Origin: an uncultured Gammaproteobacteria bacterium
GTDB lineage: Bacteria; Patescibacteriota; Microgenomatia; Levybacterales; GWA1-39-11
Direction of reading: 5' to 3'
Length of the DNA stretch: 64,000 bases
Assembly: GCA_964409875.1 (NCBI GenBank)
Contig: CAYPEN010000001.1
Coordinates: 70,362 to 134,361 of the forward strand
Part shown: piece by piece, positions 1 through 64,000 of the stretch
Layout: the number at the start of each line of letters is the position of its first letter
How positions within the stretch are numbered: the stretch's first letter is position 1
Program-made: the position numbers and the translations under genes
Notes under the pieces: model-generated
What the model was told of the DNA's origin: nothing
The model's input: only the letters and a program-made list of their open reading frames with translations
Database searches by the model: none

Positions 1-168
1 GCCCGCGGGAAGTCATTCTGCGTCCCGAGTGCCATCCCCATGCCTTGCGCTCTTTGAGAATGTTAGGTGTAATAAGCTCTTTCATGGAACCATTATATCT
101 TATAGTGTTATAGAACACAATAAAAATTGTTCTTGCTTTTTTTTTGATGAGCCTGTACCATATCAAAT

Positions 169-630
169 ATGGAAAAGACAGTAGTTCTTATAAAGCCCGA
201 CGGCGTTCAAAGAGGACTTATTGGAGAAATTATTTCCAGGTTTGAGAAGAAAGGATTAAAGCTATCGGCACTTAAAATGATGAATATGACCGATGAAATT
301 ATTGATGAGTGGTACGCACATCACAAAGAGCGTCCATTTTTTCCCGCTTTGAAAGCATTTATGACTTCTTATCCAATTGTTGCGATGGTATGGGAGGGAA
401 TTGAAGCAGCTTCGGTTGTCAGGAAAATGATTGGCATAACCCAAGCCCGTCAAGCAGAACCGGGAACTATCCGCGGTGATTTTGCTATAAGTACTCAAAT
501 GAATCTCATCCACGCGTCAGAATCATTTGAAGCAGCACAAAAGGAATTGGGAATTCTTTTCCAAGACACTGATATCTTCAGTTGGGAAAGGACAGATTCG
601 CCCCATCTATACGGCGCCGACGAGCGGTAA
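169..630 (+). CDS. ndk: nucleoside diphosphate kinase
   Basis: 153 aa. N-terminus VVLIKPDGVQRGLIGEIISRFEKKGL and the NDK active-site region are conserved. Typical size. Confidence 0.9.
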   Translation: MEKTVVLIKPDGVQRGLIGEIISRFEKKGLKLSALKMMNMTDEIIDEWYAHHKERPFFPALKAFMTSYPIVAMVWEGIEAASVVRKMIGITQARQAEPGTIRGDFAISTQMNLIHASESFEAAQKELGILFQDTDIFSWERTDSPHLYGADER

Positions 631-631
631 A

Positions 632-1423
632 TTACCGTGCCATTCTTTCAAGGTATTGAAGATACGCCCTTTGCTTGCTGATTTCATACCTGGTTTCTAT
701 CAAATCCTTTGTGCGTTCATCTGTCTCAAGTGCTTTCATCTGATCACTTAGGGCACGTATTTCTTCGCGGACAATAAGTTGAGTCAGGGGTATCCTATCT
801 CCCAGGCGTGCATCTTCCACCATTCTAAAAAATCTCAATTTTTCCTCACTGACTCTATCTATTTCAGGATTTATCCAGTAAGGTATCTGTGACAGGCCCC
901 CTTTGAGGAGCATTCCATCGACCAGGAGGCGGCCGAGTCTTCCATTTCCATCCACGAATGGGTGGATATCTTCAAGACGGGTCATGGTATCTACTGCATT
1001 TTCAATTACATATTCGATGTCTTTTGGTTCTTCAATTGCCGTTTTCATGTATCTTCCATAGTCTTCGCCAAGCTCTTTCATCGCAGGAATTTTTTCGCGG
1101 CCTTGAACGAAAGGTTTGGGTTGCCATGGGAGAGAAGAGATGATGCGCCGGGGTGCAGTAAAGTATTTGCCAGGATACCCTCCGATATCGGGAATATGAG
1201 CTGAAAGAGTGGAATGGAGGTCAATAATTGTATGCTCTCCGAATTGATACGTAGGGTCGGCTAAAAAAGAGCCCATTCTTGAATAGGCGCAAGAAAGGTC
1301 TTCAAGTTGTCTGACTTCGGGGGTGAGTCTTAATGCAGCTTCAGCATTATGGCGGGCTGTCCATGCCTCAAGAGCTGTAACATCATGCATCGCATCAATT
1401 GAGTGAGGGTGCTCCGTTATCAT
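632..1423 (-). CDS. Fic/DOC family protein (putative AMPylase)
   Basis: 263 aa. Canonical Fic motif HPFVDGNGRLGRLL (HxFx[DE]GNGRxxR). Confidence 0.8.
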   Translation of the reverse strand: MITEHPHSIDAMHDVTALEAWTARHNAEAALRLTPEVRQLEDLSCAYSRMGSFLADPTYQFGEHTIIDLHSTLSAHIPDIGGYPGKYFTAPRRIISSLPWQPKPFVQGREKIPAMKELGEDYGRYMKTAIEEPKDIEYVIENAVDTMTRLEDIHPFVDGNGRLGRLLVDGMLLKGGLSQIPYWINPEIDRVSEEKLRFFRMVEDARLGDRIPLTQLIVREEIRALSDQMKALETDERTKDLIETRYEISKQRAYLQYLERMAR

Positions 1424-1586
1424 AGGACAATAATAATTTCTCGATAAATGCTCCGGTAGGCATTTGCTGGCCTTGTTTTAACTCAATAATAAGATTTGTT
1501 GTTATTCCCGTAATTCTATGTTGGTTTGAAACTTCGTGTTTTACTTCTTCTATAAGTTGTGTTGATTCTTGTTCTTGTCTGGCCAC
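1395..1586 (-). CDS. small hypothetical protein immediately upstream of and overlapping the Fic gene
   Basis: 63-aa ORF, same strand. Its stop overlaps the Fic start by ~29 nt. No recognisable motif. Confidence 0.3.
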   Translation of the reverse strand: MARQEQESTQLIEEVKHEVSNQHRITGITTNLIIELKQGQQMPTGAFIEKLLLSYDNGAPSLN

Positions 1587-1611
1587 TTCCTGCCTCCTTT
1601 GAATAATTATA

Positions 1612-2271
1612 CTACAAGATATCTTTTGAGGGAAGCGGTTGAGCGTTATTTACGGTAAAAATTCCGACACGGCTTCGTAAGAGATGGGAAAGATACCCTC
1701 CGGTTCCTAATTTTTCCCCGATGTCGCGGGCAAGCGAGCGGATGTAGACGCCGGGGCCCGTTATAATTTTAAGCTTTAGAAGAGGGTAGTTATATTCAAG
1801 TATTCCGATACTTTTCACGAAAACCGGACGAGGTTTGAGTTCAATCTCTTCACCTTTTCTCACTCTCCGGTGTGCAGGTTTACCGTTTATTTTCACGGAG
1901 GAATAAATAGGAGGCGTTTGCATAATATTGCCAACAAATAATTTACTCACTTTCTCTATATCATCCCGCGTGGGTATTATATTTATACTTACACTTTGCT
2001 TTTCACCTTCATTATCATCTGTCGTTGATGTTTGGCCCAGGGTTACTTTTGCTATGTATTCTTTTTCACCTTTTACATATTGATCAAGTTGCTTTGTGTT
2101 TTCCCGTCCGACCGCAATGACAAGCACCCCCTCAGCCAATGGGTCTAAGGTTCCACCATGACCAACACGCTTTACCCCGGTTTTTTTCCTCACAATATTT
2201 ACCACATCATGAGATGTTATGCCAAGAGGCTTGTAAACTGCAAAAATTCCGTCCATTGGGAGATTATACAC
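1612..2271 (-). CDS. truB: tRNA pseudouridine(55) synthase TruB
   Basis: 219 aa. GHGGTLDPLAEGVLVIAVG catalytic motif. N-terminus FAVYKPLGITSHDVV. Confidence 0.85.
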   Translation of the reverse strand: MYNLPMDGIFAVYKPLGITSHDVVNIVRKKTGVKRVGHGGTLDPLAEGVLVIAVGRENTKQLDQYVKGEKEYIAKVTLGQTSTTDDNEGEKQSVSINIIPTRDDIEKVSKLFVGNIMQTPPIYSSVKINGKPAHRRVRKGEEIELKPRPVFVKSIGILEYNYPLLKLKIITGPGVYIRSLARDIGEKLGTGGYLSHLLRSRVGIFTVNNAQPLPSKDIL

Positions 2272-2275
2272 TTAA

Positions 2276-3931
2276 TTATTGGTTGATTTCCGTGAATTCG
2301 TAGGTGGTGAGTTGATGCGGATAGTTGTATCCGCTCGTAAATCCAAAGTACGGGGTTGAGTAGGAACTGTCGTATTTACCCATGACAAGGACATACACGA
2401 CATATTTGTTGGGATTATTGCCTCTTCTATAGCTGTATGTTCCAAGCCTTTGAGTAACCGGACTTCCTTGCTGGATGTATTTACCCAGAAGCTCTGTAAG
2501 TGAGGCGGGATACCGGTTATTTTCAACGTAGTACATTGTCAGTGCTTTATTAATTTCGTTCATGTCTTGAGTTTGAAGCTCCTGTTGGGCCTTTTGCTGG
2601 CGGGCTGCTTTTGTAAGGAATGAATCCTGAAATAACTTCATATATTCTTCAATGGTCACTGTTTTTGAGGGGGGTGCGATGGTAACCGGCTTGTTAACGT
2701 CAGTCAAAACCACTACGGTTGAAAATGCGAGTTTTGCCTTGCCTAAATCTCCCAGGCCAAAGAAATCGGTGGGTTGTGTATATTGGACTGTTCTGGTAGA
2801 CGGAGCAGAAATAGTCTTTATCGGCGGAGAGTAACTGGGGTACATCATCTTTTGAATGAATCCTAAATCCATTTGTGTTTGAAGGCTCGTTTTTCTGACA
2901 ATTGCATCGTCCTTTCCGACCCACACTTCCAAATGTAATTGCTCAAAACTTGAAGCGAGAGCGTCTGTCGCTTCCTGATATTCTTTCTTCTGTAAATCTT
3001 TGTGTTGATTTATGTACTCAAGGATTATTTGTTTTACCTTTTCTCTTGACGGATTAAGAAGTAAATGATAGGTATTAACACCGTCGATTTTCTCATCCTT
3101 CAATTTCTTAACTTCAGGCAAAATACTGCTTTTAAGCAGGAAGTCCTCCGACTCCTCACGGATTTTATTGGTTATTGAAGTGCTTTCAATATTTTTCTCA
3201 AGTTCTTCACGTGCTTTGGTGGGGAGACTTTTGAATTCGTACTTAATCCAATTTTTGAAGAGCTCTTCAAAATTTGCTTTTATTTCCTCTTGGGGCGTTT
3301 GGGTTTGTGTTGTAATTCCTGCATAACTTCCCAGATTCATGACCTCAGCCGGTAATTTATCAAGTTTTGCATAAATCGCCTTGTTTTTCTCAATAATTTT
3401 TCCATCAACTTCATACGAATGCCCGCCAAAATTAACGGCAGCTTTCCCATCGATGCTGAAGGCAATATTTTTCTCATCTGTGATGTCAACGGGCCCTTTC
3501 ACTTGTAGATCAATTGAGCCCAACTCAACATCTGCGGTCTTAAGCTGTGCAGTCAGTGAAAAGTCGGGGGTATATGTTTTTAACCTTGTATTTTTATCAA
3601 CAGCAGTAATCAAAATTTGTTCAGGATTCTTCGGAATAAGCGGAATTTTATAGAAAAGAAGAGTCAAGTCTTTTCTGTGGGAGGAGAGAATGGGAAGTTT
3701 TGTTTTTGTATATACGGTTACCGCCATGCCGCCAATAACAACGACTATAATCAGAAAAAACAATACTCCAAAAGTTATGAGAAATTTTCTTAGTGTGTTG
3801 TGTCTGAAGGGACTTGCCATGGAAGGAGCGCTCACCGGATTTGTAACAGGGGGAGGTGGAGGCGCAGGGGGAGCTGCAGGAGGCTGGACAGGTTGAGTAG
3901 GTTCCATAAATGATACTTCCATTATGACCAC
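2276..3931 (-). CDS. membrane-anchored protein with Pro-rich N-terminus and C-terminal pseudopilin(GspG)-like segment
   Basis: 551 aa. N-terminal PPAAPPAPPPPP stretch followed by a TM helix. C-terminal LTMYYVENNRYPASLTELLG resembles the ALxMYxxDNGRYP motif of type II secretion pseudopilins/type IV pilins. No prepilin leader. The true start may be an internal Met because the 5' end overlaps the divergent EEP gene. Confidence 0.5.
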   Translation of the reverse strand: MVIMEVSFMEPTQPVQPPAAPPAPPPPPVTNPVSAPSMASPFRHNTLRKFLITFGVLFFLIIVVVIGGMAVTVYTKTKLPILSSHRKDLTLLFYKIPLIPKNPEQILITAVDKNTRLKTYTPDFSLTAQLKTADVELGSIDLQVKGPVDITDEKNIAFSIDGKAAVNFGGHSYEVDGKIIEKNKAIYAKLDKLPAEVMNLGSYAGITTQTQTPQEEIKANFEELFKNWIKYEFKSLPTKAREELEKNIESTSITNKIREESEDFLLKSSILPEVKKLKDEKIDGVNTYHLLLNPSREKVKQIILEYINQHKDLQKKEYQEATDALASSFEQLHLEVWVGKDDAIVRKTSLQTQMDLGFIQKMMYPSYSPPIKTISAPSTRTVQYTQPTDFFGLGDLGKAKLAFSTVVVLTDVNKPVTIAPPSKTVTIEEYMKLFQDSFLTKAARQQKAQQELQTQDMNEINKALTMYYVENNRYPASLTELLGKYIQQGSPVTQRLGTYSYRRGNNPNKYVVYVLVMGKYDSSYSTPYFGFTSGYNYPHQLTTYEFTEINQ

Positions 3932-4736
3932 ACAGGTAGTTCAAATGCAATATGATGTGTATAATTGTGAAATGCAATTAAAATTTTTAACGGTTAACAT
4001 ATGGTTTGGCGGGAAGATATGGGACAATCTCGTTAATTTTATCAATTCTGAAAAGCCTGATGTTTTGGCGGTACAAGAGGTTTATAGCGGACAAAATCCT
4101 TTTCTTGAAAAAAGATTCAGGACCATGAATGAATTCACAGAGTTATTTGGAAGCTTTTTGCCTCATAATGCATTTGGAGCTACATTACTTGATACCGGCG
4201 TTGATGTTGTCTGGGGGAATGCTGTTTTTTCAAAGTTTCCCATAACACATCACCGGACCGTATTTTTCGATTTACCATATGGCGAATATGACTTTTCAAC
4301 AGATACGGACCCACGGTTTGCAACAGAGGGAATGCTTGAAGCAGAACTTGATGTTAACGGTAAAAAACTTTTTACATATAGTTGGCATGGAGTCTGGAAC
4401 ACTCATGGTGGTGACACGGAGAACCGTTTTATAATGGGAGAGAAAATTATTGAGGCAATAAAGGGTAAGGAGAGTGTGATACTTGCCGGCGACACCAATG
4501 TGAACCCTGATACTAACGTCATTGCAAATATCTCCGGGAAATTAGGGCTTAAAAGTGTTTTTGGAACAAGTTTGCAAAGTACATTTAACATGAAGCAAAA
4601 AAAGGAGCCCGGAAATTATGCCCACTCGCCCGTTGATATGGTATTTGTAAGCCAAAATATTCAAATTATAGAGAAGGAAATGCCGCAAGTTGATGTTTCA
4701 GACCACTATCCGCTAAAAGTAATTCTTGAAGTATAG
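3924..4736 (+). CDS. endonuclease/exonuclease/phosphatase (EEP) family protein
   Basis: 270 aa. N-terminal NIWFGG...PDVLAVQEV and C-terminal SDHYP motifs of the EEP fold. Confidence 0.7.
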   Translation: MTTQVVQMQYDVYNCEMQLKFLTVNIWFGGKIWDNLVNFINSEKPDVLAVQEVYSGQNPFLEKRFRTMNEFTELFGSFLPHNAFGATLLDTGVDVVWGNAVFSKFPITHHRTVFFDLPYGEYDFSTDTDPRFATEGMLEAELDVNGKKLFTYSWHGVWNTHGGDTENRFIMGEKIIEAIKGKESVILAGDTNVNPDTNVIANISGKLGLKSVFGTSLQSTFNMKQKKEPGNYAHSPVDMVFVSQNIQIIEKEMPQVDVSDHYPLKVILEV

Positions 4737-4737
4737 A

Positions 4738-5493
4738 TTAATTCGCGGCTTTTAAGGTTTTTATGATTTGGTCCATTTCCAAAAGTACATTTTTGTCTTC
4801 GTTGTCCGGCACGCTGTAGGTGATAAAACCGTATGTAGTTGGCATTCCAAATGAGCCGTTTGAGGCAGGTGTTTTCATGCAAAATGTGTAATTGGTAAAA
4901 CTATTTTGTGATGGCCGTGCAATCCGTCTTAGAATACCTGTGTCAGTTACGATGTCCACAAATTTTTTGCCACGGAAGTCTTGGACAAACGGATTGCCGG
5001 TTGGAAGCGGGTCTTCAAATACACAAAGACCACCTTCAGAAGGAGCCTGGAATATTTTTATGGAGTATTCACCTTTGACAAGAACTATGCTGTCCGTTAC
5101 TCCATCGTTTTCAACGTCTTTGGTCCAGGTTTCAGGATAGGAAATTGTGTAAGAAGGGAAGGATGTTGACTGCAATTTGGTGCTTGTGTAATTTACCCAT
5201 TTGGTAGAAGGGGGAAGGGTTGGTTTTTCCTCCGATGGTAATTGTTTTTGAGTAGAGTTTGAGGACACGCCAGTGGGTGTCGGAGTGGTTGATGACTTAT
5301 TTTGCTTTTGTGAGGTAGTAAGCAATATAACGGCCGCTATTACAAATGCAAGAAAAACGAGAGCTCCGATAATAAAAAATTTGCGTTTGTTGTTGCCGTT
5401 TGCCGGTTGTATGGAGGGTGGTGAGGGAATAACAGGTTGGGATATTTGGGGATCCATATTTTTCATTCTTCCATGAATTAAAAAATTTTGCAA
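4738..5493 (-). CDS. hypothetical secreted/membrane-anchored protein (Ser/Thr/Pro-rich linker)
   Basis: 251 aa. N-terminal TM helix followed by a low-complexity S/T/P-rich region. Confidence 0.45.
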   Translation of the reverse strand: MQNFLIHGRMKNMDPQISQPVIPSPPSIQPANGNNKRKFFIIGALVFLAFVIAAVILLTTSQKQNKSSTTPTPTGVSSNSTQKQLPSEEKPTLPPSTKWVNYTSTKLQSTSFPSYTISYPETWTKDVENDGVTDSIVLVKGEYSIKIFQAPSEGGLCVFEDPLPTGNPFVQDFRGKKFVDIVTDTGILRRIARPSQNSFTNYTFCMKTPASNGSFGMPTTYGFITYSVPDNEDKNVLLEMDQIIKTLKAAN

Positions 5494-5516
5494 TCAAATT
5501 AACCGGAGAATAAGTA

Positions 5517-6674
5517 CTAAATAACAGGTTGGGATTTATCTATTGAAAGAAGCTGTAATCCATTTTCCCAGCCCATTTTTTCTGCAATCTCATTTGCCGG
5601 TGTCAGCTTCCCCTTCACCTCTCTGGTTATGCCTTCAATAATTTGCATCGATGCTTCCTGGGCAGTTCCAAACTTCACAAGTCCCTGAGTTGCGGCAACA
5701 GTTATACCATCAGTTGTATCAACTATTCTTCCTGCCTTGCCAACTTCTACAGGTCCCTGGATTTTTTCCGGGTCGAATACGTTTAACCAGCCTTCGGAAG
5801 TTGGGTTGGGAACCCATGCACCCGGTCTATTAGATGCCCCCTTTGTGATGTGGTAAATTTCGTGTGCTGTACCTAGATGCAGTTGGACTTCTTCTTTTGT
5901 TACTCGTGGTTCTGCGTCAGTGCGGTTGTTTTGTTCTTGGCCTACATATAGTTTGCCGAGACGGTACGCAGAAGCTATCGTATCAACACCTTCAAGAGTA
6001 GTTGCAATGGCTACACCAACCATTTCACCGACCGCAGTTGTATTGGTGTGTGTGTCATCTATCTCGGTGAAGTTGCGGGCAATAACATGTCCGGAGTCCA
6101 TCAACTTTGGGTCTTTGCCATCATCCTCTATCCGGTAAAATGTTGCACCTGTTCTGAATTTATTCCGTTCGTTGGTGTTGCCGGACATAATAAGTCTTGC
6201 CACCGCAGAGCCTCCCGGATGAAGAGGAAGAGGTGTCAAGTGAATAGCAGCCATTCCCAAACGCGCGCTTTTTATCTGTTCTATGCCTACAGTTGGAGTG
6301 AAGTTAGCACCTACTATTAGGTCTGCTTTGTAGTTTTTTAAAGCCGGAAGGAAATTTTTATCCTCAAAGTCCGAAAAGGTAAAATCCTCAATCCCTTGTT
6401 CTTTTGCCAATTTTCTTACCGGGTCGAAATCCTTATCACTTTTTTTCTTCATTGGTCCGCCGACAGCAACCACCTCATGTCCTCTATCTATCAGCCCCTG
6501 TACAACTCCTTCACCAATTGGACCCATGCCGATAACAATTGTCCGAAGCGAGGTTGTTAGCGGGTTCTCCGGATGTAACGTTATTTCTGACTTGTCGAAA
6601 TTGCGGATATCCTTTAGGATTGGAATTGCAAGCTGTGCGTTCTCTTGGGGAGTAGAATGTAATATCTCTGCCAT
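5517..6674 (-). CDS. hypothetical protein with N-terminal Rossmann-type (GxGxxG) dinucleotide-binding domain
   Basis: 385 aa. IVIGMGPIGEGVVQGLIDRGHEVVAV matches the GxGxxG fingerprint. Remainder unassigned, with weak formyltransferase-like resemblance. Confidence 0.35.
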   Translation of the reverse strand: MAEILHSTPQENAQLAIPILKDIRNFDKSEITLHPENPLTTSLRTIVIGMGPIGEGVVQGLIDRGHEVVAVGGPMKKKSDKDFDPVRKLAKEQGIEDFTFSDFEDKNFLPALKNYKADLIVGANFTPTVGIEQIKSARLGMAAIHLTPLPLHPGGSAVARLIMSGNTNERNKFRTGATFYRIEDDGKDPKLMDSGHVIARNFTEIDDTHTNTTAVGEMVGVAIATTLEGVDTIASAYRLGKLYVGQEQNNRTDAEPRVTKEEVQLHLGTAHEIYHITKGASNRPGAWVPNPTSEGWLNVFDPEKIQGPVEVGKAGRIVDTTDGITVAATQGLVKFGTAQEASMQIIEGITREVKGKLTPANEIAEKMGWENGLQLLSIDKSQPVI

Positions 6675-6748
6675 TAATTGTCAAATGTATACCAGTTGAA
6701 ATTTGTTGTCAATATCGTGTGTTTTCGTTCAGTCGGGGTGGAGGGAAT

Positions 6749-6912
6749 AAGAACTCTGCTTCGTAAAGACCTTGATTACATTAAGAACTCTGCTTCGTAA
6801 AGACCTTGATTACATTAAGAACTCTGCTTCGTAAAGACCTTGATTGCATTAAGAACTCTGCTTCGCAAAGACCTTGATTACATTAAGAACTCTGCTTCGC
6901 AAAGACCTTGTT
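6749..6912. repeat. tandem direct repeat, 34-bp unit x ~4.8 (aagaactctgcttcg[t/c]aaagaccttgattacatt)
   Basis: Read directly. Contiguous copies with no spacers. Flanked by 22-nt direct repeats (6726-6748 and 6934-6957); the second is the 3' end of tRNA-Pro. Confidence 0.9.
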
Positions 6913-6941
6913 CCCTCCTACCGCTCCTTCACTTCGTTCAG

Positions 6942-7013
6942 TCGGGGTGGAGGGAATTGAACCCTCTGCCGCACGAACCCGAATCGTGCATGCAACCGAT
7001 ACACCTCACCCCG
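6942..7013 (-). tRNA. tRNA-Pro (anticodon CGG)
   Basis: Manual cloverleaf fold on the minus strand. Acceptor CGGGGTG/CACCCCG. Anticodon loop TTCGGGT. T-arm GAGGG-TTCAATT-CCCTC. 72 nt; CCA not encoded. Confidence 0.75.
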
Positions 7014-7091
7014 AAATGCGACCCCGAGAGGAGTCGTTCTGTTTTACAGTTGCCAAAGGCAACAATCCAATCTTTCGCCGAAGGCAATTTG

Positions 7092-7164
7092 CGACCCCGA
7101 GAGGAGTCGAACCTCCAATCTTTCCCTTAGGACGGGACTGCTCAATCCATTAAGCTACGGGGTC
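7092..7164 (-). tRNA. tRNA-Arg (anticodon CCU)
   Basis: Manual fold. Acceptor GACCCCG/CGGGGTC. D-arm GCTT/GAGC with GG in the loop. Anticodon loop GTCCTAA. T-loop TTCGACT. 73 nt. Confidence 0.8.
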
Positions 7165-7363
7165 ATTTACGTTTTCAATCTGCTCAATCCCTCAGCGCAA
7201 TGCTAACGCATTGAAAGCTACGGGGTCATACGCCGCAAGCTTTGCTTAAACGAAGTTCAAGCTCTGCTTACGGGGTCTAGTTCGTTCGTATTTTATCATC
7301 CATTGTACTCCTGAAGCAAAGGATATGGACATTTTAGACATCATGACTTATAACTAGTCCCAA

Positions 7364-8368
7364 ATGAAAACCCGGTTTCTTTGGGCAGATGTCATTCGGA
7401 TTCTTGCGATTTTTCTGGTTCTTGCAACCCATCTTTCTTACCAGCCCGATTTTGTTACTACTGACGGGCTTATCTATTTTCTGTATTTTGCAGTTGTTAA
7501 AACCTGCATTCCGCTTTTTGTCATGTTGAGTGGTGCGCTGCTTTTGGGAAAGAGTGAGCCATATAACATTTTTTTCAAGAAAAGATTGGGAAGACTTATT
7601 CTTCCGTGGGTTTTTTGGTCAATTGTTTATTTATTTCTTCAAAAAGAATCCATTTCGTCAATTCATGATCTCCCTACATTTATCAAGACACTCATTGCCA
7701 CCATGGAATCTTTCTGGTTCTTGCCGATGATTGTTTGCTTGTATGTCCTAACACCACCAATACGTACTTTTATAGCGCACGCATCAATTAAAGAGATTCT
7801 CTACATTATATTTATCTGGTTTTTAGTTATATCGTTTTTGCCCTACCACCATAATTCAATGGCTTTTCCAAGACAGGTTGACGATGGGCTCCTTCGGCAA
7901 GTAGTCAATTTTTTTGGCTATTATCTTTTGGGATATATTGTTGTCCGAATGAATAAAAAAATCACACCAATTTTTTCTGTTCTGATATTTCTTGTGGGGC
8001 TTTCGTGGACAACGATAATGGTTCTTGCAGCAAACCTACCCTCAGAGCAAATCATGTTTTTATTTGACTACATTGCACCCGGAAATGCCCTGATGTCATT
8101 TGGAATTTTTGCTTGCCTTGTTTCCTTCCTCAAAAATATAAGCCCTGGAAGAAGTAGGGTGCATGAAATTATTGGGTATGTGAGTCAAGCAGCGCTTGGC
8201 ATATATTTTGTTCATGCAATTATCTGGCCGTATCTTCATCAAGTTTTGCGCTTCAAAATCTACCCACTTCCGTATGGAATAGCATCAGTGGTTGCCCTAT
8301 TTGTTATTTGTTTTGTGATAGTTTTTCTTCTTCAAAAGATACCAACAATTAAAAAGTTTGTTGGTTAG
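7364..8368 (+). CDS. acyltransferase family 3 (OafA-like) membrane protein
   Basis: 334 aa, multi-TM. N-terminal FLWADVIRILAIFLVLATH signature of acyltransferase_3. Confidence 0.65.
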   Translation: MKTRFLWADVIRILAIFLVLATHLSYQPDFVTTDGLIYFLYFAVVKTCIPLFVMLSGALLLGKSEPYNIFFKKRLGRLILPWVFWSIVYLFLQKESISSIHDLPTFIKTLIATMESFWFLPMIVCLYVLTPPIRTFIAHASIKEILYIIFIWFLVISFLPYHHNSMAFPRQVDDGLLRQVVNFFGYYLLGYIVVRMNKKITPIFSVLIFLVGLSWTTIMVLAANLPSEQIMFLFDYIAPGNALMSFGIFACLVSFLKNISPGRSRVHEIIGYVSQAALGIYFVHAIIWPYLHQVLRFKIYPLPYGIASVVALFVICFVIVFLLQKIPTIKKFVG

Positions 8369-8386
8369 TTCCCTTGATGACACTCA

Positions 8387-9253
8387 TTGACTAAAAATGC
8401 TACTTGGAATATCATAGTAGACGTGGCTGAGGGACTTACCAAAAAACAATTTAAAGAACTCCGAAAACTTGAAAAGATGCAGGCGCGCACTTTAGATGAG
8501 AAGAATAGTGTAGTGAAATGGATTGCAATAAGTGTTGTAAGCGCATTGTTTCTCCTGCTTTTCGTCGGAATTATTGTTGTAGCAAAGAACAAGAACAAAC
8601 CACAAAACGCAACTGGTGCTGCTCAATTCAGCAACAGCGGACATCCGCGGATGCTGACAAAAGAAGGAAAAGAAGCATCAATTTCTGCAAACCCTTCAAC
8701 AAAAGCTATCACTATGGTAGAGTATGGGGATCTTCAATGTCCCGCGTGTAAGGCATATCATCCACTTGTTTTGGATGTTTTAAAAGAGTACCCCGAGCAA
8801 TTAAAACTTATTTTCAAAAATTTCCCACTCACAACTGTACATAGGAATGCGATGGCAGCAGCAGTAGCTGCTGAGGCTGCAGGCAGACAGAATAAATATT
8901 TCCAATTTGTAGACATGGTATACGAAAAGCAGTTGGAATGGTCGGAACTCGATAACCCGCAAGGAAAATTTGAAGAATACGCAAAAGCATTAGGCCTTAA
9001 TGTTGAGCAATTCAAAAAAGACCAACAGGATAAAGCGATTACAAATCTTATCAATGATGAGCGGAATGAAGGTATTCAAAATGGCGTCACCGGGACTCCG
9101 ACATTTTTCATCAATGGTAAGAAAATTGAAAATCCCGCAAATCTTGATGCTTTCAAAAAGATAATTGATGCCGAATTAAAGCGAGCTACGGGTAATAACC
9201 CCCCAGCGACAAGCACTACAACTGCCCCCGACAAGCTTCCGTTGCAGCAATAG
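8387..9253 (+). CDS. DsbA-like thioredoxin-fold thiol:disulfide oxidoreductase (membrane-anchored)
   Basis: 288 aa. TM helix then YGDLQCPACKAYHP CxxC active site. Start codon uncertain (TTG at 8387 or a downstream ATG). Confidence 0.75.
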   Translation: MTKNATWNIIVDVAEGLTKKQFKELRKLEKMQARTLDEKNSVVKWIAISVVSALFLLLFVGIIVVAKNKNKPQNATGAAQFSNSGHPRMLTKEGKEASISANPSTKAITMVEYGDLQCPACKAYHPLVLDVLKEYPEQLKLIFKNFPLTTVHRNAMAAAVAAEAAGRQNKYFQFVDMVYEKQLEWSELDNPQGKFEEYAKALGLNVEQFKKDQQDKAITNLINDERNEGIQNGVTGTPTFFINGKKIENPANLDAFKKIIDAELKRATGNNPPATSTTTAPDKLPLQQ

Positions 9254-9257
9254 TATC

Positions 9258-9806
9258 ATGCAAGAGTATTCTCAAATCGTGACTTGGATTTTTTCAAGTT
9301 TCACTGTATTAGGACAAATAAGCACTGTCTTTTTGGGTATATTATTGGCGGTACGTATATTCCAGCCAAAGGATAAGACATCCAAAAAAATTGCGTCACT
9401 TATATCCAACAATTATATAGTTCTCATTTTTTTGATAACGGCCGCGGCATCTGCAGGAAGCCTTTTTCTTTCCGATATCATGAATTATCTTCCTTGTAAA
9501 TTATGTTGGTATCAAAGAATTTTTATTTATCCTCAAGTTATTATTTCAGGAGTGGCCTTATTTACCGCTGATACATCGGTGAGAAAATATCTACTTCCGT
9601 TGTCGATAGTGGGAGCTTTGATCGCGGTTTATCACATTTTGCTACAAATATATCCGAGTGTTTTGCAATGTGGGGATGAGACTGTGAGTTGCAGCACCAA
9701 CCAATTCGTGGGATTTGGCTATATTACAATTCCCGTTATGTCCCTGACGGCATTTATTATTTTGATATTCATTAATCTTATGAAGGATAGAGAAGATAAA
9801 AATTAA
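9258..9806 (+). CDS. DsbB/BdbC-like disulfide bond formation protein
   Basis: 182 aa, 4 TM. Loop Cys pairs (LPCKLCWYQR; CGDETVSC). Directly downstream of the DsbA-like gene. Confidence 0.6.
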   Translation: MQEYSQIVTWIFSSFTVLGQISTVFLGILLAVRIFQPKDKTSKKIASLISNNYIVLIFLITAAASAGSLFLSDIMNYLPCKLCWYQRIFIYPQVIISGVALFTADTSVRKYLLPLSIVGALIAVYHILLQIYPSVLQCGDETVSCSTNQFVGFGYITIPVMSLTAFIILIFINLMKDREDKN

Positions 9807-9812
9807 AAGCGT

Positions 9813-10529
9813 TTATTTTCCCTGAGCACTTACATTAGTTGTAGAAAGAGGCACTATGTGATTTAATGCGCCATTTGGTAAGTGTTGCGTTGAATCTTTA
9901 GGTTTAACCACGTCCACACCGTCAAGTTTTGCATAATCGATTTGAATTTCTCCGTTACCTTTTAGAGTAATATTGTCTGAGGTTTGTTGGCTAACACTGA
10001 CGTATACATCAATTTTCTTTCCATCTTTAAGTGCTTGGAATTTAAGCCAACGGTTACCGTTCTCCGAGTGCCCACCATTCGGGTTTTGGGCTTCAACAAA
10101 ATATGGCCTTTCGATTGTAAAACCGTCTTTGTCTGATAAATCCATATAGTCTTCGTAAGTTTTGTTATCGGAAGAATCAAATCGGGTGGTGATAAGCTTA
10201 ATATTTTTCCAATCAACAATGTCACTCGATGTATTCGGTTCTGTTCTACCGTTAAGACCCTGAATCCTCACATCAACAGTACCATCAAAAATTTCTTTTG
10301 GGGTAGTGAACTCACTTGAAGTTCCGGGAAGGATGGACTCGATAGGACGTGTAATTGCCTCTGCTACATTTCCTGGGGCATGAACAACCGTATCTGCATT
10401 TCCTGTAACAGCAGCCAGGATGCTTGCACCGGCGGTGACAGCAGAAGCGCCCAACGCGATTTTTTGTTTCGTTGTTGCTCCTTCTACTTGCGGTCCACCT
10501 ACTGTGAGTTCTGCCGAGTCTTCGCTCAT
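9813..10529 (-). CDS. hypothetical secreted protein
   Basis: 238 aa. Ala/Thr-rich N-terminal signal-anchor-like region. No motif recognised. Confidence 0.45.
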   Translation of the reverse strand: MSEDSAELTVGGPQVEGATTKQKIALGASAVTAGASILAAVTGNADTVVHAPGNVAEAITRPIESILPGTSSEFTTPKEIFDGTVDVRIQGLNGRTEPNTSSDIVDWKNIKLITTRFDSSDNKTYEDYMDLSDKDGFTIERPYFVEAQNPNGGHSENGNRWLKFQALKDGKKIDVYVSVSQQTSDNITLKGNGEIQIDYAKLDGVDVVKPKDSTQHLPNGALNHIVPLSTTNVSAQGK

Positions 10530-10587
10530 AGGCCCATTATGTAGTTTTTAGACTTTTCTGTCAATACTTTTGGTAGTATCAACATAA

Positions 10588-11040
10588 ATGAAGTATAATT
10601 TTGGTATGAACCAGGAATTGGAACTTATTGTCAGAGCACTTATCATCAAAAACAGAAAAATTTTAGTGTGCCAGACCACTGGCCGCGGTTATTATTTTCT
10701 TCCCGGTGGCCATGTAGAATTCGGGGAAACCATGCAGGAAGCATTGAGGAGGGAGTTGGATGAAGAGTTGGAAGCTAAAGTAGTCAGGTCACAATTCATT
10801 GGAGGTTTTGAGAATCTTTTTGAACAAGATGGACAAAAAAAACACGAAGTTAGTTTTATTTTCCAGGTAGATATCGACATCACGGACATTGTTTCCCGTG
10901 AAGAACATATTTCTTTCTATTGGTTCACAATGGATGAATTTGTTAATGAGAATATCGCTCCCCCTGCGTTAAAGGATGCAATTGTCGCATGGACTGCGGA
11001 GAAGGAGATATTTTTTGTTGAAGAAAAGAAAGGCCATTGA
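10588..11040 (+). CDS. NUDIX hydrolase
   Basis: 150 aa. Nudix box GGHVEFGETMQEALRRELDEELE. Confidence 0.8.
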   Translation: MKYNFGMNQELELIVRALIIKNRKILVCQTTGRGYYFLPGGHVEFGETMQEALRRELDEELEAKVVRSQFIGGFENLFEQDGQKKHEVSFIFQVDIDITDIVSREEHISFYWFTMDEFVNENIAPPALKDAIVAWTAEKEIFFVEEKKGH

Positions 11041-11804
11041 GAGCTATGGCAGTCCCTCCAAAATCCCATCATCATAAGAAAAGAAGAAATCAGATTATTA
11101 AGTTCTTGATAATAAGAACCATCGGGAATTTCCTTGTCCTCTTTACTATTTTTGGAGTTGCGGCAACATTCGGTCCGGCGCTATATTTTGAGGCCAGATA
11201 CGAAGCGGCAAAAATACTAAAAGTAAGTTATAAAGTGGCAGAGATACAAACCGTTTCGCAAGGACCTTCGGAGCTTGGAAAAATCATTCAACGAGAACAA
11301 ATACCAAAAACTCAACCCAATCTTTTTGATTCGGTTTTAAGCGGACAGAGGGAGGAAATTCTCTATCCCCAGGACCCCATGTTTTCGGTTGTTATCCCAA
11401 AAATCGGAGCCAATGAAAAAATCATTCCAAATGTTGACCCCGATAATGAGAAAGAATATCTTGGCGTTTTGTTGCACAATATCGCGCATGCAAAAGGCAC
11501 AGCATTTCCGGGAGTCAATGGAACAACATATCTTTTCGCCCACAGTACGGATGATTTTTGGAATGTAGGACGGTATAATGCTGTTTTTTATCTTCTGAAT
11601 AAAATGGAAAAGGGCGATGAAGTTGTGTTGTTCTTCAATAACAAAAGATACAACTACATTGTAAATGATACGAAAATTGTCGACCCTAACGATACCCACT
11701 TTATAACAGCCAATTTAGGACAGGGGGAGAGGGTTATACTTCAAACGTGTTGGCCGCCGGGAACAGCGTGGAAGAGGCTTCTAGTTTTTGCAGTACCCAA
11801 ATAG
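11037..11804 (+). CDS. sortase family transpeptidase (putative)
   Basis: 255 aa. N-terminal TM. Conserved His region (YLFAHST) and VILQTCWP matching the TLxTC catalytic Cys motif. Confidence 0.5.
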   Translation: MRAMAVPPKSHHHKKRRNQIIKFLIIRTIGNFLVLFTIFGVAATFGPALYFEARYEAAKILKVSYKVAEIQTVSQGPSELGKIIQREQIPKTQPNLFDSVLSGQREEILYPQDPMFSVVIPKIGANEKIIPNVDPDNEKEYLGVLLHNIAHAKGTAFPGVNGTTYLFAHSTDDFWNVGRYNAVFYLLNKMEKGDEVVLFFNNKRYNYIVNDTKIVDPNDTHFITANLGQGERVILQTCWPPGTAWKRLLVFAVPK

Positions 11805-11852
11805 TAAAAGGTTCCCCTTGACTTTGAGCTCAATTTCAACGAAAATACAAAT

Positions 11853-12527
11853 ATGGCCGCGCACGAATTCTCTATAAAGGAAGCAATATTTTTTGGTTGG
11901 ATTACTTTCAAATCAAATTGGAAGTACATTACATTAAGTTTGCTAACTATTCTTATATTGCGACTAATTCTTTCTAGTGCTATTAATTCTATATTTGAAT
12001 CGTTGCATATGCCTGCTATTACTGCAATTCTAAACTGGATTATCGATAGTTTTATTATAATGTCGGCTATAATTATTGCCCTTAAATTTGTTGATAGGAA
12101 AAAGCCTAGATATAGGGATTTATATTTACATTATTCATTGTTTCCAAACTATATTCTAGGGTCAGTTCTTGTGTCTCTTATCATGTTTATTCCTTTAATG
12201 ATTATCAATATCGGAAATTATTTGAATATTCCTCAAGTTGGATTTACAGGATTTATACTGCTTATTTTTCCCGGTGTTTATTTGAATTTAAAATATCAGT
12301 TCACAACTTTTTTGATTATCGATAAGAAAATGCATCCAATTGATGCGTTTAAGAAAAGTGGAAAACTGACTAACGGAAAGTTAATGAAATTACTTCTTCT
12401 TGCACTGGCCCAGTTTGGTGTAATTGTAGTTGGAATACTTGCATTAATTATTGGTATTTTTGTTGCGATTCCCATAAGTTACCTGGCCGGCGCATACGTT
12501 TATCGTAAACTTTCCCCAAAAGAATAA
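11853..12527 (+). CDS. hypothetical polytopic membrane protein
   Basis: 224 aa, ~5 predicted TM helices. No motif recognised. Confidence 0.45.
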   Translation: MAAHEFSIKEAIFFGWITFKSNWKYITLSLLTILILRLILSSAINSIFESLHMPAITAILNWIIDSFIIMSAIIIALKFVDRKKPRYRDLYLHYSLFPNYILGSVLVSLIMFIPLMIINIGNYLNIPQVGFTGFILLIFPGVYLNLKYQFTTFLIIDKKMHPIDAFKKSGKLTNGKLMKLLLLALAQFGVIVVGILALIIGIFVAIPISYLAGAYVYRKLSPKE

Positions 12528-12668
12528 CTTCTTAAATTGCTATAGTTTGTCCGCTTTTTTTGTAGAACGTAATCTTGTAAGTTGTCCTCGGAGTTTATTA
12601 AATAGAAAAAGATTTGTCTTCTTGCCCGCTACTACTAGCTATTAACTAGTAGCTAATACTTTTGTTTT

Positions 12669-13151
12669 ATGACTGCCCGTGCATTATATTTATTTTTGTT
12701 TGTTATAGCGCTTAGTGTTTTCCCTTTCGTAGTCTTTAATCTTCTCATTTCAAGCACGTCACTTTTGCCGGGTGCTAAATCATTTGTCATCTCAACAGGC
12801 TCTATGGAACCGGTGTTACCGGTGGGAAGCATTATTTATACATTGAGACAACCGGAATATAAAGTAGGAGAAGTTATCGCATTTCTTAAGGACAGCGGGG
12901 TAGTATCACACAGAATTATCGGGACAACTATAGTGGGAGGGGAAAGGTATTATCTGACAAAAGGGGATGCAAATAACGTTGTAGACGAAGACCTTGTACA
13001 AAAGAACAGCGTATACGGAAAAATTGTTACATTTGTGCCAATTGTAGGTAATATTATTTTGCTTTATAAAAATCCGCTTGGAATAATCTTCGGAACCGTC
13101 TTGCCCACGCTTCTGTTCCTGGCTTCGAAAATATCACCCTATAGTTATTGA
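12669..13151 (+). CDS. signal peptidase I, SipW/archaeal-eukaryal type
   Basis: 160 aa. TM then ISTGSMEPVLPVGSIIY (GSMEP catalytic Ser box) and the HRIIG/GDAN boxes. Confidence 0.75.
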   Translation: MTARALYLFLFVIALSVFPFVVFNLLISSTSLLPGAKSFVISTGSMEPVLPVGSIIYTLRQPEYKVGEVIAFLKDSGVVSHRIIGTTIVGGERYYLTKGDANNVVDEDLVQKNSVYGKIVTFVPIVGNIILLYKNPLGIIFGTVLPTLLFLASKISPYSY

Positions 13152-13327
13152 TTATTTCTTCTTTTTGTGCTAAAATATATCGTTTTTGCTGACCTTTTGG
13201 CATTTGCGTGTCAAAAAAATAGGCATAAGCACATTAAAAAGTTGCTTGATACTAATTAGGTTGCGGCTTTCTGCTAATTTACGTTGGTGGGAAGCCGTAA
13301 CCTATACTATGCGGCAAGGAGACTCCC

Positions 13328-14170
13328 GTGACCGGCCTTCAGGCTATCACCAAGGCGCTCAAGAGTGCCACATCCCGTTGGGAGGCGGTTGAACCCGCTT
13401 TCCACGAACTGCCCGAAGGGCAGGTCGTCGTCGTCCACATCCTACACCACGGTCACCAAAACGTGGCCAAGATCGACAAGCCGGAGGACATCACCAAGTA
13501 CATGTGGGTGTTGTCACTCGGCAGGATCCGGACACTCGGGTTCTACCGTTTCGACGTGAGCACCTGGGAGCTGGTCCATGACCTGTTCGACGCAATCAAC
13601 GAGCTTCAGGAAGATGAGCCGCCGCTGTTCGAGGAACAGCTGCTGGAGCGTCTGCTCGCCGAGGCTAATGTCAGGTCTGACCTGGCGCAGCCTGTCCCCG
13701 AGGACATGGAGGAGTTCTTCCTCCACCGCGTCGGGGACGAGCAGTGCATCACCATGGCGGTGTCGGGCGGGGATTTCTCGCTCGTGCCCGAGCATCCGCT
13801 CGGACGCCTCACCGCCCCGAAGGGGACGGTAGGCATGTACTGGCCGGCCATCCAGAAGGAGCGGGAGAAAGCCCGCGCGAAGCGCGAGTTGGATTCCCAT
13901 CTCGCCGATGCCGTCAACGGCCTCATTAGATCGCTTGTCGCTGAAGACAACCATGACGAGCATGAGGCTTCCGACGATGCGCCGGGTGGGTCCTTCAGCC
14001 GGCTCTTCCGCCGCCGCAACAGAGGCTCTTCCGAGCCGGCTCCCGGTATGGGAGCCAGCGGCTTCAAAGAGAAGGATGGGCCTGCCGACGACCGTCGCGA
14101 AGGCGAGCCCTACGTGACCTCCGGCCTCGCCGGAACCCGAAAGGGTCAGGCCGCAAGCGATATCGGCTAG
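13328..14170 (+). CDS. hypothetical acidic protein (in GC-rich island)
   Basis: 280 aa. GTG start 8 nt after AAGGAG. Coding GC ~60+%. No recognisable domain. C-terminus Gly/Arg/Asp-rich. Confidence 0.5.
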   Translation: MTGLQAITKALKSATSRWEAVEPAFHELPEGQVVVVHILHHGHQNVAKIDKPEDITKYMWVLSLGRIRTLGFYRFDVSTWELVHDLFDAINELQEDEPPLFEEQLLERLLAEANVRSDLAQPVPEDMEEFFLHRVGDEQCITMAVSGGDFSLVPEHPLGRLTAPKGTVGMYWPAIQKEREKARAKRELDSHLADAVNGLIRSLVAEDNHDEHEASDDAPGGSFSRLFRRRNRGSSEPAPGMGASGFKEKDGPADDRREGEPYVTSGLAGTRKGQAASDIG

Positions 14171-14204
14171 TACGCCGAGGCACCATCAAGCAACGAACGA
14201 CCGG

Positions 14205-14250
14205 CCCCCGGCTGCAGAAACGCAGCCGGGGGTCATTTCCACCATTTTTT
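14205..14250 (+). terminator. rho-independent terminator (GC-rich hairpin + T run)
   Basis: cccccggctgc-agaaac-gcagccggggg followed by ...ccaccatttttt. Confidence 0.55.
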
Positions 14251-14477
14251 AATCCCAATTTTTTCTATTGCCCAATTGTTGTGTAAAGAGTAAAATAGCT
14301 GTTAATTTGTGCGCATCTTCCAACATAAGCACGTTGGATGTATTGTGCTCAAATGTACATTGACAAGTGACTGTGAATTTATTTGTTTTTTGCCTTTCGG
14401 CACTTTGTTTTCTATTAACTATTGTCTATTAGCTATTAGAAGGTGGAGTGCCGTAAGGCAACACGAAGGAGGATAGT

Positions 14478-14648
14478 ATGCTACAGACAACAGACCGGGT
14501 TCTCCCTGCCGCATCGGCGGAGGAGACAGACCTGGTCATCGACCACATGCTGGGTATTTTCCTGCATCGCGGGGAATGCCCCATCAACTGGGAAGGGCGA
14601 TACCGCGCCATCGAAGCCCTCAAGAAGAAGGAGCAGCGAAGCGCATGA
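14478..14648 (+). CDS. small hypothetical protein (GC-rich island)
   Basis: 56-aa ORF not in the supplied track (<60 aa). ATG 7 nt after GAAGGAGG. Confidence 0.35.
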   Translation: MLQTTDRVLPAASAEETDLVIDHMLGIFLHRGECPINWEGRYRAIEALKKKEQRSA

Positions 14649-14819
14649 CTATCGCACCTCCCAGACCACCACGCACCGGACCATTTCTCCCGTTCCTGCC
14701 AGGAACGAGAGACCCGTTCGACCCATCGCGCGACCGGCCATCACCGGGCAATCCACGGAAAGGTCCCGTGTGGCCCGCTCCGCCGGACAGCCCGACAACA
14801 CCCTCAGAGGAGGATTTGC

Positions 14820-15170
14820 ATGATGGAGACTAGGCTTGACGTTCTCAGGATACTCAAGAAGTATTCCGACGAACTGCCCGGGCCGCCACCGGCCGCATTC
14901 TTCGGGGCGATGGACCCACATCTCGGCGTTTGGACAACGCATTCGGGAGGCGACGACACCTTCGTGGTGTTCGTCAACCCAGAGGATGTTGGGAGACTCA
15001 ACGAGTCCAACAAGTACTACCTCGCCGTCCGCAACATCATCGAAGATGCCGTCGAGAGGACTAAGCTCCTTGATGCCCTTTATGGCGAGATAGACCAGCA
15101 GGTCCGTGAGAAGGCGGGCTTGCCTCCCGTCCAAAAGCCGCCGGACAGCAAGAGGAGATCCAGGACGTGA
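14820..15170 (+). CDS. hypothetical protein (GC-rich island)
   Basis: 116 aa. GAGGAGG Shine-Dalgarno 10 nt upstream. Confidence 0.45.
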   Translation: MMETRLDVLRILKKYSDELPGPPPAAFFGAMDPHLGVWTTHSGGDDTFVVFVNPEDVGRLNESNKYYLAVRNIIEDAVERTKLLDALYGEIDQQVREKAGLPPVQKPPDSKRRSRT

Positions 15171-15277
15171 CGGACGAAACGGGTAAGCACCCGAGCGTAC
15201 AGTGTTCGCACTGCCACTCCTTCATCCCGGAGAACTTCCCGCGCTGCATCATTTGCAACCGGCACCGGCCCACTTAG
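15167..15277 (+). CDS. small Cys4 zinc-ribbon-like protein (GC-rich island)
   Basis: 36-aa ORF. GTG overlaps the upstream stop (GTGA). CSHCHSF...CIICNRH has two CxxC pairs. Confidence 0.3.
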   Translation: MTDETGKHPSVQCSHCHSFIPENFPRCIICNRHRPT

Positions 15278-15394
15278 GGCCAATACACAGTCACCGACCA
15301 CGCGCCCCGGTTCTTCCGGGGCGCCCATTCCAAAAACCCCATACAACTTGAGCTTTGAGCTTATTTTTGGTACAGTTGAGTATCTTTAAATGCG

Positions 15395-16186
15395 ATGAAT
15401 AACACGGTAAAGTACCAGCGTAGGAAAATATTCATAACGATATTTGTATTAAGTTTTCTTTCACTGCTCCTCTTCTTTTATAAGAATTCACCACCGGTGC
15501 TTTTTTTTGAAGGAATAGTGCAGGAAATCTTTATGGCACCCAAGAGTTTTTTGTATGCTCTTGGGAAAAAAGATGTTGATAGAAAAATTGCAGAACTGAC
15601 AAAAAAAAATAGGGAACTCGAAGCAAAATTAGTAGACTACCAACTCATAAAACAAGACAATGAGGCACTCAAAAGTCAATTTGTTACAAGTGGGGAAACA
15701 ACGCAAAGCCTTGTTGATGCAAAAATAATCGGTTTTCAAGGGAACAGTAAAATTCCATCCCAATTCATAATAAACGTAGGAAAAAAAGAAAAAATTCAGA
15801 CCGGAATGTCTGTGATTTTCGGAAAATATCTAGTGGGCAAAGTTATTGATGTTGGACAAAATTATTCTGTTGTAATAACGCCTTTCAATGAAAAATTTAA
15901 AGTTCTGGCAAAACTGCCCGAAACAAATGCGAACGGCCTGATATTGGGACGAAGCGATTTGTTGCTTTTTGACGGCGTGGTTATTACTGATACGCTCAAA
16001 AAAGACGGAATAATAGTCACGAAAGGAGAGGTGGACAGTAAAGGAATAGGAGTAGTACCCGATCTTATCATTGGCAAAATTACATCTATTTCAAAAAACG
16101 AAACATCCCCTTTTCAGAGCGCTGAAGTAATGCCAGTTCTTGAATATCCAAAATTAATCGATGTATTTGTAATTTCTCAGATGTGA
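15395..16186 (+). CDS. mreC: rod shape-determining protein MreC
   Basis: 263 aa. N-terminal TM, coiled-coil segment (ELTKKNRELEAKLVDYQL), C-terminal beta domains. Followed by mreD and PBP2. Confidence 0.7.
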   Translation: MNNTVKYQRRKIFITIFVLSFLSLLLFFYKNSPPVLFFEGIVQEIFMAPKSFLYALGKKDVDRKIAELTKKNRELEAKLVDYQLIKQDNEALKSQFVTSGETTQSLVDAKIIGFQGNSKIPSQFIINVGKKEKIQTGMSVIFGKYLVGKVIDVGQNYSVVITPFNEKFKVLAKLPETNANGLILGRSDLLLFDGVVITDTLKKDGIIVTKGEVDSKGIGVVPDLIIGKITSISKNETSPFQSAEVMPVLEYPKLIDVFVISQM

Positions 16187-16608
16187 CAAACACAAAGCTT
16201 TTCTTGATATTACTATTGATTTGTTTTCTTGCTGTGCTTCTTGAAACTACGGTTTTTAATTTTCCATTCGTCTTTCTGTTGGCATCTATTATTCTTTTGC
16301 TGGTAAAAAGACTGCCTGGATATATTACGGCATTTATTTTGGGATTTACCATCGATTCGTTACGGGTGTCAAATTTCGGATTTACTCCGGTGTTCCTTTT
16401 TGCAACAGCAATTTTTATATTGTTATATGAGAAATTCTCCGGCTCTAAAGATATAGTAGTAGCATCGGTCATACTAGCAGCTATGGCTTTTGCATATTCT
16501 TATGTTCTTTCCTATTCCATGTATCTTCTCGTTGCTTGTATTGTGCTGATTTTATTTATAGTAACCGTATTGAATCAATTGAAAGGGAGAGGAATTATCA
16601 CGTTATGA
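16183..16608 (+). CDS. mreD: rod shape-determining protein MreD (putative)
   Basis: 141 aa, 4-5 TM. Position between mreC and PBP2. Confidence 0.5.
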   Translation: MTNTKLFLILLLICFLAVLLETTVFNFPFVFLLASIILLLVKRLPGYITAFILGFTIDSLRVSNFGFTPVFLFATAIFILLYEKFSGSKDIVVASVILAAMAFAYSYVLSYSMYLLVACIVLILFIVTVLNQLKGRGIITL

Positions 16609-18380
16609 GAAGAAAAGTTGCCATAGGACATGCATTCTCCGAACATGTGTATGAGGAGCGTATTAAGAGAAGAAGAGGATTTTCAAATTCCAACTTTCAA
16701 GGATTTTTCAGATTTGTCCCGCTTTTGATACTGTGTCTTGTTTTTGCGCTTTTAGTCATGCGGCTTTTTACTTTACAGGTAGTTCGCGCTTCATATTATT
16801 CACGGTTATCAGATGAAAATAGGATTAGGACTGTTTTGATACCAGCCCCTCGGGGAATAATTTTTGACAGGAGTGGTAACGCCCTCGTCAGAAATATTCC
16901 CGCTTTTGGAGTCCTCAAAAATAATAAAGTTGAATGGCTTGATAGGGACGAGGCGTTAAAAAGGGTAACAAAAGGAGAAGGCGTATTGGCTATAGTCAAG
17001 CGCGATTACGTTTACAAAGATATCTTTGCACATGTATTAGGATATGTGGGACAAGTAAGTTCTGATGAGTTGCTTTTGCCAGAATTTAGAGACTATGGAA
17101 TATCTGACTTTACAGGGAGGATGGGACTTGAAGAACAATATGAGAAATTTTTACATGGACAAAACGGAAAGCAATTATATGAAGTAAATGCAAAAGGAGA
17201 AAAAATTCGCCTTCTTGGAGAACAGGAGGCTCAGCAAGGAGCAGTGCTACATACAACTCTTGATGTTGATATACAAAAAACGGCGGTAAGTGCAATGAAG
17301 GATATACAGCGAGGGGCAGTAGTTGTGACCGACCCGCGCGACGGTTCTGTTTTGGCACTTTTTTCAAAACCGTCATTCGATCCAAATCTATTTACCCGTG
17401 AGTCTTCATATGAGCCGACGGGTGACTACAAAAAGAAGGAAGATATTCTTTTGGATGGAGAGAAATTTCCACTTTTGGACAGAGCCATTGCCGGGGTTTA
17501 TCCGCCCGGTTCAACTTTTAAAATTGTCACATCCCTTGCCGCATTGCAATCCAAATCGATAACGGAAGATACGGAATTTGAAGACACGGGAGTGCTGAGC
17601 GTGGGGGGAAGTAATTTCGGAACCTGGGCATATTTGGAGTACGGAAAAAAAGAAGGGCTTTTAGATGTAAGACGGGCACTTACCCGTTCGAATGATATTT
17701 TCTTTTATGATGCGGCAAGAAAAACAGGCGTTGATACTCTTTCTTCTTGGGCAAAAGAATTGGGGCTTGGTGAAAAAACGGGAATTGATTTGCCGGGCGA
17801 AGTTACAGGCATAGTCCCAAATCCGAAATGGAAAGAGAGTGAAATAGGGGAACAGTGGTATTTGGGAGACACAATTAACATGAGTATCGGACAAGGCTTT
17901 TTGGAGACAACTCCCATGCAGGTAAACCGGTACACGCAGCTTGTTGCAAACGGAGGGACTTTTTATAAGCCGCACCTTTTGCAAGGTGACGTGCAGGTAC
18001 TTAAGAAGAATTTTGTTCTTGAGAAAAACATTGGAATTGTCAGAGACGGGATGAAGGGGGCATGCGAAACGGGGGGAACCGGATATCCATTATTTAATTT
18101 CAAAGTGAAAAATGCAAAGTTAAAAATTGATGGATTGGATTATGTGAAAGATGCATCAAGCGGGGCGGATATGGTGCATGTGACAATGGGTTGCAAGACC
18201 GGAACTTCAGAAGCGCACGGATTTGAAGCAAAATCTCATGCGTGGTTTACGGTTTTTGCACCGTTTTATAATCCCGAAATTGCCATTACGGTCCTGGCAG
18301 AAAATTCCGGGCAAGGTAGTGATGTTGCTGCTCCTGTGGCACGGGACATTATGAAAGATTTCTTTGAAAGAAAAAATTAG
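16605..18380 (+). CDS. mrdA: penicillin-binding protein 2 (peptidoglycan D,D-transpeptidase MrdA)
   Basis: TM anchor. PBP dimerisation region. SxxK active site (PPGSTFKIV), SxN and KTG boxes. Start taken as ATG 16605 (MRRKVAIGHAF) rather than the track's 16536, which overlaps mreD. Confidence 0.85.
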   Translation: MRRKVAIGHAFSEHVYEERIKRRRGFSNSNFQGFFRFVPLLILCLVFALLVMRLFTLQVVRASYYSRLSDENRIRTVLIPAPRGIIFDRSGNALVRNIPAFGVLKNNKVEWLDRDEALKRVTKGEGVLAIVKRDYVYKDIFAHVLGYVGQVSSDELLLPEFRDYGISDFTGRMGLEEQYEKFLHGQNGKQLYEVNAKGEKIRLLGEQEAQQGAVLHTTLDVDIQKTAVSAMKDIQRGAVVVTDPRDGSVLALFSKPSFDPNLFTRESSYEPTGDYKKKEDILLDGEKFPLLDRAIAGVYPPGSTFKIVTSLAALQSKSITEDTEFEDTGVLSVGGSNFGTWAYLEYGKKEGLLDVRRALTRSNDIFFYDAARKTGVDTLSSWAKELGLGEKTGIDLPGEVTGIVPNPKWKESEIGEQWYLGDTINMSIGQGFLETTPMQVNRYTQLVANGGTFYKPHLLQGDVQVLKKNFVLEKNIGIVRDGMKGACETGGTGYPLFNFKVKNAKLKIDGLDYVKDASSGADMVHVTMGCKTGTSEAHGFEAKSHAWFTVFAPFYNPEIAITVLAENSGQGSDVAAPVARDIMKDFFERKN

Positions 18381-19528
18381 TCCGAAGGTATAGCAACTTT
18401 CATGACCCCGTTATTCCCACCCTTTAGAGTATAAGATAACGTAAGATATATATTTTTTACCTCCTTATCATATTTACATGTCCCACCGCCACCGGCACAA
18501 GTTCCCAGAACAACTTGACGCGTGAAAGAAGCGTTGTCTTGTAAAGTTTGCGTGCTTCCAATTACTCCACGTGGTACATAAGAGCCGTCGACCAGCGAAT
18601 CGTAATCCAATTCATAATCAAACGATTTGAGGAGTTCTGTTTTTGTGATAGTAATAACGACGTTATTTTTTGAAGCATCAAGTTGCGCTGTCAACCCGAT
18701 ATCCTGCGGCAAGAGATTAGCTGTTTGTGAGATAGATGGAGTCAAAGTAGGCTCAGTGAATTTGAATGTTGAGAGGATTTGGTCAAAATCAGACACACGT
18801 TTATCTGTTTTTTTCCCACTCATAGGTGCAGTGGACAATGCATAAAGATTGTTATCTTTGATAAATATAATTCTTTTTTCAAATGGTAAAACTTCCGCGG
18901 GATATCCTTTAACAGCAGTCCCAATATACACAGCAGCTGTTGTATTATCAATATTAATATCTGATATTCTTTCAAATAAAGTTCCGATTATTTGCATTTT
19001 CTCACCTTTTTTTATTGTTAATAGTTTTTCATCGTCCTGCCGATTTTGTACAAGATAAGCTGCATTTTTAATGTTGCTACCGTAAATATTGATAATTATG
19101 GGAGGAACATTTATCCCCGATTCTTTTGATGCTTCTGAGAAGTCTAGAATTTCGTAATCTGCATCATTGGTGTCCAATTGTTGTAATTCTAAATCTGAAG
19201 GGTATTTTAGGGCATACAAAAACTTAGAACTTGAATACGTTTTCCAATTTGCAGTCGGGTCGGGGGTCGGGGTAGGAGATGTTTGAATAATTGGTGAAGG
19301 AGAAGGAGTGGGTTTTGAAACAAGTTTCATTATCTGTGGTTTGAGGACTGTAAAACTGGCGGCAGCACCTCCTGCTAAAAGAAGAAAAATAATTATTCCA
19401 ATGATAGCCTTTATGGAAAGCTTGAACTTTCCTCCTGGCTGGTGGATATTAGGAAGAGGAGGTGTTTGCGTAGATTGCAAAACCTCTGGAGCGAGATTTT
19501 CAAGTTGTTGGTTTTGATTCTCTTCCAT
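18377..19528 (-). CDS. hypothetical membrane-anchored protein (paralog of 21536..22672)
   Basis: 383 aa. N-terminal region (KxSxxAIIGIIIFLLxxGGAAASFTVxKPQIMKLxSKPTPxP) nearly identical to 21536..22672. Confidence 0.45.
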   Translation of the reverse strand: MEENQNQQLENLAPEVLQSTQTPPLPNIHQPGGKFKLSIKAIIGIIIFLLLAGGAAASFTVLKPQIMKLVSKPTPSPSPIIQTSPTPTPDPTANWKTYSSSKFLYALKYPSDLELQQLDTNDADYEILDFSEASKESGINVPPIIINIYGSNIKNAAYLVQNRQDDEKLLTIKKGEKMQIIGTLFERISDINIDNTTAAVYIGTAVKGYPAEVLPFEKRIIFIKDNNLYALSTAPMSGKKTDKRVSDFDQILSTFKFTEPTLTPSISQTANLLPQDIGLTAQLDASKNNVVITITKTELLKSFDYELDYDSLVDGSYVPRGVIGSTQTLQDNASFTRQVVLGTCAGGGGTCKYDKEVKNIYLTLSYTLKGGNNGVMKVAIPSD

Positions 19529-19559
19529 AAATTTAGTGTTTCAAATTATTGAAAATAGT

Positions 19560-20186
19560 TCAAGGGGTAGGGAAGAATTTTGCTGTTGACATTATCTTGT
19601 CGAGCAAACCGCTATTTGCATCAATCAGCACTTTGTCATCGGATAAGAGGGCAAAATTGTAAACATAGCCATCTTTTTTAAAAAGGTTGTAATAAAAATA
19701 TCCCTCCTGCTTTTCCAGATTCGTGTTTGTTGCTCGTACTCCCTGATTTTGGTCAAGAATAATTTCCTGCGTTTTGAAATCTGAAATTTTTAGTGGCCCC
19801 TTTTTGACGAAATCATCAAGCGAGCCGTTGTATTTCCATGCATTCGCTTCAAAAAGAACGTTGTATGTCGGAATGCCGTCATTTTCTTTCTTTTTGTAAG
19901 CTATGCCTTTAACTTTTTGATACGTATCGGTAAATGTTTCAACGGTGAAATTGCTCAATATGTAGTCAGGGTACTTGAATGAAAAAAAGAAATCATTATT
20001 TTGATACGTTTTCCAATTGCTTGTTTCTTGTATGTTTTCATTTGGAATTTTAACCACTGTTGGTTTTTTCATTGTCAGGAGCAAGAGGGCAAAGAGTGGA
20101 AAAAGGAGGGCGATAATAAGAAAATCGAGTGGAAGACGGAATTTCTTTTTAGCAATTTGTTTATGAACTTTTTTTGCCTTTTTCAT
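19560..20186 (-). CDS. hypothetical membrane-anchored protein
   Basis: 208 aa. Basic N-terminus plus a TM helix. Confidence 0.4.
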   Translation of the reverse strand: MKKAKKVHKQIAKKKFRLPLDFLIIALLFPLFALLLLTMKKPTVVKIPNENIQETSNWKTYQNNDFFFSFKYPDYILSNFTVETFTDTYQKVKGIAYKKKENDGIPTYNVLFEANAWKYNGSLDDFVKKGPLKISDFKTQEIILDQNQGVRATNTNLEKQEGYFYYNLFKKDGYVYNFALLSDDKVLIDANSGLLDKIMSTAKFFPTP

Positions 20187-20191
20187 GATTA

Positions 20192-21439
20192 TTATCCATT
20201 TGCAAACGTTTTTAATTCACTTCTTGACTTATCAATAGCTGCCAATTGCATTACTTTTTCTCTTATGCCCTTGTTTCTCGTAATTGAAGTAGGGGGAATT
20301 TCACCTTTTCTAACACTTTCTATTAAATGAACCATTTCATCTTTATCATAATTTTTGTTGGAACCCTCTATGTTTTCATCCAGTTGGTTGATGGCAAAAA
20401 TTAACTCATCCCAAGATTTTACTTTTTCGATGGGAGGATTTAATTTATCTACGTCTTCAGCAGTTACCATTTTTGTAAGTCCACTACTGTTTCTAACCAT
20501 TAATCTATTACCATCTCTTTTTATGATAAACCAATCATCATCGACCGATCCATCAGATCTTTCTATGCGTATCATTGTGCCGGGAATGAGCCTATATGGT
20601 TTTTCAGCTTCTGGTTCTGTTTGAGTTCTATCGTTCTTTTCAACTGTTGTATCCGAGTTGTTGAGTATATCTACCACGAGTGCAGTTTGATCATCCATTT
20701 TTTTCCCACCAAGAGAATATTCTCTCGCTTTTTTTACAAGAGAATTTGCAGCTTCTGTGGGATTACCTTTATTGTCTTGCAGAGCTTTGAGAAATTCTTT
20801 CTCAATATCTTCACCTAATGCGTCAGATATACCGTCAGAAATACCAATAACTTGATCGTCTGGTAATATATCAAAAATACCCACTTTGGGATCTATATCT
20901 TTTTGTCCAACAGCCTGGGTTAGTACGTTTCCTCGTCCTATTTCTGCTAAATCATCGTCGGTAGTTAGTTGAATAAGTTTTCCTTCTCTAAAGATATAAA
21001 TCCGGCTGTCTCCTACATTGCCGACTACAAGTTTTTTTTCTTCATTTTTTCCTTCCCACAAAATACCAAGTGATGCCGTGGTTCCCATGTCTTTGAGGTC
21101 ACCAATTGCCTTATTTTTTATCGCAGAATGAGCTTCTAAGATTAAGCTTTTTACCAATCCTTCAGTTTGTTCCAGCGACAAATTTGGGTTTATGTTTCCA
21201 TTTTCAATTCTGTTGGAAACCGTATGTAGCGCTGTGGACGATGCGTCAGCACCTCCTTTATGACCTCCCATGCCATCAAAAATTGCAAATACTTTGAGAG
21301 GTGATTTACTGTCTGATGACATAAAAGCTGCATCCTCGTTGTATTCATGTTTGATGCTTTTGAGAGTTGCAGCGCCCATTTTAATGTCCGGGTTTTCGTT
21401 CCTTTCAGTATGCTCGTAAACTTCTGGGTTGTTGTTCAT
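20192..21439 (-). CDS. PP2C-family Ser/Thr protein phosphatase with C-terminal extension
   Basis: 415 aa. FAIFDGMGGHKGGADAS and GDSRIYIF PP2C metal-binding motifs. Confidence 0.75.
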   Translation of the reverse strand: MNNNPEVYEHTERNENPDIKMGAATLKSIKHEYNEDAAFMSSDSKSPLKVFAIFDGMGGHKGGADASSTALHTVSNRIENGNINPNLSLEQTEGLVKSLILEAHSAIKNKAIGDLKDMGTTASLGILWEGKNEEKKLVVGNVGDSRIYIFREGKLIQLTTDDDLAEIGRGNVLTQAVGQKDIDPKVGIFDILPDDQVIGISDGISDALGEDIEKEFLKALQDNKGNPTEAANSLVKKAREYSLGGKKMDDQTALVVDILNNSDTTVEKNDRTQTEPEAEKPYRLIPGTMIRIERSDGSVDDDWFIIKRDGNRLMVRNSSGLTKMVTAEDVDKLNPPIEKVKSWDELIFAINQLDENIEGSNKNYDKDEMVHLIESVRKGEIPPTSITRNKGIREKVMQLAAIDKSRSELKTFANG

Positions 21440-21535
21440 AATTTCAGTTTTTCATAGCTTGTGAAAGTAGTCAATAGATATTAGAAGTAGCATGAGGAAT
21501 AATTGGAAAATCTATGGAGAAATGGAAAAAAGTCT

Positions 21536-22672
21536 TTATATGCTGGAGCACCAAAAACACATGTTGCCGGTTGAGACACAACTCCTGTCCACTTTACCGA
21601 ATGAGTCGTAAATTGTTTCAGGTTTTTGTTGCTCCTTTATGGATTGAGGTTTGTAACAAATATTTAGTTTGCTTTCGGTAGAGTTAACAAAAATTTTTGA
21701 AATTGATTGACTATTCGTCGATAAAAACGAGCCTTTTAATTCTCCTTCATCTATCAGAAGGCTTATGCAGGGAACCATTTGACTTAACGAAGTGCCGTTA
21801 GGAGTTGCCGTTGCGCTTGATTGGCAGGGACCGGTTGTACTCCATGGAAAACCTGCATGTGTCGTGTAATATCTTATATTTGCGTTCGAAAACTCGACAA
21901 GGGTGTTGCGCGTGTCTTCATCTTGCCGTTCTAATGCTGGTTGGTTATCGACTGAATTTTCAGTGAATTTGAAGGTGGAGAGGATTTTTTCTGCAGTCTG
22001 GTGTTCTAAACTATTTTTTATGAAAGTATCACTGACAGGAACTTCTTTTACGGCTTGGTCATACTTCTCATGTTCGAAAATAAATTGCTCTCCAGAACTA
22101 CCATATGCAATATTAGGAACCAGAGATTTAGAAATTGAATCATATTTTACGACTCTAATATAATGTGCTATCTTACCTTTTGCTTCTTCAATATCCGACC
22201 GTGCCGGACCAAGTGCAGCAAACCCTAAATATTTTTCTTTGCCAGATATATAACTATGATCGGTTATGTTCCAACCCTGTGGGTATTTAAAAGTAAAACC
22301 TAACTGGCTATTTGTGAATGTTTGCCAGTTGATAGTCTCATGTGACGAAGGTACAGTATAGGGGGTTGGAGTAGGGCTTTGAACAGTTGGTGTCGGAGTG
22401 GGCGTGGGTTTTGAGATAAGTTTCATAATTTGCGGTTTGAAAACGGTAAAACTGGCGGCCGCTCCACCGGAGACCAATAAAAATATGATAATTCCGATTA
22501 TTGCGCCAACTGAGAATTTAGGTTGTGCCGCCTTCGCCTTTTGCTCCAGCGAGCCAGAGGGTTTGTCAGCATTTGAAACGGGTGGAGCTGACGGAGTTTG
22601 AGCGTCATTAGCAACAGAAGAAGTCTGTTGAGAATTAGTTGAATCAAGGTTACTTTTGGTGTTTTCTTCCAC
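21536..22672 (-). CDS. hypothetical membrane-anchored protein (paralog of 18377..19528)
   Basis: 378 aa. Shares an N-terminal ~60 aa block with 18377..19528. Confidence 0.45.
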   Translation of the reverse strand: MEENTKSNLDSTNSQQTSSVANDAQTPSAPPVSNADKPSGSLEQKAKAAQPKFSVGAIIGIIIFLLVSGGAAASFTVFKPQIMKLISKPTPTPTPTVQSPTPTPYTVPSSHETINWQTFTNSQLGFTFKYPQGWNITDHSYISGKEKYLGFAALGPARSDIEEAKGKIAHYIRVVKYDSISKSLVPNIAYGSSGEQFIFEHEKYDQAVKEVPVSDTFIKNSLEHQTAEKILSTFKFTENSVDNQPALERQDEDTRNTLVEFSNANIRYYTTHAGFPWSTTGPCQSSATATPNGTSLSQMVPCISLLIDEGELKGSFLSTNSQSISKIFVNSTESKLNICYKPQSIKEQQKPETIYDSFGKVDRSCVSTGNMCFWCSSI

Positions 22673-22721
22673 ACACTAAGTATTCGGTATAAAGACACCT
22701 TTTGTCAACAAAAAATGAGGG

Positions 22722-23093
22722 TTAATTCATAGACTCCCAAGGAGTTGCGAGTTGGAAATAGTTTCCGTCCGGGTCCTCAAAAGTTGCAAGCATTGCATTT
22801 GGGTCTTCACCCGGATGATACGGCTCTGCTATAACTTTTGTCCCCAATTCCTTTATCCTCTTAAATTCTCCCTCAACATCCTTCGTTTCAAAATTGATTA
22901 TAATGCGTTCTGGATTTTGACTCTTCCCATGTACTTTATCATGCGGCCCAATTGTGACAGCGCCATTTCCTACCATAAAACCCATATATCTTCCTTCAGC
23001 CCAACCTGGTTCCATTTCAAAAACCTTCTTGTAGAAGTTTCCCAACTCTTCGGGATTTTCGGAAAATAATAATATTGAATTGAAATTAAGCAT
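22722..23093 (-). CDS. VOC/glyoxalase-bleomycin resistance family protein
   Basis: 123 aa. Two beta-alpha-beta-beta-beta modules with the metal-ligand pattern of VOC proteins. Confidence 0.55.
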   Translation of the reverse strand: MLNFNSILLFSENPEELGNFYKKVFEMEPGWAEGRYMGFMVGNGAVTIGPHDKVHGKSQNPERIIINFETKDVEGEFKRIKELGTKVIAEPYHPGEDPNAMLATFEDPDGNYFQLATPWESMN

Positions 23094-23128
23094 AATTCAC
23101 CTCCCTTCTTTTTAATTATATTGTAAGT

Positions 23129-23674
23129 TTAGGCACTTTGCAGATGCAATGCAGTTAAGGGACGAAGTTCAATTGGGGGGTTTTGTTGGGAAAGCTGTTG
23201 TTTTTCCGAAACTGCAAGCGTGGTAAAGGCTCCAAGTTTTACATATGGATTTTCAAGGGAAGTAAAGTGTTCAGAAAGGTCTGGATTTGTTGCAGAGCGA
23301 TAGGGAACAGAAAGTTGTAAAAGCTCCTTGCCCTTGCCCTTTTCAATTGTTTCTGTGAAGTCGTAGAGGTATTGTCTTTGCTTAGTGTAGTCGCGCGCAT
23401 TATGCATCAATTCTGTTACAAACGACGAAATCGTTTCATCTGAGACATCAAACCCGTCAGGTGTGAAATTGCCGATAATTTTTTTTGCATAATTTGCTCC
23501 TCTTGTGAAATTCTGTTGTTGGGAGGAAGGCATTGTTTGTTCCAGGAAATCAATAAGTCTTGTGAAATTATCGGTAGGTAAAGACAAACCTTCTTTCGCA
23601 GGAGTGGCTCTTTCAACAACTTTTCGCAATGGCTTTCTATAGTCTTTTTTCCTGGTAGACAATTCAATACTCAT
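23129..23674 (-). CDS. hypothetical protein
   Basis: 181-aa ORF, no motif. Confidence 0.4.
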   Translation of the reverse strand: MSIELSTRKKDYRKPLRKVVERATPAKEGLSLPTDNFTRLIDFLEQTMPSSQQQNFTRGANYAKKIIGNFTPDGFDVSDETISSFVTELMHNARDYTKQRQYLYDFTETIEKGKGKELLQLSVPYRSATNPDLSEHFTSLENPYVKLGAFTTLAVSEKQQLSQQNPPIELRPLTALHLQSA

Positions 23675-23878
23675 GGTAAAAGAATAAAAGCTGGCAGTAT
23701 GAACGGGGGGTAGATTGAGTGAGAACTGTGTATGAAAATTAAGAGAATCTAAGAAATGCCCAAATCAAAAAAGCAACAATTAACGCAAATGAAGAAACGA
23801 TGTATACAAGAAGCTTATTTTTAAAAAAGCCGTTCAACATAATTACATTATATAGTCAAACGGCTTCTTTTGTAATTA

Positions 23879-24085
23879 TCACTTTTGATTTACATTAACA
23901 TCAAACCTGCCCGGAACATTGATTTGGGGCGTCGTTGTCCCTCCACCTCCGGTTATTAACCCCCTTCCAAAGTAGTAGAAAAGGAACAGTATCAATGCGA
24001 CAGCTAAGAGAACGCCAAAAATTGCACCTAAGCTATTTCCTCCGTTATCCGCTGATGTTTCGTGTTCATGAATTACCTCAACCAT
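23879..24085 (-). CDS. small membrane protein
   Basis: 68 aa with a single TM helix and a Gly-rich tail. Confidence 0.3.
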   Translation of the reverse strand: MVEVIHEHETSADNGGNSLGAIFGVLLAVALILFLFYYFGRGLITGGGGTTTPQINVPGRFDVNVNQK

Positions 24086-24170
24086 ATAACACCTCCTTTC
24101 TTGCTACATAGTAAAATTTTGATTTGAAAATGCGACAGCAATAATGTCAGAATAGGGAAAGAGATTTTAT

Positions 24171-25259
24171 ATGGATGAAGCTGTTGCTCTTGCATTTTCC
24201 TCTTCAAATTTTGGACCCAAAAAATTTCAAAGTATTTTGAATCACTTTGAAAGTCTTGAAAAAGCATGGAACGGTACAAAAGATGAGTATTACGAATTGG
24301 GTATAAAGAATAAAGGATTTGAGGCATTCGATGCATTTAGAAAGAAATTTAATGTCGATAGGTATATATCAACGCTAAAAAAGGAAAAAGTTGTATTTAT
24401 CCCATTTCTAAACGATAAATACCCGGTTAGCTTAAAAAAATTAGAAAATCCTCCGATTGGAATCTATGTGAAAGGCAATGCTAAGCTTCTTCAAGAAAAA
24501 TTGTCTGTTGGAGTTGTAGGAACGAGAAAGATTACAACGTATGGGAGGAGCGTCACAGAAAATATCGTTGCCGAATTAGTCCAAAATGATGTTTGTATAG
24601 TGTCTGGTCTTGCATTGGGAGTCGATGGAGCGGCACATAGGACTGCTGTTGCAAATAAAGGAAAAACGATTGCTGTTCTTGCTTGCGGAGTTGATTGTTG
24701 TAGACCGACTGAGAACTATAGTTTGTATCAAGAAATTTTGGAAAATAATGGCCTTATTATTTCCGAATATCCGCTGTCACTTCCTCCTCAAAAAGGAACA
24801 TTTCTAGCCAGGAATAGAATTATTGCGGCGCTGTCTGATGGAGTTTTAGTAACAGAAGCAGCGGAGGATTCAGGATCCCTCGTGACAGCTGAGTGGGGGT
24901 TTAAACTTTCAAAAAAAGTTTTTGCGGTTCCAGGACCGATAACATCCCGAATGTCTGACGGTAGTCTAAAGCTTTTGAAACACGGAGCAAAATTGGTGAC
25001 AAACGCAAGCGATATTATTGAAGAGTTTGGAATTAAGAATAACATATTAGGGATAAAATCGAAAATCAAAAGTTTGAAACTGTCGGAAGAAGAAGCGAAA
25101 ATAGTTTCACTTTTGGAAAATGAAGCTATGTCTCTTGATGAAATTTCCAAAAAACTTAGTACTCCCATTTCAAAGTTGTTTGTTGCGATTTCTCATTTGG
25201 AAATCAATGGAATTGTTAAAAATGAAAAAGGAACTATGAGGCTTACTATGCAAGGGTAG
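24171..25259 (+). CDS. dprA: DNA processing protein DprA (Smf)
   Basis: 362 aa. GVVGTRKITTYGRSVTENIVAELV...GLALGVDGAAH Rossmann-like DprA core. C-terminal winged-helix-like tail. Confidence 0.8.
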   Translation: MDEAVALAFSSSNFGPKKFQSILNHFESLEKAWNGTKDEYYELGIKNKGFEAFDAFRKKFNVDRYISTLKKEKVVFIPFLNDKYPVSLKKLENPPIGIYVKGNAKLLQEKLSVGVVGTRKITTYGRSVTENIVAELVQNDVCIVSGLALGVDGAAHRTAVANKGKTIAVLACGVDCCRPTENYSLYQEILENNGLIISEYPLSLPPQKGTFLARNRIIAALSDGVLVTEAAEDSGSLVTAEWGFKLSKKVFAVPGPITSRMSDGSLKLLKHGAKLVTNASDIIEEFGIKNNILGIKSKIKSLKLSEEEAKIVSLLENEAMSLDEISKKLSTPISKLFVAISHLEINGIVKNEKGTMRLTMQG

Positions 25260-26631
25260 GTTGGAATTTCTGGAATTCATGAATATCTTGTATCTCACCA
25301 GCCGCAGTTTTGAGTAAATATACGTTATTGCCAGGGATATTCATCCATTCATGGAAGAAATTCTCCTTTAACGCACCCTCTAAAAGACTTGCGGATGCTG
25401 CTCTGCTGCTGGTTTCAATGATAAGCGAAGAGGCTTGAGAGAAAGCCTTTTCTGGCTGTAAGTAGTGGGCAACAGCTTCGGAAAGCGGATATTCGATTTG
25501 TTCTATTCCTTCATTAAGTGCTGCCTGACTAATTTGCACTTCTTTCCTCATCTGACCACGTGCGGTAGGAAGCATTTCCTTCTGTCGTGCGGAACTAACC
25601 ACAAAAAGCGCGCCCGGAATGTCTGAAAGTTCGGGGAATCTATTTCCCTGATGCCATGGATTGGTTGTCCATAGCACAGCCCTTACCTGGTTTTGTACCC
25701 GGTTCATTTTTTCAAAATTTGGATACCTTTCTTTAAGCGTTGCAATTTCATCTTTTTGAGATTGTATATAGTCACGAAAAACCGCAAAATTATCAGGTAG
25801 GTCATCAGGATTTATTGTAGGCAAACCTCCTTCGTAAATTCTATTGGGGTCATAAAGCTCAGGGGAAAGGTATCGTGGATCAAGTCTGCTGCTTCTTGCA
25901 ACATACATTGTTCCGTTTCTTCTTTGCTGTGCGGCTATAAGTTTTATCTCTCCAGTTATATGATCCTCTACCATAGCCGCTACCGGAGTTTCAGTCATTT
26001 GTGCCAATTCAAGAGAGGCTAGATACGTCTGAACAACGGGGTCAGAGTGGAATATTTTCTCTTTCGCAAATCCTTTGATAGAGCCGGGAGCTGCTTCCGC
26101 AACCACTCCTGCCTCAAGAAGTTGCTTTAGACCCAAACCTCCACATCCGTCCTTCGTTATATCTTCAATAGTAATATTGTCTTTTTGGAGTGCTTCTTCA
26201 ACCGAAATTCCATTGAGGTGAGCAAGATTGGCCGTTGCTCGTGTTGTTCTATGGTCGAGTAATTTTTGGTAGAGCTGACGCGTTCCACCTGTAGCTATAG
26301 TGTGAATTACTCGAGATCGCCTTTTTCGTGGTACCCTGACTCTGGCATCTGAGCAGTCAATAGTATTCTCAACCTGTCCACCATCAATCGTTTCTTGCAA
26401 TGCATCTCTATTTGCTTGAGCGTCGTTTGAGTGATTGTCATTCCAAAGAAATTCGGCGGTAACTGGAGGAAGAAGATGCGATGATGAAGGTCCCGTTTCA
26501 GATCCGGCAAGGCCGCCGCTCAATACGGTTTCAGTTGTATTCTGCAATGATTGTTCAGTTGGGCCAATTTCAATTCCTCCTCCGAATGAAGTACCTGCAG
26601 CGTCTTGTGGTGCTCTTTCAAATTCGACCAT
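25246..26631 (-). CDS. hypothetical protein
   Basis: 461 aa. HTIATGGTR segment weakly reminiscent of the asparaginase-type TGGT motif. Unassigned. Confidence 0.4.
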   Translation of the reverse strand: MVEFERAPQDAAGTSFGGGIEIGPTEQSLQNTTETVLSGGLAGSETGPSSSHLLPPVTAEFLWNDNHSNDAQANRDALQETIDGGQVENTIDCSDARVRVPRKRRSRVIHTIATGGTRQLYQKLLDHRTTRATANLAHLNGISVEEALQKDNITIEDITKDGCGGLGLKQLLEAGVVAEAAPGSIKGFAKEKIFHSDPVVQTYLASLELAQMTETPVAAMVEDHITGEIKLIAAQQRRNGTMYVARSSRLDPRYLSPELYDPNRIYEGGLPTINPDDLPDNFAVFRDYIQSQKDEIATLKERYPNFEKMNRVQNQVRAVLWTTNPWHQGNRFPELSDIPGALFVVSSARQKEMLPTARGQMRKEVQISQAALNEGIEQIEYPLSEAVAHYLQPEKAFSQASSLIIETSSRAASASLLEGALKENFFHEWMNIPGNNVYLLKTAAGEIQDIHEFQKFQPTLA

Positions 26632-26727
26632 ATTTCACACAAAAAATGATTATAGACCTATAGAATTAGTCAGTCAAGGGATATATGACTTGTAAAATTT
26701 CTCTGTAGGATTATAATATTTCTTTGT

Positions 26728-27132
26728 ATGTCACAAGCCGGAGAAACATTTTTTACTTCAGTCGGGTGCATGGACGGACGTGTCCAAAAGGCCGTAAATA
26801 GATACGCTTCGCTTATCTTTGGAGCGGAATACGCAGACACTGTCACAAAGGCAGGGCTTGATGGTCTTTTTGCAGCAAAAGAAGTAAATAAAGAACTATA
26901 CGAGTCAGTAAGGAGCATGGTGCTTGTTTCGGTCGACAAACATCACAGTTATGGCATAGTCGTTCATGGGCATGAAGGGTGTGCGGGTAACCCTGTCGAA
27001 GATGCTCAGCATAAGAAAGACATCAAAAAATCCGTCGAAGTGATAAAAAAGATGGTGAGAGGGAAAAAAGTAGAGGTAAGAGGAGTGTATATAAAACTTG
27101 CACCCCGTGTAAAAGTAGTCGAGGTTGTGTAG
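26728..27132 (+). CDS. beta-carbonic-anhydrase-like protein (putative)
   Basis: 134 aa. GCMDGRV and HGHEGCAGN resemble the CxDxR and HxxCGG zinc-ligand motifs of beta-class carbonic anhydrase. Confidence 0.35.
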   Translation: MSQAGETFFTSVGCMDGRVQKAVNRYASLIFGAEYADTVTKAGLDGLFAAKEVNKELYESVRSMVLVSVDKHHSYGIVVHGHEGCAGNPVEDAQHKKDIKKSVEVIKKMVRGKKVEVRGVYIKLAPRVKVVEVV

Positions 27133-27137
27133 TGCCC

Positions 27138-27166
27138 TTGACCTTTGAGCGTAGATTTGCTAAACT
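27138..27166 (+). promoter_or_regulatory. sigma70-like promoter upstream of rplJ (TTGACC-17 nt-TAAACT)
   Basis: -35/-10 hexamers with a 17-nt spacer. Confidence 0.45.
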
Positions 27167-27231
27167 ACACAAGTCCTAAGACAGTGAGTGTGTGACAGAC
27201 AGAAATCTCACCGAGGAAAACTTCAATTTTC

Positions 27232-27259
27232 AACGTCTTGGGAAAGACGTTTTTTTTTG
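27232..27259 (+). promoter_or_regulatory. rplJ leader hairpin + U-run (attenuator)
   Basis: aacgtctt-ggga-aagacgtt followed by ttttttttt. Lies between the promoter and the rplJ start, as in L10(L12)4-autoregulated leaders. Confidence 0.45.
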
Positions 27260-27298
27260 GCCAGTCTCGCCAAGCGAGTCTAGGCGGAGAAAATTACT

Positions 27299-27820
27299 AT
27301 GCCAAATCTAAAAAATCAACAATCATTAACAGAAATTAAAGAAAAGCTTGAAAAGGCCCAAGCTGTTTTTATGGTTGATTACACCGGTCTTACCCATCTG
27401 CAACTTGAGGAATTTAGACATGACTTAGCAACAGCAAAAGCAGAGGCAGCAGTCCTCAAAAATACCCTTGTTAACATTGCGTTAACAGAGAAGAAGATCG
27501 ATGCAACTGACCAGTTAAAGGGTCCCCATGCAGTCATTTTTGCATATGAAGACCCAATTGCTACTGCAAAAACCATACTTGCATTCAACAAAAAATATCA
27601 ACTTCCCGTAATCAAATTCGGAATTTTTGAGAATGCAATAATTGATGAGGGAAAAATTACCCAGCTTTCGACTATTCCTCCAAAAGAGGTGCTTATTGCA
27701 AAGCTTTTGGGACTTTTGAATTCACCAATTACCAATTTGGTATACGACTTAAATTTCAATATTCAGAAACTCGCTCAATTGTTAAAAGCAATTGAAGAGA
27801 AGAAAGGAAAATCCGTATAA
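27299..27820 (+). CDS. rplJ: 50S ribosomal protein L10
   Basis: 173 aa. L10 fold and position upstream of rplL. Confidence 0.9.
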   Translation: MPNLKNQQSLTEIKEKLEKAQAVFMVDYTGLTHLQLEEFRHDLATAKAEAAVLKNTLVNIALTEKKIDATDQLKGPHAVIFAYEDPIATAKTILAFNKKYQLPVIKFGIFENAIIDEGKITQLSTIPPKEVLIAKLLGLLNSPITNLVYDLNFNIQKLAQLLKAIEEKKGKSV

Positions 27821-27842
27821 AGATTGGAGGTGACGACATATT

Positions 27843-28241
27843 ATGGCAAAAATGAACCAAGAAGATTTACTAAAAGCAATTGAAGAAATGTCAGTTCTCG
27901 AACTTTCAGAGCTTGTAAAAGCATTGGAAGAGAAATTCGGAGTCACAGCAGCAGCACCTATGATGGCAGCAGCACCAGCAGGTGCAGCTCCAGCAGGAGA
28001 AGCGGCAGGCGAAGAAGCAGAAGAGCAGACTATCTTTAATGTCGTCATCACTTCAGCCGGAGCAAATAAATTGGGCGTAATTAAGACTTTGCGAGAATTA
28101 GCCCCAACTTTGGGACTTAAAGAAGCAAAAGACTTAGTTGATGCAGCTCCAAAAGAAGTTTTGATGCAAGTAAATAAAAAGACTGCCGACGAGGCAAAGG
28201 AGAAACTTACTGCTGCGGGTGCAACCGTAGAATTAAAATAA
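27843..28241 (+). CDS. rplL: 50S ribosomal protein L7/L12
   Basis: 132 aa. N-terminal dimerisation helix, Ala/Glu hinge, C-terminal domain ([10 protein letters not shown]...ATVELK). Confidence 0.92.
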
Positions 28242-28262
28242 TCCTGAACTTTTTAAAACTAA

Positions 28263-28292
28263 AAAACCCTCCCAAGTTGGAGGGTTTTTTGT
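28263..28292 (+). terminator. rho-independent terminator after rplL
   Basis: ccctccaa-gt-ttggaggg + tttttt. A second hairpin (ccccc...ggggg + T run) follows at ~28314-28346. Confidence 0.7.
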
Positions 28293-28419
28293 TGGCAACT
28301 TTTTATATCAAAACTCCCCCGAAGTCTTGCACGAAGGGGGATTTTTTGTGGGAGTTTGTCAGAATTTTGTCATGAAAAGGATTTTGTTTTTGTTGTAAAA
28401 TTTCTTTTTAAAACCGAGT

Positions 28420-28617
28420 ATGGCTGCTATTGAAAAATCTGTTTTTGCAACTCTTCCACCGGAACAATTTATCGCATACTTAGAAAATCATGGAATAACG
28501 CCTACTCCTTCTGAAAGGCAACCACTTTTTAAGGATAAAGTTGAATTATACGTTGGAGTAGAACAAGTTGTAAACCAAACCGATGGATGGCCTGTTGGTG
28601 AGACCTCGGCAAAGTAA
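28420..28617 (+). CDS. small hypothetical protein
   Basis: 65-aa ORF, no motif. Confidence 0.3.
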   Translation: MAAIEKSVFATLPPEQFIAYLENHGITPTPSERQPLFKDKVELYVGVEQVVNQTDGWPVGETSAK

Positions 28618-28728
28618 CATCTTCCCTAGGTTAAAACCTTGGGTATTCCTCGCAAGGAAGATGTTTTTCCTCTTCAATTCATCTCCGTTCTTGAAAGAAC
28701 GGAGTTTTCTTGAGGTATTCAATAATAG

Positions 28729-30141
28729 CTATTCCCTATAAGGTTTGAACAAAATGTGTGTTCCTGACCCCCCAAAGCCAAAATTTCCTGAACCTACTAG
28801 CGTAATTTCTGCTTGTCTTGCTTCATTTGGTACCAAGTCTATTGGTACACCGTTTCGTAATGCTTCGGGCATAATATGTTGGAGATTTATAGTTGGGGGC
28901 AGAATCTGATCTCTTAAGGCAAGAATAGCAATTCCAGCCTCAATCGCTCCTGATGCTCCCATTGTGTGACCCATTGAAGCTTTTGAAGAAGATATTGCGT
29001 ATGGAATATCTCTTTGTAGCGATTGAGGTACCTGCTGTTCTAAGACTGTTCTGATTGCTTCAATCTCTACCTTATCTCCCGCGACAGTTGAGGTTCCGTG
29101 CGCATTGATATAAAAAAGTCCTTCATTACGAATACCGCTTTGCATAAGACTTATACCTAAAGATTCACGGGCTGCAAATCCTTCCGGGTCAGTATCGTTA
29201 TATGCATCGGATGCAGCGCCGTATCCTGCGACTTCAGCTATTATTCGTGCGTTTCTCTCATGAGCGGCTTCCTCAGTTTCAAGAAGCAGCACACCTGCAC
29301 CTTCAGACATCACAAATCCTTTTCTGTCGGTATCAAAGGGAGTAGAGGCTCTGTAAGGGTCATGCGTTCTATTGAGGGCTCTCATTTCGTCGAACATAGC
29401 AAGAGAAACAGGTTCAACCGTTGCATCTGCACCGCCGACCAGAGCCCGGTTTGCGGCTCCAACAATCAATTTTTCTATACCGGCTATAATTGCCTGACTT
29501 CCAGTAGCGCACGCGTCAATTGGAGTGAATTTTGGTCCCCGAATTTTTTCAATCATGCTGGGAACCGAAGATACCCGTTCCGGACCTACTTTTAATGGGC
29601 CTGTTGGGAATAGTCTTTGTCCATTCAGAACTCTATTGCCTATTGTTGCTACGTAGGAAAGACCGCCTTCGGATGTCCCGATGATAACAGCCATTCTGTC
29701 AGGATTAATAGTTGTTTCGAGTGCACCATTTTCTATTGCCCCCCCATTTTGTAATGCTTGAACTGAGGCGGCTAGTGAGAGTTGTGTTGCGCGAGACATC
29801 CGTCTTGCATCACTACGGTTAAAAGGGGTGATGGTGGAAATGTAGTCGGATGGTTTATAGTCCCTATCAATTAATCCCCCAACACCGATATTAAGTTTGG
29901 CATCTTTTAAATGTTCTACTTCTGCAAGGGTTGCCAGCCGGGCCATTTCATCATTGTCTATGTGAGAAATTCCTGATTTGCCACCAATCAGGTTTTGCCA
30001 CGTACTTTCAGTGTCGGTTCCGAGTGGACTCACCATTCCAATACCGGTAACAACTATTCGTGGTCTTTTAATGACGGGAGTTCGAGCCCATTCGCCCTCC
30101 TGAGTGAATTGCACATTTTCTGGGGACATAGAATTGAACAA
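28729..30141 (-). CDS. beta-ketoacyl synthase (KAS II/FabF-like condensing enzyme) with N-terminal extension
   Basis: 470 aa. Active-site Cys region IDACATGSQAI...VGGADA. His motifs INAHGTSTVAGD and SKASMGHTMGASGAIEA. C-terminal GFGGSGTHILF. Confidence 0.75.
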   Translation of the reverse strand: MFNSMSPENVQFTQEGEWARTPVIKRPRIVVTGIGMVSPLGTDTESTWQNLIGGKSGISHIDNDEMARLATLAEVEHLKDAKLNIGVGGLIDRDYKPSDYISTITPFNRSDARRMSRATQLSLAASVQALQNGGAIENGALETTINPDRMAVIIGTSEGGLSYVATIGNRVLNGQRLFPTGPLKVGPERVSSVPSMIEKIRGPKFTPIDACATGSQAIIAGIEKLIVGAANRALVGGADATVEPVSLAMFDEMRALNRTHDPYRASTPFDTDRKGFVMSEGAGVLLLETEEAAHERNARIIAEVAGYGAASDAYNDTDPEGFAARESLGISLMQSGIRNEGLFYINAHGTSTVAGDKVEIEAIRTVLEQQVPQSLQRDIPYAISSSKASMGHTMGASGAIEAGIAILALRDQILPPTINLQHIMPEALRNGVPIDLVPNEARQAEITLVGSGNFGFGGSGTHILFKPYRE

Positions 30142-30193
30142 TCTTACCCAATTAATATTTTTTTGTCAAACAGTTAGTATTGGTATATAATCC

Positions 30194-30820
30194 TTGCAAA
30201 TGGGTGAAAGAAAACTTATACCATACGACCCGCACAGACTATCAACCGATAGAGCCGATTTGTTACTTGATGGTGAAGAAAGTGATTTTAAGACAATAAC
30301 AAGTAAAGATGGTTTTGTTGGATTTAGGAGGATGATGGTTGAGAGGGACGGGAAAGTACTTTTCGATAAAATTGTCATTGACCCTTCAGAGGGTGTATTT
30401 GTTTTGCCTGTAAGAGTAACACCTGACAATCAGGCAGAATTTCTGCTTACAAATGAATGGAAGGATGTTCTAGGAAAAAGGATTCCCAATATTCCCCAGG
30501 GCAGGATAAATAGGGGTGAAACAGCAGCGCAAGCAGCGATTCGTGAAGTTAGGGAAGAAACCGGACATGAACCTACGAATTTGGTTTTGGTAGGCAAACA
30601 AATATTTGATTCAGCATATATGTCGCTTGAACAGCCGTATTTTCTGGCAACAGTACCTTATGAGCAGGAAAGAGCGGAATTGCAGCTCGATGGTGGCGAG
30701 GATATTTCAAAACTTCCCTGGATGAACGCAGAACAGGTGAGAAGAATGGGTATTACAGATGGAAAAACGACTATTGGTTTGTCGTTAGGACAAAGTGTAA
30801 TAAATCCCAGCCTTTTGTAA
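30194..30820 (+). CDS. NUDIX hydrolase
   Basis: 208 aa. Nudix box GRINRGETAAQAAIREVREETG. Confidence 0.75.
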   Translation: MQMGERKLIPYDPHRLSTDRADLLLDGEESDFKTITSKDGFVGFRRMMVERDGKVLFDKIVIDPSEGVFVLPVRVTPDNQAEFLLTNEWKDVLGKRIPNIPQGRINRGETAAQAAIREVREETGHEPTNLVLVGKQIFDSAYMSLEQPYFLATVPYEQERAELQLDGGEDISKLPWMNAEQVRRMGITDGKTTIGLSLGQSVINPSLL

Positions 30821-30859
30821 TAATTGAAAGTTTAGTTCATTTTTTGTATAATATCGTTT

Positions 30860-31096
30860 ATGGCAATGATTTGCGACAATTGTGGGAAAGGAATCATGTA
30901 CGGCAACTTGGTTTCCCACGCAAAAAACAGAACAAAAAGGACCTTCAAGCCCAACCTTCACAAGAAGACCGTTGTTTTTAATGGCAAAAAAATGAGTGCA
31001 AAACTCTGCACAAAATGCATAAAGCTATTCAAAAAAGCAGATGTTGCTCTCAAAGAGCAAAAAGCACAAGCTTCCACCATTCCCGCAACCGCTTAA
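30860..31096 (+). CDS. rpmB: 50S ribosomal protein L28
   Basis: 78 aa. CDNCGK...GNLVSHAKNRTKRTFKPNL matches the L28 signature. Confidence 0.75.
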   Translation: MAMICDNCGKGIMYGNLVSHAKNRTKRTFKPNLHKKTVVFNGKKMSAKLCTKCIKLFKKADVALKEQKAQASTIPATA

Positions 31097-31148
31097 AATA
31101 ACCTCAAATTCTTTGTAATTTACAATTTCGTATAGTAGAATTCCCATT

Positions 31149-32363
31149 ATGGAGAGAAGGGATAGGTCATTTAGGCCCGAAAGATCGCACGAATTCGACA
31201 CAGGGCAGTTATACCAGGAATTTAGGTTTGCTGATATTGCTCGTGGAGCTGAGAATAAGCCAATCTTTTTTACGCCTGACATTAAAGTATATTTGTCGTC
31301 AAAAAATACTGAATATGGGACTTCATACCAGATGGTTTTTGGCCGTCCCATGCAAAGAGGAGATATTCTTCAGTCATTTTTTCACTATTTATCGGTTCCC
31401 ACTGATCAGGCGACTCTTGCTTCTCAAATTTCAGGGCTTATACCTATGAGCGATGAAGTTAGCCGAGATGCAGCCTTGCTTAAAGACACGCTTGAACAGC
31501 CGGACACAGCTTCTTTATCCGGTTTGGTTGTTGATAGGCTTACGACAATAGATTATTGTTGGGATCAGTTAAAACGTGACAAAAAATATTTAAAACAGTT
31601 ACAGAAGGAAGAATTGGCAGAAGTGCCTCGAATAGTTTTTACGGAGCACGCTGAGGGTTTGGCCAAAATTATGAGAAACCATCCGGAATTATGGAAACCA
31701 AAGACCTCAAGACGGAGCATCGGAAATGCAACTCGTGTGAGGGCAATTAGTAGACTTGCGCAACTGGGTGATCCGATAAGAGAAGCGGTATTTGATGAGG
31801 AGTTTGAAAGTCATGACGCAGATGAGCAAGAGCTCATGACAATAAACAGAACAACAGAATGGCACAATGGAATCCCTCTTGTCATGGGAAATGGAGAGTT
31901 TGGAATGCTTTTGAGAAGCAGTGGTGATCTAAATATTACTGACCTTGGAAATGGGTTGCATAGAGTTACAAAGGGAAGAGAAGAGGTGGTCATAGATCTT
32001 TTTGGCGGAGACAAACATCTTGCAGATATTTATCCAGCAAATGACAGATACGTAATACCAGCTATCTCATGGGAGAAATCAAAAATAGGTTCCCGCGCGG
32101 CAACATTCAAACATGGATTCTATTCCGGCCCATCAACAATTGAGACAATGTCAGGAGATGAAAGAATTAGGGTCATAAGAACTTATGCACCATGGCAGAT
32201 AAATATCCTGGCAGGTCTTATGAGCCTGGGAGTTTCTTCAAGATACGAGCCATTGCATGACGCGAGCACAGCAGAAGAAGTTGTTGAAACGGTATTAAGA
32301 GAGAGAAATCACATTCTAAATAATCCGTTTATTGAAAATGCGGAGAAACTGGCAGTGTTTTAA
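31149..32363 (+). CDS. hypothetical protein
   Basis: 404-aa ORF, no motif recognised. Confidence 0.4.
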   Translation: MERRDRSFRPERSHEFDTGQLYQEFRFADIARGAENKPIFFTPDIKVYLSSKNTEYGTSYQMVFGRPMQRGDILQSFFHYLSVPTDQATLASQISGLIPMSDEVSRDAALLKDTLEQPDTASLSGLVVDRLTTIDYCWDQLKRDKKYLKQLQKEELAEVPRIVFTEHAEGLAKIMRNHPELWKPKTSRRSIGNATRVRAISRLAQLGDPIREAVFDEEFESHDADEQELMTINRTTEWHNGIPLVMGNGEFGMLLRSSGDLNITDLGNGLHRVTKGREEVVIDLFGGDKHLADIYPANDRYVIPAISWEKSKIGSRAATFKHGFYSGPSTIETMSGDERIRVIRTYAPWQINILAGLMSLGVSSRYEPLHDASTAEEVVETVLRERNHILNNPFIENAEKLAVF

Positions 32364-33226
32364 GATAGGTTTAGTTTTTCAAGGAGAGTTTTTCCTTCAT
32401 CTCCAAATCCGTTAATGAAATCTTTATAATTCATTGCATTTTTTCCTTCTACCTGGATTTTTTCCTCCGGCAAAAGCTTTACGATTTTTGTCTGGTTTTT
32501 TAATTGTGTTGTTAGCCAAACTCCTGGCCATGGGTAAAAAGCTTTAATCATAGCGTTTAGCGTATAGGTAGAGCTTGCCCCTTCGGGGTAGCGATTAGCG
32601 TTTAGTTTATTGATATCTATATATCCATCTTGTTTTGTGATTTTGTAACTCCAGGTTTCTTTGCTGTGGTCCTGAGGGATTCCAATTATCTTTTCTCCGC
32701 TTTCAAGCTTCGCTAAAACATCAACCACCATATCGGCACCGATTTCAAACAAGATAGACAACATATCTTCTGCCGTTTCATTTCCTTGGAGATTATATGG
32801 GCGTTGGGAAAGAACTGGGCCATGGTCGATTTCATTATCAAGTTTTATAAGAGTAACGCCTGTTTGTGTCTCTCCGTTAAGCAAACTGTATTGCACAGGG
32901 GAAGGACCTTTCCATTTTGGAAGCAAACTTGGATGAATATTTATGATTCCATTTTCAAATAATCCGATAATCCCATTGGGAATGAAAGCTCCGAATGATG
33001 CAAGCACAGCAACCGTAGGGTTTAATTTTTTTATTTTTTCTATCGTTTCGTTATCTTTCAGGTTTGAACAAACGTAAGGAATATTGTTTTTTTTGCAAAA
33101 ATTAACGACCTTCCCACCTACTTCATTAGTAATAACCAGCTGCAGATTAAACTTTCTCAGCTTTTCTATAACGGGCACTACAAACCAACCGCTCCCAAAA
33201 AAAATGATATTTTGTCCCATCTTCAT
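32360..33226 (-). CDS. fmt: methionyl-tRNA formyltransferase
   Basis: 288 aa. IFFGSGWFVVPVIEKL N-terminus. INIHPSLLPKWKGPSPVQ and GVTLIKLDNEIDHGPVLSQ formyltransferase motifs. Confidence 0.85.
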   Translation of the reverse strand: MKMGQNIIFFGSGWFVVPVIEKLRKFNLQLVITNEVGGKVVNFCKKNNIPYVCSNLKDNETIEKIKKLNPTVAVLASFGAFIPNGIIGLFENGIINIHPSLLPKWKGPSPVQYSLLNGETQTGVTLIKLDNEIDHGPVLSQRPYNLQGNETAEDMLSILFEIGADMVVDVLAKLESGEKIIGIPQDHSKETWSYKITKQDGYIDINKLNANRYPEGASSTYTLNAMIKAFYPWPGVWLTTQLKNQTKIVKLLPEEKIQVEGKNAMNYKDFINGFGDEGKTLLEKLNLS

Positions 33227-33291
33227 ATTTTAACACAACCAATCTATCCTATAGAAAGTGATTTCTACTGATTTTGTAGTATAATAGCCAT

Positions 33292-34416
33292 ATGACAAAC
33301 AGAGCTGAGGCGGGTATAAGTCTTGTGCCAAATGGAATTGAAAGAGCAATTGTGATACAAACCCACAGAGCAGTCCCTGAAAGACTTGCCCGTGAGCGCG
33401 CTATTGTGATTCCTCACGATCCGATAGCTGATTTTGAAGCGCATCAATTAAAATCATTAGGGGATTATCGTATGCGCTACAATTCAGATGGACAGATATT
33501 TATTGACCGCTTTAATAAAACCGGCATTCAAATCGAATTACCTGAATTTCCATCATCTGTTGATATCGGCTTTGATAGTGTTGAAGTTGTAAAACGTCTT
33601 TGGCCGTGTATTCCCGATGTTGAAACTGCAATTCGATATACAAGACATATTGCAGATGAGTACGACAGAAAAGAAGGACAGCAAACGCTTTCGCTTTTGG
33701 CAATCCATAGAGTGATACGGGATGTGTCTTTAGCGTTGCAAAAGCCGGTTGAGGAAAGACCGACGTGGGAAGAATTGGAATCAAAGGTGTTTCTTGCTAT
33801 TGATTCTTTGAGACTTGATACTGCGCGAGACAACGATAAGGTTGAATTGGGAAAAACAATGGCGAGTGCTGTTAGCAAGGACAAGAAGGGAAGAGAAAAT
33901 CCGGGTCGAACAAGAATGAAGCTTGCACATATGTATCCGAAAATTACCTCGATGCTTCTTCGAAATGAGCACAAACATAACAAATACCGTTATCTTGAAA
34001 GCGTTTTGTATCAGGAAAGAGAGAGGGATAGAATTCCGTTTGTTGAGTTAAGTCGAGAAATAAAAATGCTTTCTACAATGAATCCGCGAGATAGAGAGGC
34101 AATTAATTTAAAAAAGAGAATTCGTGAGAATGCCTATAAAAATCTTGCACCGAGCAAAATAAGAGTTGCCCCTTACGTGCAATTGGGTGCAGTTTCGCGG
34201 TTTCTAATGTTCGGAAAAAATACGCCGGAAGATGAAAAAAAATTAGCGGGGTACATTGGCCCGGATCTTGCCAAAGAAACTGCGGAGGCTGGAAGTTATT
34301 ATGATTTACATACCCATGAAGAGCAACTCAAACGGCTTATTGCCATAGCAGATTATATTAATGGAAGCCTGGAGGAGGCAGACCAAAATCTTCCGAATTT
34401 TGAGCAAGCAGCTTAA
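33292..34416 (+). CDS. hypothetical protein
   Basis: 374-aa ORF, charged, no motif. Confidence 0.4.
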   Translation: MTNRAEAGISLVPNGIERAIVIQTHRAVPERLARERAIVIPHDPIADFEAHQLKSLGDYRMRYNSDGQIFIDRFNKTGIQIELPEFPSSVDIGFDSVEVVKRLWPCIPDVETAIRYTRHIADEYDRKEGQQTLSLLAIHRVIRDVSLALQKPVEERPTWEELESKVFLAIDSLRLDTARDNDKVELGKTMASAVSKDKKGRENPGRTRMKLAHMYPKITSMLLRNEHKHNKYRYLESVLYQERERDRIPFVELSREIKMLSTMNPRDREAINLKKRIRENAYKNLAPSKIRVAPYVQLGAVSRFLMFGKNTPEDEKKLAGYIGPDLAKETAEAGSYYDLHTHEEQLKRLIAIADYINGSLEEADQNLPNFEQAA

Positions 34417-34419
34417 TGT

Positions 34420-35619
34420 ATGGAGCTAAAGACAATATCCAAAATCTGCTTACTCTTTTTTATTTACATTCTGGTTGCCTATTTTTATCTCGGAATAATA
34501 AGTCGTCCACATGAAGGAGATAGTCTCAATTATCACATTCCGATTGCAAAAGCTTATTTAAATGGAGATGTTTTCTTTCCCGAAAAGATAAAAGGAGTAC
34601 CATTTCTAAAATATTCACCAGGTGCGTCGGAAGGCGTACTTTCGCTTTTTTATGCACTACATGTTCCTCCGAATTTATACAATGTGTTAGGTGTTGTATT
34701 TTTTTTCTTCACACTTTTTTTTCTTGGAAAACGTTTTGGTTTGTCAAAAGAGATGGGAATGCTTTTTGCTATCAGCATCGTGACGCTCAATGGAATTGTG
34801 AGATGGCTTGATACGCAAATTATAGATATTTATTTAGCATCCTTTTTTGTATTATCTTTAGCGCTCTTACAGAAGCCTGAAAAAAAAGTTTCTTATTTTG
34901 TAAAACTTGGTGTAACCCTTGGGATGCTTGTCGGTTCTAAATATTCGGGGATGTTGTTTGGAGTTATCCTTATGTTAATTTTTTCTCGAAGAATTTTACC
35001 GTTTCTGTCAATAAAGAGAGTAATGGGATTTGTTGCCCCTTTTTCATTATTTGGTGCAAGTTGGTATTTGAGAAATTACCTAAGTACCGGTAATCCATTA
35101 TATCCACAAGGATTTTTATTTTTTAAGGATGCCGGATTTGATATCCTAAAGCTTCAGGTTATCCGCGTTGTTACAAGTTCCTGGTTTGGCTTCTTTGGGA
35201 CTATGAATGCTTTTATCTCTGAATATATGATATGGGGATTATCAGTCCCAATTATTATTGTGTATGTAATTTCAAGTGCTGTAAAAAAAATAAAAATGAA
35301 CCCTGGGATATTACTTCTATTGATAATCGGTATTTTAAATTTTCTTATTTATGCTTTTTTACCGTCCGATAACAAGGATTACATCATGGTATCAGTAATT
35401 CGATATTCTTATCCTGCAGTAGTCCCTTTTATTCTTGCAGTCTTCTTGCTTGCCAAAGAATACAAAAAAGAAACGCATCTTGGAATCGTAGTTTTTTCAA
35501 ATATGATATGGAGTGGATTTCCAATGTTCTATAATCCGAAATTGATATTTATTTTTGTTCCAATAGCGCTCTTTATTTTTTCAAAGATTAATGTGTTCTC
35601 AAATACAAATCGTAGATAA
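34420..35619 (+). CDS. polytopic membrane protein (possible GT-C-type glycosyltransferase)
   Basis: 399 aa, >8 TM helices. Sits beside a GT2 gene. Confidence 0.35.
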   Translation: MELKTISKICLLFFIYILVAYFYLGIISRPHEGDSLNYHIPIAKAYLNGDVFFPEKIKGVPFLKYSPGASEGVLSLFYALHVPPNLYNVLGVVFFFFTLFFLGKRFGLSKEMGMLFAISIVTLNGIVRWLDTQIIDIYLASFFVLSLALLQKPEKKVSYFVKLGVTLGMLVGSKYSGMLFGVILMLIFSRRILPFLSIKRVMGFVAPFSLFGASWYLRNYLSTGNPLYPQGFLFFKDAGFDILKLQVIRVVTSSWFGFFGTMNAFISEYMIWGLSVPIIIVYVISSAVKKIKMNPGILLLLIIGILNFLIYAFLPSDNKDYIMVSVIRYSYPAVVPFILAVFLLAKEYKKETHLGIVVFSNMIWSGFPMFYNPKLIFIFVPIALFIFSKINVFSNTNRR

Positions 35620-36286
35620 GGCGTAAGAAAAGTCCAATTCCCGCCGTAGTTTTTAATTTTGAAACTCCCCATGCACGAGCTTTCTCGCGACTGGGCACTT
35701 CTAACACTCGGAATTTTTTCTCCAAAAAAGAAATGACCATTTCCTGTTCGATACTAAAGCCATCGGATGCAAGGTTGGCCTTTAGTGCCTTTGATTTTCT
35801 AACAGCTCTAAAACTATAGAGAATATCAGTAAGGTGACTATGAAACTTGTGATTTACAAGCATGACCAACAAATCAGATCCCGCAGAACGAAGAAGCCCG
35901 TCAAAATCCATTTTCATATCACTGCTTCCACCCGTTCTTCTTGATGCAATGACCATGTCAGCCTTTTCTTTAATGATTGGCAACACTAACTGCGGTATAT
36001 CTGAAATTTCGTGAGAACCATCTGCATCGACAAGAACAATAACTTCATTTTTTGCACTTGAAATACCCATTCTAACCCCATCACCTCTCCCTTTCCCATT
36101 ATCAAGTAAGTAGCGTACAGCAGCTCTTTCAACAATTTGTTTGGTGTTGTCTGTTGAATGTCCGTCCACGACAATTATTTCCGAGGCATATTTCTTAGTC
36201 TCTATAATGATTTTTTCCAATCCTTTTCCTTCGTTCTTTGCGGGGATGATGGCAGTGACTGACTTCTTGTTATAGGGGATTGCCAT
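35588..36286 (-). CDS. glycosyltransferase family 2 (dolichyl/polyprenyl-phosphate sugar transferase-like)
   Basis: 232 aa. IIPAKNEGKGL...VVDGHSTDNT and DADG motifs of GT2. Confidence 0.75.
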   Translation of the reverse strand: MAIPYNKKSVTAIIPAKNEGKGLEKIIIETKKYASEIIVVDGHSTDNTKQIVERAAVRYLLDNGKGRGDGVRMGISSAKNEVIVLVDADGSHEISDIPQLVLPIIKEKADMVIASRRTGGSSDMKMDFDGLLRSAGSDLLVMLVNHKFHSHLTDILYSFRAVRKSKALKANLASDGFSIEQEMVISFLEKKFRVLEVPSREKARAWGVSKLKTTAGIGLFLRLIYDLYLRTH

Positions 36287-36897
36287 TACAGTGTTATCTC
36301 CTCAAACTCATCTTCTCCATCTTTGTTTTTGTGAGATTTAAAGAGCTTTTCTCCTTGGCTCATAACATGGGTAGTAAACAAAATTCCATTGAGGTGGTCA
36401 ATCTCGTGCTGAATAATAATTGCCGGAAAGCCGGTAAAAACTTGTTTGAATTTATTCCCATCGGCATCTTGCCAGGCAAGAGTTACCTCTTTTTTTCTTG
36501 TCACATTCCCCCAAATATCTGGAATTGAAAGACATCCCTCAAGTAATTTATTCTTTGACGAGGCAGGCTTTTTGCTCTCAATTTTTTCGCTGTTGGTGTG
36601 AGTTGGAATTTCTTCATCCTCAGACATCTGGATTATTTCCGGATTGATATAGGTTGTTACTTTTGATTTTTCTGTTGGTTTCATTTGAAAAAGCCGCATA
36701 GAAAGTCCTACCTGGGGAGCAGCCAGACCGACACCTATGGGGTCTTTTGTGGCGATAAGCGTTTCTTCCATTTCAGATATGATCTTTTTCAGTTTTGCAT
36801 CGAATTGTTTTACCGGCTTTGCCTTTTCAAGGAGTACTTTATTTGGGGTTACGACAATGTTATACATACGGTTACTAAGATTTACATTTATTTGCAA
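36286..36897 (-). CDS. def: peptide deformylase
   Basis: 203 aa. GVGLAAPQVG, EGCLSIPD and HEIDHLNG motifs, with an inserted acidic segment. Confidence 0.85.
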   Translation of the reverse strand: MQINVNLSNRMYNIVVTPNKVLLEKAKPVKQFDAKLKKIISEMEETLIATKDPIGVGLAAPQVGLSMRLFQMKPTEKSKVTTYINPEIIQMSEDEEIPTHTNSEKIESKKPASSKNKLLEGCLSIPDIWGNVTRKKEVTLAWQDADGNKFKQVFTGFPAIIIQHEIDHLNGILFTTHVMSQGEKLFKSHKNKDGEDEFEEITL

Positions 36898-36968
36898 ATA
36901 AGTGTAAACTCATTATTGCAAGCATTATAAAATAACATAGACTCAAACGCTACTCCTAAAAGGATAAT

Positions 36969-39257
36969 TTACTGCAATGTTTTAAGAAGATCTTTTGCCT
37001 GCTGATCATTTGGATTTATATTCTGAAGTGTAAAATTAAGTGTATCGGCAGCTTCCTTTTTAAGTTGCATTGTTTTTTCCTTGTCATTCTTGTTGGCATC
37101 AATCATCTGTGATAGGAAAAGAGCTTTCGCATAATATGCATCCCTGTAATCCTTTTTTGCAGCAATTGTTTCGTTGAGTACTTTTAATGCTTTATCTTTT
37201 TGGCCGACTTGGTCATAAATAAGAGCCTGATTGTATAAGACTTTTGCATCGGTCGGGGCAAGTTCGTGCGCACGCTCAATTGCAGTAACTGCCTCTGGCA
37301 TAAGAGTAGGGGATAACTCGGCAAGGGAGAACATCACCCTTGTACGGGCTTTCCAAAATACAACATTATTTGGATTTGTTCTTGCCACTTCATCGCTTAA
37401 TTCTTTCGAGCGGGTTGCAAACTGTAGAGCAGCATTGTTGTCTTTTTGTTGTGCAGCAATAAGTGCCATTGCTGCAAGGTTTACTGAGAGTTCATTTTTA
37501 TACAGTTCTTCTCCTCCCCGCATACTGACAGCTTTTTCCAAGTACGGATTTGCTTGCTGAAACTCATTAATTCTGTTGTAGTTATATCCGAGTGCATAAT
37601 TAATATCAGCATTCCAATAATTGATTAGATAGAAAATGGAGTACAAGCAGAAAATACCAAGAGCCAATATAACCATAATTCTGCCTGTACCTGGGGCTTC
37701 GGTGGTAATATGTTCTTCATGTTCGCCTTTGGGTAATAAGAAAACTTTCGTTGATGTTTTTGTAAATGCATAGTAGAAAACCGGAATTAAAAACATAAGG
37801 AGGTTGACGATAACCACAGAAAAACCGAAGAAATTTGAGACTTGGATTCCTATAAATGCTCCGATAAGAGCAGGAAGAATTGGATTTCCAAATACCCCTT
37901 TATGCCACTGTTTATACATATGCCTTAATCCAAAGAAAATGAAGGAAAGAAGGAAAAGCATATAGGTACCGAGTCCAAATGCACCTGTTGTTGCCAAATA
38001 ATTCAGGAATTCATTGTGTGCTTTGTTGTATAGATAATCCCATTCAGAGGTAAGGTTGTGCTCGACCGGCCGGTATTTATAATAGGCAAATGCATATGTT
38101 TCAACACCTGAGCCAAAAAGCGGATATGCTTTCCAAATATCAATTGCGCCACGCCATACAATTTTACGGATATCCCCGGAACCCGTAATACTGGACTCAA
38201 GTACAGGTTGATTGGAGGTTTGCTGTGCAGGCTTTTCGGGAGCAGGGGCGTTTTGCTGGATAACGACTTTTTGTTGATTCGACCTTTCCATAAGAGCCTT
38301 GAATCCATATTTGTTAAGGCTTGGAATCGGGTTTTGAGTGAAAAATGTTGTTAGTATAAATAATAACTGAAGAGCTATTAGGACCTGGAAACTTCTTTGT
38401 TGAAGCACTTTAAGAGGAGAAAACGAATTTTTTCTAATGATAAGGACTGAAAAAAGCAGAACAAATACAAGGTTGCCCACCCAGAACCCAACAAAGCCTG
38501 ACTGGGAAAGGGTCCAGGTAAGGTCGAAGTAAAAAAGAAATGCAACGGCAAAATAGGTTATGGTTTTAAGAAACGGAATAGAGAAAATATTACTTTTCTT
38601 TATTTCTTTTGCCGCCATTATTGTATAGGAGCTTACGATAGGAAGAAGGATGAGAAGAAAAGCGGCAAGCCAGTTAGGCTGCCCAAGGGTTGAAAACATT
38701 CTGATTTTCGGTTGGAAAGCTTCTGTCCAGCAAGAAACATCGAATGTCCCTCGGAAAGCAAGGCAGGTCGGGTCATATCCGAAGTGAGAAGGAAAACCCC
38801 AGAGGGCAACAATAACGCCTGAAATGAATATGGCAAACACCATTCTGCCTGCCTTTTTAAGGCTTTCTTCTTTGTCATGTGTAAGAATATTCGTTGAGAA
38901 TGCAAAATAGAGAAAAACATAACAAAGAGAAGAGAGGAATCCGCCATTGAAGCGTGAATAATATCCCCAAAAAGAAGTATGTGTATCAAGTGAAAAAATA
39001 GTTGCTATGAATTGAGAAAGGAGAAAGAGCAGAATTGGGATATCGAAGAAAGTTCTTCTTACTTCGAATTTGTGTTGAACAATCATCTTAGTTCCCCATA
39101 AAAATAAAATTACCAGACTATAAATATAGACAAGCCACATTTTATTGAATTCAAATAGCTCGCTGGTCGCAGGGTGCATTGCAAGCGGAGTTGTTAGAAA
39201 GAGTGCAAAGAAAATTATTTCAATTCCTTTATCAATTTTATTGATGTACTTTCTCAT
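36969..39257 (-). CDS. O-antigen ligase/polymerase-like membrane protein fused to C-terminal TPR repeats
   Basis: 762 aa. ~10 TM helices with a Wzy_C-like loop. C-terminal ~250 aa of TPR-like repeats. Confidence 0.65.
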   Translation of the reverse strand: MRKYINKIDKGIEIIFFALFLTTPLAMHPATSELFEFNKMWLVYIYSLVILFLWGTKMIVQHKFEVRRTFFDIPILLFLLSQFIATIFSLDTHTSFWGYYSRFNGGFLSSLCYVFLYFAFSTNILTHDKEESLKKAGRMVFAIFISGVIVALWGFPSHFGYDPTCLAFRGTFDVSCWTEAFQPKIRMFSTLGQPNWLAAFLLILLPIVSSYTIMAAKEIKKSNIFSIPFLKTITYFAVAFLFYFDLTWTLSQSGFVGFWVGNLVFVLLFSVLIIRKNSFSPLKVLQQRSFQVLIALQLLFILTTFFTQNPIPSLNKYGFKALMERSNQQKVVIQQNAPAPEKPAQQTSNQPVLESSITGSGDIRKIVWRGAIDIWKAYPLFGSGVETYAFAYYKYRPVEHNLTSEWDYLYNKAHNEFLNYLATTGAFGLGTYMLFLLSFIFFGLRHMYKQWHKGVFGNPILPALIGAFIGIQVSNFFGFSVVIVNLLMFLIPVFYYAFTKTSTKVFLLPKGEHEEHITTEAPGTGRIMVILALGIFCLYSIFYLINYWNADINYALGYNYNRINEFQQANPYLEKAVSMRGGEELYKNELSVNLAAMALIAAQQKDNNAALQFATRSKELSDEVARTNPNNVVFWKARTRVMFSLAELSPTLMPEAVTAIERAHELAPTDAKVLYNQALIYDQVGQKDKALKVLNETIAAKKDYRDAYYAKALFLSQMIDANKNDKEKTMQLKKEAADTLNFTLQNINPNDQQAKDLLKTLQ

Positions 39258-39308
39258 GTAATAAGTTACGGTTTAAGACTAAAAAAGTGTATCATAAAAA
39301 GTAGTTTC

Positions 39309-40451
39309 ATGAAATGGTTATCAACTCATTTAATTGTTTCTCTTGCTGCCTGGATTTTCTTTTTCGCTTCGTTTGTATGGATTCTGAAAGCGCTTTTTTT
39401 GGGATTCTATCCAGATTTCTCGGTTTATTATTATGGTGCAAAACTTTATCTTGCCGGACAAAACCCCTATCTTTCAGGGCAAAAATTGTTCTCCGGATAC
39501 TCCTATCCGCCCATCGCATTTCTTTTATTTGTCCCTTTTACTTTTCTGCCATTTCAAAATTCTGAATTATTGTGGGCTATATTAAACGTTTCATTTCTTT
39601 GTATTTCAATATTTATTCTTGCAAAAATATTTTCCATCAAATTATTTTCTTCAATCAATCTTATATTGTCGGGGTTTATTTTTATTTCATTTCCTGTCAA
39701 ATTTACTCTGGGAATGGGACAAGTTAATATTCTTATTTTACTGCTACTTGTCATTTCTTTGTATTTACTCAAGAAAAAGCAAAGCTATTATAGTGGTATT
39801 TTTCTTGGGTTAAGTCTTGGCATAAAACTATTCCCCCTTCTTCTGCCTTTTTATTTTTTATTGAAAGGAAAGAAAAAAATTGTATTTGGAATGTTAAGTT
39901 GCTTCTTGCTAATGGCAATGACGGTTTTGATATTTATTCCTGAAAAGACATATCTTTATTTTATTCAAAATGTGGTTCCATACTTTTTTTCTTCATCCTG
40001 GAAGCTTGAGTATTACAGTCAATCGTTAAGCGCTTTCATAGGAAGAACATTTGGGACAGGGCAATTGGGGAATTTCGTTAAATTGACAGGCTCCATATTT
40101 GTGATAGCAACTACACTTCTGACTGTTTTAAAAAATAGAGAAAAGGAATTTGAAAACAGGGCTTTCATTTTTAGTTATCTCATTGTTGCAACCATGCTTA
40201 TAAATACGTTCTCATGGCAACATCATTTTGTGTGGCTAGTCATTCCTTATTATGCTGTTGTTTCATTCCTAATCAAAAATAAAAAAAAGGCAAGATGGTT
40301 TTTACTGACTTTTATTTCCTATATCCTTGTTTCAATTAATTTCAAAAACCCTAATGTGTTGCCTGTTTTTTTTCAATCACATGTGTTTTATGGAACTCTT
40401 ATTCTCTATGTTATGCAGCTAAAATTTTTAATTGACAAGATAAAAGCGTAG
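39309..40451 (+). CDS. polytopic membrane protein (possible GT-C/GT87-like glycosyltransferase)
   Basis: 380 aa, ~10 TM helices. YPPIAFLLFVPF-type motif. Confidence 0.35.
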   Translation: MKWLSTHLIVSLAAWIFFFASFVWILKALFLGFYPDFSVYYYGAKLYLAGQNPYLSGQKLFSGYSYPPIAFLLFVPFTFLPFQNSELLWAILNVSFLCISIFILAKIFSIKLFSSINLILSGFIFISFPVKFTLGMGQVNILILLLLVISLYLLKKKQSYYSGIFLGLSLGIKLFPLLLPFYFLLKGKKKIVFGMLSCFLLMAMTVLIFIPEKTYLYFIQNVVPYFFSSSWKLEYYSQSLSAFIGRTFGTGQLGNFVKLTGSIFVIATTLLTVLKNREKEFENRAFIFSYLIVATMLINTFSWQHHFVWLVIPYYAVVSFLIKNKKKARWFLLTFISYILVSINFKNPNVLPVFFQSHVFYGTLILYVMQLKFLIDKIKA

Positions 40452-40466
40452 TGTTTTAATCTCGTT

Positions 40467-40730
40467 ATGGAAAGAATATCACAAGGCAGGTTTGTGCCGG
40501 ATGCAAACACAAACGATTTCGTTATAACAAAACCCTTACCCACAGATTGTTATATTCGGATGCATGGAGATGTAGAGGTGTACGTTTTGAACAAGGAAGC
40601 ATCCCTACAACTAATTGCGCAAGCAACTGATAGTATCAGAAAAAGCCAAGATGAATTTTATGCGGCCAATCCGCATCTGCGGGGAGATAGAGCGTATTAT
40701 TCTTGGTTAGCTCAAGCATCAGATCAATAA
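40467..40730 (+). CDS. small hypothetical protein
   Basis: 87-aa ORF. Confidence 0.3.
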   Translation: MERISQGRFVPDANTNDFVITKPLPTDCYIRMHGDVEVYVLNKEASLQLIAQATDSIRKSQDEFYAANPHLRGDRAYYSWLAQASDQ

Positions 40731-40879
40731 TCCCTTCCTTTTTATTTCTCAATTAAATCATACACCGCAAACGTATACTGTTGGTTTAAGTAGCATTTTG
40801 CGTTATACTACGGAATATGTTCCGCCCCAAGGGCACTTGCCATTAAACGGCGGCGGACAATAATTCTTGCAACAAATAA

Positions 40880-41998
40880 GTGTCTATGTTTGATTCAATT
40901 TTTTCCCTTTTTTCTCATGATTTAGGTATTGATTTAGGGACGGCAAATACGCTTGTCTTTATAAAGGGCAAAGGCATTGCTATAAGAGAGCCTTCAATTG
41001 TTGCGCGACACTTGCGTTCAAAAAAAATCATAGCTGTTGGAACCGAGGCAAAGAAAATGCTGGGAAAAACTCCGGGCTCTATTGAGGCAATCCGTCCACT
41101 TGAACACGGAGTGATTTCAGATTTTGACGGGGCCACATATATGCTTTCCTATTACATTAAGAAGGTGCACGAGAGTGGAAGAAGAATTCCTCTTTTGGCA
41201 CGTCCTAGGGTAGTGGTGGGGATACCTAGCGGGGTTACCGAGGTTGAGAGACGTGCGGTTTGGGAGAGCGCTCTCACCGCAGGCGCAAGAGAATGTTACC
41301 TTATTGAAGAACCAATGGCAGCAGCCGTGGGCGCCGGAGTTTCCGTTTTTGAGCCGACAGGAGTTATGACGGTTGATATCGGTGGAGGAACTACTGAAAT
41401 AGCAGTAATCTCTCTTGGGGGGATTGTAGTGAACCGGTCATTAAAAGTTGCCGGTTATGATATGGATCAAGCAATTGTTCATTATATTAGGCTTAAGCAC
41501 GGTCTTATCATCGGTGAAAAAACCGCAGAGGAAGTAAAAGTGAAAATTGGAAGTGTATATAAAAAAAGTCAGAAGTCAAAAGACAAAAGTCAAAAGTTAG
41601 AGGAGGAAAAAAGTTTGAAGGAAAAAGAAGATGGAAATGAACGGGTAGCATTGGTGCGGGGGAGAGATGTTGAACGGGGACTTCCAAGAAGCCTTCGCAT
41701 TACCGAAACAGAAGTGCGCGAAGCAATAGGACCCGTAGTGTCTGAAATAATCGATAGTGTCATGGAGGTAGTGGAAGAAACACCTCCTGAGTTAACATCA
41801 GACATTTTGGAACATGGCATACTGCTTACCGGGGGTGGCGCGCTCCTTCAGGGAATGGATGAATTAATTGTAGAGCGGACAAAAATTCCGGTAACAGTGG
41901 TTGATGACCCGTTAACAACTGTAGTGAGAGGTTGTGCAAAACTCCTTGACGATCCGGCATTATTAAATCAAGTCAAAGTTACCGGCGGACTCAGATAA
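40880..41998 (+). CDS. mreB: rod shape-determining protein MreB (with Lys/Glu-rich insertion)
   Basis: 372 aa. LGIDLGTANTLV phosphate-1 motif. DIGGGTTEIAVIS. Actin-fold adenosine motif. ~45-aa KSQKSKDKSQKLEEEKSLKEKEDGNE insertion. Confidence 0.9.
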   Translation: MSMFDSIFSLFSHDLGIDLGTANTLVFIKGKGIAIREPSIVARHLRSKKIIAVGTEAKKMLGKTPGSIEAIRPLEHGVISDFDGATYMLSYYIKKVHESGRRIPLLARPRVVVGIPSGVTEVERRAVWESALTAGARECYLIEEPMAAAVGAGVSVFEPTGVMTVDIGGGTTEIAVISLGGIVVNRSLKVAGYDMDQAIVHYIRLKHGLIIGEKTAEEVKVKIGSVYKKSQKSKDKSQKLEEEKSLKEKEDGNERVALVRGRDVERGLPRSLRITETEVREAIGPVVSEIIDSVMEVVEETPPELTSDILEHGILLTGGGALLQGMDELIVERTKIPVTVVDDPLTTVVRGCAKLLDDPALLNQVKVTGGLR

Positions 41999-42119
41999 GT
42001 TTTCTTCCCCCAAAATAGTCATGCGCAAACGGATAATTCCCCATTTTGTTACATGGTTTTTCCCTTTTATTACCAAATTCTTACAGCCTAATTGATATGA
42101 TTACATTTATTGGAAAAAT

Positions 42120-42854
42120 ATGACTACGGAGAGGGAAAGACCAAAAGAGGCGGGTTTGCCCTCCCGGCGTGCACGCATTTTTTTTGTGCGGCATGGAGAG
42201 CCACTACAATACGGAGAAGATACAGCTCTGAGTCCAACCGGAGTAAGTCAAGTGTCGGAATTTGCCGATTATTTTGTCAATGAACTGACCGCAGACGAAA
42301 AAACAAAAATTGTAAAAATTCTTCGAAGTGCACGGATGCGTACCGATGAAACCGCGGAAATTATTTCAAGGCGCGTGCATGATGGAATACGTAGTGGAGA
42401 CCTTGACTTCGTTGCGCAGAAACAAAATATACGAAAGAGACATTTTATCTCTCCTGATAATACGCTCGATCCGTTGATAAATCTGGGTGTTCCACTGAAA
42501 GATGCATACCGGGAATGGTTAGCGCTCAGCCATGATGAGGCGATGGCGATCGGGGCAAAATGGAGCGGAGATATTGCAGATGAGGCGTTCCATCTTACAC
42601 AACTCTTGGGTAACTTTGTTGGCGAGACTCCGGTGGGACCGGATCTTTATTATGTACTTGCTACCCACGAAACAACGGTAGGGGCTATCCTCAAGCATTC
42701 CTCTTTTGGCGAACAACCGATAGGGTTTGCGCAACACGTTGAAATTGAAGCGAGGGGTGAGTTTATGTGGGTTTCTTTCAATGAGGGAATTTCTACAGGT
42801 AAAAAAAAAGACTTTGATTGGCAGATAGCAAACCAGCGATTTACTTCCCGGTAA
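42120..42854 (+). CDS. histidine phosphatase (phosphoglycerate mutase-like) family protein
   Basis: 244 aa. IFFVRHGEP RHG catalytic motif. Confidence 0.6.
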   Translation: MTTERERPKEAGLPSRRARIFFVRHGEPLQYGEDTALSPTGVSQVSEFADYFVNELTADEKTKIVKILRSARMRTDETAEIISRRVHDGIRSGDLDFVAQKQNIRKRHFISPDNTLDPLINLGVPLKDAYREWLALSHDEAMAIGAKWSGDIADEAFHLTQLLGNFVGETPVGPDLYYVLATHETTVGAILKHSSFGEQPIGFAQHVEIEARGEFMWVSFNEGISTGKKKDFDWQIANQRFTSR

Positions 42855-42860
42855 GAATTA

Positions 42861-43910
42861 TTATCCTTGCAGTTTTTTATGACGTAATCTGTCTATAGGA
42901 TTTTGTAGGGTTATTACTAACAGTACTGAAAAAATGAGAGTGAGGATGGTAATAATTAACGAATTCAGGTAAGGGATAGTCGGAATATGCAAGGAAAAAA
43001 GAATTTTGGCAAAAATCATATGGGTAATATATACGGGGTATGAGAGTTCTCCTATGAATCTATCAATTCTATTTTCCTTCGTTAAGGTAAAAAAGTATGG
43101 AATGGAAATGGCAAATGCAATGTAATATGTAAGTCCCATTAAGAATGATTTTTCGAGAATTCTTCCAGGCAAAAACTGATAAAAAATGATAAAGAGCAAA
43201 AAGAAAACAAAGACAATAAAAGGGAGTTTTTTCATCTTCGGCTTCTTTAAGTGTTTGTAGATGTAGCGGTAACTTACTATCCCAAATAAGAAGAACAGGA
43301 AGTACCTCAAAAAACTATAGATAAGATTATGCTCTGGAATAATGGAGAACGGCTGTATAATTCCATAAAAAAGCGTGGCATAAAAAAGCACAAATAGTAA
43401 AAAGTTTTTCTTTATATTTACAATAAAGGGAACTAAAAGATAAAAAATGAGTTCAATTTGTAATGTCCATGCTGGATTCACTATAAGGTATCCCGGGGCA
43501 AGATTATCTTGGATGGAGAAAAAATCTTTGGTTATAAGAAGGGTAAAATTTCTGAGAATAAAATTGATAAATTCACCAATAGCTGAAAATCCTGTAAGAT
43601 ATGTTGAGAACTGAAAGTAATGGGTAATTGCAGTTTCATCTGAACCTAAATGTAGTTGCAATTTAACGTATCCGAGTATTATGGTTACACTAAGAGCAAT
43701 CCAATAAAGGGGGAAAATCCGAAGCGCGCGGCTTATATAAAATGATAATCTTGATTGGTATTTTCCGTCAAGAATGAGCGCCATGTAAAAACCGGAAATA
43801 ATGAAAAAAGAAAGAATTGCAGCTTGTTGGTTGAAAAGAAAAAGACCGTGAGGCTCACGCGCGTGATATACGACAATAGAAAGGGCAAATAATAACCTCA
43901 AAATCCCCAT
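42861..43910 (-). CDS. acyltransferase family 3 membrane protein
   Basis: 349 aa, multi-TM. N-terminal LRLLFALSIVVYH signature. Confidence 0.6.
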   Translation of the reverse strand: MGILRLLFALSIVVYHAREPHGLFLFNQQAAILSFFIISGFYMALILDGKYQSRLSFYISRALRIFPLYWIALSVTIILGYVKLQLHLGSDETAITHYFQFSTYLTGFSAIGEFINFILRNFTLLITKDFFSIQDNLAPGYLIVNPAWTLQIELIFYLLVPFIVNIKKNFLLFVLFYATLFYGIIQPFSIIPEHNLIYSFLRYFLFFLFGIVSYRYIYKHLKKPKMKKLPFIVFVFFLLFIIFYQFLPGRILEKSFLMGLTYYIAFAISIPYFFTLTKENRIDRFIGELSYPVYITHMIFAKILFSLHIPTIPYLNSLIITILTLIFSVLLVITLQNPIDRLRHKKLQG

Positions 43911-44445
43911 GCATAGTAGTATATCTTTGGTTGCTAAATAAATAAAGACTACGATCCGGTTTTATGAGTGAAGCAGAGCTTGCTACGCAATGGTTTGATG
44001 TGGCTAGCTAAGCTTGTTACATCACAGTCTGATATGGTTGACAAAATTGAGGCTATCGAGTATCATATACATACATGAATTTGAACTTGTTCATTCGTGG
44101 TGTTTGGCTCAGAGGAAATATGAAATCAAGAGTTATTTTGACTACATCTTCTTCTTAAGCCTTCCGCGGAAAACATAATTCACATTCGGTTCTTTAATAA
44201 CTGAATAGACGTTTGAAAAGTGGTGGGAATCGTTGTGGCAATGCCACGACAGTCTTCGAGGAATCGAAGAATCTCTGCTTTTCAAATATTTTTTTTAGGT
44301 TCAATAAAATTCTAAAAACAAGTAAATTGACGAGCAGGATTAACACAAAAATTTTTTTCTGTTTTGCTATGTACAGTGTACAAAATAAAACAGTACTCAA
44401 GATATTAAGACTTAATCAGTAGCGATACTGATAATGTCGAAGTAT

Positions 44446-45902
<1,457 letters not shown>

Positions 45903-46003
45903 TAATTAAAACTCTCAGCCCAACCATTTATGGAAGGACTATTTAGTTTAATTAGTTCTTCCCGCCACTTTTTAAACGTCTATTTGGTTTGTTTCAAAAT
46001 ACG

Positions 46004-46034
46004 AAAACCTCGACATACGTGCGAGGTTTTTTTG
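46004..46034. terminator. hairpin terminator downstream of 16S (bidirectional-looking)
   Basis: cctcg-acatacgtg-cgagg followed by ttttttt. Also T-rich on the opposite strand, facing the minus-strand gene ending at 46045. Confidence 0.6.
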
Positions 46035-46044
46035 TGTGGAAAGA

Positions 46045-47844
46045 CTACTTATATACAACTGTTGTAATTCCAGTTTTAAAGTCTCCGGTTATTTCTGTAG
46101 TTTTGCCTGTGTATTCCCGAAAGAGAGTTGTCCTTGGAGTTTTTAGACCAACTGTCCTAGGATATGAAAAAGTTATATAGTAAGCGCCTTGAGTTAATGG
46201 TTTCCAATCGATTCCCCATTGTGCTGTCATAACAATTTGGCTGGTATAGTAGTTTATTATCTTTATTGTTGCATTCGTAGGAGGGTTTGTAACTACTCTT
46301 AAAAGTCCCATATTTGAAGGAAGTTTTGTAGGAGTTGGGGAGAGCGTTGGTGCTATCGTAGGCGTATTTGTGGGAAGAGGGGTAGGAGTATTGGTTGGTG
46401 CATTGGTTGGAGTCAGTGTTGGGAGAGGGGCCATATCAGCCATGACAGAGGAAAAAGATGATTTTTGAGTCCCGTCCGTCTTAACTATTCCAAAAGTCCC
46501 TTCGCAAAGACCGCCTGACGTTGCCTCATCCATAATTTCATAAAGAATAATTATATTAGCACTTGAAAGCTTCAGACTATTTATCGACTTTGTTAAATAA
46601 TTTGCCTGGTCAGACTCAGAATATCCGGCAGTCATCGTACATACTCCTGTTTCTGCAACTGCTACGTCTTTAGAATAACGTGCTCTCACGTCATCTACAC
46701 GTGTGCCGAGTTTGGATATCTCTGTTAAATCTGGAGCCGGATACATATCAACGGACAGTATGTCCAAGTTGTCTTTTATAGCATCGAAAAATTGGTACCA
46801 TCGGGTAATTGTCGCGTCATTCATCGGATATCCGCTGACGTTTGTTGTGACATATGTTTTTGCGTCATTTGTTTTTATCGCATTTTTTGCAACAGCAATA
46901 ACCGAGTTTAAGTCTGATAAATAAGAAGAAGTGAGCGTTGTCATCAGGGAATAATCGCGGAAATTTTGCATATCCGATTCGTTAAAAACTTGCCAAACGG
47001 CAATTTTCCCTGCCCATCTTGATGACAAATACTGATAATACTGGTCGGTAACTGTCTTATAATCATCAAGCATGTAACCTTTTGCAAATGCAGGCGTGTT
47101 AGTTACAAGGAATATTCTTAATCCCTTTTGTACTGCATAATTTATGGCCGTATCATACACTGCAAGATTTGTTGAATTCCAGGTAATTGCGTTTGATGAT
47201 AGACCTTGAACGCTTTGGACAACGGAGGTGCCGGCAGTAAGATCTGCAACGACCGTGGTAGTTTTATTTGGGTAAATTGTGGCTTGAGAAGCTGCAGGTA
47301 TTTTGACAGGTGAACCGTTTATCGTTGTATACGGATATGTGTACGAAATAGAGTACTGACCGGTTGGTAAGCTTACCCAATCAATGCTCCATGTTTTTTG
47401 TGCAACAACTTGGCCACCCTGATCTTTTACGGTTATTGTAGTTTCCACTGCAGGGTTGGTATATACCCTCAAAAGGCCTGGTCCGGGAATAGGTGTTGGG
47501 CTTGGGGTTGCAGTAGGAAGAGTGTTGGGAGTCTCTGATGCTACTTCAAAATCAATGACATTGAACCGTATCCATTTTTGTCCATTAGAAACAAGCGTAT
47601 CAACATTCTGCTTAAATTTATTGATATCCAAATTGTTATTTGCAGCAGATACATGAGTGTTAAACCCAAATTCCGTACCATTCGTAAAAGATGCATGCTG
47701 ACGGATATCTATTTGTTTTGTCGTCATGTAGAATGTTGCGCCAATAAGAAGAGCAAATACTCCGAGAAATGCAAAGAGTCTGAAGTCAGAAATATTATCC
47801 TTCAGTCTTTGTCCAAGACTTTTACTTTTAATTTCTCTTACCAT
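46045..47844 (-). CDS. secreted clan GH-A-like glycoside hydrolase with Thr/Pro linkers and beta-sandwich domains
   Basis: 599 aa. TM then QIDIRQHA motif. Central TIM-barrel-like region with acid/base AVWQVFNESD (NE) and nucleophile-like VAVAETGVC. PTP linkers. C-terminal LLRVVTNP...YYITFSYP domain (PEGA-like). Confidence 0.5.
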   Translation of the reverse strand: MVREIKSKSLGQRLKDNISDFRLFAFLGVFALLIGATFYMTTKQIDIRQHASFTNGTEFGFNTHVSAANNNLDINKFKQNVDTLVSNGQKWIRFNVIDFEVASETPNTLPTATPSPTPIPGPGLLRVYTNPAVETTITVKDQGGQVVAQKTWSIDWVSLPTGQYSISYTYPYTTINGSPVKIPAASQATIYPNKTTTVVADLTAGTSVVQSVQGLSSNAITWNSTNLAVYDTAINYAVQKGLRIFLVTNTPAFAKGYMLDDYKTVTDQYYQYLSSRWAGKIAVWQVFNESDMQNFRDYSLMTTLTSSYLSDLNSVIAVAKNAIKTNDAKTYVTTNVSGYPMNDATITRWYQFFDAIKDNLDILSVDMYPAPDLTEISKLGTRVDDVRARYSKDVAVAETGVCTMTAGYSESDQANYLTKSINSLKLSSANIIILYEIMDEATSGGLCEGTFGIVKTDGTQKSSFSSVMADMAPLPTLTPTNAPTNTPTPLPTNTPTIAPTLSPTPTKLPSNMGLLRVVTNPPTNATIKIINYYTSQIVMTAQWGIDWKPLTQGAYYITFSYPRTVGLKTPRTTLFREYTGKTTEITGDFKTGITTVVYK

Positions 47845-47906
47845 ATATTCACGCTAGCACTATTGCAGTGAGCTGTCAACGGAGTTACGGTTTTTTTGAA
47901 TTTAAA

Positions 47907-49427
47907 TTATTGATATGTTACCGAGGTTTTTCCGGTGTTAAAGTCTCCTAAAATATTTGTCGTTTTTTGTTTTACGATTTTAAAAAGCACAGTTTTCGGA
48001 AGTCTTAACCCTCCTGTTTTGGGATAAGAAAAAGTCACGTAATAATATCCGGGATCAAGTGAAGCCGATTGTATTCCTCCTGTTGCTGTAAGCACTATCT
48101 TCCCTCCTTTTTCCGATAAAATACGAATTGTTGCATTGAGTGTTGGAATAACAACAACATTAAGAATGCCTTTGTTTGTTGGTGTTGGGGTAGGTGTTGG
48201 CATAGACGTAGGTGAAGGCGTTGCTGTGGGTATCGATGTAGGGGTGAGGGTCGGAGTTGGATTAAGCGCAGTTATAACTGCTGTATAGGATGATTTTTGG
48301 GTTCCGTCTGACTTCACTATGCCATAGGAAGTATCGCAGGTGCTGCTTGAGGAATTTTGATCTACAAGTTCGTATTGCAGAAGAAGTTTTGCACTTGAAA
48401 GCCTAATATTGTTGACTGTTTGTGGGACGTAGTTTTGTTGGTCTGTCTCCGAATAAATACCGTTTTGTGTGCAAATTCCTGTTCCGGCGACAACAACATC
48501 TTTTGCATATTTTGATTTCAAACTTTCAATAATTGTACTTAATTTGCTGATTTGCCCAGCATCCGTATTCGGATACATTTCTATCGAAACAACATCTACA
48601 TTTGAATTCACTGCATCATAGAATTGATTCCAATTGGCAACAAGGGTATCTGTGAGCGGATTGCCGCCTGTTGATGTTGAGACAATTGTTGCGGGGTCTG
48701 ATGACTTTATGGCACTGTTGGCTGTAGACAGTATGGAGTTGAATTCTGAGAGATACGTTGGGTCAAGAGAAGACATTGGAGCAGCATCCCGAAAGTTTTT
48801 TATATTCGAATCAGGAAATATGTTCCAAACTGATATTTTTCCCTTGTATCTATTTGATAAAAATTGGAAATATTCTGCTGTTGCAGACTGGTAATCTGAG
48901 ACTACGTAATTGCTCGCAAAACGTGGGGTGGCAGTTGACAAGAATATTTTCAACCCATTTTGATAAGCGTAGTCAATAGCCGCATCGTATACAGAGAGAT
49001 TTGTTGTGTTCCATTGGATAAAAGTAGTAGTGCCCAACACAGTATCGGGAGGGGTCGGTGTTGGACTGACAGAAGGACTAATTGTTGTTTGTGGAATGGG
49101 TGTTGGAGTAGGACCGGGAGGTGGGGAGGCTATATCGGAAGGATTGATTGCGAGTCTTACCCACTGCTGATTGTTGTTCTTAAGCCTGTCAACACTGGTT
49201 TTGAATGTATCTAATTGGAGTGTTCCATTGACCGATAGGTCAGCCGCAAAACCGAATTCCATGCCGGTTCCGAAAGCCCTCTGCCGTATTTCTTGAGGTT
49301 TTCGCGCCATATAGAAAGTTATGCCTATAAGAAGCGTAAAAAGGGCAAGAACTAAGAATAGCTTGAAGTCAGAGATATGCTCAAGAAAATTCTTAAGAAA
49401 ACCCTTTTTCTTTATTTCTTTCACCAT
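47907..49427 (-). CDS. paralog of 46045..47844 lacking both catalytic Glu (probable non-catalytic GH-like protein)
   Basis: 506 aa. Same architecture, with motif QEIRQRA. Equivalent positions read VWNIFPDSN and VVAGTGICT (E->D and E->G). Confidence 0.5.
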   Translation of the reverse strand: MVKEIKKKGFLKNFLEHISDFKLFLVLALFTLLIGITFYMARKPQEIRQRAFGTGMEFGFAADLSVNGTLQLDTFKTSVDRLKNNNQQWVRLAINPSDIASPPPGPTPTPIPQTTISPSVSPTPTPPDTVLGTTTFIQWNTTNLSVYDAAIDYAYQNGLKIFLSTATPRFASNYVVSDYQSATAEYFQFLSNRYKGKISVWNIFPDSNIKNFRDAAPMSSLDPTYLSEFNSILSTANSAIKSSDPATIVSTSTGGNPLTDTLVANWNQFYDAVNSNVDVVSIEMYPNTDAGQISKLSTIIESLKSKYAKDVVVAGTGICTQNGIYSETDQQNYVPQTVNNIRLSSAKLLLQYELVDQNSSSSTCDTSYGIVKSDGTQKSSYTAVITALNPTPTLTPTSIPTATPSPTSMPTPTPTPTNKGILNVVVIPTLNATIRILSEKGGKIVLTATGGIQSASLDPGYYYVTFSYPKTGGLRLPKTVLFKIVKQKTTNILGDFNTGKTSVTYQ

Positions 49428-49483
49428 ATAATACCCTCAGTTCAGGCTAGCACACATCCTGGTATAGAGTCAATAAAGATACG

Positions 49484-49798
49484 TTATTTTTTGGGGGAAA
49501 CGACGAGGCAGCAAATGGCGAGCTTACCGAGTCTTTGAGTGCATTCTTTTTTCCCTGATTCTCTTTCAACCTCTCCAAGAGGGCAATTGGCTTCAGCCCG
49601 GCATACATTCACCCGGCCATCGGGGTTATTGGGTGGACAGCCTGGGGTTTCGATTGTAGGCGTAGGTTCAAGAAAATGGTTTGAAGCTTGTTGTCGGATA
49701 TCCTGTCTTTGATTGACAAGGAACATAGTTACACTGAGGACAAATCCGATACCGGCAACGCTAAGAATTGATAATATTGAAAATTTATTGCTAGGCAT
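49484..49798 (-). CDS. small secreted Cys-containing protein with post-TM QDIRQQA motif
   Basis: 104 aa. TM, motif, then 6 Cys. Confidence 0.4.
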   Translation of the reverse strand: MPSNKFSILSILSVAGIGFVLSVTMFLVNQRQDIRQQASNHFLEPTPTIETPGCPPNNPDGRVNVCRAEANCPLGEVERESGKKECTQRLGKLAICCLVVSPKK

Positions 49799-49836
49799 CT
49801 CATTTCAAGATAGTTCTTGATGGGATGAATGTCAAG

Positions 49837-50700
49837 TTAATCTGCCTCATGAGGTTTCGGTTCATCTGTACGGGGCGGCTTTGATATTTCCGGATTATCA
49901 TGTTCTTGTTGTGGGGTATTGAGGATGGGCAAGGAAGGATTTAGAGGCACTGTCGGTGAAGGGAGAACAAAAGGCGTAGGAGTTGCCGGCGGTTGGGTGG
50001 GAGTGGGTTGAGGTGTTGTCATTTGTATTGACTGGAATTGCACTTGCTGCTTTATCTCTTCCAGTTTTTCCTTTGTTTGTTCGATGTTGTCCACTATATC
50101 AGGAGGAGTCTGGTGAGAAGTAGGAGTATTATCTGGAGCAGGAGTTGCTGTAGGGATTGCCGTGCGCTCTGAAGGGTTTTGGCGTGAATTATTTGGTGGT
50201 TGATAGATTTTTGTCGGAAAAATGCGCAGAGGAGTTGTTGGTTTCGGGGTTACATGTAATGTTGAGGTGGGAGTGGGGGTTGGAGGAATATAAGTTGGAT
50301 CTAATTTTTGCTGAGTTTGGGTCAGCCTTTCCTGGTAGTCGTTTATATCGTTGATGAGTTTTTCTTGAAGTACTTCTTTTTGTTTTTGATCCTTTATATT
50401 ATCAACTGATTCTTGAGTTTTTGTTGCTTGAACCACCAAGGTATCAAGTCCTGAGGTGTTGGCTTTGTAGGTGATGAGCTTTTGCGCCTCGTCAAAGCGA
50501 CGTTGGGTAAGAGTAGAGTCATAAGATGCTTTTGCCTCCGGGGTAAGCGAAAAAACGTATGCTCCCACATTCTCCATCCCAAGCTTTACCGGATATAGAA
50601 ATTCGCCCGGTATCGCATTTTGGGCAAATAAACCGATCAGGGTCACGGGAAAGAGTAAATAAAGGCTTACCCACAAACTTCTATTGAGAAATTTCCTCAT
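49837..50700 (-). CDS. hypothetical secreted protein with Thr/Pro-rich C-terminal half
   Basis: 287 aa. Signal-anchor. Coiled-coil-like middle. PTPT-rich tail. Confidence 0.4.
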   Translation of the reverse strand: MRKFLNRSLWVSLYLLFPVTLIGLFAQNAIPGEFLYPVKLGMENVGAYVFSLTPEAKASYDSTLTQRRFDEAQKLITYKANTSGLDTLVVQATKTQESVDNIKDQKQKEVLQEKLINDINDYQERLTQTQQKLDPTYIPPTPTPTSTLHVTPKPTTPLRIFPTKIYQPPNNSRQNPSERTAIPTATPAPDNTPTSHQTPPDIVDNIEQTKEKLEEIKQQVQFQSIQMTTPQPTPTQPPATPTPFVLPSPTVPLNPSLPILNTPQQEHDNPEISKPPRTDEPKPHEAD

Positions 50701-50844
50701 TCATTAAACGTAAAGGATTATTCAGCTCAAGTCAAATGAAATGAAGATGGTGTAGTGTGTGTAAATCCGTTTATCGAAGATTAATCCTTTTCACTAAATA
50801 CATTGTGGGTGATGAACATGTTCTCGCCCACCGCACTTCGTTTG

Positions 50845-50912
50845 TGGGTGATAAAGGAGTCGGACCTTTGACCTCGTTCTTACGCTCTGATGGAGTGAGT
50901 GATCAGGAACGC
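50845..50912 (-). pseudogene. partial tRNA-Ile copy (anticodon arm to 3' end) with a 20-nt insertion in the anticodon loop
   Basis: Identical to the tRNA-Ile 3' portion except CTGA[tcactcactccatcagagcg]TAAGAACG. No D-arm or 5' acceptor strand. Confidence 0.6.
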
Positions 50913-50953
50913 ATTGAAGATATTTTTGATACTCCTTTTCACCGAAGGTATTG

Positions 50954-51025
50954 TGGGTGATAAAGGAGTCGGACCTTTGACCTCGTTCTTATCAGGAACG
51001 CGCTCTACCGTTGAGCCAATCACCC
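50954..51025 (-). tRNA. tRNA-Ile (anticodon GAU)
   Basis: Manual fold. Acceptor GGGTGAT/ATCACCC. D-arm GCTC/GAGC. Anticodon stem CGTTC/GAACG with loop CTGATAA. T-arm AAAGG-TCCGACT-CCTTT. Confidence 0.8.
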
Positions 51026-51127
51026 TAATTTTGATTGGTAAAACGGCAAACTTGTTTACCGTTGAGCCAATCACCCTAATTTTGATTGGTAAAACGGCAA
51101 ACTTGTTTACCGTTGAGCCAATCACCC
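51007..51127. repeat. tandem repeat, 51-nt unit x ~2.4, each unit starting with the first 19 nt of tRNA-Ile
   Basis: accgttgagccaatcaccc + taattttgattggtaaaacggcaaacttgttt repeated. Units contain two inverted repeats (ccaatca/tgattgg; aacggtaaac/gtttgccgtt). Confidence 0.85.
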
Positions 51128-51277
51128 AATATTAAACTTCGGAAGATAATTATATCAAAATTGCCTCAAAAGAGCCATATTATTCTTCTTGCCATTTATC
51201 AATCCGTTTGCTAATCTTATGTATCTTTAGTTTGGTTCCTAACTACTTGCTACCAACTACAAACTACTAATTACATT

Positions 51278-51847
51278 ATGGTTTTATCGGACAGAGATAT
51301 CAAAGCATACATTAAGGAGAAAAAAATTGTTATAACCCCTACCCCGGATTTTGCAACGCAGCTGGGGACGTGTTCTCTAGATCTTCGGTTAGGCAACAAA
51401 TTCAGGGTATTTGACCATAGTAAAAATCCCTATCTTGACCCTACGAAAAAAGATTATACAAATGAAATTACCAGTGAGGTTAAAGTAAAAGAGGGTGATG
51501 CATTTATCATGCAGCCAGGGGATTTTGTTTTGGCCGTTACCATGGAACGGGTAAAAATACCGACAGACTTATTGGGTAGACTTGAAGGGCGTTCTTCGCT
51601 TGGAAGACTTGGAATCGTCGTCCATTCAACGGCAAGCATTTTTGATGCCGGTTGGGACGGGCAGTGTGTTTTGGAACTGGGAAATTTGGGAAGAATGCCG
51701 GTCGCTTTGTATCCAGGAATGAGAATTTGCGCGATGGCTTTTGAACAACTTTCATCACCTGCTGAGGTTCCATATGTCAAAAAAACCCACGCTAAATACC
51801 GTTTTCAAAAAGGCCCCCAGGAGAGTAGATACAATCAAGATAAATAA
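51278..51847 (+). CDS. dcd: dCTP deaminase
   Basis: 189 aa. LSDRDI, LDLRLGNKFRVF and GRSSLGRLG motifs collinear with E. coli Dcd. Confidence 0.85.
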   Translation: MVLSDRDIKAYIKEKKIVITPTPDFATQLGTCSLDLRLGNKFRVFDHSKNPYLDPTKKDYTNEITSEVKVKEGDAFIMQPGDFVLAVTMERVKIPTDLLGRLEGRSSLGRLGIVVHSTASIFDAGWDGQCVLELGNLGRMPVALYPGMRICAMAFEQLSSPAEVPYVKKTHAKYRFQKGPQESRYNQDK

Positions 51848-51962
51848 GCCAATAGAGTCATCCTGCACTTGACCATTCTTCAGAATGTCGAAATCCGGGA
51901 TCTCATGGGATCCTGAAACAAGTGGGTGCTCCACACACAGCTACGCCTCAGGATGACGATTC

Positions 51963-53054
51963 CTACAGAACTAGCAAAAATATTCCTCCCAGGATTACTA
52001 TTATTGCCCCACCAATAATTCCAATTGTTTGAGCCATACCGCCCGGTTTTGCTATGGTCGGTGTAGCCGTCGGCGGAATTGGTGTTGCTGTTGCGGTCGG
52101 TACAACTGTAGCAGTTGCGGTGGGTTGCAAGGATGGGGTGGGGGTCTGAGTTGGTGAAATAGTAGCAGTGGGGGTGCTGGTGGGTGTCGGAGATGGAGTT
52201 AAGGTTGCTGTTGGCGTTGGTGTATAGGTAGCAGTAGGAGTGGGGGTGTTGGTGGGAGTTGCAGTGGGGGTATTAGTTGGGGTGGATGTCGTAGTATTTG
52301 TAGGGCTAACAGAAGTTGTTATTGTTGCTGATGGCGTTGCCGTTATTGTTACTGACGGTGTTGTTGTTGCGGTGGGGGTAGCAGTTGGTGTAATTTCCGC
52401 GTCAAGTACAGAACCAAAATCAGTCGTCCAGTACCAATTCTGGTCGTGCGTTGATTGGACGCGCGCAATGCCAATTGCAACAGCTTGCGCGTCTTTCATT
52501 TGCTCCCTGTGGGCATACGTACAGTTATTTCCATTCGCATCCCCGTCGCATCCGTTTTTCCACGCATCGAATGCACTTTGTCCGGTTGGCCCTACCCAAG
52601 CAATATTTTCTGCAATATGGGGAGCGCTATAGCCAAATGAGGGGATTCTTGTATTAATATTTCTGCCTTTCGAATCCACATGGTCTAAGTGTCCTGAAAC
52701 TGCCATGTCATTCGACATCCAGTCGGCCGATTCCGTAAGCTTTACGGAAATTTTCAAAGGGGATAGTCCAAATGTGGCACGGTAATCATTAATCAGTTTT
52801 AAAAAATTCCACTCTTCAGTGTCTATGTCTTTAGTTGAAGTTGTGGTAGTAGTTGAAGGAGTAGTGGTATCATTTCCGCTTGCACGTTGTCTGTTATCTT
52901 GCTGTTGTTTGATAAGAATTGTTGTGATAATAAGAGCTACCAAGACAAAAGTAATTGCACCGATGAGAACGAATTTTTTCTGCACAGTTAATATTACCTT
53001 TTGAACCTTTATAAACGCAATACTGATAGCATTCCGCTTCAAATTTTGATACAC
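51963..53054 (-). CDS. secreted CAP/SCP (PR-1-like) domain protein with Thr/Pro linker and C-terminal hydrophobic tail
   Basis: 363 aa. TM then QQQDNRQRA motif. CAP-like core ([10 protein letters not shown]...[11 protein letters not shown]...AWKNGCDGD). Long TPT repeat. Ends KPGG + 22 hydrophobic residues. Confidence 0.55.
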
Positions 53055-53065
53055 TTACCGCTAAT

Positions 53066-53137
53066 GGCGCGGTGGCGAAGTGGTAACGCGGGGGTCTGCA
53101 AAACCTCTATGCGAGGGTCCGATTCCCTTCCGCGCCT
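53066..53137 (+). tRNA. tRNA-Cys (anticodon GCA)
   Basis: Manual fold. Acceptor GGCGCGG/CCGCGCC. Anticodon loop CTGCAAA. T-arm GAGGG-TCCGATT-CCCTT (one G-U). Confidence 0.7.
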
Positions 53138-53162
53138 CAAATTTTAGTTTACGTTCTTCAGG

Positions 53163-53248
53163 TTGGCGAAGAGATCACTCACCGTTTCACGGTGTAATGC
53201 AGCGGTCTGCAAAACCGCGATGCAGGGGTTCGATTCCCCTCCGCGCCT
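53163..53248 (+). pseudogene. degenerate tRNA-Cys-like copy (intact anticodon arm/T-arm/3' acceptor strand; no matching 5' acceptor strand; ~22-nt insertion in D region)
   Basis: GCGGT-CTGCAAA-ACCGC, AGGGG-TTCGATT-CCCCT and CCGCGCC are present. The 5' side reads GGTTGGCGAAG[agatcactcaccgtttcacg]GTGTAATGCAG. Confidence 0.5.
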
Positions 53249-53415
53249 CACGAAACATCAATTTTTTTAATTCACGAGTTTTCTTTGTTGCCAATGGTGT
53301 TTGGTTTCGCCCCGATTCTCCCCTTCGGGGATCCGGCTTTCAGCATGACCCACGTGCCTCAAAATTCCCCAAACCCCTATAGTATTTTTCTTAATTTGTG
53401 CTATAATTCTTACTT

Positions 53416-53625
53416 ATGGCAAGTCCTGAGAAAGGTGGAGGTGGCGTTATCGAAGCCTACAAAAACGTTAACAGATATGTAATGGCAGGTGCTTTAAGCC
53501 TCGCTTTTTTAGGTGCATTTTTTGCACCTCCTCTTATTGTCCCTGCGCTTGAAATAGCAGCTGCAGAGGGACTAAATCTCATCGGCACCAACTTCATGCA
53601 AAAAGCCTTCACAAAAAGCGGCTAA
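53416..53625 (+). CDS. small membrane protein
   Basis: 69 aa with one TM helix. Confidence 0.3.
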   Translation: MASPEKGGGGVIEAYKNVNRYVMAGALSLAFLGAFFAPPLIVPALEIAAAEGLNLIGTNFMQKAFTKSG

Positions 53626-53846
53626 GACTCTTAAAAACTGTTAGGTAATTATCAAGCTGGGAAGATTGTTTACTGCTACAATTTCCTAATGAAAGAACAA
53701 TATCATCCCACAGAACCTTTAAAAAAGGGTGTTCAAATAACAGCAATATCGGCAATAAAAATTACTGAAGCATTACAACCAAGAATAGAACCAAGAATGC
53801 GAAGAAGTATTATTGGGGCTATATCAATTCTCTTCGGTGAAAATAG

Positions 53847-54215
53847 CTAACGCCGTGTACGAATTCCCTTCACTTTTGTTAGAGGTTTTACCGGATTCTC
53901 GCTTATTGTTGGGGTTGGGGTTGGAGATGCAACAGTTGGCGTTGGTGTTGGAACAGTGGAGGTTGGCAAAACTATTGTCGGAGTAGGCTCGGAAGCTTTT
54001 TGACGTGTGTCTTGTTGCTGGCTTAACTGTTGAATAGTGATTGGGAGAATAAGAAGCGCAATTGCAAAAGCACCAACAGGGATAAGTCCTGTGTAATTTC
54101 TCCCTTTTTTTGGTATTTTTGCTCCACCGCCTGGGATCGGATTTTGAAATGTATCATTCAGTCCAATTTTTGGGGCAAGTGGTCCCTGGAACGAATTTTG
54201 TGGTATTTCTGCCAT
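53847..54215 (-). CDS. small secreted Thr/Pro-rich protein with post-TM QQQDTRQKA motif
   Basis: 122 aa. TM, motif, PTPT linker, basic C-terminus. Confidence 0.4.
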   Translation of the reverse strand: MAEIPQNSFQGPLAPKIGLNDTFQNPIPGGGAKIPKKGRNYTGLIPVGAFAIALLILPITIQQLSQQQDTRQKASEPTPTIVLPTSTVPTPTPTVASPTPTPTISENPVKPLTKVKGIRTRR

Positions 54216-54220
54216 GTTTT

Positions 54221-54829
54221 TTATCGACTCGGAATTACGCTCGTGGAAGAAAGCACGATTTGCATCGGAGTAGTAGTATCAAGAACTGAGAATTTGGTTT
54301 TTTGAGTAGTAACAGCTGATTTTGGCAAGAATGTAACTTTCGTTGAGGTAACCCCTGAGAATTTGTTAGCTGTGAATGATAGTTGTCCGATGCTTGCTTT
54401 GCCAACTTTCTCGGTATCACCAAGCGCAATAGAAAGAGCATAGGAAATTCTTCCTTGTGTCTTGTCAATAGTATTTATTAAGACAATCGGGTTTTGCCCG
54501 AAAAGCTGGCCTGGAACAAGTGGAGTCAGTGTCACATTGGTAAGCGCTGTGGGGTCATACGTAAGCTCAACTTGTGCGCCAGCCACGGATTGGCCGTTAG
54601 TATCAAGAATAATATCCACCTTTTGCGCAGGGGTGCTTTTGGATACGTCCAACAATGGCGTTGAGAAGGAAAGCGAAGCAAAAGGCCGGATGACTACTGG
54701 TGTTGCAGTTACCGTGTTGGAGACTGATTTGCCTAGATTCTGAGTCTGATCTGAGCGAATAGCAACAAAGATAAGAACTCCTGTAATTATTGCGAGAATG
54801 ATAATAAGAATTGTCGTCTTTTTGGGCAT
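54221..54829 (-). CDS. membrane-anchored cohesin-like domain protein
   Basis: 202 aa. N-terminal TM. ~150-aa domain with QKVDIILDTNGQSVAGAQVELTYDPTALTNV and IGQLSFTANK...TSTKVTF resembling type-I cohesin strands. Homologous to the N-terminal domain of 55047..56615. Confidence 0.45.
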   Translation of the reverse strand: MPKKTTILIIILAIITGVLIFVAIRSDQTQNLGKSVSNTVTATPVVIRPFASLSFSTPLLDVSKSTPAQKVDIILDTNGQSVAGAQVELTYDPTALTNVTLTPLVPGQLFGQNPIVLINTIDKTQGRISYALSIALGDTEKVGKASIGQLSFTANKFSGVTSTKVTFLPKSAVTTQKTKFSVLDTTTPMQIVLSSTSVIPSR

Positions 54830-54945
54830 AGATTTAAATGTTCAATTCTTTACGTTGTATAAGAATGGTTGTTTTTTTGGGCATAGATTTAAATGTTCAA
54901 TTCTTTACGTTGTATAAGAATGGTTGTTTTTTTGGCATAGTAGGT
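54819..54945. repeat. 55-bp tandem direct repeat (x ~2.3) duplicating the start codon and first ~9 codons of the cohesin-like gene
   Basis: tttttgggcatagatttaaatgttcaattctttacgttgtataagaatggttg repeated. Each extra copy gives ATG + ~12-15 codons then a stop (MPKKTTILIQRKELNI*). Confidence 0.85.
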
Positions 54946-55046
54946 TTTTATAAGTCTTTCTTCATTATTGCATGCGGAAGTTTTGGAGTCAAAACTTCCT
55001 GAAAAGAGGAAGAAAGTCTTGGCTCCGTTCCCATTCGGTCACTCCG

Positions 55047-56615
55047 CTAGTCTCCATTTCTATTTATCGTGTTATATTGCATGATATTAATGTCATCATT
55101 ATCTTCCGTAGTTACTCCGTCATCATCCAGGTCTCCAAGGATTGCAATATCCCCTGTACAAGCAGTTTGATGGTTAAAGCAGGCCATAACATTCGTAAAG
55201 TCTTGTATATCAAGGGCGTTATTTTGGTCAAGGTCTCCAGTTACAAGTTCTACGACCGGTGTTGCATTGTCCTGCTTTGTCTGGTCGATATGCACTATTC
55301 CGGGAAGTCTTTTCTTTAGAGTGTTGTCCATCCGTACTTTTACTACATAATTGCCGGTCGGTAACGTGGTTCCTATTCCGACACTCCCTTCGTATTGGGC
55401 GGTAGCTGGGTTGAAATCAACAGTGCCCGTCTTTTCTGAGATCTTTGCGGATTCAGAAGACGTACTATCATATACAGACACTTTTACCGTTCTTCTGGTT
55501 CTTACCGGATGGTCATTCTCGCCATTCTTCTTGCTGATACCCGGAAGCTTTAGTGAAAGCTTCAGGCCTGTTTCTCCAGCTGCAAGGGTTACTGTCGGGA
55601 TTTGGGTTGGAGTGACCGTTGAAGTGACGGTTGTTGTGACTGTCGTTGTAACAGTCGTAGTAGTAGTAACTGTAGGAGAATTTGAGTTGCCATTCATATT
55701 GTATGTGCTCTTGTAACATTTAGATGCAACACCATTGTATGTAGTGCAGTCTGCGTTGCCGGCTGCTATTTCTGACCATCCGGATGGTACTGTTTGGGTT
55801 GTAGGGAGACAGTAGTTAATTGAACCATCCGTTTGGACTGTCGGGCAGCCATTATTGGTTCCGCTTGTTCTCTGGTATCCATTAGCGGCCGTGCAAACTC
55901 TTGCCGAAGCTCCGAGATATGTGGAACAATCTGTCTGTGTTGCTGTTTCACCAAGAGCCGTCTCGCAGGCCTCGCCTGTCGGCCTACAGTGATTCTTACC
56001 GTTATTGTAGTCAAAAGATGTATTGTTATTATCGTTGCTTCCCTGACTGCCACCCAGTGTAAAGCTCGCCTTTATGTTGTCTTTGTTATCAACATTAACG
56101 TAGGTACTAATTAATTGTGAGGTTGCTTGAAGGGAGGCTGGGTCGATAGAAACAGTAGCTGTACCGTTTTTTAATGCCTTGAATTTAAATGTGAAAACCT
56201 TCAAGTTATTTCCCATGACGGGGGTAACATTAGGGTTTATCATGACGACTTCAAAAGTTCCATTTTCATTTGATTTTTGTATTGCTTGTAGATTTGTGGA
56301 TTGGGAAGCCTCACTTACTTCAAGTAATGTTCGGTCGTAGAGCAATTTAAAATGAAGGGCACCCACGTCATTTGTTGCTGCGTTCATTATAAGGTCGACA
56401 TTTTGTGCCTGACCTACGGCTATATTGCCTGTTGCAGGAGAAAAATTGAATGTTATTGAAGGAGCAGTATCTGCCCGTTGCCGTAGGTCTTGCTGTTTAA
56501 GCACTTGATTTATGACAAAAGGAAGCGAGAGTGCCGCGATAGCCACAATTCCGGCAATAAGTTTTGGGCGATGGTTTGTGGCAAGCAATTTTAGCTTTGA
56601 GATAAATGGTTTCAT
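55047..56615 (-). CDS. scaffoldin-like protein: cohesin-like N-domain, Cys-rich module, Thr-rich linker, C-terminal dockerin-like repeat pair
   Basis: 522 aa. TM then QQDLRQRA. GALHFKLLYDRTLLEV cohesin-like domain. TVTTT repeats. C-terminal GDLDQNNALDIQDF and GDLDDDGVTTEDNDDINIMQ (DxDxDG Ca-loop pairs). Confidence 0.45.
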   Translation of the reverse strand: MKPFISKLKLLATNHRPKLIAGIVAIAALSLPFVINQVLKQQDLRQRADTAPSITFNFSPATGNIAVGQAQNVDLIMNAATNDVGALHFKLLYDRTLLEVSEASQSTNLQAIQKSNENGTFEVVMINPNVTPVMGNNLKVFTFKFKALKNGTATVSIDPASLQATSQLISTYVNVDNKDNIKASFTLGGSQGSNDNNNTSFDYNNGKNHCRPTGEACETALGETATQTDCSTYLGASARVCTAANGYQRTSGTNNGCPTVQTDGSINYCLPTTQTVPSGWSEIAAGNADCTTYNGVASKCYKSTYNMNGNSNSPTVTTTTTVTTTVTTTVTSTVTPTQIPTVTLAAGETGLKLSLKLPGISKKNGENDHPVRTRRTVKVSVYDSTSSESAKISEKTGTVDFNPATAQYEGSVGIGTTLPTGNYVVKVRMDNTLKKRLPGIVHIDQTKQDNATPVVELVTGDLDQNNALDIQDFTNVMACFNHQTACTGDIAILGDLDDDGVTTEDNDDINIMQYNTINRNGD

Positions 56616-57782
56616 TTATGGAAAAGTGTTGGTTATTTTTAAAACATGGATATTTTTCCAGGCTTGGAATCCGAGAAGGTCAACCGTTTTGTTTGGGCTC
56701 ATGCACGCACTCCTTGTCGTGCTAATTGCATGCAGATACTCCTGTTTCCATACATTAAAGTCGTTCTCGTCAATTTTCCCGTCCTCTACCGGGTCACACG
56801 TAGACCCATTTCCGCCTGCAATTCCGGTGTTGGTCCCACCACTAGCATTGTTATTCGTCCCAGCTGGTGTTATAGGTGGAAGACAATACGTAGCGATACT
56901 AACGGCACCTCCTGAATATGCTCTACAATCGAGTCCAGTTTGACAATCATCTGCACATGCGCATTGGGCGCCGTTTGAAAACGAATGTGACTTGGTGCAT
57001 TGACCTTTGGGAGTTTCACAAATATATACACCTGCTTCTAATTGACATGAAAGTCCAGCAGAGCACTGAGAAGGATTAGCTGAAGGAACACAAGATTGAC
57101 CATTAAGCCTCGTTCCAGCACATCCTGGATCGGTTGTGTTTGTGCAGGTACCAACCGGTGCTGACCCATATTGGCAAACACCGTAAGAAAGGCCAGAGTA
57201 CATTGCACAATATAAATGCTGACCTGAAGAATTCGTGTCGGTTGTATTGCAGCTTGGAAAAGCATTAGGGTCTTGACCAGGTCTCGCACTTTCGGCTGTT
57301 ATAGTGTCGCATGTTTGTCCTTGATAACTGGTTTGAGCAGGGGTAGGACTTTTGGATGGTGAGGGTGAGGGACTTGTGAGAGGTTTAGCTTGAGGGGAGG
57401 GAGAAACTGTAGGGGATGTAAAGGATGGCATCTGGCCATCGCCAGGTATATACGTTATGCCGGGGGTAGGAATGTATTGGTACCCGTCACCATAATATGT
57501 AGTGTTCCCTTGAGTAACTGCCGTATTGTCAGGGACAATTGGATGTTGGTAACTACTTGCACCAGGAATTGCAACACAAAGATAACTTCCGCCTACCAGC
57601 CGATATTCACATCCCCCTTGTTGTGCAAATGAAGTTATAGAAATAGACAACAGGAGAAATGAGATGCCAACAACAATAATTGTTGTTTTATATGAGCGAA
57701 AAACAAATTTCTTCAATAACTTCAAAACCATACAAAATACAACAGGTACTATCATAGTATGTAGTTTGTGAAAAGAAGTCAA
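56616..57782 (-). CDS. Cys-rich secreted protein with C-terminal dockerin-like Ca-binding repeat
   Basis: 388 aa. TM. >25 Cys in the middle (similar to the Cys module of 55047..56615). C-terminal DPVEDGKIDENDFNVWKQEYL. Confidence 0.4.
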   Translation of the reverse strand: MTSFHKLHTMIVPVVFCMVLKLLKKFVFRSYKTTIIVVGISFLLLSISITSFAQQGGCEYRLVGGSYLCVAIPGASSYQHPIVPDNTAVTQGNTTYYGDGYQYIPTPGITYIPGDGQMPSFTSPTVSPSPQAKPLTSPSPSPSKSPTPAQTSYQGQTCDTITAESARPGQDPNAFPSCNTTDTNSSGQHLYCAMYSGLSYGVCQYGSAPVGTCTNTTDPGCAGTRLNGQSCVPSANPSQCSAGLSCQLEAGVYICETPKGQCTKSHSFSNGAQCACADDCQTGLDCRAYSGGAVSIATYCLPPITPAGTNNNASGGTNTGIAGGNGSTCDPVEDGKIDENDFNVWKQEYLHAISTTRSACMSPNKTVDLLGFQAWKNIHVLKITNTFP

Positions 57783-57793
57783 TAGAGGGAGAA

Positions 57794-58393
57794 CTAATGC
57801 TTTGGACGGCGGCTCATTGCCTCCTCCAGCATATCAGACAGGAATTCATCGGTGATATTGGCTTTTGCATTTTCAAAGAATTCTGAAAGGTCTTTCTTGT
57901 GGGAAATTTCATATTCCAACGCTTGTATTGCCATATCCAGCTTGTCCAATTGCCAAAAAATATTTGCCTCAAGCGTTTCGCGCTCTATCATTTCAGAGAA
58001 AAGATTTACTGCTAAATTGGATTTGTCCGTATCCTTGAAAAGTTTTTGGATTCCTTTTTTTTCTTTTTCCTCTTTATCGCGCCTTTTTTGAAGGTCGATT
58101 ATAGCACCTCTTGAAACGACAATATCTCCTGTTTCTATTTCTCCAATATCATGAAGAATTGCCATTTTGACTAACTTATTTATATTAAGCGGATAATTGT
58201 GGCGGTCAGACAGCATGGGTGCAAGCTGGAGAGTTAGAAAACTAAGGCTAAATGTGTGCTCGGCAACACTTTCTGGACTTTCAATGCCATGCATTCCCCA
58301 TCCTGTTCTTGGAATTTTTTTGGACTCGTTGGCACGCAGGAACAAATCGATAAAAGCAGAGTAGTTAATTGCACTATTTCGTTGCTTCGCCAT
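57794..58393 (-). CDS. HD-domain phosphohydrolase (YfbR-like 5'-deoxynucleotidase family)
   Basis: 199 aa. HTFSL...ILHDIGE...D HD motif pattern. Confidence 0.7.
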   Translation of the reverse strand: MAKQRNSAINYSAFIDLFLRANESKKIPRTGWGMHGIESPESVAEHTFSLSFLTLQLAPMLSDRHNYPLNINKLVKMAILHDIGEIETGDIVVSRGAIIDLQKRRDKEEKEKKGIQKLFKDTDKSNLAVNLFSEMIERETLEANIFWQLDKLDMAIQALEYEISHKKDLSEFFENAKANITDEFLSDMLEEAMSRRPKH

Positions 58394-58443
58394 TGAAAGT
58401 TATTTGCTAGTGTACTCTTAATCTCTTATTTTTACAAGTATTT

Positions 58444-59760
58444 TTAGGGGAGAGGGAAATCCCGCATATACTTTTTTACTTCCAGCGAAATCTGTTTTAT
58501 TTTTTTGTTGGATGAAGCCATTTTCTTGAATTCTTTGAAAAAGGGACCGCGTTTTTCCTTTTCTTCCGGGAGTACGTTGCCCTTTATTTCTTCGATAACC
58601 TCATGCATCCAGTGAGCAATTTGTTTCATATCTCTTTCCTTCATGCCTCTCGTTGTTGCTGCCGGAGTTCCAATCCGTATCCCTGAAGGGTAAAAAGGCG
58701 GCATTGTGTCATAAGGAATGGTGTTTTTGTTGGTGATAATTCCGGCTTGCTCTAAGGCGTAGGCAGCGAGCGCTCCGTTGACGCCTTTGCTTCGAAGGTC
58801 AACGACAAGAAGATGATTTTCAGTGTCTCCTGTTGTTATCGAGAAACCAAAATTTTGAAGATGAGTTGAGAGTGCTTTTGCATTTTTTACAATTTGTTTT
58901 GCATATGCTTTGAATTCGGGAGTTTCCGCTTCATGAAGGGCAACTGCAATTGATGCCGTTTGGTTGTCATGGGGTCCACCCTGGAGTCCCGGAAAAACTG
59001 CCTTGTCAATTTTATCGGGTAGTTGGGGGTCTTTTTGTATTCCCTTTTCTGTCACCATAAGCATTGCGCCCCTCGGTCCACGCAAAGATTTGTGTGTTGT
59101 TGTCATAATGATATGCGCGTATGGTGCGGGAGAGGGATGGGAACCTCCAACGACAAGTCCTGAAATGTGGGAGATATCGGCCAAAAGATACGCATTTACC
59201 TTGTCCGCAATTTCACCAAAGCGAGCAAAATCAATGATTCTAGGGTATGCGGTAAACCCGCAAACAATTATTTTCGGTTTTTCGCGTTTCGCCAGAAGCT
59301 CGATTGCATCGTAATCCAAAAGTCTTTCTTTTGTGACAGGAAAACTGACGGTCTTAAAATATTTCCCTGAAAAGCTGACAGGCGAACCGTGGGTTAAATG
59401 TCCACCGGAAGAAAGGGCAAGTCCCATAATTTTGTCTTTCAGTGGCTCAAGGAGTGCAAAATACACTGCGGTATTTGCGGGACTCCCAGAGTATGGCTGG
59501 ACATTAACGTGAGCAACGTTAAATAATTTTTTCGCCCGCTCGATTGCTGTTAGTTCAACGTCATCGACATTCGCGTTTCCCTGGTAGTATCGTTTTTTTG
59601 AATACCCCTCCGAATATTTATTAGTGAATACCGAGGCAAGTGTTGAACGGACCTCAAGGGATGCGTAATTTTCCGAAGGGATAAGGGTTATCGTGTCACG
59701 TTGTCTCTTGTCTTCTTTCTGAAGAAGCGAGTAGATATGCGGATCTTTTTGTGACAACAT
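58444..59760 (-). CDS. glyA: serine hydroxymethyltransferase
   Basis: 438 aa. ITLIPSENYAS. PLP-Lys region TTTHKSLRGPRG. Full-length collinearity. Confidence 0.9.
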   Translation of the reverse strand: MLSQKDPHIYSLLQKEDKRQRDTITLIPSENYASLEVRSTLASVFTNKYSEGYSKKRYYQGNANVDDVELTAIERAKKLFNVAHVNVQPYSGSPANTAVYFALLEPLKDKIMGLALSSGGHLTHGSPVSFSGKYFKTVSFPVTKERLLDYDAIELLAKREKPKIIVCGFTAYPRIIDFARFGEIADKVNAYLLADISHISGLVVGGSHPSPAPYAHIIMTTTHKSLRGPRGAMLMVTEKGIQKDPQLPDKIDKAVFPGLQGGPHDNQTASIAVALHEAETPEFKAYAKQIVKNAKALSTHLQNFGFSITTGDTENHLLVVDLRSKGVNGALAAYALEQAGIITNKNTIPYDTMPPFYPSGIRIGTPAATTRGMKERDMKQIAHWMHEVIEEIKGNVLPEEKEKRGPFFKEFKKMASSNKKIKQISLEVKKYMRDFPLP

Positions 59761-59879
59761 AAGAGTAGTATAAAGTAGCAGGTATAAGGTATCAAGTATA
59801 AATTCAAATTTTTAATTTTTAATTTTAAATCAATTTTAATTTGATTAAAAATTTTAAATTCTAAATTAAAAATTATTGA

Positions 59880-61256
59880 TCATTGGAAGCAGGAGAAGGG
59901 ATACTTATCAGATTTCTTGAAAATTCCGCCCCACTCAACCATGGTAAAACCGTTTCTTGCAATGCTTGTTAGTGTGGGGGAAGTGACACTGATGGGTGTA
60001 TCGAGCGCTTCAAAATAAAGAGTGATGCGGATAGTGGTAGTAGGTTTTGGCGTGATATAAAGGGGGGAAATAGCATCAAGATTTGCAACAGGGATAACTC
60101 CGACAAAATAGTATGGTGCGTTTGGTAAAACACTATTCCAATAGTCAACAAACTGATTTTTCTCTTTGTCATTCAATCCAAGACGGGGAAGGATGTCGGA
60201 GAGCAGAGCCTTGATTTCATCTTTTTTAACAACGAACCCTTCATTTGGTTTTTCAATTTTCTCATCGGGGATTTCCGCTTCGTAGTACAAATAGTCAAAG
60301 TTTTTACTCCCGGAAAGTATTGTCCCGTCAGGATGGGCAATAACATTCCATCCACCTGTTGGATAATCGGGAATTGTAAGTTTTATTGGACCGGCGGGAT
60401 TTATTTTAACATTTACCGGAGTTGTATTCTCAGGATATAGATAAATGGCAGGTTTGCAGAATGGAGAAAGCCACGGAACTAACAAATTATCCTGTTGGAT
60501 CTGGAATGTTTTTAGCTGTAAGTTGTCTTTTTTACCTGCCTGTTGGGTCGGCGTTACGATGTGCTGCTGACCGCCCGTTGCTGCTCCAGTCGGGAGAGCA
60601 GAAGTGTCGCAATTTTTAATGAAGTCGGGTACTCCAGGAGAGGCAACATCGGAAAGCCGAAAGTACGCATCGTATTGGGATTCGGCATCTCCATAACAAG
60701 TTACCTCCGGTCCCCACATGCCGCTGCAGGTAGCCGCGTGGCAATTCTTCTTGCATACGTATATGATTTCATCATTTGGAATCGAGGTGCAGTAAGGAAC
60801 GGACTGCGGGCTGCCGATTTGAATGGGGGGAGGGGGTACACTTTTCAAATATTTGTCTTTTGGTTCTGTCCGGCAATCGGCAGTAGCGTATTGGGTCGGG
60901 ATGATATGGGTGTCTGATGAGTTAAGGATAATTGGCTGTCCGTTGTATTGTTGGCCCGAATCCTTCAAATGGACGTTTCCTTCCATAAGAATGGTGTTGG
61001 TTCTCAAAAGTCCATATTCTGCTCCATTAAACGTGATTTTTTGCCCGTCTCCAGTTTGGGGTTTGCAATCATTTCCACTCCCCGTATCGCAGCATGAAAG
61101 CACAGAACCATTCCCATTCGGGCCCGTTGGAGCGGATTTATTAACCAGAGTGTTACTTACCATGAAAATTGCAAGAAAAAGAAGAGCAAGAAGCATAAGC
61201 GGAGTTATAATGCCTCCACGCGAATATCTGATAAAACGTTTCCTTTTTTTTGCCAT
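59880..61256 (-). CDS. Cys-rich secreted protein, paralog family A (conserved C-terminal ~190-aa domain)
   Basis: 458 aa. Basic N-terminus + TM + NKSAP. C-terminal PAIYLYPE...YPTGGW...VEWGGI domain shared with 62024..63043 and 63191..64000. Confidence 0.45.
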   Translation of the reverse strand: MAKKRKRFIRYSRGGIITPLMLLALLFLAIFMVSNTLVNKSAPTGPNGNGSVLSCCDTGSGNDCKPQTGDGQKITFNGAEYGLLRTNTILMEGNVHLKDSGQQYNGQPIILNSSDTHIIPTQYATADCRTEPKDKYLKSVPPPPIQIGSPQSVPYCTSIPNDEIIYVCKKNCHAATCSGMWGPEVTCYGDAESQYDAYFRLSDVASPGVPDFIKNCDTSALPTGAATGGQQHIVTPTQQAGKKDNLQLKTFQIQQDNLLVPWLSPFCKPAIYLYPENTTPVNVKINPAGPIKLTIPDYPTGGWNVIAHPDGTILSGSKNFDYLYYEAEIPDEKIEKPNEGFVVKKDEIKALLSDILPRLGLNDKEKNQFVDYWNSVLPNAPYYFVGVIPVANLDAISPLYITPKPTTTIRITLYFEALDTPISVTSPTLTSIARNGFTMVEWGGIFKKSDKYPFSCFQ

Positions 61257-61331
61257 ACATTTATTTAAGCATTTCTCAAATAAAATACAAAATTTGTTGA
61301 CTTATGAGCCTTTTTTTGCAACCATAGATTT

Positions 61332-61949
61332 ATGGAAGGGATTATCGACAAATTGGGTTGGAAAAAAGCCGCTGCAATACTTGTCGGGCTATCAATTCTT
61401 GGCATCCTTTTTTCAGTCTTTTCATTCTCAAATACCGAAAAGCAAATTCAAAATGTAGGGGTTAAGACCGGTGTAAAAGAGCAAGGGGAGTCAAAAATGT
61501 CATCGACAGGTACAAATAATAATCTTCCTGAAAATGGTTCGAACTCTGGAAGAAACCTCAAAACTTATACTACACAATATTTCCAGATTTCATATCCTGA
61601 TAAATACAATGGGGTTTTGTACACAAATTCAAAAGGTGTACTTTCTTATATAAAGTTGGAAGACGCTTCGGTATCTCGTACAATTGAGGTAATAGTTTTT
61701 GATTCATCGACGAGCGCTGTTCAGCTTTCAAGGCCCTTTGAAGCAATGAAGTTTGCAAAAGGAACAGTTACTGCAGGTTCTCTCTCAGGGACTTTATATA
61801 AAGGAACGATTGCAGGGGCAAATGCGCGTGAAATTGTTGCTCTTTTCCCAAAAAACAATACGACAGTAAGAGTGATGACTACATACCAAGGAGCAGTGGA
61901 TCAGAATTTTGAAAACGAATTTAATAGTATTGTCGGAAGTTTGAATTAG
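61332..61949 (+). CDS. hypothetical secreted/membrane-anchored protein
   Basis: 205 aa with N-terminal TM. Confidence 0.4.
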   Translation: MEGIIDKLGWKKAAAILVGLSILGILFSVFSFSNTEKQIQNVGVKTGVKEQGESKMSSTGTNNNLPENGSNSGRNLKTYTTQYFQISYPDKYNGVLYTNSKGVLSYIKLEDASVSRTIEVIVFDSSTSAVQLSRPFEAMKFAKGTVTAGSLSGTLYKGTIAGANAREIVALFPKNNTTVRVMTTYQGAVDQNFENEFNSIVGSLN

Positions 61950-62023
61950 TTAATTTCCGATAACCCCTCCCTCCCCCGAGGGGATTAGCTATTTGCCATT
62001 GCATGGCGCATAGCGGCACATTC

Positions 62024-63043
62024 TCATTTATGGTCGGTGTCTATAACTCCTCCCCATTCTATTGCGGTGAAGCCGGTTCGTTTGGGGGTAGGTGGAAGAA
62101 CGAGTGGAGTAACTGTTTCTCCATCTGAAAGTGGGGCAAAGTAAACAATAAACTCAATCATCGTATCGGGTTTGGGAGATATTAATACTTGGTCAACTCG
62201 CTCTTTTTCATTCTTTTCCAGAATCGAAACAAATAGCCTGTCGGTTTTAATGCTTTGCAATCTTGGAATCCACCAGTCGAGAAATTCCTGTTGCTCGTCA
62301 GCTTTTGTAAGTCCAAGTTGGGTGATAAAAGAACGTAGTTCAAGTTCGAGATTCTTCATTGAAATAATGATACCTGTTTTTGGCCGATTCAAAGAGTGAG
62401 ACTCTGACTCGTAGAAAAGTTCACGGTACTTTTTGTTTTGATACTTCAAAGTCCCGTCGGGAAGCGCTAAGACACCTTTCCAGCCGCCGGTAGGATAGAG
62501 TGGGTCACTCACAACGATATTCCCCTCCGTTTTTACCGTTACATCCACGTAAGTCGGCCTTTCGGGATATAAGTATATGACCGGTTTGCCTATGCAATAA
62601 TCCCCATCTCCTTCAGGCGTAAAGACCGGACCACACCAACCTGTCTGATCCCATTGGGCACATGTATAATTTTTGAATGCATCGCCCGATTTATCATAGT
62701 CTATTTTTACGCATTTACCGTTTTCGCAAGTAACATGAGCATCAGGACATTTACAGTCAGGTGGAATTTTGCGTCCACCATCGGCTACGCATCCTGAAAG
62801 TACCGGTGTTGGTTTTGGTTGGAATGAAACATTCTTAAGCTGTAGGTTCTGTTTGCCGGTTCCTCCTTCGGTTTGTGCTTGACCGTATTCTTCTTTAGGA
62901 TTTGTAGCGCTTTTATTGTAGAGGGCACCGCTGGTGAGTAGCACACCGAATGCAACGACGATAAAAAGAATCGGAACGATAACATTTCCTTTCATGAGTT
63001 TTTGGAGTTTGTGTCTGCGGACTTTCTTCCTATGCTTTGACAT
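62024..63043 (-). CDS. Cys-rich secreted protein, paralog family B
   Basis: 339 aa. Basic N-terminus + TM + NKSAT. Cys-rich segment. C-terminal YLYPERPTYVDV...YPTGGW...IEWGGVIDTDHK domain. Confidence 0.45.
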   Translation of the reverse strand: MSKHRKKVRRHKLQKLMKGNVIVPILFIVVAFGVLLTSGALYNKSATNPKEEYGQAQTEGGTGKQNLQLKNVSFQPKPTPVLSGCVADGGRKIPPDCKCPDAHVTCENGKCVKIDYDKSGDAFKNYTCAQWDQTGWCGPVFTPEGDGDYCIGKPVIYLYPERPTYVDVTVKTEGNIVVSDPLYPTGGWKGVLALPDGTLKYQNKKYRELFYESESHSLNRPKTGIIISMKNLELELRSFITQLGLTKADEQQEFLDWWIPRLQSIKTDRLFVSILEKNEKERVDQVLISPKPDTMIEFIVYFAPLSDGETVTPLVLPPTPKRTGFTAIEWGGVIDTDHK

Positions 63044-63190
63044 ATCACTATTTAATCATTAATGCCTTTTTGTAAGCAAGTTTAGCGACCGATAACCCTT
63101 CGACGAGCTCAAGGGTTTAGTAACCGATAACTCCTCCCTCCCCCAAGGGGATTAGCTATTTGCCATTTCATGGCGTATAGCGGCACATTC

Positions 63191-64000
63191 TCATTTGTGG
63201 TCGGTGTCAATGACTCCTCCCCATTCGATTGCGGTGAAACCTATGCGTTTTGGAGTTGGAGGCAAAATAAGAGGCGTGACTGTTTCACCATCTGCAAGTG
63301 GAGCAAAGTACACAATGAATTGGATGAATGTGTCAGGTTTTGGAGATATATCAACGTTGTCGACTCGGTCTTTTTCATCCTTTTCCAGAATCGAAATAAA
63401 TAGTTTGTCGGTTTTAATATTTTGTAATCTTGGAATCCACCAGTCGAGAAATTCCTGTTGCTCGTCAGCCCTTGATAGGCCGAGGTGAGTGATAAAAGCG
63501 AGCAGCTGAGATTTTAAGTTTTGTTTTTCCATAACAACTCCTGTCTCCGGTCGAGTAAGGGTTTGAGTATTGGACTCGTAGAACAATTCTCTATACTGTT
63601 TTTTCTGGTACGTAAGTGTTCCATCGGGATTGGCCAGTACATTTTTCCATCCGCCGGTAGGATAGAGTGGATCACTTACAACAATATTCCCCTCAGTTCT
63701 TATGGTAACGTCAACCACTGTTGGCTTTTGGGGATATAAATAAATAACCGGCTTACCAAGACAAAAATCGCCTTCTATTGTTTTGCCACATACGCCAGTA
63801 CACCATTGTTCCGCATCGACATTTGCACATGTATAACTTTGGTATAACGGTCCGGATTTGGTGATATCGACTTTCAGACATTTACCGTCTTTACAGGTAA
63901 TGTGCAGGTCCGGACATTTACATTCTTCGCCAATGGGTTGACAACTATCAGCAAAACAACCACTTTGTGGTATGGGAGTTGGTTGTGGGGTAGGTGTTGA
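63191..64000 (-). CDS. Cys-rich secreted protein, paralog family C (5' end beyond window)
   Basis: Reading frame stays open from 63191 to the window edge. The upstream translation (…CTGVCGKTIEGDFCLGKPVIYLYPQKPTVVDV…) parallels paralog B. C-terminal 170 aa ~75% identical to paralog B. Confidence 0.45.
   Translation of the reverse strand, partial: STPTPQPTPIPQSGCFADSCQPIGEECKCPDLHITCKDGKCLKVDITKSGPLYQSYTCANVDAEQWCTGVCGKTIEGDFCLGKPVIYLYPQKPTVVDVTIRTEGNIVVSDPLYPTGGWKNVLANPDGTLTYQKKQYRELFYESNTQTLTRPETGVVMEKQNLKSQLLAFITHLGLSRADEQQEFLDWWIPRLQNIKTDKLFISILEKDEKDRVDNVDISPKPDTFIQFIVYFAPLADGETVTPLILPPTPKRIGFTAIEWGGVIDTDHK

What the first reader, a model, noticed from the sequence alone, without database searches (positions are those of the whole stretch)
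50845..51127. tRNA-Ile(GAU) flanked by a 3'-half copy with a 20-nt anticodon-loop insertion and by tandem repeats built from its 5' end
- The complete tRNA-Ile (50954..51025, minus strand) is followed 40 bp downstream by a copy of its anticodon arm through 3' end. This copy carries a 20-nt insertion inside the anticodon loop (CTGA|tcactcactccatcagagcg|TAAG), so not at the canonical 37/38 intron site.
- Upstream, the first 19 nt of the tRNA are repeated 2.4x in a 51-nt unit whose spacer forms two hairpins.
- This is the same theme as at the Pro/Arg and Cys loci. All four tRNA genes in this window have partial duplicates, hinting at a genome-wide process: tRNA-targeting integrases, or a regulatory RNA derived from tRNA halves.
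- The supplied ORFs 50880..51125 and 50899..51135 are artefacts.
Basis: seen in the sequence. Interest (0 to 1): 0.6.

Follow-up and report, generated by a model that had tools for sequence, protein, structure and literature searches.

The report
tRNA gene surrounded by its own fragments
One intact isoleucine tRNA gene of a Levybacteria (candidate phyla radiation) genome lies among partial copies of its own two ends, most likely inert scars of repeated break-and-repair, and in related genomes the same spots hold a tiny nuclease gene nested inside the tRNA unit.

Summary
tRNA-Ile(GAU), minus strand 51025..50953, is preceded by two perfect copies of its first 20 nt in a 51-nt tandem unit. It is followed by a copy of its anticodon arm through 3' end, interrupted in the anticodon. 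A further 3'-end copy lies downstream.

All four tRNA genes in the window show the same theme. So do 25 of 65 tRNA genes in related Levybacteria loci, against 8% of control segments.

The fragments are strictly polar: 5' pieces lie upstream and 3' pieces downstream. Their break points fall in the D, anticodon and T loops. Inserts are small hairpins. Each spacer carries an inverted copy of the neighbouring tRNA end.

I found no integrase, no intron-type tRNA and no Rfam family other than tRNA.

In relatives, and in 59 of 80 metagenome loci, an ~80-aa GIY-YIG (UPF0213) ORF sits between a 5' tRNA copy and the real tRNA, often with a 3' copy downstream. Some of these ORFs are decaying.

My best reading (0.5): the window holds ORF-less scars of this tRNA-nested cassette system, later amplified by slippage. 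The main rivals are template-switch errors alone and a functional leader/trailer RNA. The link to the cassette rests on architecture, taxon and locus, not on sequence homology.

The parts
51149..51157 (-). Promoter-like extended -10 (TGATATAAT), 21 nt upstream of the first 5' fragment
   Evidence: Read from the sequence. It lies in a block that is invariant in the window, L004, L011 and L012. In L012 the same block directly precedes the tRNA. Promoter function is inferred.
51108..51127 (-). Distal copy of tRNA-Ile positions 1-20
   Evidence: 100% identical to 51006-51025.
51077..51107 (-). Spacer X (distal), an imperfect inverted copy of the preceding 20-mer
   Evidence: (I1, I3).
51057..51076 (-). 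Proximal copy of tRNA-Ile positions 1-20
51026..51056 (-). Spacer X (proximal), identical to the distal one. Homologous spacers occur in L002, L003, L004 and L011.
50953..51025 (-). Intact tRNA-Ile(GAU), the only functional-looking gene of the cluster
   Evidence: ARAGORN; Rfam tRNA 65.9 bits.
50913..50952 (-). Trailer. Positions 50931-50943 (GGTGAAAAGGAGT) are an inverted copy of tRNA positions 57-70.
   Evidence: Sequence. The predicted fold pairs it with the 3' end of the pseudo-copy.
50902..50912 (-). Pseudo-copy, first part: tRNA positions 25-35 (5' anticodon stem and half the loop)
   Evidence: D7.
50883..50901 (-). Insert of about 20 nt inside the anticodon. It forms a small hairpin (CTGAT/ATCAG) and starts with the motif (G)ATCACTCA.
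   Evidence: The motif is shared with the insert in the tRNA-Cys pseudo-copy and with one in L013.
50842..50882 (-). Pseudo-copy, second part: tRNA positions 35-73 plus 3 trailer nt, 100% identical to the gene
   Evidence: D2.
50782..50816 (-). Third, older copy: tRNA 3' end (TCATCACCCAC) plus a trailer 80% like the trailer of the intact gene
   Evidence: D4, D5.
7017..7286 (-). Same theme at tRNA-Arg(CCU), 7091-7164. The 5' pieces are at 7269-7286 and 7215-7229, followed by a hairpin insert and positions 17-27 at 7180-7190. The 3' pieces are at 7066-7076 and 7017-7036, separated by the hairpin GTTGCC-TTT-GGCAAC (7049-7063).
6724..6910 (-). Same theme at tRNA-Pro(CGG), 6941-7013. A 25-nt 3' copy lies at 6724-6748, behind a 34-nt x 4.8 tandem array (6748-6910).
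53164..53250 (+). Pseudo-tRNA-Cys behind tRNA-Cys (53066-53138). It has an 18-21 nt hairpin insert in the D loop and a destroyed 5' acceptor strand. It is a relic of a different allele.
   Evidence: Its best match is the functional tRNA-Cys of L011 (48 nt, 94%), against 87% to the window's own gene.

Best explanation
The cluster is one working tRNA-Ile gene embedded in non-coding scars of repeated break-and-repair or insertion events that hit tRNA genes in this Levybacteria lineage.

Each event leaves a copy of the part of the tRNA on the outer side of the break: a 5' piece upstream, a 3' piece downstream. It also leaves a short filler that contains an inverted copy of the neighbouring tRNA end, hence the hairpins. 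Only rearrangements that keep one intact gene survive, which gives the nested layout 5'-5'-[tRNA]-3'-3'. The two identical 51-nt units are a recent slippage amplification of one such scar.

In related genomes the same positions hold an intact cassette. An ~80-aa GIY-YIG nuclease gene of the UPF0213 type is nested between a 5' tRNA copy (placed right after the tRNA promoter) and the real tRNA, often with a 3' copy downstream. I therefore read the window's structure as the ORF-less remains, or by-products, of that tRNA-nested nuclease cassette system.

Shown:
- the anatomy and the polarity of the fragments;
- that the phenomenon is restricted to this lineage;
- presence/absence polymorphism among close relatives;
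- allele replacement at the Cys locus;
- the association between the ORF and tRNA genes.

Inferred:
- that the nuclease makes the breaks;
- that the window's units descend from ORF-bearing cassettes;
- that the fragments have no function of their own.
For: Anatomy.

Enrichment and polarity: fragments at 25 of 65 tRNA genes against 7.9% of controls (p = 2e-11), and strict 5'-upstream / 3'-downstream polarity.

Break points recur in the loops:
- after CCTG of the anticodon loop in the window, L009, L013, L044 and L048;
- in the D loop at position 17 (Cys) or 20 (Ile);
- in the T loop.

Gain and loss on a short time scale:
- L012 has the conserved promoter directly before the tRNA, whereas L011, L004 and the window have promoter, fragment, spacer, tRNA.
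- L002, whose Dcd protein is identical to the window's, has a different array.

Allele replacement at tRNA-Cys:
- The window has functional allele 1 followed by a relic of an L011-like allele 2.
- L011 has functional allele 2 followed by a relic of allele 1.

Cassette in Levybacteria relatives:
- L016: [Cys 1-22], 20-nt palindrome, GIY-YIG ORF (Pfam E = 2.4e-14), [tRNA-Cys], then [33-44], the same palindrome, [45-73]. The same palindrome also lies behind the ORF-less tRNA-Ile fragment of that genome.
- L024, L027, L065, L073 and L101 show the same layout at tRNA-Ile or tRNA-Cys. The ORFs of L073 and L101 carry stop codons.

Generality in 80 metagenome loci found through the protein alone:
- In 59 loci a tRNA of one of ten isotypes starts -13 to +77 nt after the ORF on the same strand.
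- 42 of those 59 have a 5' copy of that tRNA upstream of the ORF, and 20 of 59 have a 3' copy downstream.
- In L091 and L092 the outer 5' and outer 3' halves pair 7/7 with each other but not with the inner tRNA. That fits a resident gene split by an ORF plus a new allele.

Hints linking the window directly to the cassette:
- The junction GGTA|AACA after position 20 is shared by the window unit and the ORF-bearing L101 cassette.
- The only relaxed match to the cassette's hairpin pattern (GTTGCC-TTT-GGCAAC) in the 64-kb window lies inside the tRNA-Arg pseudo-copy.
Against: - The window has no GIY-YIG ORF (tblastn, E up to 1), no strict match to the GC-rich hairpin ('H') that the cassettes carry (GTCGCC-NNN-GGCGAC or related), and no detectable ORF remnant.
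- The spacers and trailers share no significant sequence with the cassettes. The link rests on architecture, taxon and locus only.
- The 4-nt junction match and the single relaxed hairpin hit are individually weak.
- An 80-aa GIY-YIG domain has no DNA-binding module, so site-specific cutting of tRNA genes is unproven.
- The 5' fragments always match their own genome's tRNA (94-96% identity between genomes, every difference mirroring the tRNA), whereas the spacers are only 54-61% alike. The inverted copies partly covary with them. Plain scars should decay. This needs frequent re-creation, gene conversion or selection, none of which is shown.
Confidence: 0.5

Rival explanations
1. Replication errors alone. 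tRNA genes are short quasi-palindromes and heavily transcribed. Stalled nascent strands snap back and switch template twice, giving copy / inverted copy / copy structures (tandem inversion duplications) with junctions at the stem-loops. Slippage then amplifies them. No mobile element or nuclease is involved, and the GIY-YIG ORFs merely settle in the same permissive spots.
For: - The layout copy / inverted copy / copy occurs at both ends of the tRNA: fragment, inverted spacer, tRNA 5' end; and tRNA 3' end, GGTGAAAAGGAGT, pseudo-copy.
- The tRNA-Cys units have the same form, GCGAAGTG-loop-CACTTCGC, with the matching change in L013.
- Break points lie in hairpin loops.
- The 51-nt unit is a perfect tandem.
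- Selection for one intact gene explains the polarity by itself.
- The window has no ORF.
- The mechanism is known from Salmonella tandem inversion duplications (my own knowledge: Kugelberg 2010; Reams and Roth 2015).
Against: - The loops and fillers are not templated by the adjacent tRNA sequence. For example, AATTCGA follows Cys position 17, where the tRNA has GTAACGC.
- The inverted segments are short and imperfect, while the direct copies are perfect.
- It does not explain relics of foreign alleles.
- It does not explain why the phenomenon is limited to lineages that also carry the cassettes, nor why more than 70% of the ORFs of this family abut a tRNA.
Confidence: 0.25
2. Functional cis-acting RNA. 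The leader (decoy 5' end plus antisense) and the trailer (antisense plus decoy 3' end) are modules that guide folding, processing or the level of the pre-tRNA, or they give rise to small RNAs.
For: - The fragments stay identical to the resident tRNA while the spacers diverge.
- The hairpins keep their pairing through a few compensatory changes (3 of 17 pairs; L013 tRNA-Cys).
- Leader and trailer helices flank tRNA-Ile with different sequences in L044, L048, L061 and L069.
- The leader fold is very stable (z = -7.3).
- The units lie inside the transcribed region, downstream of a conserved promoter block.
Against: - The units are present or absent among close relatives: L012 against L011; the Cys unit is missing in the window, L006, L007, L010, L012 and L014.
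- Copy number varies within one species.
- The pseudo-copies carry different inserts and truncations in each genome.
- No Rfam family matches.
- There are few independent sequences, so the covariation is weak.
Confidence: 0.12
3. Relics of tyrosine-integrase elements (prophages or islands) that integrated into the tRNA gene and were later lost, leaving attL/attR-type partial copies.
For: - The 3' fragments start in the anticodon loop, in the T loop or at the 3' end. These are the three sublocations that integrases use (my own knowledge: Williams 2002).
- Partial tRNA genes from integration are common in prokaryotes (PMC9897764).
Against: - No integrase lies near any of the four loci in the window, and I noticed none while reading the sequence around the tRNA genes of the related loci, which were not scanned for integrases.
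- The fragments are 30-110 nt from the gene.
- Abundant 5' fragments lie upstream.
- Whole-tRNA allele replacement has occurred, including the 5' acceptor strand.
- No viral contig carries the 3' half.
Confidence: 0.05
4. An intron-containing, split or permuted tRNA, or an assembly artefact.
For: - The short (18-24 nt) inserts sit in tRNA loops, as the small archaeal introns do.
- Repeats of this kind can be created by assemblers.
Against: - The interrupted copies lack a 5' half. ARAGORN with intron search and lowered thresholds finds nothing, and Rfam finds only the intact tRNA.
- An uninterrupted gene is present.
- Independent samples and many genomes show the same structures.
Confidence: 0.03

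Closest known systems
Partial tRNA genes left by integrating elements (attL/attR fragments; van der Gulik et al. 2023, PMC9897764; Williams 2002, from my own knowledge)
   Same: Non-functional tRNA fragments lie next to an intact tRNA gene, with break points in the anticodon loop, the T loop or at the 3' end.
   Different: - There is no integrase and no element between the copies.
- 5' fragments lie upstream.
- Hairpin inserts and inverted copies are present.
- The spacing is tens of nt.
Phage T4 SegB, a free-standing GIY-YIG homing endonuclease inside the T4 tRNA gene cluster (PMC2330249)
   Same: - A GIY-YIG nuclease gene lies among tRNA genes.
- Inheritance works by break and repair, with co-conversion of flanking tRNA sequence.
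- That mechanism would produce allele replacement like that seen at the Cys locus.
   Different: - The ORFs here are about 80 aa, the catalytic domain only (UPF0213 type: PDB 1zg2 and 1ywl; below the cut-off of the group I intron endonuclease model).
- They are nested inside one tRNA transcription unit, between partial copies of that tRNA.
- The host is a cellular genome.
- The window itself has no ORF.
tRNA-Thr locus of Caldiarchaeum subterraneum (Sugahara et al. 2012, PMC3293823)
   Same: A 5' fragment of a tRNA lies upstream of a replacing tRNA gene, with a mobile element in between. The locus is heterogeneous within a population.
   Different: - The host is an archaeon.
- The element is 1.8 kb and encodes a recombinase.
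- The outcome there is intron-containing tRNAs.
Tandem inversion duplications formed by snap-back and template switching at short quasi-palindromes (Salmonella; my own knowledge)
   Same: The order is copy / inverted copy / copy, with junctions at hairpins.
   Different: - The scale here is tens of nt instead of kilobases.
- The inverted segment is short and imperfect.
- The fillers are untemplated.
Archaeal multi-intron and split tRNA genes (Randau and Soll 2008; Fujishima et al.; my own knowledge)
   Same: Short inserts of about 20 nt sit in the D, anticodon and T loops of tRNA-like sequences.
   Different: - The host is bacterial.
- The interrupted copies are incomplete and lie beside an uninterrupted gene.
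- No bulge-helix-bulge arrangement was evident by eye at the window's insert.

Membership tests
Integrase att-site relics at a tRNA gene | A tyrosine or serine integrase gene, or a recognisable element, lies between or beside the direct repeats | tested here: not met
   The neighbours are dcd, DUF5667, CAP, acyltransferase, DsbA and formyltransferase genes. The copies are 30-110 nt from the gene.
Integrase att-site relics at a tRNA gene | Only the 3' part of the tRNA is duplicated, downstream of the gene | tested here: not met
   21 upstream fragments, 15 of them starting at position 1. The window has two upstream copies at Ile and two at Arg.
Free-standing GIY-YIG homing endonuclease locus (Seg-like) | An ORF with a GIY-YIG catalytic domain lies at the locus | tested here: not met
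   There is none in the window (tblastn). It is met in relatives: L016 (Pfam E = 2.4e-14), L024, L027 and L065, and 80 metagenome loci.
Free-standing GIY-YIG homing endonuclease locus (Seg-like) | A DNA-binding domain gives site specificity (proteins of about 200 aa or more) | tested here: not met
   The ORFs are 78-87 aa. The closest solved relatives are the UPF0213 proteins 1zg2 and 1ywl. The match to TIGR01453 scores 23.5 bits against a cut-off of 56.
Free-standing GIY-YIG homing endonuclease locus (Seg-like) | Presence/absence polymorphism at one locus among close relatives, with co-conversion of flanks | tested here: met
   - ORF present at tRNA-Ile or tRNA-Cys in L016, L024, L027 and L065 and absent in other Levybacteria.
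- Filled and empty leader in L011 against L012.
- Reciprocal allele relics at the Cys locus.
Free-standing GIY-YIG homing endonuclease locus (Seg-like) | The nuclease cuts the ORF-less allele | not testable with these tools
   This needs biochemistry.
Intron-containing or split tRNA | Complete exons that fold into a cloverleaf once the insert is removed | tested here: not met
   The pseudo-copy lacks positions 1-24. ARAGORN in intron mode and at lowered thresholds finds only the four intact genes, and Rfam finds only the intact tRNA.
CRISPR-like repeat-spacer array | Identical repeats separated by unrelated spacers of foreign origin, with cas genes nearby | tested here: not met
   The spacers of L002, L003, L004 and the window are homologous to each other and are inverted copies of the repeat. 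The repeat is the tRNA 5' end. The ORFs within about 10 kb on the Ile/Cys side are listed and the immediate neighbours were typed; none is a cas gene.
Simple tandem repeat made by slippage | Head-to-tail identical units | tested here: met
   51 nt x 2.4 at 100% identity. This explains the amplification only. It does not explain the origin of the first unit or the 3' copies.

The most novel reading that the evidence does not exclude
The fragments are footprints of a so far undescribed kind of selfish cassette in candidate-phyla-radiation bacteria.
- A minimal UPF0213-type GIY-YIG nuclease gene lives inside tRNA transcription units.
- It is flanked by partial copies of the host tRNA. The anticodon stem of the outer copy is swapped for an invariant GC hairpin.
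- It carries or regenerates a complete tRNA, so it can overwrite essential single-copy tRNA genes without killing the cell.
- This would drive rapid turnover of tRNA alleles and leave nested debris when the ORF is lost.
Probability: 0.35. Interest if true: 0.8.

Novelty: new variant of a known kind. Interest (0 to 1): 0.6.

Why it matters
tRNA genes are usually among the most stable parts of a bacterial genome. In this lineage they are hot spots of rearrangement.
- Alleles are replaced: closely related genomes carry tRNA-Ile genes with quite different acceptor stems.
- Assemblies break at these loci.
- Gene callers produce false ORFs over the repeats.

If the link to the nested GIY-YIG genes holds, two things follow.
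- It gives a first genomic context for the widespread UPF0213 proteins, whose function in bacteria is unknown.
- It describes a way for a nuclease gene to colonise essential RNA genes without an intron.

For annotation, it explains why these loci carry tRNA fragments and spurious ORFs.

Tried and rejected
- Viral contigs: a scan for the tRNA-Ile 3' half gave 0 hits.
- Metagenome DNA pattern: a scan for the fragment/spacer junction gave 0 hits.
- Rfam: permissive thresholds on the locus, and gathering thresholds on 20 cassette loci, returned only tRNA and rRNA, spurious miRNA-like hits caused by the palindromes, and one group II intron fragment in L027.
- ARAGORN: intron and low-threshold modes found no extra tRNA.
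- CRISPR-like reading of the L002 array: rejected, because the spacers are homologous inverted copies of the repeat.
- Terminator reading of the hairpins: rejected. There is no T run, and the scan found none.
- 16S origin of the inserts: I considered that they derive from the 16S 3' end (GGATCACCTCC). The Levybacteria 16S end differs and the match is poor, so I rejected this.
- Uninterrupted copy of the hairpin-bearing outer tRNA: none in 1.4 Mb of loci.
- Similarity between the window's spacers or trailers and the cassettes: none beyond the tRNA itself.
- Strain variants through exact-protein look-ups: only contigs that end in the repeats.
- Automatic parsing of outer acceptor stems was noisy. 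Only L091 and L092 (and L027/L084 by eye) are reliable.
Full report
**Observation**

The window carries four tRNA genes. tRNA-Ile(GAU) lies on the minus strand at 51025..50953 (Rfam tRNA 65.9 bits). Read in the direction of the tRNA, the locus has this order:
- A conserved promoter-like block with TGATATAAT (51157-51149).
- 21 nt of leader.
- Two identical 51-nt units. Each is tRNA positions 1-20 plus a 31-nt spacer (51127-51026; Tandem Repeats Finder: 2.4 copies, 100% matches).
- The intact gene.
- A 40-nt trailer.
- A copy of positions 25-35, about 20 extra nt, then positions 35-73 plus 3 trailer nt at 100% identity (50912-50842).
- 29 nt.
- A third copy of the 3' end with a trailer 80% like the trailer of the intact gene (50816-50782).

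- The repeated 5' piece is 20 nt, not 19.
- The spacer is not two hairpins. It is an imperfect inverted copy of the preceding 20-mer, so each unit is one long interrupted hairpin.
- The third 3' copy was missed.

The trailer also holds an inverted copy (GGTGAAAAGGAGT) of tRNA positions 57-70. Both ends of the gene thus show the order: copy, inverted copy, copy.

**The other loci in the window**

- tRNA-Arg has two upstream 5' pieces. One continues, after a hairpin insert in the D loop, with positions 17-27. It also has a downstream copy of positions 41-51 and 56-74, split by a hairpin insert.
- tRNA-Pro has a 25-nt 3' copy behind a 34-nt tandem array.
- tRNA-Cys is followed by a nearly full pseudo-copy with a hairpin insert in the D loop.
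- The inserts in the Ile and Cys pseudo-copies share GATCACTCAC, which occurs nowhere else in the window. A D-loop insert in L013 starts with the same GATCACTCA. Three of its five occurrences in 1.2 Mb lie at the left edge of such inserts. I cannot explain this motif.

**Organism and relatives**

Proteins in the window have Pro/Thr-rich linkers, and the 16S gene is unlinked. Loci found through the neighbouring dCTP deaminase (Dcd) come from Candidatus Levybacteria / Levyibacteriota.

Those loci hold 32 further tRNA-Ile and 29 further tRNA-Cys genes.
- Excluding contigs that duplicate the window's strain, 25 of 65 tRNA genes have at least one same-strand exact fragment of 11 nt or more within 700 nt. 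Only 7.9% of 2619 control segments do (p = 2e-11).
- The fragments occur in the closer relatives and are absent from most distant ones.
- Polarity is strict. 15 of 21 upstream fragments start at position 1 and none reaches the 3' end. 14 of 29 downstream fragments end at the 3' end and none starts at position 1.
- Break points recur in loops: after CCTG of the anticodon loop (window, L009, L013, L044, L048), at position 17 (Cys) or 20 (Ile) of the D loop, and in the T loop.
- L044 is the cleanest case: [1-33], 60 nt, [tRNA], 28 nt, [36-73].

**Dynamics**

- L002, from another sample and encoding an identical Dcd protein, has four 20-mers separated by diverged spacers.
- L012 has the promoter block directly before the tRNA. 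L011, L004 and the window have the fragment and spacer in between.
- At tRNA-Cys the window has its functional allele followed by a relic that matches the functional allele of L011 better (94%) than its own gene (87%). L011 in turn has a relic of the window-type allele behind its own gene. This is allele replacement with the displaced copy left downstream. It is not differential decay of an old tandem pair.

**What it is not**

- No integrase or other mobile-element gene lies beside any of the four loci.
- No viral contig carries the 3' half.
- ARAGORN in intron mode and Rfam find nothing but the intact genes.
- The two ORFs across the repeats have no significant family match and overlap the tRNA on both strands.
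- The hairpins are not terminator-like.

**The lead from relatives**

In L016 the tRNA-Cys promoter is followed, in order, by:
- tRNA-Cys positions 1-22;
- a perfect 20-nt palindrome;
- an 80-aa ORF with a GIY-YIG domain (Pfam E = 2.4e-14);
- the intact tRNA-Cys;
- positions 33-44, the same palindrome, and positions 45-73.

The same palindrome also lies behind the ORF-less 3' fragment of tRNA-Ile in that genome.

Further cases:
- L024, L027 and L065 have the same ORF directly before tRNA-Ile, with the stop codon inside the tRNA 5' end. A tRNA-like 5' portion lies before the ORF, and in L027 and L065 a 3' portion lies behind the tRNA.
- L073 and L101 carry decaying ORFs. L101 also has ORF-less fragments at its tRNA-Cys.
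- The proteins resemble the UPF0213 proteins 1zg2 and 1ywl.

**Generality of the cassette**

A metagenome scan with the protein alone returned 80 loci.
- In 59 of them a tRNA starts -13 to +77 nt after the ORF on the same strand. The isotypes are Ile, Gly, Val, Ala, Asp, Asn, Lys, Pro, Glu and Leu. In 13 more loci a tRNA on the same strand ends just upstream of the ORF, mostly within about 70 nt of its start.
- 42 of the 59 have a 5' copy of that same tRNA in the 260 nt before the ORF, mostly positions 1-25/28 at 100% identity. 20 of the 59 have a 3' copy downstream.
- In the outer copies the anticodon stem is replaced by an invariant GC hairpin: GTCGCC-NNN-GGCGAC, CCCCG...CGGGG or TCCGCC...GGCGGA. 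Such a hairpin is present next to 63 of the 80 ORFs and is rare elsewhere.
- No uninterrupted copy of such a tRNA exists in the loci.
- In L091 and L092 the outer halves pair with each other 7/7 but not with the inner tRNA. That fits a resident gene split by an ORF plus a new allele.
- I found no paper describing this arrangement. The nearest are T4 SegB (PMC2330249) and the Caldiarchaeum tRNA-Thr locus (PMC3293823).

**Interpretation**

The window shows the same architecture without the ORF:
- a 5' copy placed exactly where the tRNA would start after the promoter;
- a short hairpin-forming filler;
- the real tRNA;
- 3' copies with hairpin inserts in loops.

Two small links exist. The junction GGTA|AACA after position 20 is shared with the ORF-bearing L101 cassette. 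The only GTTGCC-TTT-GGCAAC hairpin of the window lies in the tRNA-Arg pseudo-copy.

I therefore take the cluster to be ORF-less scars of this system, with a recent slippage duplication of one unit. The steps I infer but have not shown are:
- that the nuclease makes the breaks;
- that repair from a diverged donor, or template switching, generates the copies and the inverted fillers;
- that selection for one intact gene gives the nesting.

**What does not fit**

- There is no sequence homology between the window's fillers and the cassettes.
- The 5' fragments track the resident tRNA exactly: 94-96% identity between genomes, with every change mirrored in the tRNA. The spacers are only 54-61% alike, and the inverted copies partly covary.

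This calls for frequent re-creation, gene conversion or selection. It keeps two rivals alive: pure template-switch errors at tRNA hairpins, and a functional leader/trailer RNA.

**Limits**

- Only 64 kb of this genome was available.
- The related loci are contigs of metagenome-assembled genomes, which tend to break at these repeats.
- There are no expression data.

Noticed in passing
window 46045-47844, 47907-49427, 49484-49798, 51963-53054, 53847-54215, 55047-56615 (all minus strand): Six neighbouring proteins start with a transmembrane helix followed by a shared motif, (K/N)QQ(D/E)xRQ(R/Q/K)A, and have Pro/Thr-rich linkers. This may be a lineage-specific sorting or processing signal.
   Followed up: no
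window 44446-45901 (+) and 50953-51025 (-); L006 7250-7560: The 16S rRNA gene has no 23S or 5S beside it, and tRNA-Ile lies 5 kb away on the other strand. In L006, tRNA-Ile follows the 16S 3' end by about 230 nt. The locus has therefore been rearranged.
   Followed up: partly
L057 about 230-640: A GIY-YIG ORF of the same family sits inside an insertion in the 16S rRNA gene. The insertion is bounded by the inverted repeat CCCCCTCTTTTT / AAAAAGAGGGGGG.
   Followed up: partly
window 50895-50904 (-), 53173-53182 (+); L013 3775-3783: The motif GATCACTCA(C) marks the left edge of three hairpin inserts in pseudo-tRNA copies in two genomes. Its origin is unknown.
   Followed up: partly
L084-L163 (for example L143, L145, L152): In the GIY-YIG cassettes the outer tRNA copy has its anticodon stem replaced by an invariant GC stem. 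In the CCCCG/CGGGG type the 7-nt loop stays close to the inner anticodon loop (ATGGAAT against ATGGCAT in L143). Breaking the homology between the direct repeats could protect the ORF from deletion; this is speculation.
   Followed up: partly
window 6748-6910 and 54804-54940: The 34-nt x 4.8 tandem array behind tRNA-Pro has units that each contain a degenerate copy of tRNA-Pro positions 43-58. A 55-nt x 2.5 tandem repeat in another intergenic region was not examined.
   Followed up: partly
L027 574-652: Rfam reports a group II intron domain fragment (38.2 bits, just above the gathering score) shortly after the 16S 3' end of a Levybacteria contig.
   Followed up: no

What the first reader, a model, noticed from the sequence alone, without database searches (positions are those of the whole stretch)
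53066..53248. tRNA-Cys(GCA) followed by a degenerate copy lacking a pairing 5' acceptor strand
- 97 bp after tRNA-Cys is a second copy with perfect anticodon arm (GCGGT-CTGCAAA-ACCGC), T-arm and 3' acceptor strand (CCGCGCC).
- Its 5' side (GGTTGGCGAAG + 20-nt insertion + GTGTAATGCAG) cannot pair with the 3' strand.
- It is therefore either a pseudogene left by recombination, or the 3' portion of a split or permuted tRNA whose 5' half lies elsewhere.
- ORF 53080..53382 is spurious.
Basis: seen in the sequence. Interest (0 to 1): 0.5.

Follow-up and report, generated by a model that had tools for sequence, protein, structure and literature searches.

The report
Decayed tRNA-Cys fragments beside live gene
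The second "tRNA-Cys" is a dead fragment, one of two left next to the working gene by mobile DNA that repeatedly invades tRNA genes in this group of ultra-small bacteria; it is not half of a split tRNA.

Summary
tRNA-Cys(GCA) lies at 53066-53137. A second copy at 53165-53248 has intact anticodon arm, T arm and 3' acceptor strand, but no pairing 5' strand and a 20-nt hairpin insert in its D-loop. ARAGORN never calls it, and Rfam scores it 24.2 bits against a threshold of 29.

It has a 30-nt hairpin insert in its T-loop and abuts the native trailer.

The window is a Levybacteria-type (CPR) genome. Of five syntenic relatives, three lack the array. One (L153) has it without copy 2's 3' half. One (L144) carries different relics. 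No free 5' half exists in 64 kb, so the split or permuted tRNA reading is not supported.

Copy 2's stems differ from copy 1 only by pair-preserving changes and match tRNA-Cys genes of other lineages. It therefore descends from a once-functional gene.

In relatives, small GIY-YIG endonuclease genes sit between a complete tRNA and a hairpin-interrupted partial duplicate of it (8 of 8 loci inspected). One of these (L010) carries a T-loop insert of the same size at the same site as copy 3. The window array is most likely a fossil of such cassettes. No endonuclease gene remains here, so this origin is inferred.

The parts
53047..53055 (+). Putative extended -10 promoter (TGATACACT) of the tRNA-Cys gene
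   Evidence: The motif TTTTGATA(A/C)ACT lies at a similar distance upstream of tRNA-Cys, or of its leader, in L006, L009, L011, L012, L115 and L144. It is an inferred promoter and the simple scan did not call it.
53066..53137 (+). Copy 1: intact tRNA-Cys(GCA), the working gene; its T-loop is UCCGAUU with C55 at 53119
   Evidence: ARAGORN and Rfam at 60.2 bits. The sequence is identical in L006, L009 and L010; L150 and L153, whose contigs start inside the gene, match it over the 3' part that they hold.
53138..53164 (+). Spacer A between copy 1 and copy 2
   Evidence: Poorly conserved against L153: 13 matches, 9 mismatches, 6 gaps.
53165..53248 (+). Copy 2: tRNA-Cys fragment covering positions about 9-73, with no 5' acceptor strand. 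The D-arm is split by a 20-nt hairpin insert (53172-53191). Anticodon arm (53202-53218), T arm (53224-53240) and 3' acceptor strand (53241-53247) are intact
   Evidence: Sequence. Rfam gives 24.2 bits, below the 29-bit threshold, and only as a D-armless fold. ARAGORN is negative even at an 80% threshold. The 3' 52 nt are 96% identical to the tRNA-Cys of L008, against 87% to copy 1.
53249..53311 (+). Spacer B
   Evidence: Only partly alignable with L153. No similarity to GIY-YIG proteins.
53312..53361 (+). Copy 3: decayed tRNA-Cys 3' fragment. It consists of a T-loop remnant CCGATTC, a 30-nt insert (53319-53348) starting with the hairpin TCCCC-TTC-GGGGA, then CCCACGTGCCTCA
   Evidence: Homologous to L153, which reads GGGTCCGATTC + 31-nt insert + CCTTCCGCGCCTCA. 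The 25-nt core is 25/25 identical. L010 has a 30-nt insert at the same site.
53362..53415 (+). Native tRNA-Cys trailer and the promoter (TGTGCTATAAT) of the 69-aa gene that starts at 53416
   Evidence: The same trailer ...CCCCTATAGT(A/T)TTTTT... follows the intact tRNA-Cys directly in L006 and L150, but follows copy 3 in the window and L153.

Best explanation
Copy 2 is a non-functional tRNA-Cys gene fragment. It is the middle member of a three-part series on the + strand: working tRNA-Cys (copy 1), then copy 2 (positions about 9-73), then copy 3 (a T-arm and 3'-end remnant), then the native trailer.

The series was most likely built when DNA carrying its own tRNA-Cys sequence inserted into the resident tRNA-Cys gene more than once. 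Each insertion left a displaced piece of the previous gene downstream.

The most likely vehicle is the small free-standing GIY-YIG homing-endonuclease cassette seen intact in related CPR genomes. There the endonuclease gene lies between a complete tRNA and a partial direct duplicate of that tRNA. The duplicate is always interrupted by a hairpin in its D-loop or T-loop.

In the window the endonuclease genes have since been deleted, leaving only hairpin-interrupted tRNA pieces. Copy 2 is probably co-transcribed with copy 1, but it cannot form an acceptor stem and so cannot be processed or charged.

Shown: the anatomy, the non-detection as tRNA, the patchy distribution among relatives, and the cassette architecture elsewhere. 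Inferred: that the window's array came from such cassettes, and the order of events.
For: 1. Not a tRNA. ARAGORN is negative and Rfam scores 24.2 against a threshold of 29. ARAGORN calls tRNA-Cys only after both the 5' strand is restored and the 20-nt insert is removed. The fold is not better than shuffles, z = -0.98.

2. Derived from a gene that once worked. All 7 differences from copy 1 in the 3' 47 nt keep or improve pairing: 28:42 G.U to C-G, 50:64 A-U to G-C, 49:65 G.U to A-U, and C55 to the canonical U55. The sequence is 96% identical to the L008 tRNA-Cys.

3. Dispensable. Syntenic relatives L006 (with L134-143), L009 (with L145-149) and L150-152 have tRNA-Cys followed directly, or nearly so, by the native trailer. 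L153 keeps the array but lacks 48 nt comprising copy 2's 3' half. L144 has different relics.

4. Copy 3 sits against the native trailer, as expected for the displaced original 3' end.

5. Cassette architecture in relatives. L010: 5' fragment, complete tRNA-Cys identical to copy 1, GIY-YIG ORF (Pfam PF01541, 50 bits), then a 3' fragment with hairpin inserts. L051, L072, L154, L155 (two nested), L157, L163 and L161 show the same architecture or its mirror image for tRNA-Cys, tRNA-Ile and tRNA-Leu. That is 8 of 8 loci inspected.

6. Link to the window. The T-loop insert of copy 3 is at the same site and of the same length as in L010, and the alignment score is reached by 9 of 2000 shuffles. Copy 2's insert lies in the D-loop, where the cassettes' 5' duplicates are interrupted.

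7. The mosaic of very high identity between window and L153 in the hairpin-bearing blocks fits element-level conservation or recent homing: 49/52 and 25/25, against 51-63% at third codon positions.
Against: - No GIY-YIG gene or remnant is detectable anywhere in the 64-kb window.
- The cassettes' signature palindrome CCTGCCTGCCGGCAGGCAGG is absent from the window.
- Copy 2 starts at about position 9, not at the anticodon loop where most intact cassettes break the tRNA.
- The hairpin sequences in the window differ from those of the intact cassettes, except for a modest similarity to L010.
- The high conservation of copy 2's 5' block between two species about 23% divergent in coding DNA is not what a long-dead relic predicts. 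It could mean function.
- Large serine recombinase genes lie beside some of the tRNA-Leu loci (L157, L158, L163), so integrases also act at tRNA genes in this group.
- The order of events cannot be reconstructed uniquely.
Confidence: 0.6

Rival explanations
1. The fragments are attachment-site relics of integrase-mediated integration. Tyrosine or serine recombinase elements integrated into the 3' part of tRNA-Cys, and almost all of each element was later deleted.
For: The layout of an intact tRNA followed by direct 3' fragments is the classic signature of integrative elements (PMC9897764, abstract). Short identical blocks are shared by the copies: GGTCTGCAAAACC and TCCGCGCCTC. Serine recombinase genes lie next to tRNA-Leu in L157, L158 and L163.
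Against: No integrase was found among the 10 large ORFs within about 8 kb, nor beside tRNA-Cys in any syntenic relative. Copy 2 extends to position 9, far beyond usual att identity blocks. This does not explain the hairpin inserts in the D- and T-loops, nor the 5' fragments upstream of tRNA-Cys in relatives.
Confidence: 0.18
2. The fragments arose without a dedicated mobile element. One route is tandem duplication. The other is homology-facilitated illegitimate recombination of DNA taken up from related species, with the conserved tRNA as the homologous anchor, followed by decay.
For: Copy 2's 3' part matches tRNA-Cys variants of other lineages (L004, L008). This intergenic region is rich in indels in every relative. 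The sequence upstream of copy 1 resembles a tRNA 3' end plus trailer (my own reading).
Against: This does not predict the recurrent hairpin inserts at D- and T-loops, nor the tight association of the same architecture with GIY-YIG genes in 8 of 8 loci.
Confidence: 0.1
3. Copy 2, or its conserved 5' block together with the copy 3 hairpin, is a functional non-tRNA element. It could be a processing or termination signal for the tRNA-Cys transcript, or a tRNA-like decoy or regulatory RNA.
For: The 5' block is 49/52 identical and the copy 3 core 25/25 identical between window and L153. By contrast, third codon positions are 51-63% identical and the spacers 59-69%.
Against: The element is absent from L006, L009 and L150, which have the same neighbouring genes. 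There is no Rfam match, no thermodynamic signal and no terminator-like site. Only two sequences are available, so covariation cannot be tested.
Confidence: 0.08
4. Copy 2 is the 3' portion of a split, permuted or intron-containing tRNA that is completed in trans or by splicing.
For: The anticodon arm, T arm and 3' acceptor strand are perfect, and a D-armless fold pairs 5 of 7 acceptor positions.
Against: There is no 5' half in 64 kb. The 3' half is deleted in L153 and the whole copy is absent in three relatives. No group I intron or other RNA family is detected. The genome is bacterial (16S). An intact tRNA-Cys lies 27 nt upstream.
Confidence: 0.03

Closest known systems
tRNA gene fragments (pseudo-tRNAs) left beside tRNA genes by integrating genetic elements (van der Gulik et al. 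2023, PMC9897764; sublocation rules of Williams 2002, recalled from memory)
   Same: Partial, non-canonical tRNA copies lie in direct orientation next to an intact tRNA. They are easily mistaken for genes, are patchily distributed among relatives, and are non-functional.
   Different: No integrase or element body is present. The fragments carry hairpin inserts in the D- and T-loops. Relatives also have 5' fragments upstream of the tRNA, which integrase-type integration does not normally produce.
Free-standing GIY-YIG homing endonucleases in tRNA gene clusters, e.g. phage T4 SegB (PMC2330249); SegB-driven segmental amplification of tRNA loci (PMC13096335, abstract)
   Same: A small GIY-YIG gene lies next to tRNA genes, is presumed to spread by cleavage and repair that co-converts flanking tRNA sequence, and can generate local duplications.
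   Different: The T4 case is a phage gene between intact tRNA genes. Here, in relatives, the gene is chromosomal in CPR bacteria, splits a tRNA gene, and is accompanied by a duplicated, hairpin-interrupted tRNA part. In the window only the fragments remain. Cleavage activity is untested.
Split and permuted tRNA genes (Nanoarchaeum equitans, Cyanidioschyzon merolae; recalled from memory)
   Same: A tRNA part is encoded without its partner strand.
   Different: Those systems have a matching other half with complementary joining sequences and a splicing endonuclease, and they are conserved. None of this is found here.
Group I introns in Patescibacteria tRNA genes (Nakagawa et al., bioRxiv 10.1101/2025.07.03.662931)
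   Same: Same phylum. tRNA genes are interrupted in the anticodon loop and escape annotation tools, and partial tRNA matches flank the insert.
   Different: [quoted passage not shown] Here no intron model matches, the inserts are 20-30-nt hairpins, and an intact gene copy sits alongside.
GIY-YIG-encoding non-intron insertions in CPR rRNA genes (PMC11270868)
   Same: Same bacterial group. GIY-YIG genes sit within insertions in stable-RNA genes that are not introns.
   Different: Those are in rRNA genes and were judged not to spread by homing. No duplication of the host gene was described.

Membership tests
Canonical bacterial tRNA (Rfam RF00005) | Score at or above the family gathering threshold, or a call by a tRNA finder | tested here: not met
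   Rfam scores 24.2 bits against 29. ARAGORN is negative by default, with introns allowed, and at 80-90% thresholds.
Canonical bacterial tRNA (Rfam RF00005) | Seven-base-pair acceptor stem formed by the 5' and 3' ends | tested here: not met
   The bases in the 5' strand position (TTCAGGT) pair at only 2 of 7 positions with CCGCGCC. The best alternative, GGUGUAA, pairs at 5 of 7 but eliminates the D arm.
Canonical bacterial tRNA (Rfam RF00005) | Anticodon arm, T arm with the T-loop consensus, and 3' acceptor strand | tested here: met
   GCGGT-CTGCAAA-ACCGC, AGGGG-TTCGATT-CCCCT and CCGCGCC.
Split / permuted tRNA gene | A separately encoded complementary half (5' strand GGCGCGG...) | tested here: not met
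   GGCGCGG on the + strand occurs only in copy 1, and the 18-nt 5' end has no other match at up to 3 mismatches. The rest of the genome could not be searched.
Split / permuted tRNA gene | Conservation of the half-gene among relatives | tested here: not met
   Absent in the L006, L009 and L150 groups. The 3' half is deleted in L153.
Split / permuted tRNA gene | Bulge-helix-bulge junctions and a tRNA splicing endonuclease | not tested
   The genome beyond the window was not available. The organism is bacterial by its 16S rRNA gene.
Integrase-generated tRNA fragment (att relic) | A direct repeat of the tRNA 3' portion downstream of an intact tRNA | tested here: met
   Copy 2 and copy 3 lie in direct orientation downstream of copy 1.
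Integrase-generated tRNA fragment (att relic) | An integrase gene or element body between or beside the repeats | tested here: not met
   Only 27 nt and 63 nt separate the copies. No recombinase domain occurs among 10 ORFs at 46-61 kb.
GIY-YIG cassette with partial tRNA duplication (architecture defined here from L010, L051, L072, L154, L155, L157, L161, L163) | A GIY-YIG ORF between the complete tRNA and the partial duplicate | tested here: not met
   tblastn with three family members finds nothing significant in the window.
GIY-YIG cassette with partial tRNA duplication (architecture defined here from L010, L051, L072, L154, L155, L157, L161, L163) | A partial direct duplicate of the tRNA interrupted by a hairpin in the D-loop or T-loop | tested here: met
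   Copy 2 has a 20-nt hairpin insert in the D-loop. Copy 3 has a 30-nt insert in the T-loop at the same site as L010.
GIY-YIG cassette with partial tRNA duplication (architecture defined here from L010, L051, L072, L154, L155, L157, L161, L163) | The signature palindrome CCTGCCTGCCGGCAGGCAGG | tested here: not met
   No match in the window at up to 3 mismatches. It is present in L010, L112, L154-156 and L161-163.

The most novel reading that the evidence does not exclude
The window's hairpin-interrupted tRNA-Cys pieces are fossils of an undescribed kind of intron-less homing element in CPR bacteria. This would be a roughly 80-aa GIY-YIG endonuclease gene that invades essential tRNA genes (Cys, Ile, Leu). 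It keeps the host viable by carrying a duplicate of the disrupted tRNA part, so that one complete gene is regenerated. It marks the leftover part with a conserved palindromic hairpin in the D- or T-loop. On this reading, the unusually conserved blocks shared by the window and L153 are functional parts of the selfish element, for example target-site immunity, protection against repeat-mediated deletion, or control of endonuclease expression.
Probability: 0.45. Interest if true: 0.7.

Novelty: new member of a known kind. Interest (0 to 1): 0.42.

Why it matters
The finding itself is mainly an annotation caution. Copy 2 should be marked as a pseudo-tRNA fragment, ORF 53080-53382 dropped, and the missed third fragment recorded.

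The context is more interesting. In these reduced genomes the single tRNA-Cys gene is a recurrent target of mobile DNA. Related genomes show a consistent architecture that, as far as I could find, has not been described: GIY-YIG gene, complete tRNA, and a hairpin-interrupted partial tRNA. If confirmed, it would show how a homing endonuclease can colonise an essential RNA gene without an intron. It would also explain many stray tRNA fragments in CPR genomes.

Tried and rejected
- Metagenome scan with the 17-mer GGCGCGGTGGCGAAGTG.
- Three viral-contig scans, for the copy 3 core, the D-loop insert and copy 2's 3' half. All returned zero hits.
- Search for a free-standing 5' half in the window. 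None found.
- RNA folding of copy 2 and of the downstream region. Not better than shuffles, z = -0.98 and +0.13.
- Promoter and terminator scan. Nothing useful on the + strand.
- Rfam at permissive threshold on the region, and at gathering threshold on 10 related loci. Only intact tRNAs and rRNA were found, no group I intron.
- tblastn for GIY-YIG remnants and a search for the cassette palindrome in the window. Both negative.
- A generic double-hairpin scan was too noisy. A stricter TC-N4-loop-N4'-GA x2 motif is real in L051, L072 and L100 but does not match the window's hairpins exactly, so I do not use it as evidence for the window.
- I considered reading L153's copy 2 plus copy 3 as one gene with several introns. 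I rejected this because the 3' anticodon-stem strand and the variable loop are missing.
- The search for homologues of the 69-aa neighbour gene found only six distinct sequences. No further syntenic relatives were available.

Full report
**What is there**

ARAGORN finds one tRNA-Cys(GCA) at 53066-53138, and Rfam scores it 60.2 bits at 53066-53137.

Twenty-seven bases downstream a second, related sequence begins. It reads:
- GGCGAAG at 53165-53171.
- A 20-nt insert at 53172-53191, containing the hairpin CACCG-TTTCA-CGGTG.
- GTGTAATGC.
- A perfect anticodon arm GCGGT-CTGCAAA-ACCGC at 53202-53218.
- A perfect T arm with the canonical TTCGATT loop at 53224-53240.
- CCGCGCC-T at 53241-53248.

The bases where a 5' acceptor strand should lie cannot pair with CCGCGCC.

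The 19-nt 3' end pattern occurs exactly twice in the window, against 0.02 expected. An independent Logan assembly (L001) is identical over the whole intergenic region. The array is therefore neither a chance match nor a one-off assembly artefact.

**Is copy 2 a tRNA?**

No.
- Rfam gives 24.2 bits, below the 29-bit threshold. It reaches that score only by deleting the D arm and accepting two A.C mismatches in the acceptor stem.
- ARAGORN does not call it with introns allowed or with thresholds lowered to 80%. It calls tRNA-Cys only after I both restore GGCGCGGT and remove the 20-nt insert. Either repair alone is not enough.
- The minimum-free-energy fold is no better than shuffled sequence, z = -0.98.
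- No other GGCGCGG 5' half exists in the 64 kb.

**Where copy 2 came from**

Copy 2 differs from copy 1 at 7 positions in the 3' 47 nt, and none of these breaks a base pair. Two are compensatory double changes (28:42 and 50:64). One turns G.U into A-U. One restores the canonical U55, which copy 1 lacks.

The 3' 52 nt are 96% identical to the tRNA-Cys of L008 and 96% over 49 nt to that of L004, against 87% to copy 1. Copy 2 therefore descends from a different, once-functional tRNA-Cys gene. It is not a randomly decaying duplicate of copy 1.

**The organism and its relatives**

The window carries a bacterial 16S rRNA gene and a DUF5667 protein. It is syntenic with contigs labelled Levyibacteriota (L009), so it is a Levybacteria-type CPR bacterium.

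Using the tRNA pattern and the 69-aa downstream gene, I recovered five related species with the same gene order: dCTP deaminase, CAP-domain protein, tRNA-Cys, 69-aa protein.
- L006 (with L134-143), L009 (with L145-149) and L150-152 have the identical tRNA-Cys followed directly or almost directly by the native trailer ...CCCCTATAGT... There is no copy 2.
- L153 has the array. However, it lacks exactly the 48 nt CCGCGATGC...CATCAA, that is, copy 2's 3' half.
- L144 has different relics: an anticodon-loop piece and a 3' end piece.

The element is therefore dispensable and variable among relatives. This argues against any essential tRNA role.

**A third fragment**

L153 shows that the window's 53312-53361 is a further tRNA-Cys 3' fragment.
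- In L153 it reads TTCTGCAA-GGGTCCGATTC, then a 31-nt insert, then CCTTCCGCGCCTCA, followed by the native trailer.
- In the window it reads CCGATTC, then a 30-nt insert starting with the hairpin TCCCC-TTC-GGGGA, then CCCACGTGCCTCA, followed by the native trailer.

The full series is therefore complete gene, copy 2, copy 3, trailer.

**An unexpected conservation pattern**

Window and L153 are about 77-86% identical in flanking coding DNA and 51-63% identical at third codon positions. Yet copy 2's 5' block, including the D-loop insert, is 49/52 identical, and the copy 3 hairpin core is 25/25 identical. The spacers are only 59-69% identical. A long-dead relic should not look like this. I return to this point below.

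**What makes such fragments in this group**

Other CPR loci recovered by the scans show tRNA genes broken by insertions that carry a replacement copy.
- L104 has a complete tRNA-Cys, flanked by a 14-bp inverted repeat. It sits inside the anticodon (34/35) of another tRNA-Cys, whose T-loop also holds a 62-nt insert.
- L010 has a tRNA-Cys identical to copy 1. It reads: 5' fragment (positions 1-22), 79 nt, complete tRNA, an 83-aa GIY-YIG ORF (Pfam PF01541, 50 bits), then a 3' fragment from the anticodon loop onward. That fragment is interrupted by three hairpin inserts.
- L051 reads: a 5' part with hairpin inserts in the D-loop and anticodon loop, GIY-YIG, complete tRNA-Cys.
- L072 shows the same arrangement for tRNA-Ile.

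I then took homologues of the L010 protein and looked up five of them.
- All five sit between a complete tRNA-Leu and a partial duplicate of it.
- The duplicate is split by the palindrome CCTGCCTGCCGGCAGGCAGG or a close variant (L157: CTGTCTGCCGACAGGCAGG). The split is in the D-loop for 5' duplicates (L154, L155 with two nested cassettes, L157, L163) and in the T arm for a 3' duplicate (L161).
- Nine of 18 over-called homologues begin with a peptide related to LPAGRQ, the translation of that palindrome. Several run at their C-termini into peptide that looks like translated tRNA sequence.

That makes 8 of 8 inspected loci with the same architecture or its mirror image. No group I intron model matches any of them.

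**Link to the window**

- Copy 3's T-loop insert is at the same site as one of L010's and of the same length, 30 nt. Its second half is recognisably similar, and the alignment score is reached by 9 of 2000 shuffles.
- Copy 2's insert lies in the D-loop, where the cassettes' 5' duplicates are interrupted.
- L153's copy 2 ends in the anticodon loop, where most cassettes break the tRNA.

I therefore read the window's array as the remains of successive cassette insertions whose endonuclease genes have been deleted. The conserved hairpin blocks would then be element-derived sequence. They would be kept by selection acting on the selfish element, or be younger than the species split because the element moves.

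This is inference. The window has no GIY-YIG remnant and no copy of the palindrome.

**Rivals**

- Integrase att relics fit the direct 3' fragments, and serine recombinases do lie near some tRNA-Leu loci. No integrase is near tRNA-Cys here or in the syntenic relatives, and the hairpin inserts and 5' fragments are not explained.
- Plain duplication, or anchor-mediated illegitimate recombination, cannot be excluded. It does not predict the GIY-YIG association.
- A functional non-tRNA role for the conserved blocks remains possible at low probability.
- The split-tRNA idea is effectively excluded.

**Comparison with what is known**

- tRNA gene fragments left by integrating elements are well documented and commonly mis-annotated (PMC9897764).
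- GIY-YIG homing endonucleases beside tRNA genes are known from phage T4 SegB (PMC2330249), and SegB can amplify tRNA loci (PMC13096335).
- Patescibacteria tRNA genes carry group I introns at 35/36 (bioRxiv 10.1101/2025.07.03.662931).
- GIY-YIG genes occur in non-intron insertions in CPR rRNA genes (PMC11270868).
- I found no description of a GIY-YIG gene paired with a hairpin-interrupted partial tRNA duplicate. The searchable library is incomplete, however.

**Verdict**

Copy 2 is an ordinary kind of object, a pseudo-tRNA fragment, in an interesting setting. As a finding it rates low to moderate. The cassette architecture seen in relatives deserves separate follow-up.

Noticed in passing
L010:5300-5900 (-), L051:1-600 (-), L072:450-930 (-), L154:1480-1870, L155:1180-1900, L157:1440-1820, L161:1050-1500, L163:1140-1530: A family of roughly 80-aa GIY-YIG genes always lies between a complete tRNA (Cys, Ile, Leu) and a partial direct duplicate of that tRNA. 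The duplicate is interrupted in its D- or T-loop by a hairpin, often the palindrome CCTGCCTGCCGGCAGGCAGG. L155 has two such cassettes nested. I found no description of this in the searchable literature.
   Followed up: partly
window 53118-53124 (C55 at 53119): The working tRNA-Cys has the T-loop UCCGAUU, with C instead of the near-universal U55. The same variant occurs in L006, L009, L010, L150 and L153, while L007, L012 and L013 have UUCGAUU. Whether this relates to endonuclease resistance is pure speculation.
   Followed up: no
L009:3418-3461 (-), L006:1112-1155 (-), L012:2687-2735, L115:575-618: A 44-49-nt leader lies between promoter and tRNA-Cys. It consists of the first 11-17 nt of the tRNA, a hairpin whose 3' arm is complementary to GGCGAAGTG, and an A-rich spacer. 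The window lacks it, and its promoter abuts the tRNA directly. This is consistent with deletion between the direct repeats.
   Followed up: partly
L104:6725-7055: A complete tRNA-Cys (acceptor stem GGCGCGT/ACGCGCC) is flanked by a perfect 14-bp inverted repeat. It is nested inside the anticodon, between positions 34 and 35, of a second tRNA-Cys whose T-loop also carries a 62-nt insert.
   Followed up: no
window 53163-53214 and 53312-53336 versus L153:50-104 and 141-166: These blocks are 94% and 100% identical between two species whose third codon positions are only 51-63% identical. The intervening spacers are 59-69% identical. The cause is unexplained.
   Followed up: partly
L157:2018-3261 (-), L158:1764-3261 (-), L163:1511-2643 (-): Large serine recombinase genes (Resolvase, Recombinase and Zn_ribbon_recom domains) lie immediately downstream of the tRNA-Leu genes that also carry GIY-YIG cassettes. 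Two kinds of mobile DNA therefore use the same tRNA loci.
   Followed up: no
L100:1632-2076: A gene that appears to belong to the four-helix-bundle protein family found in 23S rRNA intervening sequences lies between tRNA-Cys and tRNA-Ser. It is flanked by inverted repeats, and a double hairpin (TCGGCCAAAGGCCGA-TCCGCCTTTGGCGGA) abuts tRNA-Ser. The family assignment is from reading the translation, not from a Pfam scan.
   Followed up: no
window 44446-45901: The 16S rRNA gene is about 1456 nt long and is not followed by a 23S gene within the window. tRNA-Ile(GAT) lies 5 kb away on the opposite strand. This looks like an unlinked rRNA operon layout.
   Followed up: no
L006, L008, L010-L013 record titles: Several contigs syntenic with, or clearly related to, Levybacteria loci are titled 'uncultured Gammaproteobacteria' or 'Pseudomonadales' in their TPA assemblies. 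The labels are probably wrong.
   Followed up: no
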